64,000 nt of DNA from Rebecca billardiae RCC1528. Its lineage: Eukaryota; Protista; Haptophyta. A program made the translations under genes and the position numbers. The notes beneath the pieces were generated by a model, which made no database searches, had not been told where the DNA came from, and saw only the letters and a program-made list of their open reading frames with translations. Shown one piece after another: positions 1-64,000 of the stretch. Within the stretch, counting starts at the first letter, position 1, and each line of letters starts with the position of its first letter. The stretch lies in NCBI GenBank assembly GCA_965240325.2, contig OZ251250.1, forward strand, positions 372,001 through 436,000. Direction: 5' to 3'.

Positions 1-70
1 GGCCGACAGCAGCCCACACGGCCGCGACGCGCGCCAGCGACGATCGCAGCGCGAGCGAGTGCTGCGCGCG

Positions 71-197
71 CGTCGGAAAGGTCGAGGGGCCAAAGGCACT
101 CACACGCAGACCCAGGACGATAGGCAGGGCCTTCTCGTCCTGCTGGGTCTGATGCGCGTACTGAGTGAGTGCCTTTTGCCCCTCGACCTCTCCGACG
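71..197. repeat. Long imperfect inverted repeat (foldback hairpin)
   Basis: Arm 71-103 matches the reverse complement of 165-197 at 31/33 positions; inner stem CAGACCCAGGACGA pairs with TCGTCCTGCTGGGTCTG. Confidence 0.8.
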
Positions 198-451
198 TCT
201 GCGGCGCCGCACTGACTCGCCCCGGCTGATAGTGCGAGTGGCGTAGATCGTGTATCTCCCCTACTATAATGTTCCTGAGATCGCGTCGTCGAGATTGAGG
301 TCGTCATGTCGTATAGATATCTCTATAGCTAGTATGCTGTATACGGTATGTGATGCTGCTGACAATTTTTCGCGTCGTCGTAAAACTTGTCAGCGTGACC
401 CCAGGTCCGGCATTTCAGTACATGCAGCAGGCGATCAAGTCGATGATGAAT

Positions 452-482
452 AATATATATATATAATATATATATATATATA
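452..482. repeat. Short (TA)n microsatellite
   Basis: Interrupted TA run. Confidence 0.85.
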
Positions 483-1916
483 AACTGTGCCCTGGCGGGC
501 GGGGGGGTCGGCGGGCCGTGCCAGTGCTGTCGCAATGTATCCTCTGCGGGTTCGCGTCTTTCCACATTCGCTCGTGGCCGTGGGTGACGGACAGTCGAGG
601 GCGCGGAGGACCAGTGACACCTGAAGGCTGAAGTTCTCCCACGTTGACGTGTACACGTCTGTACTTTGTGGGCATCAGCGAGGCCCACACCCACGAGGGA
701 ATGTGCAGCACGCGGGGCGGGGCGGGTAGCCCGTTGCTCCGCGCGAGCGCGGGTACGCGCTGTATGTGCCGCATCTCGACCGCGATGGCGTAATCGAGCG
801 CCTCGCCGCCGACGAAGCCGCCAGAGTAGATCGTTGCATTTCCTCCTGCCGCCAGCCGAGAGCGGTCGTCGCGAGGATGCTTGCCGATGTCCGCTCCGGG
901 CATGATGGGCTCGGCGCAGGTCGCGTTGACGTCGTACACGGCCACCACGCTGAGCACGAGCGCGTTGACGTTCACGCGGTCGTCGCTCTTCGCCTCTTCG
1001 ACAGGTCTGGCGCCCGCGCGTTCGGCGGCACGAGGAGCTGTTGGTTGTGCGCGCGCGCGCGCACAGCGACAGCGTGTGCCACTCGCGATCGAGAGTGGGC
1101 ACGAGCTGGTCACGCGGGCACACGAATCGCAGCGCATCCGTCACCGGCGTGACGACGTCCGCCTCGTCCCGCAGCGCCTGCGCCATGGACGAGGATGGCG
1201 CGTCGATGTTGCATGCTCGACGATTCATCTCTCTGCGGATGGCATCACGGGCTTGTCTGTGTCGCGCTGCGGCGAGGGTCGCCAACTCGCGAAGACGCGG
1301 TTGCTGCCACGGCGACAGACCCGGGCGGTGCGTCCGCTGCGCGTCGTACGCCGTTGGCGCTGCGCTTCCGTCGCATTGGTCACCGTCGACGCCATGCACG
1401 CCGGACGTGGGCTTCGGCAGACTCGGGCTGAGGGACCGCGAGCGACAGTCCGGTGCGCGGATTCCGGCGATCGAGTTCAGAAGGCGCGCCAAATCTTGCG
1501 TCGCGTGCGATGGCGCTTCCCGCCCGCGAGACACCTCGTGATGAGGGCCTTTCCGCACCGAGCCCGACGCGCGGCGGTGGATCGCGCGAGGTGGTTGTCG
1601 TGCGCAGCGCTTGCTACTATGGCCCGTGCGAGCGCTCGACGTGCAAGTCGGGCGAGGACCGCCCCAGGTCGCACGATCATGTCGACGCTGCGCCAAGCGT
1701 ACTCCTCCAATAACGAGTCGACTTTGGCCCTCGTTCGACCTGCACGCGAGACGACGAGGGCAGCAATCGCGAATCGGGCGAAAACACGTCTCGGGAGTCC
1801 TCGCACGATGTCCGCGCTGGCGTTGGATTTGGCGCGCGCCGCCCACGCGCTCCGCGCCATCGGGCAGATGTATTCGGCCGAGCGTCCCCAGTGGGAGCTG
1901 CGAGGGCGCCCGGTAG

Positions 1917-2644
1917 CTTGCAAACCAAGCCCCCCAAAACCCCTCGCGCGGCGAAAGGCACCGTCCCTTAGGAGTCGATGCCTTCCGGGAGCTCTTTGAA
2001 TACGCGTTGCGCGTGCGCGGGCACTCCCGGACAGCCGCCGCCAAGAAGGCCAGCTGCGCGCGCCCTCCTCGTCCTCCCCCGCGGCGCGTGCGCGTCGAGG
2101 CGCATGACGGGCTTTGCCGTGCACGTCGTGCCCGTGCTCGCGGCTCATGCACGTCTCACGACTGAGATACATGTCTTGCGCGCCCTCCTTTGGCTCGCAC
2201 TGCGGTCTCCTCGTCGACAGCCTTGTGATCACGCGCGCCGCCATTTCAACCGGTTGCTGGCCTGCCAGCTTTCGAGCGTGCGTGTGCGGTCTGATCGATG
2301 TCGGCATGGCTGCCGGCGAAGCAGTGATGTTGAGTACACCCATACCCATCTCGCAGAAGCGAAAAAGCTGACCTTTGAATGCCCCAGGGGCGCACGCGTG
2401 CCCATCACGCTCGTCGGACAGGCCTTCTCCAGAACTGCGCTTGCCATCCGGCAGGTCTCTGCGCGCGGAGAGGGCGGCGAGGGCGTCGACGAGGCGGCAC
2501 GATTGCTGCCTACGGGTCTTCTGGCCCCCACAAAGTGCCCGCGCACGGCTGTCACGCCCGCATGCGGCCTTGGGAGCGCTGCGCAGGCGGGCCCTCGCGT
2601 CGCCCAGTGCTCGCCATCCCGTTTTGGGGGGCTTGGTTTGCAAG
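1917..2644. mobile_element. Non-autonomous TIR DNA transposon (MITE-like), about 728 bp
   Basis: Perfect 24-bp terminal inverted repeats CTTGCAAACCAAGCCCCCCAAAAC (1917-1940) and its reverse complement (2621-2644), flanked by direct repeat CCGGTAG (1910-1916 and 2645-2651). No transposase recognised. Confidence 0.8.
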
Positions 2645-2947
2645 CCGGTAGTGAGCGAAGCGATTTTCTTTTCTTGGCGAGGCGATTTTATATTTAAGGG
2701 GCGGACCTACGGCCCGCCATTTCTTCTTTTCGCGTCTTTTTCTTATCTTTTTCCCGGGCACTACAAGGGCGGGCGGACCTACGGCCCGCCATATACGTAC
2801 GACATGATGATTCTGACTCGGGAGGCGTGATGACGAGAGTACGACGTTGCCGTCGGGCTAGATGAGGCGGCAGAGGGCTGAGGGGTGCTGACGAGGGTGT
2901 CCCAGCGCAGGGCGTGCGACCAGCTCCGGGAGTTCGGATTCCGGTGC

Positions 2948-5900
2948 TCAGTCGCCCTTTTGCGGAATGCTGACGAGCAGGTCTGCGTAGCGCAGCCCGC
3001 GGTTGAAGGCTGCGTTGAACAGCGTGCGCACCTGTTGGGTGACGGGCGGACGAGGGCAGCGACGCGGGGCGGGGCATGGCCGCGCGCGTGTGTGGTCAGT
3101 CAGGCGGGCGGCGCGTGGCGCGGTGAGAGGGCGCCGCTGCGCCGCCGCGGAGGGCGCGCCACGTGCGCGCCGTGCGCGCGCGCGCGCCTGCAGCTGGTCA
3201 AAGATGCCGGGCAGCGAGAGGGCGAACAGCAGCGCGAGCAGCAGCAGGCCGCAGAGCAGGTCGTACGCCTGGCACAGCCTGGCCACCACCTGCAGCTGCA
3301 GGCCCGCGGCGAACGCGATCTGGCAGCAGGAGGCGAGCAGGTAGCAGCCCGCAATCACAGAGAGCGCGATCTCGCCCACGTCCGTCCAGCCTGCGAGGGA
3401 CCCACGCGCGCGCGCCGGGCCGCGGGGCACGTCGGGTGAGGCCGGCCGCGGACGCGTCGGCGCGGCTGGGCGCAAGGGGGCGCGGCGGGGCGCGTGGCGC
3501 GACGGGTGCGCTGCGTCCCGCAGCGCAGCGCAGCGCAACGCAGCGCAGCGCAACGCACCCTTCACGAGCGGCACGACGACGATGCACACGCACACGGCCG
3601 CGGAGAGCAGCGAGTACAGGCGGCGGCAGATCGGCGCGTCCAAGTCGGAGCGCTCCACGAGCCTGGGCGCGGGGCAGGCGGCGCGCGCGGGCGTGCCGCG
3701 CGTGAGAGGCGCGCGCGCGCGCGCGGCGCGGTGAGGCGCGACGCGCGGCCCGCGGCGCGTGCGCGCGTGTGCGCGTGCGCGCGTGCGCGCACATCTCGCC
3801 GCCGCCTGCGAGCAGCACGGGCAGGACGAGCGTGGCCAGCACGACCATCACGCGCGCCAGCGCCTCGAGGTAGGGCGCGTCGAGCGGCGAGGCGGACGAG
3901 TTGGCGCGCGCGGCGACGTTGATCAGGCCGCAGAAGGTGACGAGGTAGCTGCAGCACACCGCGGGCGCGGGCGGCGGCGCCAAGTCAGCGGGCGTGCGGC
4001 ACGACGGCGCGCGCGCGCGGCGCGTCAAGACGCGGCGCCGTGCGCGGAGGCGCGCGGGCCCGCCTCTCGCTCGCGCGCGCGCGCGCGCGCGTACCGCACG
4101 CCCGGCGTGAGCACGTGCACCATCTTGAGCGAGGAGCGCGTGGAGTAGATGTGCGAGGCCTCCTCGTGGTGCCACGCCGTCCACGACTTGTCGGGCGCGG
4201 AGCCCTCGCGCAGCATCCAGCGCCACCACTCGCTCAGGTCGTCCTCGAGCTTGCGCCAGTCGAGCGCGACGGGGTTGAACCAGAAGGGCGCGAAGAGCCA
4301 CGAGATCACGATCGCCCACGACGACCAGACCGAGCGCCAGTAGTGTCCGACCGCGTGCGCGCCGTGGCCGTGCCAGCCGCCGAGCACGAGCCAGAGCACG
4401 AGCACGGCGAGCAGCTCGAACCCGGGGTAGAAGTGCGAGCCGGCGAAGAAGCGGTAGATCTCGGCGAAGTTCTCGTGCCGCATGACGAAGCCGCGGCCGG
4501 TCGGGCGGTAGCGCGCGCCGCCGAACTTGAGCGTGTTCGACACGTAGTGCGCCTTGGTGCCCATGTGGAACATGAAGAAGAGCGGAGAGCCGCACGCGAC
4601 CGTGCGCACAATCTCGTAGCACGCGAAGAGCACGCCGTGCTCGACGGCGAGGAAGCACGCGGTGGGGATGATGAGGAGCAGGCCGAGCTGCAGCACCCAC
4701 TCGAGCGAGAGGATGTCCGCGTACGGCAGCTTCTCGCTCTCCACGGGGTACAGGCACGTCCACAGCTGCAGGTAGAGGAAGACGTAGATGCACACGACCG
4801 TGAGCGCCACGTTGAGGTAGAACCCCGGCCCCGAGTAGTAGAAGGAGAGCAGCCGGAAGAAGTCGAGCCGCGCGCCCAGCCGGCCGACGTCGCGCGAGAT
4901 CATCTGCTCGCCGTTGCCCTGCGAGAGCTTCGCCTCGAACTTGTAGATCTGGTGCATCCCCACGTCGCGCCCTTTGCCCACCTGCGCGTACTCGGCGTAT
5001 GCGATCCGGCCGCCGCGCAGCGTGTGCGAGAAGCCGGCAAAGATGTCCTCGGAGAGGTTGATGCCCTTGGACGCCTTCGAGACGCCGCCGCGCGTCATGG
5101 AGAAGAGCTTGTCGAAGAGGTCGGGGTGGCCGTAGTGCAGCCGCATGCGCAGCGGCGAGTAGAGCACGCGCTGCGAGAGCGTGACGAAGCAGCCCTCCTG
5201 CAGCCCCATGAACGTGGCGAGGGACGTGAGGCCCGCGGTGAAGATGTGCTCGCGGAAGCCGACGATCGTGCACGGCCGCACCTCGTCCGAGTTGGCGCCA
5301 AACTCCATGAGCAGGTTGCGCATCTTGAGGCACTCCTCGAAGTAGCCCGCCTGGTTCATGTCGAGCGTCTGCACCGCCTCGCCCCGCGCGAAGATCATCG
5401 CGTGGTTCTGGTTCTCGGGCTTGCCCTCGCCGAGGATCGGGTCGCCCGGCAGCTGCACGCGGTAGATCTCGACGACCGCGCCCGTCTTGGGCTCGCAGCG
5501 CACGAGCACCGAGTACCAGCGGATGGTCTCGGTGAGCGAGGCGAGGCCGTCGCCGCCGACCACGGTGGACATGGTCGACGTCTTGTCCACGTACGCCACG
5601 CGCAGGTTGGGGTAGCGCCGCATCAGAAACTCCGTGTCCGTCGCCTTGTCCGACTTCTGCCGGCGCATCTGGCCGTAGATCTGGCACGAGACGACGACCG
5701 AGAACTTCTGCCGCACGAGGTCCTCGACCTCGGCGGGCGGCGTGCCGTCCCACGCGGCCTGCAGCCGGAGCGCGCGCTCGCACAGCATCTCGCCGTCCAC
5801 CGTGCGCACGAGCGTCTGCCCGCGGAACGACGCCCACAGCCGCAGCTCGAGGCCGAGCCCCTTCTTGCGCACCTCGGCCTCGTCGCGGCAGCGCACGCGC

Positions 5901-7119
5901 TCGAGGAAGTTGTGCCACTCGCTCGGGTGCGCCTTCTGCAGGAAGAAGAGCACGCTCACCGCGTCCTCGTTGGTCTGCTTGAGCTCCTTCTCCGAGTAGA
6001 TCAGGTCCTCCGAGTAGTAGGGCGTCATGATCGTCCACGACGGCATGCGCGCGACGGGCGGCGCGTCCGGCTTGGCCATGAAGAGCGAGTTGGTGAACCA
6101 CGTCAGCCGGCGCGTCGCCTCCTTGCCGCGCGGCTGCGCGTCGAGCTCGGCGGTGGTGAGCAGGAGCACGAGGCCGCGCAGCCGCTTCTCGTTGCCGCCG
6201 TGCTCGTCCTTGAAGCCGTCCAGCTGCGCGAGCGCGTACGGCTCGTCCCAGAAGAAGCCGTCCTTGGTGAACTTGAGGTGGTCGAGCTCGGCGGCGATGT
6301 GCTCGGCCGTGCGCGAGAGGCAGCGCTTGAGCGCGTCGATCAGCGCGCGCACCTTGTCCACGACCTTGCCCACGTCCGCGCCGTGCGCGGGCGGCGCGGG
6401 CAGCGCGCCCGACGACGAGCCCGACGCGCCGCCGCCCGCCGGCGCCGCCATTGACGCGGCGGCCGAGCCGGCGGCGGCGGGCTTGGCCGGCGCGGCGGCG
6501 CCGCCGCCGCCGCCCGCGCCGCCGCCGGCCGCCGGCGGCGGCGCGGCGGCGGGCTGGTGCGCGAGCAGCGCGGCGCAGAGCTCGCACAGCGCCTTGTACA
6601 TGGCGGGCAGCCGCTGCGGCACGAGCAGGTCGATCCGCCGCCACCCCTTGGTCGCGTCGGCGATCAGCCCCTCGAGGCGCAGCATGGACGGCACGTGGCG
6701 CGCGCCGAGCGTGTGCCCGAGCGCCCACACGCCCAGCTCCCACGCCTCGCTCACGGCCTCGGCCATGTGCACGTCGCGCGCGAGCGCCGCGCTCAGCCGG
6801 CGCTCGCACTCGATGCGCCGGCGCTCCGAGTACGCGCCCGCCGTGCCGCCGCCGCGCCCGCCCAGGTCGGCGCGCAGCGAGACCAGCAGGTCGGTCGCGG
6901 CGTTCACGCGGCCGGCGGTGCAGAGCACCGGCAGGTAGCACGCGCGCGAGAAGCGCCCGCCCGTGCCCGTCGTGCGCCAGTGGCGGAAGGCGAGGCAGTC
7001 GCGCTCGCGGTTGCAGATGAGGTCGCCCATGCGCAGCGCGCGGATGATCTCGTCCCACGCCTCCGCAAAGTAGACCATGCGCTCCGAGCGCGCCGCGCCG
7101 GCGACGCCCGCCGCGCTCG

Positions 7120-7150
<31 letters not shown>

Positions 7151-10100
7151 CTCGGTCGCGTATGCGCCGTTCGGCCCCTGCTCGGCGAGCAGCGCCTGCT
7201 TGAGCTCGACGGCCTGCGCGGCCGGCGCGCCGCGCGCCACCGAGCCGACCGCCGAGCTGACGCCCTTCATCGTCGAGTAGAGCAGGCCGCCGTCGGCGCC
7301 GGCGGCGTCGGCGGCCGGCTCGGCGCCGCCGCCGCCGCCCGACTCGCCGCCCGCCGCCGCGTGCGCGAGCCGCTGGCGCGTCGGCTCGGAGAGCATGCCC
7401 TGGTTGAACGCCTCGCACGCCGAGATGAAGCGGCGGCGGATGCCCGCGATGTCGCGCACCTGCGCGACAGGCGCGGCCGGGCGGGTCGGCGCGGGTCGGG
7501 CGCGCGCGCGCGCGTCAGCTCGGGCGCGCGCGGGCGCGCGCGGCGCGCGCGAGAGAGCCGTCGCGCGCGCGCGGCCCCGCCGCCGCGCCGCCGCCCGCCG
7601 CGCCCTCCCCGCCCGCCCGCCGGCGCGTGCCCCGCTCAGGCGTGTGTGTCAGCGCGTGCTCAGCATGCCGCTTGGCGGGTGTCCCGCCCTCTGAGAGTCT
7701 AGTCCGATCGCTGCTCCCTCACCGCGGGGCACGCGCCGCCCCGAAGCGCGCGCGCGGCCGCGTCGCGCGCGCGCGCGCCGCGCGCACCTCGCCAATCTTG
7801 AGCTGCCAGCCGACGACCGTGCCGTAGAGCGCGGAGAGCAGCACGTACCAGATCTGCACGTCGAGGTGGTACGTGATCAGCATCGGCGTCCACTTCACGG
7901 CGACCAGCGCGAGCGCCACGTCCTCGCCGAGCGCGGCGCGGCGCCGCCACAGGTCGAGCGTGGGCGCGACGAGCGGGCCGATCTGCAGCGTGTACGAGAA
8001 CCAGAGCTTGAAGTAGATGAGCACGATCCAGAAGAAGGCGTAGCGCAGCGTGGGCGCGCACCCCTCGTGCATGTCCTTCCCCACGAAGAGGCGCTGCTCG
8101 GGGTACCACAGCTCCATCAGCAGCCGCACCGGCCCCGCGTGCCGCGTGCGCAGCCACGTGGACAGGCCGGGCAGCAGCGGCATGGCGAGCGAGCAGAGGA
8201 TGGGCAGCGTGTACGCGGCGCACCCCGCGCCGAGCGCGGGGTGCGCCTGCCACACCGCCGCCGCCCACGCGCCCGCCGACGCGCCGGGCGCCAGGTGCTC
8301 GCCCTCCCACTCGAGGCCGCGGTAGCCGACGCACAGCAGCGCGGCGATGGCGCCCTTCACGCCCACGCGCACGGCGCACGCGGCAACCTCCGCGCGCCGC
8401 TCGCGGAAGACGCCCCACAGGATGTACACCTCGAAGAGCTCGCCGAGCAGCGCGTACGCCGCGTGCGCGGGCCACACGTGCAGCAGCGCCTGGCACAGCC
8501 AGCCGTCGAGCAGCATGCCGTGCGACCCCGCCGCGAGCGCGGCCGCGACCATCGCGTGGATGATGAGCTGGAAGAAGGCGTGCACGCGCCAGAAGGACTT
8601 GATCGGGTGCAGCCACGAGCGGCGCTCGATGTACGTCTTGGCGAACTTGGCGTCGCCGATGGGCGGCCGCCCGCGCGCGCCGCCCGCGTACCCGCCGCCC
8701 GCGAGCGCCGCCGCCGCCGCGCCGCCGCCGCCGCCCGCGCCGCCGCCCGCGCGCGCCTTTGCGTCGGCGAGCGCCGCCGACGTCGCGGCGGGCGCGCTGC
8801 CCGCCGCGCCGCCGTCGGCGCCGGCGCGGTCGGCGGAGGGGCGGCGCGCGACGAGCGCCGCGCCGACCGGCCCCGCGCCCGCCTCCGCCCCCGGCGGCGC
8901 CGGCCGCCCGCCCTCCGCCCTGAAGTTGCCCAGGTCGGCGCCGCCCATCTCGTCGTCCTCCTGCCCGCCGTCGTGGTAGCAGTGCTTGAGGCACTCTGCG
9001 CTCCAGAAGAACTCGTTGGCGTCGTCGTAGTTGGCGCGCGAGGTGTGCGACTCGAAGTCGCCGGAGGACTTCTTGGTGTGCATGCACTTGCGCACGGCGC
9101 GGTACAGCGGCGCCACCACGCGCGAGAGGAACCACCCCGGCGCGCGCGCGAGCGGCCGCGCGCCGGTCGCGGCGGCCGCGCGCAGCTCGAGCCGCATCGC
9201 GTGGAAGAGGAAGCAGAGGCACTCGGGCATGTGCCGCAGGTTGGACGCCTCGCCCCACAGCAGCAGGTAGAGCACGATGTCCGTCATCTTCGAGTTGGGC
9301 ACGTCCGCCGGCCGCGCGCACGCCGGCTGCACGCGCAGCGCCTCCGCCCACTGCCGGTACGACGAGAGCAGCTTGGCGTGCACGACGGAGAGTGCGCGCG
9401 CGCCGCCCGCCGGGCCGGGCGCGTGCGACGCCGTGTTGGCGAGCAGCAGCATCAGGTGCTCCTGCTGGCAGCGCACCGACTCGTGCTGGAAGCCGAAGCG
9501 GCGCGCCAGCACCGCGAACGTGTCGCCGAACGACGCCGCCGCCTCGCGCAGCAGCGGCGGCAGCGTCTCCGGCTGCTCCACCGCGAAGTAGTTCTTGGTC
9601 GCGCGGCGCGCGTGCGGCCGCGCGGCGACGGCCGCGGGCGAGGGTGGCTCGCCGGTGGGCGGCAGGTCGTCGTCGAGCACGTCGAGCCCGCCCGGCTGGC
9701 TCAGCTGCAGCCGCAGCTGCGAGTCCGTCTGCAGCCGGTTGTTCGTCCGCGTGATGAAGCGGATCCGCTCCTCGCACATGTCCAGCGTGCGCTGGTACCG
9801 GTCCGCAGACTCGTCGTTGCGCTCGAGCTCGAGCGCCTCGGAGACGAGGTCGGAGCCGCGCTGGTAGTACTCCACCGCCTGCATGGGCGAGCTCACGTCC
9901 TGCGCGAGGCGCGGGCGGGCGGGCGGGCGGGCGGGAGGCGGGGGGCGGGACGGCGCGCCGGGCCGCGGGCGTCAGCCAAACCGCGCGGCCGCGCGGCCGC
10001 GCGCACGCACGCGCCTTGCGCACGCGCCCGCCCAGCAGGCAGCGCACAGCGCATCGATCGCCGCCGCCGCCGCCGCAGCGCGCCGCAGCGCGCCGATGCA

Positions 10101-10363
10101 GCGGCGGGGCTCTGCACGGCGGACGGGACGTGGTGCGCACGCACCAGCTTGAGACCCGCGTTGATCAGCTCCATCGCCTGCGCGTACAGCGTGAGCGCGC
10201 GCTCGTCTGACGAGCCGCCCACATCCGAGCCGGTGCGCGAGCGCGGCCGCTCCGCCTCATAGCCCGTGGCGAGCGCGGCGAGGTCGGTGTACGACTTGTT
10301 CTTGGCCCACGCGTCCGAGTTGAGCTGAGCAAGGTCGTTCGCCGACGCCATCCGCTGCATCAT
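2948..10363 (-). CDS. 1,3-beta-glucan (callose) synthase, GT48 family, with N-terminal MIT-like domain; 7 exons (10363-10145, 9899-7788, 7459-4095, 3948-3793, 3662-3559, 3390-3188, 3031-2948)
   Basis: FKS1/GSL motifs LYLLLWGEASNLRHMPEC, MTPYYSE, LRLWASFRGQTL, GEGKPENQNHA, RMRLHYGHPD, SKASKGINLSEDIFAG, QVGKGRDVG, and C-terminal LFNAAFNRGL. Splice junctions restore frame; the last intron is GC-AG. Confidence 0.95.
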
Positions 10364-11012
10364 CCCCACCCGCTCTGCGCGTGCGCACCGCGCGCGCGTT
10401 GGCCACAGACCCGTCAGCCATGATGACGCGCGGCATCCGCGCGCGCGCCGCACCGGGCCACGCGCTGCGCGGGCGTGCGCAGCCGAGCGCGCGCGCGAGC
10501 AAGAGGAGACTCCAGCGCCATGCGCCCACGCCAAGCCCGCGCACACCCCGCGCCGCGCGCGCGCGCACCGCCGCCACCGCCGCTCGACGTCGTCCGACGC
10601 ATCACGGTCGACAGGGGTCGCGGCCCGGTCTGAGCTGGCTCGGTCCCTGATTGCCGGCCTTGCGGGCCGGAGATGATTCAGATGCGCCCGTCCGGGGCGT
10701 GCAAACCCTGGTCCGGAGTCACGGCCGGGCGTGAGAACTGAGAAGTGCATCAGTGGTGGAAGCATCTGAAGCTTGAAAGATGATATGATTGATGACTTGT
10801 GAGTACTGTTTTTGAGTGGATTTGCTGTTTCGATTCTGAAACATTCCGCGGGAGATGCAACCTCGCCCGGAGCGCGGCGCGGCGGAAGTCGTTGGCGAAA
10901 CGTGCGTGCGCGGAAAGCTCAAAATTGATGACGTACAATCCTTGAAAAGGCCACGGCTCCCGGCCGCCATTTTTAGCTAGCTTTTTAACCCACGCCCGCC
11001 CGTCCCTGAAAG

Positions 11013-11813
11013 ATGGCGGCGCGCGCGCTCGAGGTGATCGACCTCATCTCGCCGCCGCCGGCGGTGGGTTCGACCAGGCGGCGGCCGCTCGACGAGGAGA
11101 GCGATGCTTGCGCATTCGTGGGCTCGGCAGCGCCGCCCTTGCGCGTGCGCGCCCGCCGCACGGCGACCCCGCCCGCGGCCGCTCGGACGCGCGACGAGGA
11201 CGTGCCTTCGCCGCTCGCTGCGACGCACGCGCGCGCGGCATCGGCTCGCCGCGCGTGCCAGCTGCTCGAGCCGCACGCACTCCGTGAGGCGTGCATGCAG
11301 CTCGGTATCAAGCCGGATCCGAGCGTCAGCCTCATGGCCGCGCGCGTCGAGGCGGCGCTCGACTCGCACGAGTCGGCGCTGGAGGTCGCGTGCGCCGCGC
11401 TCAGCGACGTTGACGTCGATGATGCCAACAGCCGGAGAGACGCCGCGCAGGCCGCGACGGGGCCCGCGCTGGCCGCGGCGCGTGCTCCCGTGGCCCGTGC
11501 CACGGCAGCACCGCGCGCCGCGCCGCTCCCGGTGGTCGCCGCCGCCGAGCTGCGCGGCTGCATCGTGCGCTGGCTGCGGCGCGACGCGTCGGTGCACGAG
11601 CAGCTGCTGCTGCTGCGCACGCTCGAGCTGGGGCAGCTCAAGGCGGCGCTGCAGCGCGGCGCCGAGGAGGACGGCGTGCGTGCGAAGTACTCAGAGCGCG
11701 TCCTGTGCGCCGCGCTCGACGAGCTCGGCGTGTCGTACTGCGACCACAGCAGCGCGCGCGGGACGGCAGCCAAGGCGAGGCGAGGCGGCGGCCGCCGCCG
11801 GCGCGCGACATAG
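11013..11813 (+). CDS. SLX4-like structure-specific nuclease scaffold (SAP-like region plus C-terminal SLX1-binding-like domain)
   Basis: N-terminal SIM-like EVIDLIS; SAP-like LREACMQLGIKP; C-terminal VHEQLLLLRTLELGQLKAAL...LCAALDELGVSYC resembles the SLX4 conserved C-terminal domain. Confidence 0.55.
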   Translation: MAARALEVIDLISPPPAVGSTRRRPLDEESDACAFVGSAAPPLRVRARRTATPPAAARTRDEDVPSPLAATHARAASARRACQLLEPHALREACMQLGIKPDPSVSLMAARVEAALDSHESALEVACAALSDVDVDDANSRRDAAQAATGPALAAARAPVARATAAPRAAPLPVVAAAELRGCIVRWLRRDASVHEQLLLLRTLELGQLKAALQRGAEEDGVRAKYSERVLCAALDELGVSYCDHSSARGTAAKARRGGGRRRRAT

Positions 11814-12135
11814 CCCCGACGCGCTTCAATGCACGGCGCTGCGACGCCCGTGCCGGCTCCAAGACGAGCCGCCGCCAGCTGCGCTCTGCGATCGATGCTA
11901 CAGATGAGGTTGCTCGCCATGTATGGCCCCGCACCGTTCTGGTGTCAGCTCGATGCGCCAGATCGGATAATTACGTGTCTGCGCAGTAGCCGTATCAGAC
12001 TCGTACTCGTAACGACTAACGGTAACCTAGTGTGCTGTCGACTACGCACTGCCTCAGTACTATCATACAGTAAATGGAAAATGCGCGGGCGGGGCGCGGC
12101 GTTTCATCGCGACGACACGCTCGGATTTTGGAACG

Positions 12136-13230
12136 ATGGACGACGACGATGATGACTTCGCATCGGGCCCCGCCTTGCAGCGGGGTGCCTCTCGCGAAAG
12201 AGGTGACGTCGGCGTCAAGCGCAAGGCGCCGGGGAGTGACGGCCTGCACCAGAATGAGGCGACCGTCCGTCGCATCTGCGAGCTCGCCCGCGCGCACCAC
12301 AGCCACGCCGAGATCTCAATCTCGCTGCACGAGGAGGGGCACCTCAACTCGAAGGGCAACCGCTGGGCGCGCACCACCGACGGCAAGGTGATCGCGCGCG
12401 TTTGCGCGCGGCACGGGATCGAGCTCTGCGTGGCGTCGGTGCCGGAGGCCGTGATCCCCGCGGCTCTGCGCGAGACCAACCGGCCGGCACAGCCGAGGTG
12501 CGCGATCAATGTGAGCGATGGCGGCGGCGCCGCCGAGCAGCCGCCGTGCGGGGACGAGCTCGACGCGTTCGAGAACGGCGCCGCGCGCGGCACCGCACTC
12601 AGCAGACAGCGCTTGCTTGGCCTCGCCGCGGCGCGCCCGCCGTCCGCCTCCGATCCGCTTCGCGGCGCAGCGGGCGCACCACCTGCCTGCGCGCGCGCGC
12701 CTGCGCCCGCGCCGGCCGCGCCGCCGCGGCCGGCAGTAAGCGGCAGCGCAGCCATCGTGCAGCCGCCGCAGTGCCCCCTCTGCTCCGAGCCGTTCGCGTC
12801 GCACGGCCGGCATCAGCTGTGCAGCCTACCCTGCGGCCACCTCTACGGCCGGCGCTGCATCACCGCGCACCTCTTCCGCAGCAAGACGTGCGTGCTGTGC
12901 GAGGCACCGGCCAAGCGCGCGGCGCTGCGGCCGCTGTACGCGACCGCGCGCGCGGGCGCGCCGGGCGAGGGCGACGTGCCCGGGAGCGAAGCCGCTCGCG
13001 CGCTCGCTCAGGAGCTGTCCGGCTGCGAGGCCGCGTGCGCGCAGCTGGAGCTGGAACTCACGCGGCTCAGCCGCGAGCAGGCGGCCGTGCAGCAGCAGGT
13101 GAACGCCGCGCGCGCTGCAAACCTGCTGGGCACCGGGTCCGTGTCCGTCACGGCCGGCGACGCGCGCGCCGTGGGCCGTCCAGCCGCGCACGGCCGGGGC
13201 GCGACACCAGCGGGCAGGTGGGGCTGCTGA
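12136..13230 (+). CDS. RFWD3-type RING finger plus coiled-coil protein with N-terminal recombinase-like HTH
   Basis: CPLC...HQLCSLPCGHLYGRRCI...CVLC...LRPLYA resembles the RFWD3 RING (CGH-L-[FY]-G signature) followed by a coiled coil. No WD40 repeats in the ORF. Confidence 0.75.
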   Translation: MDDDDDDFASGPALQRGASRERGDVGVKRKAPGSDGLHQNEATVRRICELARAHHSHAEISISLHEEGHLNSKGNRWARTTDGKVIARVCARHGIELCVASVPEAVIPAALRETNRPAQPRCAINVSDGGGAAEQPPCGDELDAFENGAARGTALSRQRLLGLAAARPPSASDPLRGAAGAPPACARAPAPAPAAPPRPAVSGSAAIVQPPQCPLCSEPFASHGRHQLCSLPCGHLYGRRCITAHLFRSKTCVLCEAPAKRAALRPLYATARAGAPGEGDVPGSEAARALAQELSGCEAACAQLELELTRLSREQAAVQQQVNAARAANLLGTGSVSVTAGDARAVGRPAAHGRGATPAGRWGC

Positions 13231-13485
13231 CGAATTGGGATCGGGTGCTGCATCGCTTTTGCGCGGGGCGAAGTGCCATCGAGCGCGGAACGCAACTATC
13301 ATCGGACGATGATATATATGTACATCGGCATCGCGCGTCGTCACTTTCATTCAGATCGACATTCATACCGCGACATTCATACCGCGTCATCCTGTACTAA
13401 AAAAGCTAGTACTGTGTTCCACCCGCGGCGGCGCGCAACCGCAACAGCGGCAACCGCGACGTCCAGCTACACTACTCACTGAAGA

Positions 13486-14226
13486 ATGACGGCCAGGTGT
13501 CGCCACGCCCGCTCCTTGCGACGTCCGCCGCTGGCCGCCCTCCTGGTGGGCGCGGCGCTCGCCCTGGTGGTCACAGCCAGCCCGCTCCCAGCGCGCGTAC
13601 CGCAGAGGCGCCTCCAGGAGGATGACGACGGCGACTACGACGACGAGGGCGGCGGCATCGCGGGCGACGAGTGGGAGGGGCAGGAGCTGGGCGACGACGA
13701 GTTCTTCGACGACGACTACGAGGAGGAGGAGGAGGACGGGGCGGACACGCTGGCGCGCGATCTCGGCGACGAGGACGAGGACGACGAGCTTGACGAGCTC
13801 GACACCGTGGGCGGCGAGGCCGCCGACGACGGCAGCGGCAGCAACAAGAAGCCCAAGGCCGACTTCCACAAGGCGGTCAGCCAGCTGCGCGGCTCGCCCA
13901 AGCAGGCGTTCGCGCTCTCGCGCAAGTGCGTCTTCACGATGTGTGACGAGACGCTCGCCGCGTGCCGTGACGACTCGCTCTGCTCGGAGCAGCTCACCTC
14001 GTGCATTGGCGAGTGTGTCTCCGGCCGCATGATGGACTGCCTCACCGACTGCATGTCGGGCGAGGCCAAGTTTGCCGGCGTGACCGACTGCTTTGAGAGC
14101 CAGTGCAAGCCGCTCATTGACAAGGCCATCGCGAATGGCAAGCAGGGCAAGGGACGAGACGCCGGGGAAGACGCAGCCGAGCGGGGAGACGGCGCGCAGG
14201 TCAGCGGTGACGACGACGAGGGCTGA
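13486..14226 (+). CDS. Secreted acidic protein with C-terminal 10-Cys domain
   Basis: Hydrophobic signal-like segment LAALLVGAALALVVTA, then RRLQ, a D/E-rich tract and a regularly spaced Cys cluster; coding-type codon bias. Confidence 0.8.
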   Translation: MTARCRHARSLRRPPLAALLVGAALALVVTASPLPARVPQRRLQEDDDGDYDDEGGGIAGDEWEGQELGDDEFFDDDYEEEEEDGADTLARDLGDEDEDDELDELDTVGGEAADDGSGSNKKPKADFHKAVSQLRGSPKQAFALSRKCVFTMCDETLAACRDDSLCSEQLTSCIGECVSGRMMDCLTDCMSGEAKFAGVTDCFESQCKPLIDKAIANGKQGKGRDAGEDAAERGDGAQVSGDDDEG

Positions 14227-14821
14227 GTGACGGCCGCCGAGCCCGATGGCGAGGTGCCGAAATGTGCCTCCCCCGCCCCCCAGTGAGTACCGTTTATTGT
14301 TTGCTTGCGCAGCGTGGCAGTCACGGCGCTGCCATGCGACATGCCGCGCGCCATCATCGATCAGCAGCGCGCGCGGCGATGTGATGACGGCCGGCTATAT
14401 ATACGACCGTGTCCGTGTACGCCGGTCCCGGGTAGTCGGGGAGTTCGAAGACGAAGTAGCCAGCCAAGGGGCCCCGCGTCAGGGCCGTCAGGCGGCGCCG
14501 GCGTTGCCGCTGACATTCGCGGCGTTGCCAGCAGCAAGCCAGCAGCATAGAACTCATACGCACGCGCGCAGATCGAAGTGACCGCCGAGTGGCGCGACGA
14601 GTGTCATCATCAGTGAGTACGTAGTCAGCTAGTAGCAGTGATAGCTACAAGTGTACATGATGCATAGCAGTCGGCCTGATATGATGCTGCTGCTGACAGC
14701 ATTGATGCCGACGCCTGCGACGCACGCGAGTCACGTGGCGCGTAGTCAGTGCACAGTGGCGGCAGTGGCACGCACGCCCACCGTGCGGCTCACGTCCGCG
14801 CCGACTTGATGGCGGCGCCAG

Positions 14822-16018
14822 CTACCGCGCGCGCGAGTGGGCGGCGGCGCGGCCCGGCGCCGATGCTCGCGCCGTCGAGCGGTTCCCGCCCCGCGTGGCG
14901 GGCAGCGCGCAGCGCGCGCGCATCTCGAGCAGCCGCAGCGCGCGCTCGTACACGGCCGCGTCGTCCGCCATCGCCTGCCGGATGCGCGCGAGCAGCGCCG
15001 CCGGCAGCTGCGCGCGCCACTCGGGCGTGTGCTCGTGCCGCCGCCTGTCGGGCACGGCGCGCTCGGGCGCGAGCAGCGTGGGCATCAGCGCGCGAAGCGT
15101 CGCGAGCGAGCGCTCCATGCGCTCGACCACGCCCACCAGCGCGTACTCTGTCTCGAGCGCGCGCAGCGCGAGCGCGAGCGCGCGCCGGCCGGCCGGCGCG
15201 TCCGCGCGATCGGGCCGGCAGCGTGCCGCGTGGCCGCAGAACCAGCTGACGAGCTGGCCGGGGCAGATGCGCGCGTGGCTCTCGTCGATGAACGCGCTCA
15301 GGTTCGCGCCCAGCCCGCCCGCGCGCAGCGCCGCGTACCACCGCGCGCGCGAGAACTCCCTCGCCCACGCGGGCGCGTTGGGGTGCGCCTGGTGCCGGTA
15401 CCAGAAGGCGATGTAGGAGATGCACCACGCGCCCGGCTCGCGCACAAAGCCGAGGGTGAACGGAGGGGGCCGCGCGCCCCAGCGGCCGGCGGGCAGCGCG
15501 GGGACGTGCCCCTCGTACAGCCATGGCCGGCGCCACCGGCGCGTCTCCGCCACGAAGCGCTCCTGCGCGTGCGCCGCCATCGTGCGGAAGGAGTGCGCGC
15601 CGCCGTGCAGCGAGTGCGCCTCGGGCCCGCCCTCGCTCGCGCCGCGCAGGAGCGCCTTGACCGAGCCACCCGCCGTGCGCGGGAGGCGCGGCCAGGCGAC
15701 GCGCGTGGGGTCGAAGTGGGGCGGCGGCGGGCACGCGCCGGGCGATGGCGCGGGCGGCGGCGGCGGCAGCGGCGGCGGCGACGGCGGCGGCGACGGCGGC
15801 GGCGGAGGGCTGCGAGCCACGGCCCGCGCGCCCTCGTCCGCCGCACCGGGCGACGCGGCAGTCGCACTACGGGCGGCCTGCGCCGCGCGGGCAGTGTACC
15901 GGCCCGATGGCAGCGCATGCTCGCTATCTGCCATGCGGGACGCCGACAGGAAGAGCGCCACGGCCCCCATCGCCGCAATCAGCAGCACGACGATCGGCCG
16001 CCGTCGCGCGGCTGGCAT
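14822..16018 (-). CDS. Type II membrane sulfotransferase-like protein (Sulfotransfer_2 / HS2ST-like)
   Basis: N-terminal TM segment, Pro-rich stem, 5'-PSB-like LPRTAGGS, 3'-PB-like FVREPGAWCISY, and YALVGVVERMERSL. Confidence 0.7.
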   Translation of the reverse strand: MPAARRRPIVVLLIAAMGAVALFLSASRMADSEHALPSGRYTARAAQAARSATAASPGAADEGARAVARSPPPPPSPPPSPPPLPPPPPAPSPGACPPPPHFDPTRVAWPRLPRTAGGSVKALLRGASEGGPEAHSLHGGAHSFRTMAAHAQERFVAETRRWRRPWLYEGHVPALPAGRWGARPPPFTLGFVREPGAWCISYIAFWYRHQAHPNAPAWAREFSRARWYAALRAGGLGANLSAFIDESHARICPGQLVSWFCGHAARCRPDRADAPAGRRALALALRALETEYALVGVVERMERSLATLRALMPTLLAPERAVPDRRRHEHTPEWRAQLPAALLARIRQAMADDAAVYERALRLLEMRARCALPATRGGNRSTARASAPGRAAAHSRAR

Positions 16019-16551
16019 CCGCCATTGTTTTCGAGGAGCTCGCGCGCGAGATCTCAAGATCGCGTTTCTACTTGTTTCTAACCAATTTCCACCGGCCGAA
16101 CCCAATTTCCAACTGCCTTGATTCGTCACCGTCCGCCATCGTAGTCATTATTGACGACTCAGTCACCGTCAGCAGTGAACTGGCATGATGCGACAATGTT
16201 GCTGGCCGCGCCTGGCCCTACACGACGTCGTACCTGACATCGCGCAGGTGTCGCGAGCACTGTGACGTACTCGTCACACAACGTCCGCCGGACGAGATAT
16301 CCGACCGGACAATAATAAGAAGGGAAAGAGGCGAGGCCACGCGTCGCGTCAGGCGGCGCGGACCGAGCTGCGTCGACGCACGCCGGGGCCGGGCCCGGGG
16401 CCAGAGCCCAGACCGCCCCGGTCTGCCCCCGGACGCGGCGGCGACCCTCGGCGCAACGCCGCGTCGGCTGTTGGCGTAGTGGCGTCTCGCACGCCGCTGA
16501 GCACCGGCCGCCGCGCGCTTGGGCGCGTGTCTCCCTGCCCGCCTCACGCCC

Positions 16552-18101
16552 TCACGTGTAGCGCTGCCTCCACTCGTCGTCCACCCACGGGCCCTGCTCC
16601 GTCTGGAAGTCGCACGAGGCGTCCTGCCCGCCGTACGCGACCGGCAGGTTCTCGGCGTGCACGTGGCGCAGCAGCTCGTCCTGGTAGCCGTGCGTCGAGT
16701 AGATGCGGATCTTCTGCTGCGTCTTCACGTCGAGCAGCGGCTTGACAAACGACCAGACCGCACTGCGCGGCAGACACGGCAGACACGGCAGGCGGCGGCA
16801 CGGCAGCGGCACAGGGCGGAGGGGGGCGCGTGCGCGCGCGCGTGGGCGCCGGGTGCTCGGCGGCGGCGCTCGCGCGGCGGCGGCGCGCGCGGCGGCGGCG
16901 CGCGCGCGCGCACCGGAACGCGACGGGCGCGTTGACGATGAACATCTGCCCGAGCTGCTCCGGGTAGTTGTCCGACGCGAGCTTGGAGACCTTGGTGAGG
17001 TAGTCACGCGCGCGCTGGTCAAACATGGAGAGCTTGAAGCCGTCCAGGTCGAGGATCGTGAGGATCTTGTCGACGGGGTGGCCGACGGTGCGGCCGGCGG
17101 CGGGCAGGCGGCGCGTGGCGGTGAGCTCGGCGTCGTACACGAACGACTCGAGCAGCCGCTCGAACGTCGTCACCTTCTCCAGCTCCTTGAAGTTGATGCG
17201 GCCGACCCTCTCGATGTACACGACGCGCCCAAACTTGTCCACGCGGTGGTGCGTGTACGGGTACCAGCGCTTGACCGCCTTGCGCTCGGTGAAGCGCCAG
17301 CGGCCCAGCACGCCGTCCACGTCGTTCTCGACGCGCCACGCGAGGCACGCGCTGCGGGGGGGTTAGGGGGGGGGGGGGGGCGCGGCGTGCGCGGCGTCAG
17401 CCGCGGCGTGCGCGGCGCGCGCGCGGGCAGTGGCCGGCGCTCCGTGTCGCGCGCGTGCGCGCGCCGAGCCGGCGCGGCGCGCACCGCAGCATGAGCAGCG
17501 TCTTCTCGTAGTTGAAGCCGCGCGCGCGCATGAAGCGCATCAGCGCGTGGTTGTTGTCCAGCCACGGCTGGTAGATCCCCTCGTCGAGCAGCTGCTGCCG
17601 CAGCCGGTGGCGCAGCTTGATGTGCTCGGCCGTCTCGGCGTGGCACACGTCCACGCGCTCGTCGACGGGGTGCGGCAGCACGTTGGGGTCGAGGCCCTCG
17701 CGCTCGCCGCGGGAGATGCGGAGCGATGGCCGCTTCTCGCGCCGCTCGCGGTGCGCGCCCGGCCGCGGGCTCGCGATGCTCAGCGTGATGTCGCGCAGGC
17801 TGTGCATCGCGCGCACAAAGCCGTTCTCGTGCGGCGGCGCGCCCGCCGACGCGCGCGCGGCCTTGTCCGCGGGCAGCGGGGACGCGTCGGGCACGCCCGA
17901 TACGCTCGACATCGACGCGGAGCCAGACGAGCCCGGCGGCGGCGAGGCGGACGCCTCGCGCGTCGCGGGCGTCGGCTTGCCCGCCGGCAGCGCGTGCGAC
18001 TCGCCAGCGCCGCCCGCGGACCGGGCGGCGGCGGCCGAGCGCTGCGACTCGGGGTTGACGTCGACGAAGCTGTGCCGGTGCTGCCGCCCGCAGCACAGCA
18101 T
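16552..18101 (-). CDS. SEC14 / CRAL-TRIO lipid-transfer protein; 3 exons (18101-17485, 17351-16914, 16762-16552)
   Basis: LMRFMRARGF, DKFGRVVYIERVG, LTILDLDG, DNYPEQLGQMFIVNAP, WSFVKPLLDVKTQQKI, NLPVAYGG; GT-AG introns restore frame. Confidence 0.93.
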
Positions 18102-18635
18102 CGCGCACGCCCCTGTCGCCCCGCCTGCGAGCACGCGCCCACAAGTCGCGGGTGCGCGTTGTGGCCGGCCACCCAAGCCACGCCCTGCTTATCACACAAG
18201 CGAGCTATGGCGCAGGGGCTCTGGGGCTGCACTCCCGAGTCCCGACCGCTGATGTTCTCAAAGGCGCGGCGGCTGCCGCTGCCACTACTGGGTGCTCAAA
18301 GCGGATTTTACCCGGAAATGCGCATCTTGGGCCGGAACACTGAGAGCGAACTGGGCGAACCTCCTCGATCCCCACGCCGCTGATGATGATTCAGCGGGTG
18401 ACGATGGTATGATACAATCATACGGTCATTTGACGGCAGCTTGAACGAGCTGATAGAGATTCGTCTGCCGGGTCCTGATCTTGATTGACTCTCGACTGTG
18501 TGGGTGAGTAGCACCAATCTTGCGTCTGGACGGCGTCGTCCGGCTTTGGCGGCGACACAAAGCCGTCCGGCTGCAGCGAATCTGGAACCAAGACCGCCAG
18601 ACCGCGTGGACGGGCGGCACGAGCAGCCAACCACG

Positions 18636-20178
18636 ATGGCCGAGCGCGCGGACGCGGGCGCGGGCGAGGCGGGCGAGGGGGGCGAGGGGGGCGAGGCGCC
18701 GCCGCCGACGTTCGAGGCGCTGGGCCTGCACCCGCAGCTGTGCGAGGCGTGCAAGACGATGGGCTACGCGCGCCCCACGCCCATCCAGGCGCAGGCGATC
18801 CCGTACGCGCTGCACGGGCGCGACGTGATCGGCCTCGCCGAGACGGGCTCGGGCAAGACCGCGGCGTTCTCGCTGCCGATCCTGCACCGGCTGCTAGAGC
18901 GGCCGCAGCCTCTCTTCGCGCTCGTCATCGCGCCGACGCGCGAGCTCGCCTTCCAGATCTCCGAGCAGTTCGAGGCGCTCGGCAGCTCGATCGGCGCGCG
19001 CTGCGCGACGGTCGTCGGCGGCATCGACATGATGTCGCAGGCGCTGGCGCTGTCGCGCAAGCCGCACGCGATCGTCGGCTCGCCCGGGCGGATCGTGGAC
19101 CACCTGAGCAACACCAAGGGCTTCTCCCTGCGCTCGCTCAAGGCCCTCGTCCTCGACGAGGCGGACAAGCTGCTGGCGATGGACTTTGAGAAGGAGATCG
19201 ACAAGATCCTCGCCGCCATCCCGACCGAGCGCTCCACCTACCTCTTCTCCGCGACGATGACGTCGCAGGTGGCGAAGCTGCAGCGCGCGTCGCTGGTGAA
19301 CCCGGTGAAGCTCGAGGTCTCCTCCAAGTACCAGACCGTCTCCACCCTCTCCGCGTACTACCTGTTTGTGCCCGCGCGGCACAAGGACGCCTACTTTGTG
19401 CACGCGCTCTCACAGCTGGGCGGCGGCTCGGTGATCGTCTTCACGCACACGTGCGCGACGACGCAGCGGCTGGCGCTGCTGCTGCGCGCGCTGGGCTTCG
19501 CCGCGGTGCCGCTCAACGGGCAGCTCTCGCAGCCGCAGCGCCTCGCCGCGCTCAGCAAGTTCAAGACCGGCGAGCGCCCCGTGCTCGTCGCGACCGACGT
19601 GGCCTCGCGCGGGCTGGACATCCAGGGCGTGGACGCGGTGATCAACTTTGACGTGCCGGTGAACTCGAAGGACTACATACACCGCGTGGGGCGCACGGCG
19701 CGCGCGGGGCGGGCGGGGCGCGCCATCACGCTGGTCACGCAGTACGACATCGAGCTGTACCAGCGCATCGAGTTCATGCTCGGTGCGCGAGCGCGCGAGC
19801 GCGCGACGACCGCCGGCCGCGCGCCGCGCCGCGGCGCGCTCGGCGCGCGCGGCGCCGCCCGCGTGCTCTCACCCGCGCGCGCGCGAGCGCCGCCTGCTCG
19901 CGCCACCGCGCGCCGCAGGCAAGAAGCTGGCGCAGTTCGACGCGCCGAAGGACGAGGTGATGCTGCTCGCGGAGCGCGTCGCCGAGGCGCAGCACGCCGC
20001 CGCGCTCGAGATGCGCGAGAGAGACCGCAAGCGCAGGGCACGCGGCGGCGGCGGCGGCGGCAGCGGCACGGCGGACGCGGACGGCGACGACAGTGGCATC
20101 GACCCGGCGCTGCAGCGGCTCGCGCGCAAGATGTCAGGCGGCGGGGGCAAGGGCAAGAAGCGCAAGGTCGGGCGATGA
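18636..20178 (+). CDS. DDX47: DEAD-box RNA helicase DDX47/Rrp3; 2 exons (18636-19782, 19919-20178)
   Basis: Q motif [74 protein letters not shown]. Confidence 0.93.
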
Positions 20179-20613
20179 CGCGCCGGCGGTGCGGAGCCGG
20201 CTGCTTCGAGCACTCGCCCGTGAGAGGCCCGGCTTGGGTAGTTGCCAGGTCCCACTCCGTACTCTTCGTCTCTTCCTTGCTCACAACGCAGCGCTCGCAT
20301 CATTGACGACAACTACATAGTCGTATAGCACTAGCAGTACCTCCAGGATACATACACTGTATACTGATTACTGTACGCAATGTACGACTTCAAAGAATAC
20401 AGTAGTACGTACAGTCACAAAGTAGTGTAGTGACGAGCCTAACGTAAACGTATAGTTGTGTGCACGTTAAATCATAGTACAGTTTACTGCTATGTTTTAA
20501 CGTGCACACTTGGTAAACTGGACTCGCGGGTCGCGGAACCGAGCGGGAGGGTCTCCCTGTGAGGCATCTCAATACCAAGAGCGTCCCCGACACTTCGAGG
20601 CAACGTCGGGGCG

Positions 20614-21534
20614 ATGGCGGCGCTGGCGCGGATAGTTCTGGTCAGCTTCGGCGCCCAGCAGCGCTTCATGCCGCTCGACATCTTGCAGCCGCTGTACTAC
20701 CGCCTGGAGAAGGCGGGCGCGGCGGCGATGATCCCGAAGGCGCACACCGTGCCCGGCCGCCGACGCCTCGCCGACGTGCCGCCGCCCTCTGGGGGCAAGT
20801 CCTTTGACCACAGCGCGTGGGACCGCGTGCTCAAGCGGCACGTGCACGCGGGCGGCGCGATCAACGGGGTGACCGGCATCAACACGGTGGACTACGCGGG
20901 CGTGTCGAAGGACAACGACTACGACGCCTACCTCAAGCACCTCGCCGACGCCGACGTCGACGCGCTCCCCCCGGCCGAGCAGCTCGCCCTCTGGATGAAC
21001 GCGTACAACGCGCTGTGCATCTCGCTCGTCGTGCAGCACGAGCGCGCGGGGCCGGAGAAGCCGCTGGAGAGCGTGACGCACCTGAAGAAGGACGGCACGG
21101 GCGTGTTCGACCAGCCCGCGGGTGTCGTGGGGGGCAAGACGTATACGCTCAACCAGATCGAGCACGAGCAGCTGCGCAAGTCGTGGGCGGAGCCGGCGGT
21201 GCACGGCTGCATCGTGTGCGCGTCCGCGTCGTGCCCCAACCTGCGCGCAGAGGCGTTCGTCGCGGGCCGTTTGCGCGAGCAGATGGCCGAGCAGATGCAG
21301 ACGTGGCTGAAGAACCCGACGAAGGGGCTGCTGCTCGAGAGCAAGTCGCGCGTGCAGCTCTCGCGCATCTTCCTGTGGTTTGCGGACGACTTTGGCGGCG
21401 AGTTTGGCGGCGTGGGCGAGTACCTGCGCACGTGCGGCGTGGACGAGGCGGCGGACAAGGCGCTCGCGTCCAAGCTCACGGCGACGCGGTACTTCAAGTA
21501 CGACTGGACGCTGAACCGCACGCCGGCGTCCTAG
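20614..21534 (+). CDS. DUF547 domain protein
   Basis: WDRVLKRHV, VDYAG, EQLALWMNAYNA, TLNQIEH, VHGCIVCASASCPNL, LSRIFLWFADDF, YDWTLN. Start could be a downstream Met. Confidence 0.88.
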   Translation: MAALARIVLVSFGAQQRFMPLDILQPLYYRLEKAGAAAMIPKAHTVPGRRRLADVPPPSGGKSFDHSAWDRVLKRHVHAGGAINGVTGINTVDYAGVSKDNDYDAYLKHLADADVDALPPAEQLALWMNAYNALCISLVVQHERAGPEKPLESVTHLKKDGTGVFDQPAGVVGGKTYTLNQIEHEQLRKSWAEPAVHGCIVCASASCPNLRAEAFVAGRLREQMAEQMQTWLKNPTKGLLLESKSRVQLSRIFLWFADDFGGEFGGVGEYLRTCGVDEAADKALASKLTATRYFKYDWTLNRTPAS

Positions 21535-22763
21535 CCGGCGCTACGACTTCGTTCGCCATCGCCGATCATCAATCAAATATATCGGCCGCCATAATACGGT
21601 CATTGATGATGAGCGACCCGCGGCGCGGACCGCCGTCAGGGCCGGACGCCTCGCGGCGGGTCCGGGACCGCGGCCCGCGCGGGTCACGCCTCACGGGTGC
21701 CCGGTGGGCCGGCGCCGCGGCGCGGCGCCGCCGGCGGTACTAGAGGCTGCCGCGTGGCACCGCGCGCGCGGGGCCCCGCGGTCCGGCCCGAGCTGCGGAG
21801 TGAGCAGCAGGCTACGACGGACTGTAAGACGCCAGACCGCGGGCCATATTATATCGAACTGACACTGGCACTGCGGCGTCGACGCGTCGTTGCCAGTAGA
21901 GTAGTCCGAAGTCACGGTCGCCGGGCCGAGTGCCCGCCGGGAGTGGCCGCTAGGCGCTATATATCACTTATAATATATGATGTCTTATGTCGTCGCGTCT
22001 TATATCCGAGCGAGAGTGGGGCACAGAGTGGCGGCGCCGGTGCCAGTGAGACTGAGAGTACTCCGCGCCGTGTAGTACTAGTAGGCGTAGGGCCGCCTCA
22101 GCCCGCTCAGTACTAGTAGGGCGCCCGTGAGGCCCAGTGGCACGGTGGCGGCCCGCGCGGAGCAGTGCTGCCATCATCATCCGAATCAGTTACTAATCTG
22201 TATCACTATCAGTGCCGGAGTCACACTAGTCCCGGAGTGAGACTACTCTGACGGACTGTAGTGCGCCATCACTCAATCAGCCCACCATCGGACTGGCTGA
22301 CCGCGGGCGCGCTCGGTGAGAGCGGAGTGCGAGGGCCGGGCGAGACGGAGTAGACGCGGGGCCTGCGAGGCGACAGGCGCGCTCGGGGAGAGCAGAGTGC
22401 GAGGGCGAGAGGCAGCGGCCGGCCGGCCCCCGCCACCGCCTCGCGCACCGCGGCGTACTGCGGCGGCACGCGCACGCACGCGGTCCCCGGTCCGAGCCCA
22501 AGGGCTCCTGACGAGTTCCACGCGTCGCGGTCGCGCCGGCGCGTCACCGGCGCGAGTCAGTCAAGGGCCTTGCCCCATCATAGTGCAATTTCGTCTGCGT
22601 GCTGTATATTCGTCACGAATACCCTACTATGGGGGTACGGAGCTAGTGATCATCTTTATTTATTGCCTAATTGTCTGCAGTGCGCCCTCTAGCTAGTGGC
22701 TTCCGCGGGAACCCGCCGTGACGGCGTGCCCGCCGTGCCGCCCGGTCACTCGATGAACGATGA

Positions 22764-22992
<229 letters not shown>

Positions 22993-23013
22993 AGCTTATT
23001 AAGAGTAGTCATC

Positions 23014-26000
23014 TGTCAAAGAATCGCCAATCTACAGTGATTCCAATTTCCAATCCAACATTTTACTCGCAGTCACACAGTGGCGGCGCGACCGCTGCGG
23101 CGGCGCTCGCACAAAATCCTCCAAAATCAACCTGAACCTCATCCTAAAATACAGCAGGACAGCATGGCTGGCGGCGGCATCTGGAAGCATTCTAGATGCT
23201 TCCGAAACTCGTGAACGAAACATGAGCCGATCACTCAAAACACGCTGAGCTCACCACCGCAAAAAAGAGCCGAAGCTCGTCCACGACCTCGCGACCGTCA
23301 AGCCTCGAGACGCGTTCCCTGACATGCTAGCACGGTGCTGGGAGAACTTGGGCAAGGATGGAGACGACGAGAACAGCGGCAAGGACGTGAACGGCCATCA
23401 GCCCGCCCCAGTTGCTCCCCTCATTGGGTTGAAGCCAGGCGTGGCAGAGCGCGCGGCAATGCCGCGCGGCTCATCGGCGATCGCGCGCAAGCGCACGCCA
23501 GACTACCTCGCCGCTGCCCTGAGGGGCATGCAGGCTGAGAAGAACCGGCAAGGCGAGAAGCTCACGCTTCTCCGCAAGCCCATCTCCAGCGCTTACGGGC
23601 CTGGCAACACCGCTGACCTGTACTCAGGCAGCCACGCGTCGAGTGCGATCGCACCGCGTGTTGACCGGATTCATGCCGAGTCAATCAAGGATCACCTTGA
23701 GGAGGAGGTTCGCGCACAGCGCGGTGAGGAGGAGCGTTGCCGCTCGCATCCCCCGCCATCGCGCCACTCCATCCGCACGCACGTCGTTGCGCAGGGGATC
23801 TCAACAACTACCGCCCGGGACTTGGCGCCCGCAAGCGCGGCTGAGCGCGAGGCCGAGTGCCCGCAGCTCAAGGAGTGCCTTGCTGCCTCCGAGTCATCGA
23901 ACGAGGTCACCAAGCGTTCCGGGGCAGATGCAGCGCTCGACGCTGCTGCCGCCGATGCCGCTTTGACCGTCGAGGCCCTCGAGCCTGCCGACGCTGCTCC
24001 GCGTGCTGGCCATCTGGCCGCCGCCTGTGACAGCCGCAGGTCGTGCCACCGCCGCAGTCAGTCTGCAGCCTCGCGCGCATGACACTGTGTCTGAGTCTGA
24101 CCGATCGAACGATGACATTAGCACCGATGAGTGCGACTCTAACGACCCGTATGGTCTGGCAGAGCAAACTATGCTCCAAGATGCTACGACGCGTGACTCT
24201 GTCACAGCGAGCTCAAGCATTAAGTCAGCGGCCGCATTTATTGTTGATGCGCCTGATGACCCAAACATATACGTTTACCCCAAAACTACAAGCCTCACGA
24301 TGGCTTCCGAAGCCGAGCTGCTCGCCACGAGCGACACAAGCAGCCGCGAGATGACCGCCGCAGAGACGGCAGAGTCCTCGTCTGGCACGTATCGACTTGC
24401 GTCGAACGTAGGAAGCGCATACGATGCAGGGGGGGCATCATACACCTGCTTGACGGCAAAGCCGCAGCAAAACCAAGTTGGCGAGCGCGACGCGCGTGCG
24501 CATGCATCAGCTGCGTCAGCCATCACAACGCCACACTCTTGCAAGGAAGAGTATTCCGCCGAAGCTGCCGCGGATGCACATGCATCACCGCTGGACAGAA
24601 CGAGCGTGAAGAAGCCCAAAGAAGGCACCACAGCCTCGACGAGGGTCACTCCTCGCTCGAAGGTAGAGCGCGAATCGCCACAGAGCGCGCGCGACACATC
24701 GACCAATGCACTTGAGTCGAAGAAACGTGACTGGATAGTCATCGAAGGAGGAGTCACAGACTCTAATCCAACCAAGAAGGAACGTGTGTTCATGGCACGC
24801 GAATCATCGGCAGGAGTGGATACACCCGCCACACACAAGCTGACACAGTCGGCTCTGAAATCCAAGCGCGCGGTACACAGCGCGATACGGGATGCACTCG
24901 CAGAAGTGAGCACCTACTACAAGGGCAAATCCTCAGATGTCACACCTGACATAATGGAGCCCAAGGATAGCAAGCTATCCGGCTTTCAACTCATTGCCAA
25001 AGACAAATGGGTGAAAGACGCAGCCAAAATCGATCCATACAAGGCTGACAACGCTGACGCCAACAAGATCGGATCGGTCTACGATCGATCTGCGGCAGCG
25101 ATATTCAAGCAGCTGAAGGACTCTATCGAGCCTCAGTTATTCGCCTATCTGGAATCGAAGCTGCACATCAGCGATCCGACCAAGAACTACTTGGATCTGG
25201 CGCTGCTGCTACAGATATTTGAGCGCGAGCTCAAGATCACAACTATGTCCGAACTCAGGGATGAATTCCTGAAGTTATACCCGACAAAGGTGTCGCCCAT
25301 TGGCGCATCGGACATTATCAAGAAATCCGTCGAGCAAGTCCGCTCATCTCGATATAGGAATCTGGACGATGCTACGATGTTGGTCTTCAAGCTGTATAAC
25401 AGCATGCACGACCATCCCCAAGTCTACGAGTCAGTTATCTCGCACTTCGGAGCGCTCACGCCCGAGCAATGTGTGGATAACACTGACCAGATAATGGCCC
25501 AGATGGAAGATGCCTACAAACGGCACGGCTCAATGAAGCTACTCCATCAGAACAATACCAAGGGGAGAGAGACCGAAAATTATTCCAAGATACGCCAAAA
25601 TGCCGATTATCAGCAAGGCACGCGGCGACGCGGTGACTTTGAGGGCGCCGAAGTCTTCGCCGCTCAGGCCCAAAAGGCTCCAGCCAATGGCGAGAGCGGG
25701 CCGAATAACTCGGACACCGGCAAACGGTGCACTCACTGTGGTCTCAAGAACCATACTGCCCAGCAGTGTTGGAAGCTCCACCCAGAGCTACGCCCCAAGG
25801 CCAACAATTACAACAAAGGCAAAAACAAGGGAGCCAACAAATTTCCCAAGGAGCGTATCCATTTCCTGGATATTCCTGCTCCGGATGCCTATGATTGACT
25901 ATCAAGGCAGGGCATGACCCAATAACAAGGTCCAAAATCAAGGCCAAAGAGTGAACATTTGGTGCAAATAAGCCCAGGACTGACTCGGGTTACCCAAAAC

Positions 26001-26476
26001 CGTCACACGGAAGTCCCAGCACATGACCCGTATCCTGGCATTGGCAACCATTACTGACTCCAATTCACTCATGCACACAGATGCACAAACAATACCAAGC
26101 CCAAAATCACTCATAATCCAAGCTTAGTCCTCACAGACGAGCGCATATTGGATTGAGGGGGGGTGTCAAAGGAATCGCCAATCTACAGTGATTTCCAATT
26201 TCCAATCCAACATTTTACTCGCAGTCACACAGTGGCGGCGCGACCGCTGCGGCGGCGCTCGCACAAAATCCTCCAAAATCAACCTGAACCTCATCCTAAA
26301 ATACAGCAGGACAGCATGGCTGGCGGCGGCATCTGGAAGCATTCTAGATGCTTCCGAAACTCGTGAACGAAACATGAGCCGATCACTCAAAACACGCTGA
26401 GCTCACCACCGCAAAAAAGAGCCGAAGCTCGTCCACGACCTCGCGACCGTCAAGCCTCGAGACGCGTTCCCTGACA
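23014..26476 (+). mobile_element. Copia-like LTR retroelement encoding gag only (non-autonomous)
   Basis: LTRs 23014-23324 and 26164-26476 (TGTCA...TGACA) differ only by two single-base indels; polypurine tract GATTGAGGGGGGG at 26151-26163; gag zinc knuckle present; no protease, integrase or RT. Confidence 0.9.
23324..25898 (+). CDS. gag: Gag-like protein split into two overlapping frames (23324-24082 and 24003-25898)
   Basis: C-terminal CTHCGLKNHTAQQCWKLHPELRP is a Copia-type CCHC knuckle; apparent frameshift near 24025. Confidence 0.75.
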
Positions 26477-27513
26477 CGGCTCCGGGGGGGAATGAAAAGC
26501 GAGGGAGTCGGCAAAAAGACGAACGAAAGAGGGGAGCACGAAGAAGATGACCGACAAAGAAAGACGACAGAAAAACGAGCACGGTACGCGACGCGCAACC
26601 TCCGGGTACAGTCGCCCGGGTCAACAACAAAGACACAAAAAGAGCCTCACAAAGCCACAGCAGCAAAGAAGGGCTCACCGCCCACAAAAGACGGAGTCTC
26701 TACGAAGCCACAGAGCAGACGAGCACGCAGGGTGGAACACCTGGGAAAGACCAGGCGGGGAGAGAAAAAAACCTCGACAACAAATCCGTCAGAACACTGG
26801 ACGGGACTACAGCCCCTCGCGGGGTGTCCCACAGGAGACTTACGGTTTGTCCGAGGGAATGAAGAGCCCGAAACGACTGAGCTAAATCGGTTCGCGCGAA
26901 CCGATTTAGCTCAGTCGTTTCGGGCTCTTCATTCCCTCGGACACAACCGTAAAGTCACCTGTTCGAATCCAGCGACCGACACGCAGGCATAAGAACTCTT
27001 GGCCCTTCACGCGAAGCGCTTTCGACCTTCACCTCGCGAGAGCCTCGCGGCTCCGGGGGGGAATGAAAAGCGAGGGAGTCGGCAAAAAGACGAACGAAAG
27101 AGGGGAGCACGAAGAAGATGACCGACAAAGAAAGACGACAGAAAAACGAGCACGGTACGCGACGCGCAACCTCCGGGTACAGTCGCCCGGGTCAACAACA
27201 AAGACACAAAAAGAGCCTCACAAAGCCACAGCAGCAAAGAAGGGCTCACCGCCCACAAAAGACGGAGTCTCTACGAAGCCACAGAGCAGACGAGCACGCA
27301 GGGTGGAACACCTGGGAAAGACCAGGCGGGGAGAGAAAAACCTCGACAACAAATCCGTCAGAACACTGGACGGGACTACAGCCCCTCGCGGGGTGTCCCA
27401 CAGGAGACTTACGGTTATGTCCGAGGGAATGAAGAGCCCGAAACGACTGAGCTAAATCGGTTCGCGCGAACCGATTTAGCTCAGTCGTTTCGGGCTCTTC
27501 ATTCCCTCGGACA
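26477..27513. repeat. Tandem repeat, period about 570 bp (1.8 copies), each copy ending in a perfect 96-bp palindrome
   Basis: 26477-26943 is nearly identical to 27048-27513; palindromes at 26848-26943 and 27418-27513. Confidence 0.92.
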
Positions 27514-27791
27514 TCATCGAATGAAGAAAATGTCTTCGTCAGCAACTTGATCGAATATCGATACCGATATAATTAGTAATAAGCCTTGCGGCCTCAGACC
27601 GAGTCAGCCCCTCAGGCGGCCCGCACGTTCAGAATGAAGACGAAGTGTCGTTCATTCAGGACCGGGGGCCGGGCCGCCCTGCTGGCCTGCGGTCGTCGCG
27701 ACACTGAAGGGCGTCGACGCCGAGGGCACGCGCCGACCGCGCCGCCTAAGCAGCAGGTTCCGGCTATAAGGTTCGGCGCGCCTGACTTAGA

Positions 27792-29828
27792 TCAGGCGCG
27801 CGATGGCACCCGTCCGCCCGCCACGGCGCCGGGGGCCAGCGCGTCACCCCGGAAGAAGGCGTCGATCTTGCCTTGCTGTTGGTACGCCTGCCGCCCGCGG
27901 TGCGGCTGCTGGTGTCGATGGCGGTGCGCGCCGGCGGCTGTGCCACCCGAGGCTCTCACCGCCGAGCCCGCGGAGACGGAGGCGCCGGGCGCGTGTGGAC
28001 GGCTGCCCATGCCCGTGCCTGCGCGCGCCGACACGCCCGCGGCGGCAAAGAAGGAGCCGACGCCTGCCGCCTCGCGCCCGCCTGGCGCGTGCACGCGCGT
28101 CCGAACCGGCGAGGTGCTCGCGCGCGCGAGCGCGGCCGCCTCGCGCTGCTCCTCGGCGGCAGCCCAGCCCGAGCCCGCGCCGTGCGGGTCGAGGGCAGCG
28201 GCCGGGAGCGGATCGGCGCGGGGCGGTGGCGGCACGTGGTGGGGCAGGGCGCGCGCGAGCGAGTCTCCAGACGCGGCCTCGCTCGGGCCGAGGTGTGCGC
28301 GCTTTCTCCGCGCGGCAGGATCGTCGGCGCTCAGCGCGGCGCCATGCAGCGCGAACGCGCCCGGCGCGCTAAACGGCCGCTTGGCCCCACCCGGCCCCAG
28401 GCGTGCGCCCAGCTGGAACGGCGGCGGCTGCGGCGCGCGCGGCGCGCGAGGCGCAGCCAGCGTGCGATTGCGGCGCTCGGCGTCGGCGCCCATGGCGCCC
28501 ATGGCGCCCATGGCGCCCATGCCGTCGAACAACGCGTCGGGCAGCGTGGGGATCGCGCCGTCGAGCCGCGCCGGGACGGGCACCGGCGGCGCGACCGCGA
28601 CGAGCGCTGGCGCCGCCGCGCCGCCGCCGCCGCCGCCGCGCGTGCCATCGGGCTCGGCCTCGGCGCCCGTGTCAGGCTGCTCCAAGGAGCACACGCCGTC
28701 GGCGCGCGCCGCGTCGGCCGCCTCGACGGCCGCCGCGGGCCTGGGCGGCGCGAGGCGGTGCGCAGGCCGGGCGACTGCGCGGCCGGGCGGCGCCAGGAGC
28801 CGGCGCGCCGGCGGGCGCGCCGGCGCATCCGCGCGGCCCTCGCCTGCATCCGCGCGAGTCGACGAGGCAGCCGCCGGTCGCGCGGGCGCGCGCGCCGCGC
28901 CGTCCGCGACGCCGCCGTGGTCGGCGCGGCGCGAGGCGGGCGCGTGCTCGGCCACGTCGGGCTGGGACGGCCTCGCGGCGAGCTGCGCTGGGCGCTGCTC
29001 GCCCTGCTGCCGCGCCAGCTCGCGCTTGTGCCGCTCCATCCGCGCGTCCGTCTGCCGCGCGGCCAGCTGCTCGAGCGCACAGCAGCTGCGCCTGTACCGC
29101 TCCGTGCACCGCGCCAGCTCGGGCTGCAGCACCGCCGCGCGGCGTCGCAGCTCGGCGAGCAGGGCGGCGTGGAGCGTGGCGCGGTCTGCCGGCGGGAGCG
29201 CGCCCACGCGCGCGCCGCTGAGCTCCGCGGCCAGCCGGTCGTACCCGCCGGGACAGTCGATCAGCTGCCGCGCGCGCTTGAGCTCGAGCGCGAGCGCGGC
29301 TCGCTCCGCCTCGCGCTTGCTGGCGGCGAGCGCCTCGTGCGCGTCCTGGAGCTGCGCGTGTGTGCGCGCGAGCTTCTCCGTCGCCAGCGCGAGCTCGGCG
29401 CGCGCCGCGTCCACGTGCGCGCGCTCGTCGAGCACGCGGCGCTGCTCGCACTCGAGCTCGCTCCGCAGCTGCGCGTTCAGCTGCGCGCGCACGCTCGCGC
29501 GCGCGCCCGAGCCGGCCACGTCCTCGCCACGGAAGGACCAGCTGTACGTCGACCAGAGCGCATGTGAGCCCAGGCGTGCGGCTGCCGAGCACGCCTTGCA
29601 GCCACAGCCGCCGCCTGTCTCACGCGCGGCGGCGCATGCCGCGTGCAGCGCGCGGCCGCACGGCGCCACTGCGAGCTGGCCGCCGCCCAGCGGCCGCAAG
29701 CAGCACGCGCACAGCCACAGCTCGACCGGCTCGCTGTCGAGCTGCCCGTCCGATGGCTCGCGCGCCGAATCATCGGCGCTTTCGTCGTCGGAAGACGCAG
29801 CCTCCGCGTACATGTCCGGCTCATCCAT
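27792..29828 (-). CDS. TRAIP-like protein: N-terminal degenerate RING, coiled coil, C-terminal PIP box
   Basis: CACC...APCGRALHAAC...CKAC, long heptad region, and QGKIDAFF near the C-terminus. Confidence 0.6.
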   Translation of the reverse strand: MDEPDMYAEAASSDDESADDSAREPSDGQLDSEPVELWLCACCLRPLGGGQLAVAPCGRALHAACAAARETGGGCGCKACSAAARLGSHALWSTYSWSFRGEDVAGSGARASVRAQLNAQLRSELECEQRRVLDERAHVDAARAELALATEKLARTHAQLQDAHEALAASKREAERAALALELKRARQLIDCPGGYDRLAAELSGARVGALPPADRATLHAALLAELRRRAAVLQPELARCTERYRRSCCALEQLAARQTDARMERHKRELARQQGEQRPAQLAARPSQPDVAEHAPASRRADHGGVADGAARAPARPAAASSTRADAGEGRADAPARPPARRLLAPPGRAVARPAHRLAPPRPAAAVEAADAARADGVCSLEQPDTGAEAEPDGTRGGGGGGAAAPALVAVAPPVPVPARLDGAIPTLPDALFDGMGAMGAMGAMGADAERRNRTLAAPRAPRAPQPPPFQLGARLGPGGAKRPFSAPGAFALHGAALSADDPAARRKRAHLGPSEAASGDSLARALPHHVPPPPRADPLPAAALDPHGAGSGWAAAEEQREAAALARASTSPVRTRVHAPGGREAAGVGSFFAAAGVSARAGTGMGSRPHAPGASVSAGSAVRASGGTAAGAHRHRHQQPHRGRQAYQQQGKIDAFFRGDALAPGAVAGGRVPSRA

Positions 29829-30047
29829 CGCGCGGTTCAAATCGTGCACCGAGCGCCATCATCGCACCGGAAGAGCGTGGGTCCGGGCCACTGCCCTGGC
29901 CCGGATTGTTACCCACATAATACACCGCGACTTCGACCAGCGGGAACCCGTCCGGCAACCGCGCGTCGGGAAAAAGTACGGAGGTGCATCTTCGGACGAT
30001 GCAAGCAGGGCGAGGGCCGGCCTGATTGCTGATCGTCGACGACCGTG

Positions 30048-31118
30048 ATGCTCGTCCTCGGTCTGCTGGCGCTGTGCCTGTCATCGACCGCGCTTGCGTC
30101 GAACGTTCCGCACAGCGTCGTCCGCCGCGTCGCGCCGGGCCGCTCGTCGGCGCTCCCTCTCGCGTACGGGGTGGCCGGCCGGCGCGGCGGCGCCAGCCGC
30201 GCGCGCGTGCACATGGCGTCGTGCTCGCGCCTGTCTGAGGCGGCGAAGCTGATCGACACCGTGGACGTGTTCATCTTCGACTGCGACGGCGTGATCTGGA
30301 AGGGCGACTCGCTCATCGCCGGCGTGCCCGAGATCCTCGACATGCTGCGCAAGGCGGGCAAGAAGATCTTCTTTGTGACGAACAACTCGACCAAGTCGCG
30401 CAAGGGGTACAAGGGGAAGTTCACCTCGCTCGGGCTGGACGTGCAGGACGAGGAGATCTTCTCGTCGAGCTTCGCCGCGGCGGCGTACATGGAGCAGATT
30501 AAGTTCAAGGACACGGGCAAGAAGGTGTACGTGATCGGCGAGGTCGGCATCCAGGAGGAGCTCGACCTGATCGGCGTGCAGCACATCGGCGGCCCCGAGG
30601 ACGCTGACAAGAAGATCGAGCTCAAGAGCGGCGCGTACGTCGAGCACGACAAGGACGTCGGCGCGGTGATCGTCGGCTTCGACCGGAACATCAACTACCA
30701 CAAGATCCAGTACGCGCAGCTCTGCATCAACGAGAACCCGGGCTGCATGTTTGTCGCGACCAACCTGGACGCTGTGACGCACCTCACGGACGCGCAGGAG
30801 TGGGCGGGCAACGGCGCGATGGTCGGCGCGATCAAGGGGTGCACGAAGCGCGAGCCCACGCTGGTGGGCAAGCCGTCGCCGCTGATGATCGACTACATCG
30901 TCGAGAAGTACGGCATCGCCTCGCGCGACCGCATCTGCATGGTGGGCGACCGGCTGGACACGGACATCCTGTTTGGGCAGAACAACGGGCTGCGCACCGT
31001 GCTCACCCTCTCGGGCGTCACCACCGAGGAGAAGCTGCTCTCCAAGGAGAACGAGATCGCGCCCGACTTCTACGTCGACAGCATCGTCGACTTCAAGGGC
31101 GCGGGCGTCACCGCGTAA
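30048..31118 (+). CDS. PGLP: Phosphoglycolate phosphatase (HAD IIA), probably plastid-targeted
   Basis: FIFDCDGVIWKG, FVTNNSTKSR, HLTDAQEWAGNG, GKPS, MVGDRLDTDILFG; signal peptide followed by an Arg/Ser-rich transit-like segment. Confidence 0.95.
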   Translation: MLVLGLLALCLSSTALASNVPHSVVRRVAPGRSSALPLAYGVAGRRGGASRARVHMASCSRLSEAAKLIDTVDVFIFDCDGVIWKGDSLIAGVPEILDMLRKAGKKIFFVTNNSTKSRKGYKGKFTSLGLDVQDEEIFSSSFAAAAYMEQIKFKDTGKKVYVIGEVGIQEELDLIGVQHIGGPEDADKKIELKSGAYVEHDKDVGAVIVGFDRNINYHKIQYAQLCINENPGCMFVATNLDAVTHLTDAQEWAGNGAMVGAIKGCTKREPTLVGKPSPLMIDYIVEKYGIASRDRICMVGDRLDTDILFGQNNGLRTVLTLSGVTTEEKLLSKENEIAPDFYVDSIVDFKGAGVTA

Positions 31119-31704
31119 GCGGCTGGGACGACCACCGGACTGCGATGATGCTGCTGCTGCCCGTAGCATCACGGACACGAGCTCGGTGGCGGTGCGGTGC
31201 GCAGCCTGATGGTGCGGCGCCGTGGCCGCGCGGCAAGCTTAGAGCTACTGAGCTCAGATCTAGCGCATGGCGCTGATCAGAAACGACTCGATATCATCAT
31301 CGTCATCACGATGAATAACTACGACGTGTCATCAGCCTCAGACTATCGTATGCGCACAATGCGCTGCTTGCGCGATATATATATTAACTTATTTGAATAA
31401 GCACTTGCACTCACGGCCAGACGATTAAGATTTACGGACGGAAATTTTAATTACGACGTTGATGCCACTATAAATTTACGACCAGCGCCGCCCGCACGAC
31501 TGATTGGCCGCCGACTGGACCCGCCGGTTCGCGCCGCCCTGCGCACGTGACGACGCGCTGCTGCTACTAGCGCTAGGGCGTCGCGGTCTGCCTCTCGAAC
31601 TCGAGGTCCCGACGAGGTGCGCCGCGCGAGGGAGCCAGGCAGATAATATCTGGCAGATTGCGCTGCTGCCCGTGCAGAGTCCGAGAGTGCAGGCGGTGAC
31701 GCGG

Positions 31705-33229
31705 CTAAGCGGTGCCGTTGGCGAGGGCAGCGTCCGGCGCGCTGCGGCCGAGCAACTGCCGGAGCTCCTCCTGCGCGCCCGCCGGGATGTGCCACCGCTC
31801 GAAAATGTCGCGCAGCTCGTGTTCTACTCGTACGGCCTCATCGGCTCCAAGCCCGGGCTTGGGCGCGGGCGGCGCGGCGGCGGCATCCGGCGCGTGGGCC
31901 GCGTGCGCGGCCAACGAGCCCGCCCGCCGCGGCACCGGGCTCGGCTGCGGCGTCGGCGCGGCCGCGTCGCGCGCCTCGCTCACCGCGGCCGCGCACCACG
32001 GGTGGCTGAGCACCTCTGCGATCGGCAGCCGGCCGTCGGGCTCTCGCACGATCAGCGCGCGCACCAGCCCCTTCGCCTCCTCGGAGACGCCCTCCCACTC
32101 GTGCCCGCCCATCTCGTACTCCGCGGCACCCACGAGCCTCAGCAGCTCGTCCTCGTCCTCCGCGCTGAACGGGGCGGCGCCCGCGAGCATCACGTACAGC
32201 AGCACGCCTAGGCGAAAGGGGGCGCGGGGGGCGCGGGGCGCGGGGAGCGGGGGCGCGGAGGCGGCGGCGGGGCTCACGCGCAGCGGCGCGATGGCTTCCG
32301 CCGCACGCGCACGCCGCCGCGCCGCGCGCCGCGCGCTGGCGCGGTGCGCCTCCCCGCGCGCGCCGACCCCATCCGCCGTGCGGCGCGCGCGCGCGCCGCG
32401 CCTCACCGAGGCTCCACACGTCCGCGCGCTCGTCGTACGGCGTGCCGTCGTCACCCTCGTACCAGCTGAGCACCTCGGGAGCGACGTAGTCGGGCGTGCC
32501 GCACAGCCCGGTGAGCGGCACCCGCTGCTGCTGCGCGCCGCCCGTCGGCGCGCGCGGCTCGGGCGGCGGCGCCGCGCCCGCGCGCTTGGCCGGCGCGCGC
32601 AGCCCAAGCCCCGCACCCTGCGCCCCCGCGGCTGCGCCCGCGGGCTGCAGCTCCGCGGGCTGCAGCAGCTCGCCCGCGTACCCAAAGTCAATCAGCTTGA
32701 GCTCAGAGCCGCGCGCGCTGCTGAACATGATGTTCTCGGGCTTGAGGTCGCGGTGCGCCACGCCGAGCGCGTGCAGGTGCTCCGTCGCCAGCGCGATCCG
32801 CGCGAACAGCCGCTTCGCCTCCGCCTCGGGCAGCGCGCCGTGCTCTGCGACGCGCGTGAAGAGCTCGCCGCCCTCGAGCAGCTCGATCATGATGTACACG
32901 GCGTCGGCGCAGTAGACGACCTCGCGCAGCAGGACGACGTACGGGTGGTTGAGGCGGCGGAGGATGCGCACCTCCACCTCGAACGCGTCCACCGCCTCCT
33001 CGCCCTCGCCGCCGCCGCCGTCCTCGTCCTCGTCTGCAAACGTGCCGCACTCGATCACCTTTGCAGCGAACCGCTCGCGCGTGCGCTTGCACGTGGCGAC
33101 GTGGACGACGGAGAAGCGCCCCTGACCGAGCTCGTCGCCGAGCTCGTACTTCTCCTCGATCGACTCGCAAACGCAGTCGCAGCTTGCGCGCACGCGCGCG
33201 AGCCGCTCGGCGAGCGCGTCGTCCGGCAT
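31705..33229 (-). CDS. CAMK-group Ser/Thr protein kinase; 2 exons (33229-32407, 32207-31705)
   Basis: LGQGRFSVV, AAKVI, GGELF, HRDLKPEN, DFG, GTPDYVAPE, DVWSLG|VLLYVML. Confidence 0.93.
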
Positions 33230-33429
33230 GGTCCAGATGCGCGCCGCCGCGCGCGGTTGGGACTTGGGAGCCAGCGGATCTCGCTGTTCATGAGCACAAC
33301 CGTGAGCTCTCCCAGCGCGCAGGAACAACGGTCCGGACGCACGTTGAGGGCCGGTGCAAGCGGCGGCAGCGAGCAGCAGGGCGCCAGGCTTTGCCACACG
33401 GCCCGCTCAACGGCCCCAGCCGCGCCGAG

Positions 33430-34615
33430 ATGGATGGCAAGATCAAGCACGTGTGCTCGGATGGGTCGGAGGTGATGATCGATGCGCACCCAAAGATCAA
33501 GAACCACTCCGTACTCGCGCTCCGCCAGTGGACCACGATGGACACGGGCGGGCAGAACCGCGGCGACAGCACGGTGCTGCTGCACGTGACGCACTCCAAC
33601 CTCGCGCGCCACTTCCACGAGCTGCGGCTCGACATGCACATGACCATCGAGTCGCTGAAGGACAAGCTGCGCGCCCATGTGGGCACGGGCTCGGCGCACA
33701 TGTGGCTCACGCTCATCGACGACAGCAATCAGATGGTGCGCGGCCGCGCGCAACTCATCGGGCGCCACTGCGCTACGCCCACCCGCCTGCCGCTGAGCCC
33801 GCGTGTGTCCGCCGCCCCGGCTGCGCCCGGCAGATTGCCGACCTGGATGACGACTCGCGCATGCTCGGCTACTACTCGCCCTACGATGGCTGCACCATCC
33901 ATGTGCGCGCGCGCGCGCGCGCGCCGTGCGCGCCCGGCCCTCGCCGCCGCTGAGCCGCGACGCCCGCGCACCGCCCACGCCGCCTCGCGCGCAGATCACG
34001 GACCTGGACCCGCACTCGATCGCCGCGAACGGCGGGCTGGACGACGTCTCGCTCGTCCAGAAGTACGAGATCTCGGAGGAGAACTACATGAAGCGCGAGG
34101 ACAACTTTCGAAAGTTCCGCGCGCAGAAGCTCGCAAAGGACCCGAGCTGGTCGATCGCCAAGGAGATGAAGATGCGCGAGTACGCGCGGATGAAGAAGCT
34201 CGACCCGTCGTGGGAGCCGCCGCCCGAGCCGGAGAAGAAGATCATCGACGACCCCGAGTACCAGGCCGCCGAGGCCGCGGCGTTCAGCGTGGGGCAGCGC
34301 TGCCAGGTGAAGGTGGGCGAGCGGCGCGGCGAGGTGCGGTACGTGGGCAAGGTCAACGGCATCGGGCTGGGCTACTGGGTGGGCGTGTGCTACGACGAGC
34401 CGGTGGGGAGGAACGACGGCTCGGTCAAAGGGTTCCGGTTCTTCGAGTGCCCCGAAAACTACGGCGCCTTCGTCCGGCCGGACAACCTGGAGGTGGGCGA
34501 CTTCCCCGAGCGCGGCCTGTCTGACCTCGAGTCGGACGAGGACGAACTCGAAGAGGACGGCGCGGCCGACGCCGGCGCGACCGCGCGCACAGTCGAAGCG
34601 GACGGGTCAGAATGA
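33430..34615 (+). CDS. TBCB: Tubulin-folding cofactor B; 3 exons (33430-33735, 33834-33902, 33995-34615)
   Basis: Ubiquitin-like domain (VTHSNL...LKDKL...MLGYYSP), KYEISEENY, and CAP-Gly WVGVCYDEPVGRNDGSVKG. Confidence 0.93.
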
Positions 34616-35819
34616 GGCACGGCTGGCGCCTGCGCAGTGCGACGGACCGGTCCGGTGTTGTCAGGGCTGAGCTGCCCTCGCCCGCCTCGTTCGGTTTGTG
34701 CAGCCCGGCCCTGCGGGCCCGCCGCGGAGGGCGGCGGCGGGCTTAGATTGCCTCAGGCTCACTGATCTAATCCGCTGCGCTGCGCGCGGTGAGCCCGAAA
34801 AATGTTCGTTCGAGGGCGTGGAATTGAAAAGCGCGGCGGCCTTTTCCTTTTCAAGCCGCAAGGCGCGTTTCTCGCGCGCAGCGAGTTTTAATTAGCTGCG
34901 CGGGCGGCAAAACGTCGTCTCGCAATTGCGCATCTTGAGCGACGGCGGGCGTCGCCGCTGCCAGTCGAACCGCCCGACGGCGACCGGGCCGAGGGTCGCC
35001 TCCGTCCCGGTGAGGACGCGGGACCCTCGCAGACTGCGGCGGCGCGAAAGCTAGTGCCCGATTGTCATCATCCCTAGCGTACATGTATCAAAGCATGTGC
35101 GCGGCTACCATCAACATACATATGTAAGGAGCGCCAGCACGATATTCGCGAAGCGTGAGCGTCATCACTCATCAGCCGCCCGGGCAGCGTCAGCATGTCC
35201 TCGTCGCTCGTTGCAGCCCCGCCACCCCGCAACGACCGCATCGACCCGCTCTGTCGGCAGCTCTGCCTCTTGAGCGGTGATCCGGCCGCCGCGCAGCACC
35301 GCACAGGTGCACGTGCTCACGCCGCCAGCGCGCGGCACGGCTCTGGAGGGAGGGCCCACGCCCCCCACAGAGCCAGCCGGCGTCGGAGCGGCACAAAGCC
35401 CGCCAGCGGCGCGAGCGGCACTCGACACAGCGTGCGGGTGCGCGCCGCGGCGCGCGAAACGCCCCGCGCCGGTCGTGCCTCGCCGACAGATGCCCGCCCG
35501 AACGTCGCGCTGTCCCTGCGTGATCGCGCACGCGCGCACCGGCGCAGCCGCGCGCTGCGCCGGTGGATCTCAAAACGAGGCCTCGGCGTGTGCGCGCTGC
35601 CCGCGCCACACGCGCCGGCCGTCGCCGCCGTCGCGGGGCGGCGCGCCGCCGCGACAGCGCCGCGCTGGCCGTCAGCTGAGAGAGGTGAAGAATATGGTCA
35701 TCGTCAGCGGGCCCATGGGCTGCCGCAGGTACAGTCGTCCCCGGCGCACGCCGCTGCGCCGCGCACCGCCGAGGTGGCGTGACGCGCAGTGGCGCGCACG
35801 CCGCGCCGCCGCGCGCCGC

Positions 35820-36486
35820 CTACTCCATCAACGCCTCCGCACCCTCGCAGATCGAGTTGTCGTTCTTCGTCGCGACGATCAGACCGACGATCAGACCGTA
35901 CAGCCCAAGCGCCGAGGCGAACGACCAGATGAGCACCATGCCGATGTAGAGCTTGGGCTGCCGCGCGGAATCGCGCACGCCAATGTCACCGCACATGCCG
36001 ATGGACAGGCCCGACGCAAGGTTGCTCAGGCCGACCGCGAGCCCCGCGCCAAAGTGCGCATACCTGCGCGGACGTCGTGGATGCACGCGCGGGCGTCGCG
36101 GCGCGCGGACCCGCGGTCAGTCGGCCGCCAGGGCGGCAGCGCGCGCGCGCGCCGGAGATAATTGCGCGCGTGAGGCGGGTGCGCACGCGCGCGCACCCGC
36201 TGAACAGCGAGTAGTTGTCGACGTCGACCGAGTTGGCGATGATCACGGCGATGATCAGGCCGTAGATACCGCAGACTCCGGCCATGATCACCGGCAGCAT
36301 GCTCTTGATCACCATCTCCGGCTGCACGCGGTGCCGCGGGAGCTTGGCCATCGCCGCCATGCCGACCGCACTCTTCCACGTGCCGTAGGCGGCGCCCATG
36401 TTGCCGAAGACGAGCGCGGACGCCGCGCCGAGGAAGCCAAAGTACGAGGCATAGCTCGGGCAGTACACCAGCGCGGCTGACGACAT
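35820..36486 (-). CDS. V-type ATPase proteolipid subunit c paralog lacking the TM4 Glu; 2 exons (36486-36197, 36063-35820)
   Basis: [60 protein letters not shown]...[23 protein letters not shown]. Confidence 0.9.
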
Positions 36487-37094
36487 TGCGCCTGCGTGCG
36501 TCTGGGGACGACGATGGAGCTTCTGCCGACTCTGAGCACTGCTGCACTCCTTCGGGGCTCGGCGAGGAGCAGGCTCTTCTGGCCCGTTCACTGCGCATCG
36601 GGGTCGGCCCCGAGGCATCCGGACTCAACCGAAATGAGCCCGGACAGTCCGGATGAGCTTCAACAACTTGTCATCATCAAAGCCGCACCTAAATAATAAT
36701 CAGAGCAGACCCAAATCACGCCGGCAGATTGAGGCTGCTTTGCTATGGCGCAGCGTCCCAGACTTGAAGATTGTATTCACGCAGTTCGCGAGCCCATTAT
36801 GCGAATACTCATGCGAAGATGCGTTTCTATCTACGAATACATAACGAGCGCCCTCGCCCCTGTCGCCAGCTCCACACGCGGCGAGGCTCAAAGCAGGGCG
36901 CTGCGCGGGGGCCGCCCCAACTTGCAGGCGCGCCTGGGTGCTCTCGCGCTCGCTGTGCGCGAGGCACGCGCCGCCGGTGCGTGTGCAGCCCCGCAGGTGG
37001 CGCTCTACGCCCCGCCACTGCCACCAGCCGCGCGCACAAGCCGCGCGCCACGCGGCCTCCTGCCTACGCCGGCGGGTACCGCGCGCTGCGCGCC

Positions 37095-37908
37095 ATGGGG
37101 CCCCTTTTCGGCGGCCGCCGCAACTACGAGGACGCGACCGCGGTGGCGGACGGGCTGCCCGGCCCGCCGCGGAGAGAACCGCCGCCGCTGGACAGAAAAC
37201 CGTCGAACAGCATCCTCAAACGCTCGCCCTCGGGGAACCACCTCGAGAGCGGCCTGCCGCTCCCAGACGGCGTGCCAGCCGCCGACCCCAAGGGCAGTCC
37301 GCACGGCAGCGGCAGAGCACAGCGCAGCTCGAACGAGGTGCGCGGCGCGCGGCGGGTGCTGGCGTGCGCCGCTTGAGCGCACCACGCCGCGCCCGCGCCC
37401 GCGCTGCTCACACCGCCGCGCTCCCTCCGCGCGCGCGCCGCCGGCCGCAGAGCGGCGGCCCGCTGAGCGCGCTCTCGCGCCTGGCACACGGCGGCCATGG
37501 CGCAGGCCCGGGGAGCGACGGCGGCTCGGTGAATAAGCGCACGGCGGCCAGTGAGGGTGGGTCGGTGAACAAGCGCATGTCCTTCTCCGACCAGCACGGC
37601 ATGGACCTCTCCACCGTGCACGAGGTGACGGACACGCACTACAAGCGCACCTGCCTGCAGCGCAACGCTGGCCTAAGTGCGCGGCCGCGCGCACGGCGCG
37701 GCGCGGCTCTCGCGCGCGCGCCGCGGGGTCTCGGCGCGCGCGTGTCCTGAAGCGCCACCCCCCCGCGCCCTCCTCCCCCGCGCGCGCAGTCACCGTCGGC
37801 GTGTGCTTCCTGCTCACGATCGGCTGCGCCATCGCCATCGCCGTGATCTTCACCTCGCGGTCTGACGAGGAGGAGGGGGGCGGCGCGGCACAAGAGGGGG
37901 AGACATGA
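37095..37908 (+). CDS. Small C-terminally anchored membrane protein with PP1-docking-like motifs; 3 exons (37095-37337, 37451-37676, 37790-37908)
   Basis: GT-AG introns join into one frame; contains SILKR and KRMSFSDQHGMDLSTV, then the TM segment ITVGVCFLLTIGCAIAIAVIF. Confidence 0.65.
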
Positions 37909-38498
37909 CGCAGGGCGGCCGCGGCGCCGCGCGGCGCGGCGCGGCGGCGCGAGCCGCGTGGTGGGCGTCGTGGGGGGCAGCGCCGTGCTGCTTGGGCGCG
38001 CGATGCCGAGGACTACTGTACTGTGCATGGCGGCGGCGGGAGGATTCGCCTGAATCTGCCGCTATATCCATGCGCGTGATGGCTGCTATCTATGGCTGAT
38101 GGCGCCGCGGCCTCCGTCCGAGCAGGGACGGCTGCATGCGAGCAGCTCGATGGCCCCGTGGCCGACTGGTGACTTGGGCCGATCGCCAATGCGCGCGCCA
38201 TTGGCGCCTGCGCGCTGGCCGCCGCCCTCACTGACGGGATCCGGAGAGTCTGCCGTGCTCGCACTGATGCTTCAGCTTATGCGGACGGTGTGACTGTGAG
38301 GGGCCGCTGTCAGTGTCAGGCCGGCGACGGGCGAGTGAGTCGCTTGGCCGTCATCCCGCATCCGCCTCATCCGGCTCCGGCTCCGGCCCCGGGCCGGGCG
38401 GCCCGTTGGGGGTCGGGCCGAGGCGGCCGAGCCGCTGTCTGGTCTGCCGTCTGCCCCGCGGAGGGTCCGGTGTCGGTGATATCGAATCATAATATTAT

Positions 38499-41159
38499 AT
38501 GGGTTGGCGCTGCGCGTCAACTTGGGCTGGAAACCTGTTTCTGAAACGCATGATGGCACGCCGGGCCGGTAGCCCGAGCTCGGAATTCCGACGCTGCCAA
38601 CGGCGCCACAGGGGCGCAGCGGCGGGGCTGACGACGCGCGCGCGTGTGCACGTCTGCAACGGAGTGCGCGCTGCAATGACTGGCCCGTCCGCAGCACCAC
38701 GCCCCGCGCTGTGAGTGAGAGTGTGGCCCGCGCCCAAGCGAGAACGCGGGCCGGGCGGCACTCCGCCGACCTCGCCGGCCGCCGACCAGCCCGCGGCCGC
38801 CTGCTGCAGCTCGTGGAACACGCAGTCGCGCGCTCGCGCGTGGAGGGCGGACCTGCGCGTATGCGCCCGCCGGGCTTGCCGCTTCATCCGCTGGCACCGC
38901 AGTGCAGGTCGAGCCGTCCGCCGCCCACCGAGCCGGCGCCACGCCTCGCGCTCGTGCTCGAGCTGAGGCGGCGGCGTGTCGCCCGAGCCGGCGGGGTCGC
39001 GCGCGTGCGCGTGGTGGGCAGCCTCGCGCGTGCGCCCGCCGCGCGCCCCGCGTCTCTCGCTTGGCGCCGCACGCGAGCCGCTCGTCGCGCGACCGAACGA
39101 GACGTCAATCGCAAGGGCGACCCTTGGAATGGCGTGGGCTCTCCGCCTTGTCGTCCTTCACGGGACGTCGTCGACGCGAGGCCGCGCGGTTGCTCCGATG
39201 CTCGTAGTCCAATGCAAGATGATACCCGCGTGCCAATATCAGCGCGCCCCTCTGCTCGTGAAATGTCTAGCGAGAAAGTGACGGATCGTGTATGTGAATG
39301 TGAGGTGTGAACTCGCGACACGACGAATGCGCCGATGCGATTCGCGCGAATGTGAGTACGCAAAGCGTCGAACGACGAGCGGTTTTTGACCGAACGACGA
39401 GCGGCTTTTGTCCTATCGAGCGCGTAAGCGGGTACGCGAATTGCGCATATGTGACCCGGCGACAAACAGACAAACTGGGTGGTGAGCCGGGCGTCAAAAA
39501 AAGGGGTGCGACGGGCTGGTCCCCAGCGTGAAGTCGTGCCTTTGTTCTCGTGGGTTTCCAGAATATGGGTTGGCGCTGCGCGTCAACTTGGGCTGGAAAC
39601 CTGTTTCTGAAACGCACGATGGCTCGCAGCCAGTAGCCCGAGCTCGGAATTCCGACGCTGCCAACGGCGCCACAGGGGCGCAGCGGCGGGGCTGACGACG
39701 CGCGCGCGTGTGCACGTCTGACCACGCAGTGCGCGCTGCAATGACCGGCCCGTCCGCAGCACCACGCCCCGCGCTGTGAGTGAGAGTGTGGCCCGCGCCC
39801 AAGCGAGAACGCGGGCCGGGCGGCACTCCGCCGACCTCGCCGGCCGCCGACCAGCCCGCGGCCGCCTGCTGCAGCTCGTGGACCACGCAGTCGCGCGCTC
39901 GCGCGTGGAGGGCGGACCTGCGCGTATGCGCCCGCCGGGCTTGCCGCTTCATCCGCTGGCACCGCAGGCGAGCCGCTCGTCGCGCGCAGTGCAGGTCGAG
40001 CCCTCCGCCGCCACCGAGCCGGCGCCACGCCTCGCGCTCGTGCTCGAGCTGAGGCGGCGCGTGTCGCCCGAGCCGGCGGGTTCGCGCGCGTGCGCGTGGT
40101 GGGCAGCCTCGCGCGTGCGCCCGCCGCGCGCCCCGCGTCGCTCGCTTGGCGGCGCACGCGAGCCGCTCGTCGCGCGACCGAACGAGACGTCAATCTCGCC
40201 TGTCGTCCTTCACGGGACGTCGTCGATGCGAGGCCGCGCGGTTGCTCCGATGCTCGTAGTCCAATGCAAGATGATACCCGCGTGCCAATATCAGCGCGCC
40301 CCTTTGCTCGTGAAATGTCTAGCGAGAAAGTGACGTTTCGTGTGAATGTGGAGTGTGAACTCGCGACACGACGAATGGGCCGATGCGATTCGCGCGAATG
40401 TGAGTACGCAAAGCGCCGAACGACGAGCGGCTTTTGTCCTATCGAGCGCCTAAGTGGGTACGCGAATTGCGCATATGTGACCCGGTGACAGACGGGTCAG
40501 CCGGGCGTCAAAAAAAGGCCTGCGACGGGCTGGTCCCCAGCGTGAAGTCGTGCCTTTGTTCTCGTGGGTTTTCAGCGCGCCCCTTTGCTCGTGAAATGTC
40601 TAGCGAGAAAGTGACGTTTCGTGTGAATGTGGAGTGTGAACTCGCGACACGACGAATGGGCCGATGCGATTCGCGCGAATGTGAGTACGCAAAGCGCCGA
40701 ACGACGAGCGGCTTTTGTCCTATCGAGCGCCTAAGTGGGTACGCGAATTGCGCATATGTGACCCGGTGACAGACGGGTCAGCCGGGCGTCAAAAAAAGGC
40801 CTGCGACGGGCTGGTCCCCAGCGTGAAGTCGTGCCTTTGTTCTCGTGGGTTTCCAGAACCGCGTGCCAATATCAGCGCGCCCCTTTGCTCGTGAAATGTC
40901 TAGCGAGAAAGTGACGTTTCGTGTGAATGTGGAGTGTGAACTCGCGACACGACGAATGGGCCGATGCGATTCGCGCGAATGTGAGTACGCAAAGCGCCGA
41001 ACGACGAGCGGCTTTTGTCCTATCGAGCGCCTAAGTCGGTACGCGAATTGCGCATATGTGACCCGGTGACAGACGGGTCAGCCGGGCGTCAAAAAAAGGC
41101 CTGCGACGGGCTGGTCCCCAGCGTGAAGTCGTGCCTTTGTTCTCGTGGGTTTCCAGAAT
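38499..41159 (-). mobile_element. Head-to-tail tandem array of a roughly 1.05-kb non-coding element with extra roughly 300-bp terminal subrepeats; Helentron/Helitron2-like
   Basis: Copies at about 38499-39564 and 39565-40571, subrepeats at about 40572-40858 and 40859-41159; asymmetric inverted repeat CTGGAAACC / GGTTTCCAG and a small terminal hairpin; AT-rich flanks. Confidence 0.6.
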
Positions 41160-42734
41160 ATTATTAATATGAAAGTCACCGTGCCGATTGATGAGGGCGC
41201 CAGCTCGGGCAGCGCATGGCCGCCGTGGCCGCGGACGGCGCAGGCCTCACCGCGCGGGTCTGTCACGTCGACGTCGGCCGCGATGCCCGTTAATAAGCGG
41301 AAGCCTAAGGCGGTTGGTCTTCAAGGACGAGCTCGCCGCGGCGCGCCGCGCGGATTCATCAGTCATTCACTCCGTCCCGCCGCCGCGGCGCCGCCGCGGC
41401 AGCGTGCACGACTACTACGGCTACGTACTAGCTACCGTACTAGTACTAGTACTACTTCGGTATCAGGTCGTCAGTCATCTGACTGGCAGCACTGCGTCCG
41501 TTCATGACACGACCGCCGCTATCCGCCTGGCATGCACGCAGCGTCATCCGGCGAGTAAGCGGCCGCCTACTTTAAGCGCCGCGCCACGCCGCGCTGCCCC
41601 GTAGCACTTGCCGGCGGCTGCACGGGCCGGCGCCGTGCCGGCGCAGCCCCAGCCGTGCGCGTCGGACGAGCAATACTTTATATTCTAATCAGTCGTTATT
41701 AGTAACGCGTATTATTATTATTCATCACGACTATACGGGCCGCCCGCCGTCAGTCATAAGCCCGCCCGCGCCAATAACCCGGCGGTATAACGGTTATTAT
41801 TAATAACGGCCTCGTATAGTAATCAGAACCTCAACCAGGCGCGGACGTATACCGACGACACACGACCGCGTGAGACTGAGCGCGGACACGGTACGGTCAC
41901 GCGGGCACAGTCACACCCGGGGCGGGGCACGCCGGCATCGAGAACGGGCGGTGCAGCCGGCGGCGCGCTGTGTGATCAGGGTGGAAGCCGACCGCTGCCG
42001 CGCGCGACGTGAGCGAGCCGCTGGCGGGTGCATGTCGGTCAGCTGCAGATGATGATGCGGCGAACAGGCGCGCTACCGCCTGCTCCACCTCGCGCGGCTT
42101 GGTCTTCGTGCCGTGCTCACACACGCTCGCGATCAATGGCAAATTCGACGTCGAGCGCCTGAGTGCTGTCTCGAAAGGTGCCTTCCCCCTCGCTCAGGGC
42201 GCGCACGTCGGCGTGGTCGAGCGCTGCGCGCGTCGCTGCGGCCTGCTGAGCGTCAGCGAGGCGCTTGTCAGGGTTCGCCTGCTTGCTGCGTCACGGTGCG
42301 CGAGCGCGCCACGCGCACGACCACGTGTGTGCGCTTCCGAGACGTAATTGCTGGTGGCAAGCGCAGACTGCCCCGAGTGCGCCTTGTCCGAGGCCCCCGC
42401 GCCAGCGGCGGCCAGCCGCCTGCACGGCCCGAGCAGCGGCCCGAGCTGCAACAGCAGAGGCCGCGCACGCCTTCAAGAAAGCTTCGCCCTTGCGCGCTGG
42501 AGGCGTGTTGCGAGTATATTCTTCTGCTGCGTTAGCGCGCCACGCTTGCCCGTCTTCTTCTACGAAGGCCTCGTTAGGCGAGCTTCACAAGCACTCGCGC
42601 ATGTGGTCCGAGCCTCCTGCCCGGCTCCTGAGCGCGGGCGCACGGTTGCGCGCTCGTGCGCATGGTGTGAGCAGTGCAGCAGGAGATCAGCACACGTTCG
42701 AGCAAGGGTGCAAGCGCCTACCCCAACCGGTGCA

Positions 42735-42950
42735 CCCTGCACGAGCTCGAACCGCCCTGCCGCGAGGTCGAGGCCCACCTCCTCGACACACTCGCGTACG
42801 CCGCGAGCGGCGTCTCGCCGCGCTGGGCGAGCTCGCCCAGCAGCGCGACGTGGGCGCTCCAGCGGCCGCGCTCGCTCGCGATCCACTGGATCAGCAGCAG
42901 CTCGGGCGCCGCCTCGCTCGCGCCCGTCTGCAGCACGGCCGCGACGCCGG
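42735..42950 (-). pseudogene. Frameshifted Nudix hydrolase (CoA-pyrophosphatase-like) fragment
   Basis: ELLLIQ...RWSAHVALLG...GETPLAA in one frame continues as VRECVEEVGLDL in another frame (shift near 42800). Confidence 0.55.
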
Positions 42951-43899
42951 ATGTCGTGCGGTGAAGAGCCGAGCCGCCATCGTTGCAGGGCTTGGTGCAG
43001 CACCAAGCTCGGTTGGTCGCGACTCGCGCGATGCAGTCTGAAGTCGAGTCGCGCTGACGCTTGTACCGGTACAGGGGGGTCCAGATGGTGGCGGGTACTT
43101 CGATGGTGGCTGGCCAGGTAGTGCGGCACGTCCGTGCCTCTGGACGGGCATTGAGCCGTGGCGAGGTCGCCAAATCGCGCGGCGTGGTCCCAGAGAAGGC
43201 TGCTGCTATCACTGACCAGCTTGCTAGCCATGCCGGTCGTTGATCACCCCGCCGTTGACAGGCGCGCACACGCCACGCGTAATCGCATGGCAGCCGTGTC
43301 GGACGGCGGTCGCACGACTACCGCGTAGCCAACATTGATCGTCAGACTCACGACTTGTGGGGTCAGGCAGAACATTGATAGGTCTGCACCCTCGCCTGGC
43401 ATGCCCCAGAGGTCAACACAGCCATCAGAAGGGTGATCCTGCCCACTACTTGCCCATCCTTCCCATGCGCAGTCTCGCGCGCGCCGGTCACACGATGACG
43501 TGGACGTGGACGTGAGAGTGGTCGAAAAGTCGGAAGGGAAGCTGTCACTCACGCACGCGCGCTCGTACGGCGACGCCGACCGGCGAGTGCAACGCCCCCC
43601 TGTCCCGGACGTTGCACTCGCGCCTTGGATCGCGGTGGGACGGCCATTCACGCCCGCCATGGCTTCCCTTCAAAACTCCCCAACTTCATCTGGACCGCCC
43701 TGTAGGCGGTACACAGCAGTGACGACCGTCCGCCGGTGCATCCGCAGCCCGCCCGGCCGCCGCTCCGCGGGCGCGGGCCACGGCTCGACAGCAAGCTCGC
43801 CACCGAGGCGAAGCGCGAGAGGGCAGACCCGCCCGCACCCGGCCGGTCGCGCGTCGCTCGACGACGAGTAGCCTGCCCGAGCCGAAGCGCGAGCACGCC

Positions 43900-45139
43900 A
43901 TGGCGGCCTCCGCGGCGATCAACGTGCCGGCCGTGCTTCGCGACATGGCGCGGGTCGTGCAGGCGCCCGAGTTCAACGGCTGGCGCGCAGGGTTCGTCGC
44001 CGAGCACCTCGACCAGTTCGAGTACGGCGACGAGAATCGGCTCGCCTACACGCCGATCCACGCCGCCTACTGCGAGGGCGTCGAGGCCGCGCTCGCGCGC
44101 TCGCTGCCGCCGGGCGTCTCGATGGACGCCTTCAGCGCGGCGCTGCAGGAGCAGCTGCGCGGCGGCGTGGGCGACGAGGCGGGCGAGGCGATCTCGGTGC
44201 TGCTGCAGGCGGGCGACTTCGCCGCCTTCAAGGAGATGATGCTCTTCGAGAAGGCCAAGCTCGACGACCCGTCCGCCGCGCAGCGCACGCCGGCCGCCGA
44301 CGCCTCGCTGCAGCACACGACCGCCGACGGCGTGCCGGTGATCGAGGCGATGCTCGCGCTGTGCGCGCAGCTGCAGTCGGCGGCGAGCTCGGACGGCTGG
44401 GAGAACGTGCTCACCACCAAGTGGATGAAGATCGACAAGCAGCCCGTGCCCGAGGCGCGGCGCAGCTCCAAGAGCGAGCTCTACCTGCGCGGCGTCTGGA
44501 CGATGGAGCTCTCCTTCGCCGAGGCGTGCGACATGATGTTCACCTTCGACGAGCGGCGGCAGCTGTGGGACGTGAACTCGCGCGGCTGCGAGGCGCTCCG
44601 CGGCGACCCGCGCGTCGACGACGACGTGGTCGTGACCGCCAAGCTCGACTTTGGCGTCCTGCTCCACCTCGCCGGCGTCCCGAAGCGGCTCACGACGCGC
44701 TCCATCCTCCGGTGGGACTTCCCGTCCCCCGGCGTCGTCACCTACGCGCTCGCGCCATGGGACGCCGATACCGACTCGTACGACCCCAACTCGATCCTCA
44801 AGCTCAAGGCGCGCGCGCGCGCGCGCGCGCGCGGCGGGCCGCGCGGCGGGCCGCGGGGCGACCGAGCGCGCGACCGCGCCGCTCACCGAACGCGTGGCCC
44901 ACGCGCTGCCGCCGCCGCCGCCTCCGCAGACGGGCACGATCGCGCCGCACCCGAGCGGCGACCCTCAGCGCTGCCTGATGACCACGCTCGAGACGAACAA
45001 CCTCGGCGGCGTGCCCAAGTGGCTGCTCGGGGGGCTCCTCAGCTACACGGCGCCGCAGATGATGAAGGGGCTCGAGCAGCGGTACATCAAGAACGTGCGC
45101 GAGCAGGGCAAGTCGGTCAGGCGGAAGGGGCGCTACTAG
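43900..45139 (+). CDS. BART (ARL2/3-binding) plus START-like lipid-binding domain protein; 2 exons (43900-44808, 44930-45139), GC-AG intron
   Basis: FVAEHLDQF...ENRLAYTPIH...DFAAFKEMM is BART-like; GWENV...ERRQLWD...NLGGVPKWL is START/SRPBCC-like. Confidence 0.8.
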
Positions 45140-45732
45140 CTAGTTAGGTAGTAGTATATATATATATATATGTGTATATATAGCAGTAAGGTACGGACCT
45201 AGTAGCAGCAGTATAGCTATATGTGATGGCGTTATATAGGGAACCTATATATCAGTCTATAACGGCGGAGTGTCTATGAGCGACGCCAAAGGCAAGAATC
45301 CAGGACCAGCCACCAGGGCTCGCATGCGGCACTTCCTGCGTTGCGGTCGTCCCGGCGCGCGCACCGCCGCACGCGCATCGGCGCCCGCAAGCAGTTGCTC
45401 GATGCCTCGAAATCTTATTATCCCGCTCGATTCCCTCGATGAGAGTCGATCGACGCACCGCGGTACGTCTCTACTGCTCTCTCTCGTCTGGCTCTGGCAT
45501 CAGTCTCTCTAGCTAGCACTCCACGGAACGGCTCTCCCGTCTCCGTCTCACTCCGCTCTCGTGACTCGTCTCGTCTCTAGTAGTCTTTTACTTAGACTTA
45601 CGCTCTCACTCACTCTCTCTCTCTATACTCTCTCTCTATATATCCGTATATATATATACGTACAGCAAAAAAAGACGAGCAGATTCACAGAGGCCCGAGG
45701 GGGTACATCGGACGCCGTCGGCGTCCGCCCCA

Positions 45733-48700
45733 TCACACACGAGAATCGTCGCTGCTGTTCGACACCGGCACCGGGCGGTTGTACTGGCGAGTGGACTCGG
45801 GCGGCGGCCGCGGACGATGCGGAGACGCGCGCCGTTGCCGGCTGGCCGCGCCGAAGAATCCGTTGGCCGCGCCGAAGAATCCGGCGGCCGGTGCGGCCAC
45901 GTCAGCGCCCTGTGCAGCCGGCGCCGGCGCCGGACGCGGCTGCGCGGTGCGCGTGTCGCGCTTCGTGAGATTGGCAAACGACTTCGAGATCGAGCCTGCG
46001 AACGAGCCGAGGCGGGACTGGCGGCGCATCGCGGCACGCCGCTCCTTCTCCGCCAGGTCGGCGTAGAACTCCTCGTCGTCTTTCTGCGAGGCAGACGGGC
46101 GCGAGCGCGCGCGCAAAGGGGGGCGTGGCGTCAGCGGGTGCAGTGCGCTTGGAGGCGGCTCCCTCGGCGGGCGAGCGCCCTCGGCAGACGGGGCCGTGCG
46201 GCAGCGCGGCCCGCACCTTGAGCTTGCGGTAGTATCCCGCGATGGCCAACACGATGCACACCAGGAGGCAGCAGGTGAAGAAGGAGCTGACGGCGATGAT
46301 GGAGACCTGGTGACACAGCGACGCGCGCGCGCGCGAACGAGCCGTCAGAGGCGTGCGGCCGGTGCGCAGCGCCAGCCGAGCGCGCGCGCGCGCCGCGCGG
46401 CGCCGCGCGCGCACCTGGCCTGCAAACGGGATGTTGGCCGCTGAGGGCCCCAGCAGGCTGTCGTCAGCCCGCGGGGACGGAGCCGGCAGAGGAGGCGGGG
46501 AGGGCGGCGGCGGGCTGAGCGGCAAGGGCGGCGGCGGCGGCGGCGGCGGACTCGGCGGTGGGCTCGGCGGCGAGGGCGGGTTAGGCGGCGGCGCGGGCGG
46601 CAGAGGCGGCGAGGGTGGAGGCGGCGGCGAAGGCGGCGGCGAAGGCGGCGACGGGCTGGGCGGCGGTGGAGGGCTCGGTGGGGGCGCGGGTGGCGAGGAC
46701 GGCGGTGGCGAGGGTGGCGGCGACGGCGGGCTCGGCGGCGGGCGGCTGGGCGGGCTCGGCGGGACGGGCGGCGGCGAGTAGAAGTCGCACGTGCCGTCGT
46801 TGTACGTGGCGGTCGGGTTGAAGTTGCGCGCGGCCGGTGCCGTGCAGCCGCCGTACGCGCACTGGCCGTTGTCGACGGTCGCGAACGAGTCGAAGTTCTC
46901 CGCGATTGAGTCGGTGCAGCCGGGGAAGTTGAACTCGCACCCGGAGAGCACGGTCGCGGTCGGGTTGAAGTTGGAGGCCGTCGGGTTGGTGCAGCCGACG
47001 TACTGGCAGTTGGCCGACTCGATCGCCGCGTCCGAGCGGTAGTTGACCGCGGCCGTGTCGGTGCAGCCGACGATGAGGAAGACGCACGCCGACGGCGTGT
47101 TGGCGGTCGAGTCGTAGTTGGTCGCGGTCGGCTCGAGGCAGCCGAGGAAGATGCAGCTCGAGAAGTCGAGCTGCGTGACCGACGCGTCGTAGTTGGACGC
47201 GCCGATCACGTTGCACCCGACCACCTCGGGCACGCACGAGCCGTCGTCGTTGGTCGCGGCGGAGAAGTAGTTGGTCGCGGTGGGGTCGGTGCAGCCGGGG
47301 AGGATGCAGCTGCCGTCGTCGGTGGTGGCGCTGGAGGCGAAGTTGTCCGCGCTCGAGTCGGTGCAGCCGGGCACGGGGCACACGCAGCTGCCGTCGTTGG
47401 TCGTGGCGCTCGGGTTGAAGTTGGTGCAGCCCGAGAGCGTGCAGCCCGGGTACACGCAGCTGCCGTCGTCCTGGTTGGCGCCCGAGTCGTAGTTCTGCGC
47501 GGCCACGTCCGTGCAGCCGAGCGCGGGCAGCACGCACGCGCCGTCCGGCGCGTTCGCCGTCGAGTCGTAGTTGAACGCGACCGGGTTCTGGCAGCCGAAG
47601 TAGGCGCAGTTGCCGTCCACGTCCGCCTGCGAGTCGTAGTTGTCCGCCGCCGGATCGAGGCAGCCGACGACCGCGATGTTGACGCAGTTGTTGGAGTCGA
47701 CGGTCGCGCTCGGGTTGTAGTTGCCGGCAAGGGGGTTGAGGCAGCCGGTGAAGACGCACGAGCCGTCGTCCGTGCCGGCGATCGAGTCGTAGTTGTCCGC
47801 GGCCGAGTCGGTGCAGCCGAGCACGTTCACGAACAAGCACGCAGCTGCGTCGTTCACCGTCGCCGTCGAGTCGTAGTTGTCGGCGAGCGAGAGGCGGCAG
47901 CCCGAGTATTGGCACGAGCCGTCGTTCGTGTCCGCCGTCGAGCGGTAGCTGATCGAGGTCGAGTCGGTGCAGCCGAACTTGGGGTAGATGCAGCTGCCGT
48001 CGTTCGTGTTGGCGGTCGAGTCGTAGTTGCGCGCAAAGGTGAGCGTGCAGCCCCGGAAGACGCAGCTGCCGTCGTCGACGGTCGCGAAGGACTCATAGTT
48101 CAGCGCGGCGGGGTTCGGGCAGCCGGGGATGGCGCCCGTGCACGAGCCGTCGTTCACGGTCGCGGCGGACAGGTAGTTGTCCGCCTCCGGGATCGTGCAG
48201 CCGCTGATGACGCACGAGCCGTCGTCCACGGTCGCGGCCGACTCGTAGTTGTCCGCGCGCGTGTCGAAGCAGCCGCGGATGAGGAAGAAGCAGCTGCCGT
48301 CGTTCACCGTGGCCAGCGAGTCGTAGTTGTCCGCGTTCGAGTTCTTGCAGCCGGAGAGGAAGCACGAGCCGTCGTCCACCGCCGCGTCCGAGTTGTAGTT
48401 GGTCGCGAGCGGGTCGGTGCAGCCGCCGAGCGGCGAGATGCACGAGCCGTCGTCCGTGTTTGCCGTCGAGTCGAAGTTGGTCGCGGTCGAGTCGACGCAG
48501 CCGAAGTGGCGGTAGCGGCAGCTGCCCTCCTGGAGCGTGTTGGCCACCGGGTTGAAGTTGATCGCCGACGTGTCCGTGCAGCCCAGGATGCTGTACACGC
48601 AGACGGTGTTGCCCTGCGAAGTCGCGTTCGAGTTGTAGTTGCGCGCGAGCGAGTCGAGGCAGCCGATGATGTCGTACTCGCAGCTGCCGTCGTCCACGGT

Positions 48701-51700
48701 GGCGCGCGGGTCCGTGTTCGTGGCGTTGGCCGCGGTGCAGCCGAGGAACTGGCAGCTGCCGTCGTCGACGGTCGCCGTCGCGTCAAAGTTGTCGGCCTCA
48801 AAGTCGGTGCAGCCCGGCACGGGGCACGCGGTCGCGCCGTAGGTGATCGCCAGCTCGTTGTTGGTGCACGTCTGCTGCAGCGCGCGCTCCGCGAGCGCGC
48901 GCCGGCCGCGCCGAAGGTCGAACGCGCCGGGGCCCTGCCACGTGTCGATGGCGAACTCGTTGGCGGCGACCAGCTCGTCCGAGACTCGGCGCATGTCGAT
49001 CACGTTGGGCCCGTTGGCGGCGGTGAGGCCCGATGCGTCGCGCACCTCGACGATGAGGTCGTACACGTGCGTCGTGTTCGACAGCACCGAGACCACCTTC
49101 TCCTGCTGCGCCGGGTTGTCCACGCAAACGTCCGCGATGGTGCGCAGCACGGCGTCCTCGACGATGGTGCGGCTCGTGTACGGCCCCAGCAGCTGCACCA
49201 TCCGGCCGAGCCACTCGCCGATCACGATGGACGCGCGCACGACGTGGATCGCCTTGAGGTCGCCGCTGATGTACTGGGTGAGCGGCTTGTACGTCGAGAC
49301 GTCGACGAGCTGCGAGTAGTCGAAGCACGGCCACAGCAGCAGCTGCGCCGCGTCCTCCGTGAGGCTGTACGGCGCGTCCAGCATCCGCATGTACAGCGTC
49401 GTCAGCGGCGAGACCACCTTGCCCGTGATCGGCCCCGTGAGCTTGAAGGCGAGCGACCGGCCGCTGATGGTGTCGCGGCACTGCGAGGACGCGTCCACGA
49501 CCAGCTTCGCATTGCGGTCGGTGTACAGCGCGTCGTACGCGCCGTTGAGCGCGCTGACCGCCTGGCCGACGCGCGTGCCGTCGGGGCGCACCGCCTCGAC
49601 CAGGCAGCCGCGCCGCTGCGCGACCACCTGCACCACGCCGCGCGCGTACACAAACTGGCAGTCGGACGGGCTCTGGATGGTCGCCTTGTCGTCGTAGTTG
49701 ATCGCGTTCGTGTTCATGCACCCCTTGTACAGGCACTTGAGGTAGCGCGTCGCACCCGAGACGTAGTTGGCCGCGCTCGAGTCCTGGCAGCCGTACACCG
49801 GCGCGACGCACGTGCCGTCGTCGACCGTGGCGAGCGGCGCAAAGTTGACCGCGTTCACGTCCGTGCAGCCGGCGATGAGGCAGGTGGACAGCCCGAACTC
49901 CGTGTTGGCGCGCGAGTTGTAGTTGGTCGCCGCCGGGTTGGTGCAGCCAAACACCTTCGCCACGCAGCTGCCGTCGTCCACGTTCGCGGTCGGGTCGTAG
50001 TTGAGCGAGTTCCTCCCCGTGCAGCCGGGGTACGCCGCGAGACACCCGCCGCTGTCCACCGTCGCCGCCGAGCGGTAGTTGAGCGCGGTCGAGTCGGTGC
50101 AGCCGGTGACGGGGAAGATGCAGCTGCCGTCGTCCACGGTCGCCGTCGAGTCGTAGTTGAGCGCGCGCGTGGCGAGGCAGCCCAGGTGGCGGTAGATGCA
50201 CGAGTTGTCATCCGTGTTCGCGGCCGAGATGTAGTTGAGCGCGGTCGAGTCGGTGCAGCCGTCGACGGGGAAGACGCAGCTGTTGTCGTCGACCGTCGCG
50301 GAGCAGTCGTAGTTGATGGCGCGCGTGGCCATGCAGCCGAGCACCGAGTACACGCACGTGGCCTCGATGTTGGCGTCCGAGCGGTAGTTGATCGCGGTCG
50401 AGTCGATGCAGCCCGGGACGGGCAGCGTGCACGAGCCGGGGCGCAGCGTCGTCGCGAGCGGGTCGTAGTTGAGCGCACCCGGGTTGGTGCAGCCCTCGAC
50501 GAGCACGATGCACGTGCTCGGCACCGCCTCCGTGTTGGCGCGCGAGTCGTAGTTGGTCGCCTGCGGGTTGGTGCAGCCGACGCGCGCCAGGACGCACGGC
50601 GTGGCCGCCGTCTGGATGGTTGCGTTCGGGTTGAAGTTGAGCGCGCTCGGGTTGCGGCAGCCCTCGACGCGCAGGATGCAGTCGAGCGCGTTGTTCGACC
50701 CCTCCGAGTTGTAGTTGAGCGCGTCCGGGTTGTTGCAGCCGCGGTCGGTCACGAACTGGCACGAGCCGTCGTACACGGTCGCGAGCGAGTTGTAGTTGGT
50801 CGCGCTCGTCGAGGTGCAGCCGAGGATCGCGTACTCGCAGTCGGCGCCCTCGACGGCGTCCGAGACGTAGTTGAGCGCGAGCGAGTCCTGGCAGCCGCGC
50901 TTCACAAACGTGCAGTTGCCGTCGTTGGCGGTCGAGTAGGAGACGTAGTTGATGGCGCTCGGCACGTTGCAGCCGAAGATGACGCACTGGCCGTTGTCGA
51001 CGGTCGCGAGCGGGTCGAAGTTGATCGCGCGCGAGTCCGTGCAGCCCGGGCGCGGGAACGAGCACGAGCCGGCGAGGAAGCGGTTGGCCGTCGAGTCGTA
51101 GTTGGTCGCGCCCGTGGACGTGCAGCCGGGGTAGAGGCAGCTGCCGTCGTCCTGCGACTTGTCGGAGGCGTAGTTGGCGGCGGTGTTGTCGGTGCAGCCC
51201 CTGCAGCTGCTCAGGTCGCAGTCGGCCGCGGAGTTCATCACCGTCGCCTCCGAGTTGTAGTTGCACGCCGTCGAGATCGTGCAGCCCACCACCTGGTACA
51301 CGCACGAGCCCTCGTCCGTGTCCGCCGCCGAGTCGTAGTTGACGGCGGTCGAGTCCGTGCAGCCGAGCGTGTACGGCAGGCAGCCGGCGTAGTCGGTGGC
51401 GGTCGAGTCGTAGTCGGATGCCCACGAGTCCGTGCAGCCCGGGTGCGAGTACAGGCAGACGATGTCGTCGGGCTGGATGTTGGCGTCCGAGCGGAAGTTG
51501 GTGGCGAGCGAGTCGAGGCAGCCGGGCACGGCGTACACGCAGCACAGGTTGGGGCAGCCGCCGGCGAGCGAGTCGTAGTTGAGGGCGAGGGGGTCGATGC
51601 AGCCGACGCGCGGCGGCGGCGAGGAGGGCGGCGGCGGGCTGGGAGGCGGCGACGGCGGGGGTGTTGGCGGGGGGCTCGGCGGGCTCGGCGGCGGAGACGG

Positions 51701-53990
51701 CGGCGGCGAAGGCGGCGCGGCTGGCGGCGATGGCGGTGGCTCGCGAGGACGGTCGGATGGCAGCGGCGGGCTGGGCGGCGGGGATGGCGGCGGTGGCGGC
51801 GGGCTTGGCGGCGGGCTCGGCGGTGGCGATGGCGGCGACGATGGCGGCGGGCTGGGCGGCGGGCTGGGCGGCGGGCTGGGCGGCGGGCTCGGTGGTGGTG
51901 GCGGAGGCGGGCTGGGCGGCGGCGGGCTCGGCGGAGGGGACGGGGGCGGCGACGGCGGCGGGCTCGGCGGCGGGCTCGGCGGCGGGCTCGGCGGCGGGCT
52001 CGGCGGCGGGCTCGGCGGCGGCGGTGGAGGCGGGCTCGGCGGCGGGCTCGGCGGCGGGCTGGGCGGCGGGCTCGGCGGCGGGCTCGGCGGCGGGCTCGGC
52101 GGTGGGCTGGGCGGCGGGCTGGGCGGCGGGCTGGGCGGCGGGCTCGGCGGTGGGCTGGGCGGCGGGCTGGGCGGCGGGCTGGGCGGCGGGCTGGGCGGCG
52201 GGCTGGGCGGCGGGCTGGGCGGCGGCGGTGGCGGCGGGCTGGGCGGCGGGCTGGGCGGCGGGCTGGGCGGCGGGCTGGGCGGCGGGCTGGGCGGCGGGCT
52301 CGGCGGCGGGCTCGGCGGAGGCGACGGCGGCGGGCTGGGCGGCGGGCTGGGCGGCGGGCTCGGTGGTGGTGGCGGCGGCGGGCTGGGCGGCGGCGGGCTC
52401 GGCGGGGGTGACGGAGGCGGCGACGGCGGCGGCGACGGCGGTGGTGGCGGCGGCGGGCTCGGCGGCGGAGGGCTCGGCGGCGGTGAAGGCGGTGGCGGCG
52501 GCGGCGAGCTCGGCGGCGGTGATGGCGGCGGCGGCGGCGGCGAGCTCGGCGGCGGGCTGGGCGGCGGCGGCGGCGGCGAGCTGGGAGGCGGCGACGGAGG
52601 CGGCGGCGGCGGCGAGCTCGGTGGCGGGCTCGGCGGCGGCGGCGGCGGCGAGCTTGGTGGCGGGCTCGGTGGCGGCGGCGGCGGCGAGCTGGGCGGTGGG
52701 CTCGGCGGCGGCGGCGGCGGCGAGCTCGGTGGCGGGCTTGGCGGTGGCGGCGGCGGCGAGCTGGGAGGCGGCGACGGCGGCGGCGGCGGCGGCGAGCTCG
52801 GTGGCGGGCTCGGCGGCGGCGGCGGCGGCGAGCTTGGTGGCGGGCTCGGTGGCGGCGGCGGCGGCGAGCTGGGCGGTGGGCTCGGCGGCGGCGGCGGCGG
52901 CGAGCTCGGTGGCGGGCTTGGCGGTGGCGGCGGCGGCGAGCTGGGAGGCGGCGACGGCGGCGGCGGCGGCGGCGAGCTCGGTGGCGGCAATGGCGGCGGC
53001 GTCGGCGGCGGGCTCGGCGGCGGCGTCGGCGGCGGCGGCGGCGGCGGGCTCGGTGGCGGCAATGGCGGCGGCGGCAGCGATGGCGGCGGGCTCGGAGGTG
53101 GCGCTGGCGGCGGCGGCGGCGGCGGGCTCGGCGGTGGTGGCGATGGCGGTGGGCTCGGCGGCGGCGTCGGCGGTGGTGGCGGTGGTGGACTTGGCACTGA
53201 CGGTGGTGGAAGCGATGGTGGCGGGCTCGGCGGCGGCGCTGGCGGCGGCGGCGGCGGCGGGCTCGGTGGTGGTGGCGAGGGCGGCGGGCTCGGCGGTGGC
53301 GCCGGCGGCGGCGGTGGCGGCGGGTTCGGCGGTGGTGGCGATGGCGGCGGGCTCGGCGGTGGCGCCGGCGGCGGAGGTGGCGGCGGGTTCGGCGGTGGTG
53401 GCGATGGCGGCGGGCTCGGCGGTGGCGCCGGCGGCGGCGGTGGCGGCGGGTTCGGCGGTGGTGGCGATGGCGGCGGGCTCGGCGGTGGCGACGGCGGCGG
53501 CGGTGGCGGCGGCGACTCAGATTCGAGCAGTGCACGCGGCAAGGGCGTGTTGATGGAGTCGGCTTCGTCGTGGGCGTCCACAATGACGCCCTGTGCTCGA
53601 TGCGCATCGCCCGTGGAGAACCGGCTGGGTAGGCGGCGTTTGTGCGGCGGATTCGTCGCGAGCATGGTCGCGAGCATGGTCGCACACGTGGGAGGTGCGG
53701 ACGGGGCGACGTGGAAGGCGCGCGCTGCACGTCAGATGATGCACGGAGGGCCCCGGATGCGCCTCCCCGCGTGCCACCCCGGCACGGACGACCCCGATGT
53801 GCGATCAATCCGCCAGCGCGGACGCAGGCGGGGCACGCGAGCTCGCACACCTGTTAATGACCGCCGAGTTGCGACTCACGGATGATCGCGCCGCCGACTC
53901 GAACTCACGGGGAGACGACCCATCGATGTGCGCGCCAGAGCCGCGTGCAGCACCGAGCGCAGCGACGAGCACAAGCAGCGCCCTGACCAT
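45733..53990 (-). CDS. Giant type I membrane protein with extensin-like Ser-Pro(n) stalk, about 52 GCTDxxAxNY...DDGSC repeats, TM helix and cytoplasmic tail; proposed exons 53990-53851, 53624-46415, 46306-46217, 46083-45733
   Basis: 2591-aa ORF plus an upstream signal-peptide exon (MVRALLVLVAALGAARG) and phase-compatible GT-AG junctions; the first acceptor is the least certain. Confidence 0.88.
51610..53515 (-). repeat. Coding minisatellite encoding SPPP / SPPPSSPPPPPP units
   Basis: 12-bp and 30-bp GGC-rich tandem units. Confidence 0.95.
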
Positions 53991-54199
53991 TGTCGTCGAC
54001 GCTTGCTGTGGGGCGCAACGCACAGCACACCCCCGGCAACCAGGAGGCGTTGGGCGCACCACCAAGGGATCCGACGCGTCCCTCACTGCGCATCCCCACC
54101 CCCGCGATTGTCTCAAGATGTTGGCCTCGTTTGTTACGGTCGGCGCTGGCGCCTGCTACGGGCGCGCCGGTCGCCTCGCTGGGTCATAAATAGATCACA

Positions 54200-57100
54200 C
54201 CCGCTGTGGGTCTGAGAAGGTTTGACCGATAAGTGGGGGCATCCGGCAGATCGAATCTCAGGTGGTTAAAGAGAGGATGATGTGGTTGCGTCGCAATCCT
54301 CTTGTCATACACGCGACATTGCCACAGACTTACGGGTGATCAGCTTCTATAGGTGCACTGCGGGTAGGACTCTTGGCAGCGGCGGGTAGCCATACGCGGC
54401 GGTGAAGAACAATAACTCAATAAGAACATTAGTACCCCTAGCGCGATCTCGTCAAGACGTCAACGCGTCATTTATTACTCATTTCAGGCGGTTATGTTCA
54501 AATCATAATATTCCTTCGGGCGTCCCCCTTTGGACCGTCCTTCCCGGGAAAGGACGCCACGCCGATCGAAAGAGTGTCGACGGGACGGGCGGGCGACGGG
54601 CGACGAAACTCCCTCGGAGCGGGGGCCAGTTCAAAGTCCGGGAGGCGGGAGCGGCCCTTGCGCTACGTCAAACTTCTCAGTGGCACGCTGTGGCCGCATG
54701 GCGGCCGGCCGCCCGCCGCCCTCCGCCAACAAAAGTGCGTGCGCGGGCGTGGTGGACACGCACGTGTCGATGGTGTAGGCCTGGCAGGTAAGCATGTGCC
54801 ATGGTCGATCCCCGGGCGCGTTTAAGCCCCCATCCCCGGCGCCTGAGGCACACACAGGCTGGCGATGACAGACGTAGTGCAGTGCACGCGCCGGTACGGC
54901 CGTGCACGCGCCGGTACGGCGGGGTGGTGCACATGAAGAGAGAGCCTAGAAAGGGGTGCCCGGCGTTCCCACACACCTGATCTCCACTGCCGTCGCCCGG
55001 CGCGCGTGTCATAAGAATGGGCGGCCTATGAAGCGCTCTTTGTTGGCGCATGGCAACGAATCATGCTCACCGGACCGGACACACAGGCCGTGGGCGTGTA
55101 CCCTCAGCGAGGCGTTCAGCCGGGAAGTCTCCAGAGAGAGAGGCAGTTGGGTCTGGTGTGTCCTGCGTGGTCACCCCGACACCTCAACCGGCGCCTTGAC
55201 GGCCATTTGCGCCCTGGACTTCAGCTCGCGTCATGGCTCTGGTCCTGGACCATATTCAGCCACCTGCCCACCTGCCCATTCAGGGCCGTGGGACGGTTCG
55301 TGATCAGGCTCCGGCTTCTGTCCACCACCCCCCAGTCCGGTCACTGGAGCGTTACATCTTGACAATGCAATCGGCGGGATCGCCGCCTCTGATGATCTAC
55401 GATAGCTCCTACGGACCACCCCAGGCGGTCCCTTGGACGACATAGTACTAATAGCCTGGTCCATCCCGATTTTCGCCAGTGAAAAAGCCTTTTCGGATTT
55501 TGGGCGCCTGATTTCTCCCGATTTTTCTCGTCGCTCGGCGCTCGTCAAAAATCGCCACCGGCCGTCCGACGGCTCGCCGCGACGAAGGTCGGGAAGGGGC
55601 TCGAGAGCCTCGACTGGACGACTGCGCCGCCTCATGTCAGGTGTAGTGCTGGACACATCGTTCGGGTGCCCCGGTGGTGTGCGTGCACACCTTGAGCGAC
55701 ATGTCTGCGTTGCTTCCGCCGCCCGCGGTCCGTCGCCAGGTCGACTTCTCGCCTGACGGCGCGCGTCGAACGCTCACCTGCTGGGTTGCGCGGCGCCTTC
55801 GAGACGGGCCACCTCGGGTAATATGCGGGCCACGCGACGGCTCGTGTGGGCCACCGCCTACCCCTAGCATGTACTCGATGCCACCACCAGCGTTGGGCGC
55901 GCTGCGCATCGCCAACGCTTCATCCGGCCAGTCCCGTCACGTTTGCGCATGGGCCGTCCTGAGCGGCGGCTGTCGATTTGTGCTCCTCGTGGAGCTGTAT
56001 GACGGGCTGGTGGCGAGCAGGATGGCTCGCCTTGCGGGGCGGGGTGTGTACAGTCGCAGTGTAGTGGCTGCCGGCTGACTCCCATCGCCTGGGTGCTGCT
56101 TTACCGTCATGGCCTTTGCTGCGAGCACAAGGTCGAGGATCGTACCGCGGTCTGCGAGGCAGAGTCGACGGAGTCGTCGCTTGAAGATGGTTGAGAGCGC
56201 TCATACGTCTTCCTTGGTGTCGTGCGGCTACTCCAGCACGCAAGGCTCGCGCTTTGGCACGTGTTTGGTGTCCATGGGTGGCACATTGTGCCATTCGGGT
56301 GGCTCGGAAGCACGTGCTCGGGTGTCTTCCCCGTTTACGTGCGGTGGGTCAAGTCACCACGCACGGCCAGAGCATGTCATGGCACGCGGAGGGTGCCCAT
56401 GAACGATCCCCACCCCGGTGGTGGCCGTAGGCGCACTCGAAGCGGTCGCATCGTCACCCGCGGATCACATCAGTCCGCCGTTGAGGCTGTCGGGCGAGCA
56501 AGGACGTGCGATCTGACCCTTGGACGAGCAGCTAGAACCGCGATTATGCCTCGTCTAAGGACGCACATGTCGTCGTTGTAGGCAGTACGGATGCCCCAAG
56601 TGAAAGGGCGGGCGTGGCACGCGACTTGACAGCTTGAATGACTCGATGCACGCCGCCATGGACACGCGATCCGGATCCGTTGCGAACCTGCCGTGTGGCT
56701 CACGGCGGCGCGCGTTGTGCCGCAGATCGGCCAGTCGCCACGCAGGAGATGGTCTCCAGACCAGGTCCAGCACCTGACCGACTGCCGCACGCCTGGCCGG
56801 GTGGGAGTCCGGCCCTCTTCTTGTCTGCAGGAGTGCGCGGAAGGCCAGGCGGAGCCTCGTCCGACCACTGCACCCCGAGCGCCGCACTAATCGTGCAGCC
56901 TGGGACAGCTACCCACCTATGGCGAATATGTAACGACATAGTGGTATTTTAATTGTACAGGTCCAGAACTCATACTTATGCGGGTACATTTCCCATAATA
57001 TGCGGTTATAAATGGGTAATATAGTCGATCTTGCAGTAGTTGAGTACGGCCACTTGCGCACAGACCACAGCCCATCCTAATGGCCTGTACCAGGGTTCAT

Positions 57101-57200
57101 GCTCGCCTCGACGTACGCCAATAAGTAAGTTCGTGCGTTTGGGCTCATTTCGGCTAAGTACTTACCCCCATTCGGACTGACGATTCTCTATGTGTCCGTA
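54200..57200. other. Lower-GC region without intact ORFs, possibly a decayed transposable element
   Basis: Composition departs from flanking genes; a weak, stop-interrupted OTU-like remnant lies at about 55300-55600 on the minus strand. Confidence 0.3.
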
Positions 57201-57418
57201 GTTGTCCGCGGCGCGCGCGCGCACGCTCACGACGGGCCACGGATGCGATTTTTAGGCCGAAACTTTTGCTGCGCCCGGGCTGGGCCCATTTGTTACGCTG
57301 TTTCCGGGTGTGAGCGCGTGCCTAGGGGCCCGCGTTCATTTGGCGATAAAATCCCCGAAAGTGCTCCAGTGCGTTTGGACCAGGCTAGTACTAAAAGATT
57401 ATTACGGCCAGATGGATC

Positions 57419-57604
57419 ATCAGCCACACCTCCAATAGGTCCAGACTCTATTTTCTATAACTACATAACCAGTCCGGGTAACATTTTCGCATATGTATAC
57501 AGGTGTCCGGAACGCTCCCGGGCTGTGCTGAAATCTGAGTAAGGGACGGGTAATTACATAGTAAAATAGAGTCTGAACCTATTGGGAGGTGGTCGGATGC
57601 TGAT
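57419..57604. repeat. Imperfect inverted repeat with arms of about 45-55 bp (MITE-like)
   Basis: CACCTCCAATAGGTCCAGACTCTATTTT pairs with AAAATAGAGTCTGAACCTATTGGGAGGTG. Confidence 0.65.
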
Positions 57605-57932
57605 GCGACATTTCTCGTTGAAGTCATCAATCGGGGGTCGGAAGGGACTCTGCTGCATGGTCCGCTTGGTTGACTTCGGCTCGGGGCCAAGACGTAACTT
57701 AGTGATCTTGTCTGGCGTCCAGCGGCCAGTCCTGCCGCGCGCTCGGCCCGAGCGCTGGCTGCCGCTCGCACTTTGTTTCCGAGGAACAAAATCCCGCCAT
57801 ATGATACATACGCAAATATAAAGTCTGGTATCTCGCAGCGTGGCTCTGCCCTGCCCGGCGTGTGCCTCGCCTCCTCGGGCTCGGCTGCCGATCTCGGGTC
57901 TCGGGATGGCGCAGGCGCTTCGAGGACGGCTA

Positions 57933-59379
<1,447 letters not shown>

Positions 59380-59382
59380 GCC

Positions 59383-61281
59383 TCATCGCCCCGTCGCGGC
59401 GTAGTCGCCTCCGATGGCGCTCGGCCTGATCGCGCCTGTCTGCTGGCCGAGCAGCGCGCGAATGCGGTCGAGGTTGGCCGCCGCGCTCGTGCCCGCGCCG
59501 CCCGCCGCCCGCGCGCCGCCCTGCGGCTGCGCCGCGCCGTGCTCTGCCGGGCGCGGCGCGTCGTCGGCGCCGTGCTTGGGCGGCGGCGCGCGCGGCGGGA
59601 GCGCGTCGCGTCGCGGCGGCGAGCGCTCGCGCCGCTGCCCGTACCCGCCGCCGTCGGCGCCCCAGCGCTCGGCGCCGCGCGGCGGCGAGCGCTCGGCGCC
59701 GTTGCGCCGCCAGCCGCCCGGCGCGTGGCGGTGCGGCGAGTCGGCGCGCGGCGGCGAGCGGCGGCGGTCGTACGGCGCCGCGCCCCCGCGCCCGTCGCGC
59801 CAGCGCGCGCCGCCGCCATGCTCGCGCGCGCCGCCGCGCTCGTGCTCCCGCCGCTCGGCGGCGGCAGCATGGCGACGAGGCGGGCTGCCGCCCTGCTGCC
59901 GGTACTCTCGCTCGCGCTCGGGCGGCGCGTCGGCCGCTCGGCTGCCCGCCGGGCGCCACGGCGGCGAGCGCGAGCGCGAGCGCGGCGAGCGCGGCCGGCG
60001 CGGCGCCCCGTCATGCGCGCCGCCCCTCTCGCGCGCGCCGCCGCCGCCGCCGCCGCCGCCCTCGGCGCGCGCGCCGCCGCCCTCCGCCGCCTCCTCCGCG
60101 TCCGCGTCCGCGCGCGCGTACGGCGCAATCGCCGCCTTCACCTCTCTCTCCACCTGGCCCGGGAGCCGGGGCAGCCGCGTGCCGCAGAAGTCGAGGGTGC
60201 GCAGCAGCGAGCGCGCGAGGTAGCCTGCGCCCGGCGCGTGGGGGGCGGGGAGAGGCGGGGCGGGGCGGGGCGCGCGGCCGGCGCGTGAGGCGGCGTGAGG
60301 CGGGGGCGCTGCTGCCGCTGCTGCTGCCGCCGCTGCTGCCGCCGCTGCCGCTGCTGCGCGGGCGCGGGGCGCGGGGCGCGGCGCGGGGGGCGGGCCTCCT
60401 CCGCGCAGAACGGCGCGGGCCACGCACCCCCGCCCCCCCTCGCGCGCGCGCGCGGAGGCGGTGGCGGGGTAGAGGCGCGTCGGCGCGCTCCGCGCCCGCA
60501 CCGATGCTCACGGCCGGCCTCCCGCCCCCGTGCAGCGGCAGCCCTTCCTCGTCGTCCAGCACCGGGGCGAACCACTCGAGCAGCTCCTCGGGCGGGCACA
60601 CGTACCGGAGGAGGTAGAGGGCGGTGGCGCGGATGAAGGGCGAGTCCGGGTGGTAGAGCATCCCTTTGAGCTGCCCGCGCGTCGGGCGCAGCGTCAGCGC
60701 CTTGAGCAGCAGCATGAACGCCGTCGTCGGCTTGCCCGCGTTCGAGACACCGCGGAGGCCGGAGCACATGCCGGACGCGCGCTGCGACTGGTGCGTGCCG
60801 TGCAGCCACGGCGTGCAGCCGATCTCGGGCTTCACGTCGTAGTAGATCTGGTCGAGGAGCTCCTCCCACGTCCGGATCGTCGAGAGCCCCTTGAAGTAGT
60901 CCGACGACCGAATGTTCTCCAGCAGCATCGCGTTCAGGTTGAACGACGCGTCCGAGCCTTTGTACGGGAGCATGTCGCGCTTGTGCGGGCCGGGCATCTC
61001 GGGCGGGACGAACTGCTGCGGCACGTTGCCGCCGTTCGGCGAGAGCAGCCGGTCCTCGTTCCGCCCGCTCGAGTACGTGTTGCGCTGCGCGCGCGGCAGC
61101 AGCAGAAGCACACCGGCCGGCCGGGCGCGCGCGCGAGCGCGAGCGCGCGCGCGCGCATGGCGGGGGGCAGGAGGAGCGTGGGCGCGGGGAGCGGCCGAGA
61201 CGCGCCGCGTGCAGTGCGCCGCGTGCGGGCGCCGCGGGCGCGCGCGGGCGAGCGTGCGCACGCGTGGCCACGCACCACCAT
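59383..61281 (-). CDS. PRPF38B: Pre-mRNA splicing factor 38B; proposed exons 61281-61276 (micro-exon), 61084-60502, 60224-59383
   Basis: [44 protein letters not shown]...[17 protein letters not shown], followed by an RS/RE-rich tail. The first exon is tentative. Confidence 0.88.
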
Positions 61282-61673
61282 CGCGACACGCCCCGCACGC
61301 ACGGTTCAAGCGCGCCCCTCGGCTGATGAGGCCGCGTCCAGACCGCTTGCTGCTGCTGCAGCAGTGCAGCTGTCCAGCTGAGCAGCGCGAACCTGGTATT
61401 ACTACCGAGTACTTTCCGCTCGTCACTGTACAGTGCGCTGGCTAACTACTGTACTACCAGTACGACCGGCCCGACATTGCTACTTTAACTAGTTGCATTA
61501 CGACTGTACTGTACCGGCGCCCGTGCACACTGTCGCCACTGTCGGTGTGACACACGACTGTCAGTGTCAGCACTCGGCTCAGGCACTCATCAGGCGGTCG
61601 GGCGGTAGTGTAGTCGCGACGGCAGGCGCCGCTTGCCGGGCGACCCCAACGTCCGGCCTGTCGTTCACTCTCG

Positions 61674-64000
61674 TCAGTGGACGGCGCCGCCGGCCGGTGC
61701 GGCGCCGTCCAGTGACGCCAGCGAGGCATTGCCAGTCTCAATGAGCACCTTGGCCATAACACAGCGCACCTCTTCGGTCGACAGGCTCGCTGCCGACGTG
61801 AGGGATCTCAACGGCGGCGTGAGGCAGCCCATGATCGCCTGGCGAGTGAGAACCCTGCGCGCCAGAGCAAGCGCGCGCTTGTGTGCGGGTGCCAACACTC
61901 TCAAAGTCATCGCCGGATATTTGAGGAGGTGCTTGTAGGGCTTGCTGCCTCCTGGAGCTCGCTGAGCAGCGCTCCTCAGCGCAGCGGTGAGAGCAAGCTT
62001 CTCAGCCTGCGCTGAGCAGACAGGCGCATCTGCCATGCCATGGGGGGAGCTGGCTGTCTGCCCCGCCAGTGTGCTGGAGGCCGAGCTGAGGAGGAGTCGC
62101 TCGACAGCTGCCTGCACGCGGTCGAGCTGTGCCTGGCCGGCCGCGATCTCGTGAGAGCGCGAGGCTTGCTGCAAGGGGATCAGCGCCTTCTTCCCGAGGG
62201 CCTCGATGAAAGGGAGCACATCCGGCTGCCCAGCGCCATGGCCGCTGCTGTCCGCTGCAAGCACGTCGAGCAGCCTCTCGCTGCTCTGCACCGAGCGCGT
62301 CTGAAAGCGCGTCGTGAGCGCCTTGGTCACCATGTTGCTCAGCGATCTCGTCTCCACGTGCAGCATGGCGGCATGGGCGTATGGCGCAGACAACGCCTCG
62401 CCAGCTGGGCACTCCCACGGATGACGCAGGTCGTGGCGCAGGTCGGACCGGATCTCGCCCAGGCGGTTGCCACCGCATTCGACACAGTGCGCAGGGGCTC
62501 CAGCTGGGCGATTGCGCAGCACGGGGTAGTGCACGTGCGCAAAGTCATCCAACTCCACCATGCGTGTCATGTACTTGACCGCCAAAGACGGTCCCAGGAA
62601 GGCGCTGTGATCACGCACTGCGGCGAGCAGCGTCAGCTCGCCACACGACGCCTCCAGGTGCTCAACCACCGCCCAGCGGAAGCCGATGGCAGACAGGCTG
62701 CACGCATGCCTGGCCTCTGCAGCCTGCACGTATGCTGCGACGGATGGCGTCTCCAGCGCGAGGAACTCATCCATGTCGCACAGCAGCACCCACTCTGCAT
62801 GGAGGCCCGTCACGTACTGACGGAACGCGTGCGGGAGCGCGTCTGGCTCCGTCTGGTTGCCCGCCGGTAGCAGCTCCACCGCTGGATTGTGTGCCACAGC
62901 CTGGTACGCGTCGGCGTCGCCGTCCTGCAGCAGGATGAGGATGCGATCAAAGCCCAGCCGGAGGTACCAGCTCACGAAGAATTCTGCGTAGGGAGCCTCT
63001 CCACTGGCGCGAGTGTAGACGACAAATCGCGGCGGCTGCGAGGTCGCATGGACCGACCACACGGCGTCGCCCTCCTCGGTGCCTCTGCTCAAGGACAGCC
63101 CGCACGCGTGCAGCCGGTGCGCCACCGGCAGCATGGCTGCCCACCACTGCATGTGGCCCAGCGCGCGCGGCTGCTTCCGCCAGCTCTGTGTGCTGTGCCT
63201 GCTGGGCCACGTCCTCCATGGCCTGTGCGGGCCATCCCAGTGCAGAATCCTGGCGAGCGTCGCGTTGCGCAGCGCCTCCTCCAGCTCGACGCCGCCCGGG
63301 ATGCGGTGCCCTTGCACGTAGCGGCTGTACTGGATCGGGTTGGCAAGCACGGACGGCTGGCCGAGCATGCCCATGTTCCAGGCAGGCTGCAAGGGGACGA
63401 TGGCGTTGGTGAGCAAGAGCTGGAGCTCTGTCTCCCCAGGCAGCTCGTACATGCGCTCATGCGCATCCATCGCGCGCAGCTTGCTCCACGCCTCGGGCAG
63501 CCACGGCGCGCTCTGCTGCCGGATGACGAGCACGCCGGTGTCCACAGCCCACAAGGGCAGCGCCGACGACGTCGTGCTGGCTGCGTGGCCATCCGCCTCC
63601 CACTCGCCTGGCACAGGGAGCAGCAGCTGCCGCACGAACGGGTGCTGCCCATGCAGACGCCCCGCAAGCCTGGCGGGCGGCAGCAGCGCGGCAGCCACCG
63701 CAGCTTCGCTCGAGTCCGCTGCCGATGGCAGGAGGCGGGCATGGAGCCTTGCAAGCCCTCGCCTCAGCCAGATCGTCGCCTCGAGCGGGATGCGCATGTC
63801 CAGGTCGTGCAGCTCGCCCAGGTCAGAGCGCACGACGGTGTCACAATTGAGCCAGATGAAGCGCGTGGCCTGCGGGTCGAAGGTAGAGACGTTGAAGAGG
63901 AACCGAGCCCATTTGTACGGGTTGGTCGGAGAAAGTGCACCAGTGCCGTCCTCGGCTGCTGGCCAAATCGTGGGCGTGAGCGCGCGGGGATCGAACCCGT
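61674..64000 (-). CDS. Two-domain glycosyltransferase (GT8-like plus GT92/GT2-like), 5' end beyond the window
   Basis: Frame is open to the window end. RFIWLNCDTVVRSDLGEL, WNMGMLG and ILHWDGPHRPW are GT8-like; FFVSWYLRLGFDRI and WVLLCDMDEFL are GT92/Glyco_tranf_2_4-like. Confidence 0.75.
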   Translation of the reverse strand, partial: GFDPRALTPTIWPAAEDGTGALSPTNPYKWARFLFNVSTFDPQATRFIWLNCDTVVRSDLGELHDLDMRIPLEATIWLRRGLARLHARLLPSAADSSEAAVAAALLPPARLAGRLHGQHPFVRQLLLPVPGEWEADGHAASTTSSALPLWAVDTGVLVIRQQSAPWLPEAWSKLRAMDAHERMYELPGETELQLLLTNAIVPLQPAWNMGMLGQPSVLANPIQYSRYVQGHRIPGGVELEEALRNATLARILHWDGPHRPWRTWPSRHSTQSWRKQPRALGHMQWWAAMLPVAHRLHACGLSLSRGTEEGDAVWSVHATSQPPRFVVYTRASGEAPYAEFFVSWYLRLGFDRILILLQDGDADAYQAVAHNPAVELLPAGNQTEPDALPHAFRQYVTGLHAEWVLLCDMDEFLALETPSVAAYVQAAEARHACSLSAIGFRWAVVEHLEASCGELTLLAAVRDHSAFLGPSLAVKYMTRMVELDDFAHVHYPVLRNRPAGAPAHCVECGGNRLGEIRSDLRHDLRHPWECPAGEALSAPYAHAAMLHVETRSLSNMVTKALTTRFQTRSVQSSERLLDVLAADSSGHGAGQPDVLPFIEALGKKALIPLQQASRSHEIAAGQAQLDRVQAAVERLLLSSASSTLAGQTASSPHGMADAPVCSAQAEKLALTAALRSAAQRAPGGSKPYKHLLKYPAMTLRVLAPAHKRALALARRVLTRQAIMGCLTPPLRSLTSAASLSTEEVRCVMAKVLIETGNASLASLDGAAPAGGAVH

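Follow-up and report, generated by a model that had tools for sequence, protein, structure and literature searches.

In textbook accounts, the V-ATPase rotor cannot do without the glutamate in TM4 of subunit c, and a proteolipid gene in the 64,000-nt stretch of DNA analyzed here (hereafter the window) has a serine codon in its place. Is this a genuine and maintained gene, and what might a c-like protein do without its carboxylate? The gene lies on the minus strand and consists of two exons (36486..36197 and 36063..35820) that encode a product of 177 aa. Exon 1 (36197..36486) begins with the ATG at 36486-36484 and specifies residues 1-96 and two bases of Gly97, which comprise the lumenal N-terminus, TM1, cytosolic loop 1, TM2, and lumenal loop 2. 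It is followed by a phase 2 intron of 133 nt (36064..36196, with GT at 36196 and AG at 36064) and by exon 2 (35820..36063), which supplies the last base of Gly97 and residues 98-177 (TM3, cytosolic loop 3, TM4, and a lumenal C-terminal tail with a conserved Cys) and ends with the stop codon TAG at 35822-35820. Each exon separately matches PF00137 in Pfam above the gathering score (E-values of 2.8e-12 and 3.4e-15), and no second proteolipid gene was found in the 64-kb window. An in-frame upstream ATG is present at 36618 on the minus strand, 132 nt before 36486, and would add 44 Arg/Pro-rich residues (36487-36618); because orthologs and their transcripts begin at the position of the ATG at 36486, with MS(S/A)A, this segment is probably 5' UTR. 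The window has about 70% G+C. In places its base composition departs from this value: G+C falls to 0.54-0.60 with strong AT skew at 22000-28000 and rises to 0.82 with GC skew of up to +0.33 at 46000-54000.

In phmmer alignments against the plant, pig, cattle, human, and yeast c chains of solved V-ATPases, the codon of Ser147 (TCG, 35915..35913, minus strand) falls exactly on the Glu of the motif FAE(A/V)LGLYG, a site that we take to be E137 of yeast Vma3 and E139 of mammalian c. The sequence-only reading of this DNA, which had placed a replacement of Glu by Ser in TM4 near 35914, was therefore correct on this point. To reach a Glu codon, whether GAA or GAG, TCG would need two substitutions. 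The same reading had used the two-substitution distance from GAG to argue that a base-call error was unlikely, and the argument holds, with TCG also present in contigs of all three other runs that cover the site. Its further claim, that TM2 contains no compensating Glu of the c'' type, extends beyond this protein. No Asp or Glu occurs in the four helix cores of any of the 26 clade members examined (26/26), so a c''-type compensating carboxylate is absent and this explanation for the missing residue was rejected. The protein is thus unable to bind a proton by the canonical mechanism.

To place this protein among its relatives, we carried out a word search of database proteins with the exon 1 part of the read-through ORF, and the window protein was searched exon by exon. 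The word search returned about 40 clusters at 62-95% identity, after which identity dropped sharply to ordinary c subunits. All of these clusters have in common GTWKSA, the loop insert KLPRH[K/R]VQ, VCGI(F/Y)G in TM2, and LIWSF(G/A)SALG in TM4. In a motif count over all fetched database proteins, WSF[A/G]SALGLYGLI was found in 121 distinct proteins; Ser was present in every GTW-type protein and Glu in none, whereas the other TM4 matches had Glu in 78 of 78 cases. Named members of the Ser type come from Diacronema lutheri (KAG8457321.1), Pavlovales sp. CCMP2436 (KAJ1637373.1), Prymnesium parvum, Chrysochromulina tobinii (KOO22355.1), and C. parva. Both haptophyte classes are therefore represented, one by Diacronema and Pavlovales CCMP2436 and the other by Prymnesium and Chrysochromulina. 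The remaining members are mostly from marine metagenome and metatranscriptome collections, including an abundant environmental member (P0037) that was found solely on marine metagenome contigs; one environmental member occurs on contigs from 262 indexed blocks of the collection. The window protein is 93-95% identical to the Pavlovales members and identical to none of them, from which we conclude that the DNA comes from a further member of Pavlovales.

Canonical, Glu-bearing c subunits were also identified in the same group, namely in D. lutheri (KAG8463350.1), Rebecca sp. RCC1486, and P. parvum (KAL1528067.1), and both D. lutheri and P. parvum have a Ser-type and a Glu-type protein each. Since the same species keep a normal Glu-bearing c, the Ser form adds to the usual proteolipid set and does not replace any part of it. 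In a previous EST study of E. huxleyi, a c'' homolog was described along with two c/c' clusters, which "aligned poorly" and were interpreted as paralogs; the Glu was not remarked on (PMC2784329). A deeper branch was observed as well (P0047, P0229, and P0232, from Logan and Tara assemblies), whose members are extended at the N-terminus by about 35-95 residues of signal-like or lumenal character. P0047 has Ser at the Glu site, P0232 has Asn (WSFANALG), and this pair has a different and shorter loop-1 insert. With Ser in 121 proteins and Asn in P0232, no ortholog keeps Glu, and judging from these alignments the conserved trait is the absent carboxylate together with the Trp-Ser turn.

Genes that have lost an essential residue often turn out to be pseudogenes, and this prior is all that speaks for the view that the gene is an artifact or a decaying copy, that is, a sequencing or assembly error or a neutrally drifting pseudogene. 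Contigs from the runs X1 and X3 (only guessed to be RNA), which are 92-95% alike to the window gene, cover both exons and skip the intron, in X3 exactly at the predicted junction. A contig from X2, an oligo-dT marine metatranscriptome, matches exon 1 at 98% and continues across the same junction, and other X2 contigs cover the Ser codon. This codon, TCG and not a Glu codon, is unchanged in every run covering the site. The listed differences in X1 and X3 all fall at third codon positions, and the G>C at 35917 in X2 corresponds to an Ala-to-Gly replacement that typifies prymnesiophytes. For D. lutheri, a 973-nt contig (L002) has an uninterrupted CDS, and its genomic counterpart (L001) has an intron at the same codon as the window gene, as does Pavlovales CCMP2436. 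The open reading frame and splice sites, which the sequence-only reading had considered intact, are thus confirmed by relatives. Because the RNA matches came from relatives and from marine metatranscriptomes with small word shares, we infer from orthologs that the window gene is expressed.

Evidence of selection points in the same direction. Nei-Gojobori counts were taken per exon and then summed as counts, giving dN/dS of 0.091 at a dS of 0.52 against D. lutheri and of 0.090 at a dS of 0.73 against CCMP2436. Replacements relative to both Pavlovales orthologs are confined to the termini, the lumenal loop, and the first turn of TM3, and TM1, TM2, and TM4 are identical. Sequencing or assembly error was ruled out because independent assemblies and contigs agree on the codon and the splice junction, and a pseudogene because of the dN/dS of 0.09 and the third-position differences. 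Together with the intact frame and splice sites and the Ser that is invariant in 121 proteins, these observations leave an artifact or a decaying copy with a negligible probability.

The age of the family was examined with a maximum-likelihood tree (LG+C20, 58 rows), in which the ortholog P0121 stood in for the window protein; for both tree and fold, the orthologs P0121 and P0001 (93-94% identical) were used in place of the window product. All carboxylate-less proteins fall on one side of a branch with a support of 100/99. The stem of this clade is long (1.23 + 0.62 changes per column) and its inner branches are short, and Pavlovales and prymnesiophyte members split inside the clade as their classes do. 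When the GTW, KSA, loop-insert, and WSFxS columns were dropped, the support was still 100/98, which rules out that the clade is held together by its odd residues alone; in this tree, the deeper pair P0047/P0232 is sister to the rest of the clade. The stem attaches near haptophyte canonical c at a weak node (54/10). The duplication dates back to the haptophyte crown or earlier. Proteins from different haptophyte classes are 74% identical in the case of the Ser type and 84% identical in that of canonical c. Together with the dN/dS of 0.09, the comparisons show that strong purifying selection was already acting on the family before Pavlovophyceae and Prymnesiophyceae diverged and has persisted since, and the Glu-less clade proved conserved in just the sense in which it had been proposed for checking.

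The genomic neighborhood was also compared. A CAP-Gly/ubiquitin-like gene (tubulin-folding-cofactor-B-like) is found at 33430-34519 on the plus strand of the window, and the same neighbor (75-90% protein identity) adjoins the D. lutheri ortholog on the other side and strand. The neighbor common to both shows that the two loci are orthologous, and its changed side and strand show a local inversion between the two Pavlovales genomes.

We then asked where the Ser-type protein departs from canonical c, counting as clade-specific those sites with a residue conserved in at least 90% of the clade and one conserved in at least 80% of Glu-type c, without overlap between the two (D. lutheri numbering, which equals that of the window). 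These are A28G, A37W, and G40A at the cytosolic end of TM1; G47A, V48K, and a PRH(K/R)V insert in cytosolic loop 1; L72C in TM2; G111N and I120M in TM3; A128D and Q131R in cytosolic loop 3; and V137I, L143W, I144S, E147S, and L160I in TM4. They cluster in a patch around the proton site (L143W, I144S, E147S) and in both cytosolic loops. The codons of Trp143-Ser144 (TGG TCG, 35922..35927, minus strand) lie one helical turn before residue 147, where canonical c has Leu-Ile, and the pair is invariant in the clade and occurs in no Glu-type sequence. Because residues 143 and 144 share a helix face with 147, the entire outward-facing proton pocket has been rebuilt as Trp/Ser/Ser. According to the alignments, the insert in the window protein is P-R-H-R-V (residues 50-54, 36325..36339, minus strand), flanked by G47A and V48K; it is present in Pavlovales and prymnesiophyte members and in no Glu-type c of the alignment. 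The codon of Trp37 at the cytosolic end of TM1 (36376..36378, minus strand) accounts for GTWKSA versus the canonical GTAKSG.

The degree of conservation differs among segments. Across the helices, the consensus is 63-71% identical to that of canonical c, and no Gly packing position varies. Conservation within the clade peaks in TM4 (0.97). It still reaches 0.92 in loop 1, although the consensus of this loop has 0% identity to canonical c. Cys9 (36460-36462, in YCP of the lumenal N-terminus) and the Cys of the C-terminal tail (about 35847-35849, in ..SICE..) do not vary within the Ser clade and are also common in the canonical c of haptophytes, and a lumenal disulfide tying both termini is possible. 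The AF2 model of P0121 is a four-helix bundle of four long helices (pLDDT 87), and phmmer gave E-values of 7.6e-23 to 2e-19 against plant, mammalian, and yeast c. In Foldseek searches with the AF2 model, the top matches were 7u8o_g, 6o7u_o, and 6xbw_o (TM-score of about 0.8 when normalized by target length); the best were c chains of pig, yeast, bovine, citrus, human, and rat V-ATPase, followed by c'', the E. hirae K ring, and 4bem chain J. Thus, the Ser-type family is an ancient, haptophyte-wide c paralog with a four-helix proteolipid fold in which all membrane carboxylates have been lost. The Glu-less, spliced c-subunit paralog described from the sequence alone stands, as part of an ancient haptophyte-wide family with a remodelled cytosolic face and not as something private to this genome.

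Has such a protein left the V-ATPase altogether? A proteolipid that forms its own oligomer or joins another complex, as a pore, fusion factor, or scaffold (cf. the debate on V0 and "ductin"), would not need a proton site, and the full loss of the carboxylate, the rebuilding of both cytosolic loops, and the long stem of the clade would agree with a pump-independent role of this kind. The signal-like or lumenal N-terminal extensions of the deep relatives suggest functional experimentation, and isolated yeast c-rings conduct as large pores (PMC4838861). However, helices that are 63-71% consensus identical to c, with invariant Gly motifs, are what co-assembly needs and a free-standing bundle needs less, and we consider a role outside the pump unlikely.

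The reading that we favor, although we stop short of calling it probable, is that the Ser-type protein may be a specialized, proton-silent subunit of the V0 rotor ring. A lineage-specific c duplication would have given rise to a copy fitted to a particular ring position, as for fungal c' (Vma11). The remodelled cytosolic loops would form the face meeting subunit d or the ring neighbors, and on the side that moves past subunit a, the Trp-Ser-x-x-Ser patch would take the place of the proton site. Packing against c-type neighbors is still likely because the Gly packing motifs are retained, and a fixed ring position, as for c' and c'', fits because the new conserved loops would sit at interaction interfaces. 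In yeast Vo structures, the cytosolic loops are located where subunit d sits. The cytosolic sections of proteolipids are also said to provide interaction interfaces (Fig. 7 legend of PMC7414715). The five-residue loop insert could equally prevent docking under subunit d.

If the Ser-type protein does occupy the ring, its effect on pumping may be of two kinds. Work by Hirata and colleagues from 1997 reportedly found that the yeast enzyme no longer pumps once the Glu is altered in just one of its ring subunits, be it c, c', or c'', and because each of these residues is individually essential, a silent position may stall a V-type rotor and not re-gear it. On this basis, inhibition is the default expectation. 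The Ser-type protein might then be a negative regulator or brake: with a Glu-less subunit, V0 would be unable to rotate past subunit a, which would yield a locked, leak-proof V0 or turn pumps off in certain compartments or life stages. The conserved Trp and two hydroxyls lie exactly on the face that meets the subunit-a arginine, as a brake would call for. Nevertheless, a core component would better explain the very long and strict conservation (dN/dS of 0.09) and the seemingly constitutive occurrence in many marine metatranscriptome assemblies, and a braking function seems rather improbable to us.

For a proton-silent ring subunit that does permit rotation, a ring with at least one Ser-type subunit would move fewer protons per turn, which would lower H+/ATP and raise the attainable pH gradient. 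It is possible, and we suggest it with due reserve, that the haptophyte V-ATPase rotor contains at least one naturally proton-blind subunit, in which case it would be the first rotary pump of a eukaryote to have a vacancy built into it, running in a lower H+/ATP gear toward a steeper attainable pH gradient. In haptophytes, the V-ATPase has been placed at the coccolith vesicle and at acidic compartments rich in Ca/polyphosphate.

Mixed-subunit gearing of H+/ATP is said to be an old idea, of the Cross and Taiz type, and we know of no eukaryotic example so far. If the Ser-type protein is in the ring, eukaryotic rotary pumps could tune H+/ATP by mixing carrying and non-carrying subunits, and the "complexification by duplication" story of c/c'/c'' would be extended. 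If it is not in the ring, it would be a clear example from nature of a proteolipid that has taken on a job outside the pump and would bear on the disputed pore and fusion functions of V0. In either case, a c paralog devoid of the textbook Glu has been retained in an entire algal phylum, being common to all haptophytes sampled, and purifying selection on it has been strong since before the two classes diverged. Full-text literature searches, whose coverage lacks most subscription journals, yielded no description of a Glu-less eukaryotic c paralog. Coccolithophore papers (among them PMC2784329) treat "V-ATPase c/c'" as one kind of gene, and studies of coccolithophore calcification routinely measure "V-ATPase c/c'" transcripts, unaware that one of two paralogs cannot carry protons. 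A lineage-specific ring paralog is a known type; what appears to be new here is the loss of the defining residue.

Comparison with known systems makes this position clear. Like canonical c (yeast Vma3, human ATP6V0C, plant VHA-c), the Ser-type protein has two PF00137 hairpins and four helices at 55-67% identity, together with the Gly-rich packing motifs and the LGLYGLIV end of TM4, and its closest relatives are c subunits. Unlike canonical c, it lacks the TM4 Glu, has Trp-Ser one turn earlier and GTWKSA for GTAKSG, and carries the five-residue insert in loop 1, A128D/Q131R in loop 3, and a conserved Cys in the C-terminal tail. Subunit c'' (Vma16, ATP6V0B) is also a ring paralog, with sequence and fold matches that are weaker than those of c chains but significant, and its TM4-equivalent carboxylate is dispensable. 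It differs in having an extra, fifth N-terminal helix and an essential Glu on the TM2-equivalent helix, neither of which is found in the 177-aa Ser-type protein, with its four helices and no helix carboxylate.

With regard to origin, a parallel is provided by fungal c' (Vma11) and other lineage-specific duplicates of c. Fungal c' keeps the essential Glu, whereas the haptophyte Ser-type paralog has no carboxylate at all. In other respects they are alike, each being a lineage-restricted copy beside c and c'' with asymmetric divergence and with conserved substitutions at helix sides and cytosolic sections; the Ser type, too, is a monophyletic duplicate alongside canonical c and is under purifying selection. 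Independent c duplications with interface specialization have been reported in at least eight other eukaryotic groups, among which haptophytes are not listed (PMC7414715, describing Finnigan et al. 2012). That article never uses the word glutamate and is silent on whether the listed duplicates keep it.

With regard to effect, a natural rotor ring with a position that lacks an ion-binding carboxylate is found in the F/V-hybrid c-ring of Acetobacterium woodii (4BEM), whose chain J is also among the structural matches of the Ser-type model. The A. woodii hybrid rotor works with one ion-less site, and its four-helix c1 has one ion-less hairpin; it may therefore serve as a precedent for a rotor that works with such a vacancy. 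The mixed A. woodii ring is described in bioRxiv 10.64898/2026.10.01.756066. The A. woodii ring is bacterial, Na+-coupled, and F-type, with one of two hairpins silent, whereas in the eukaryotic, V-type Ser subunit, a putative ring member, both hairpins are silent.
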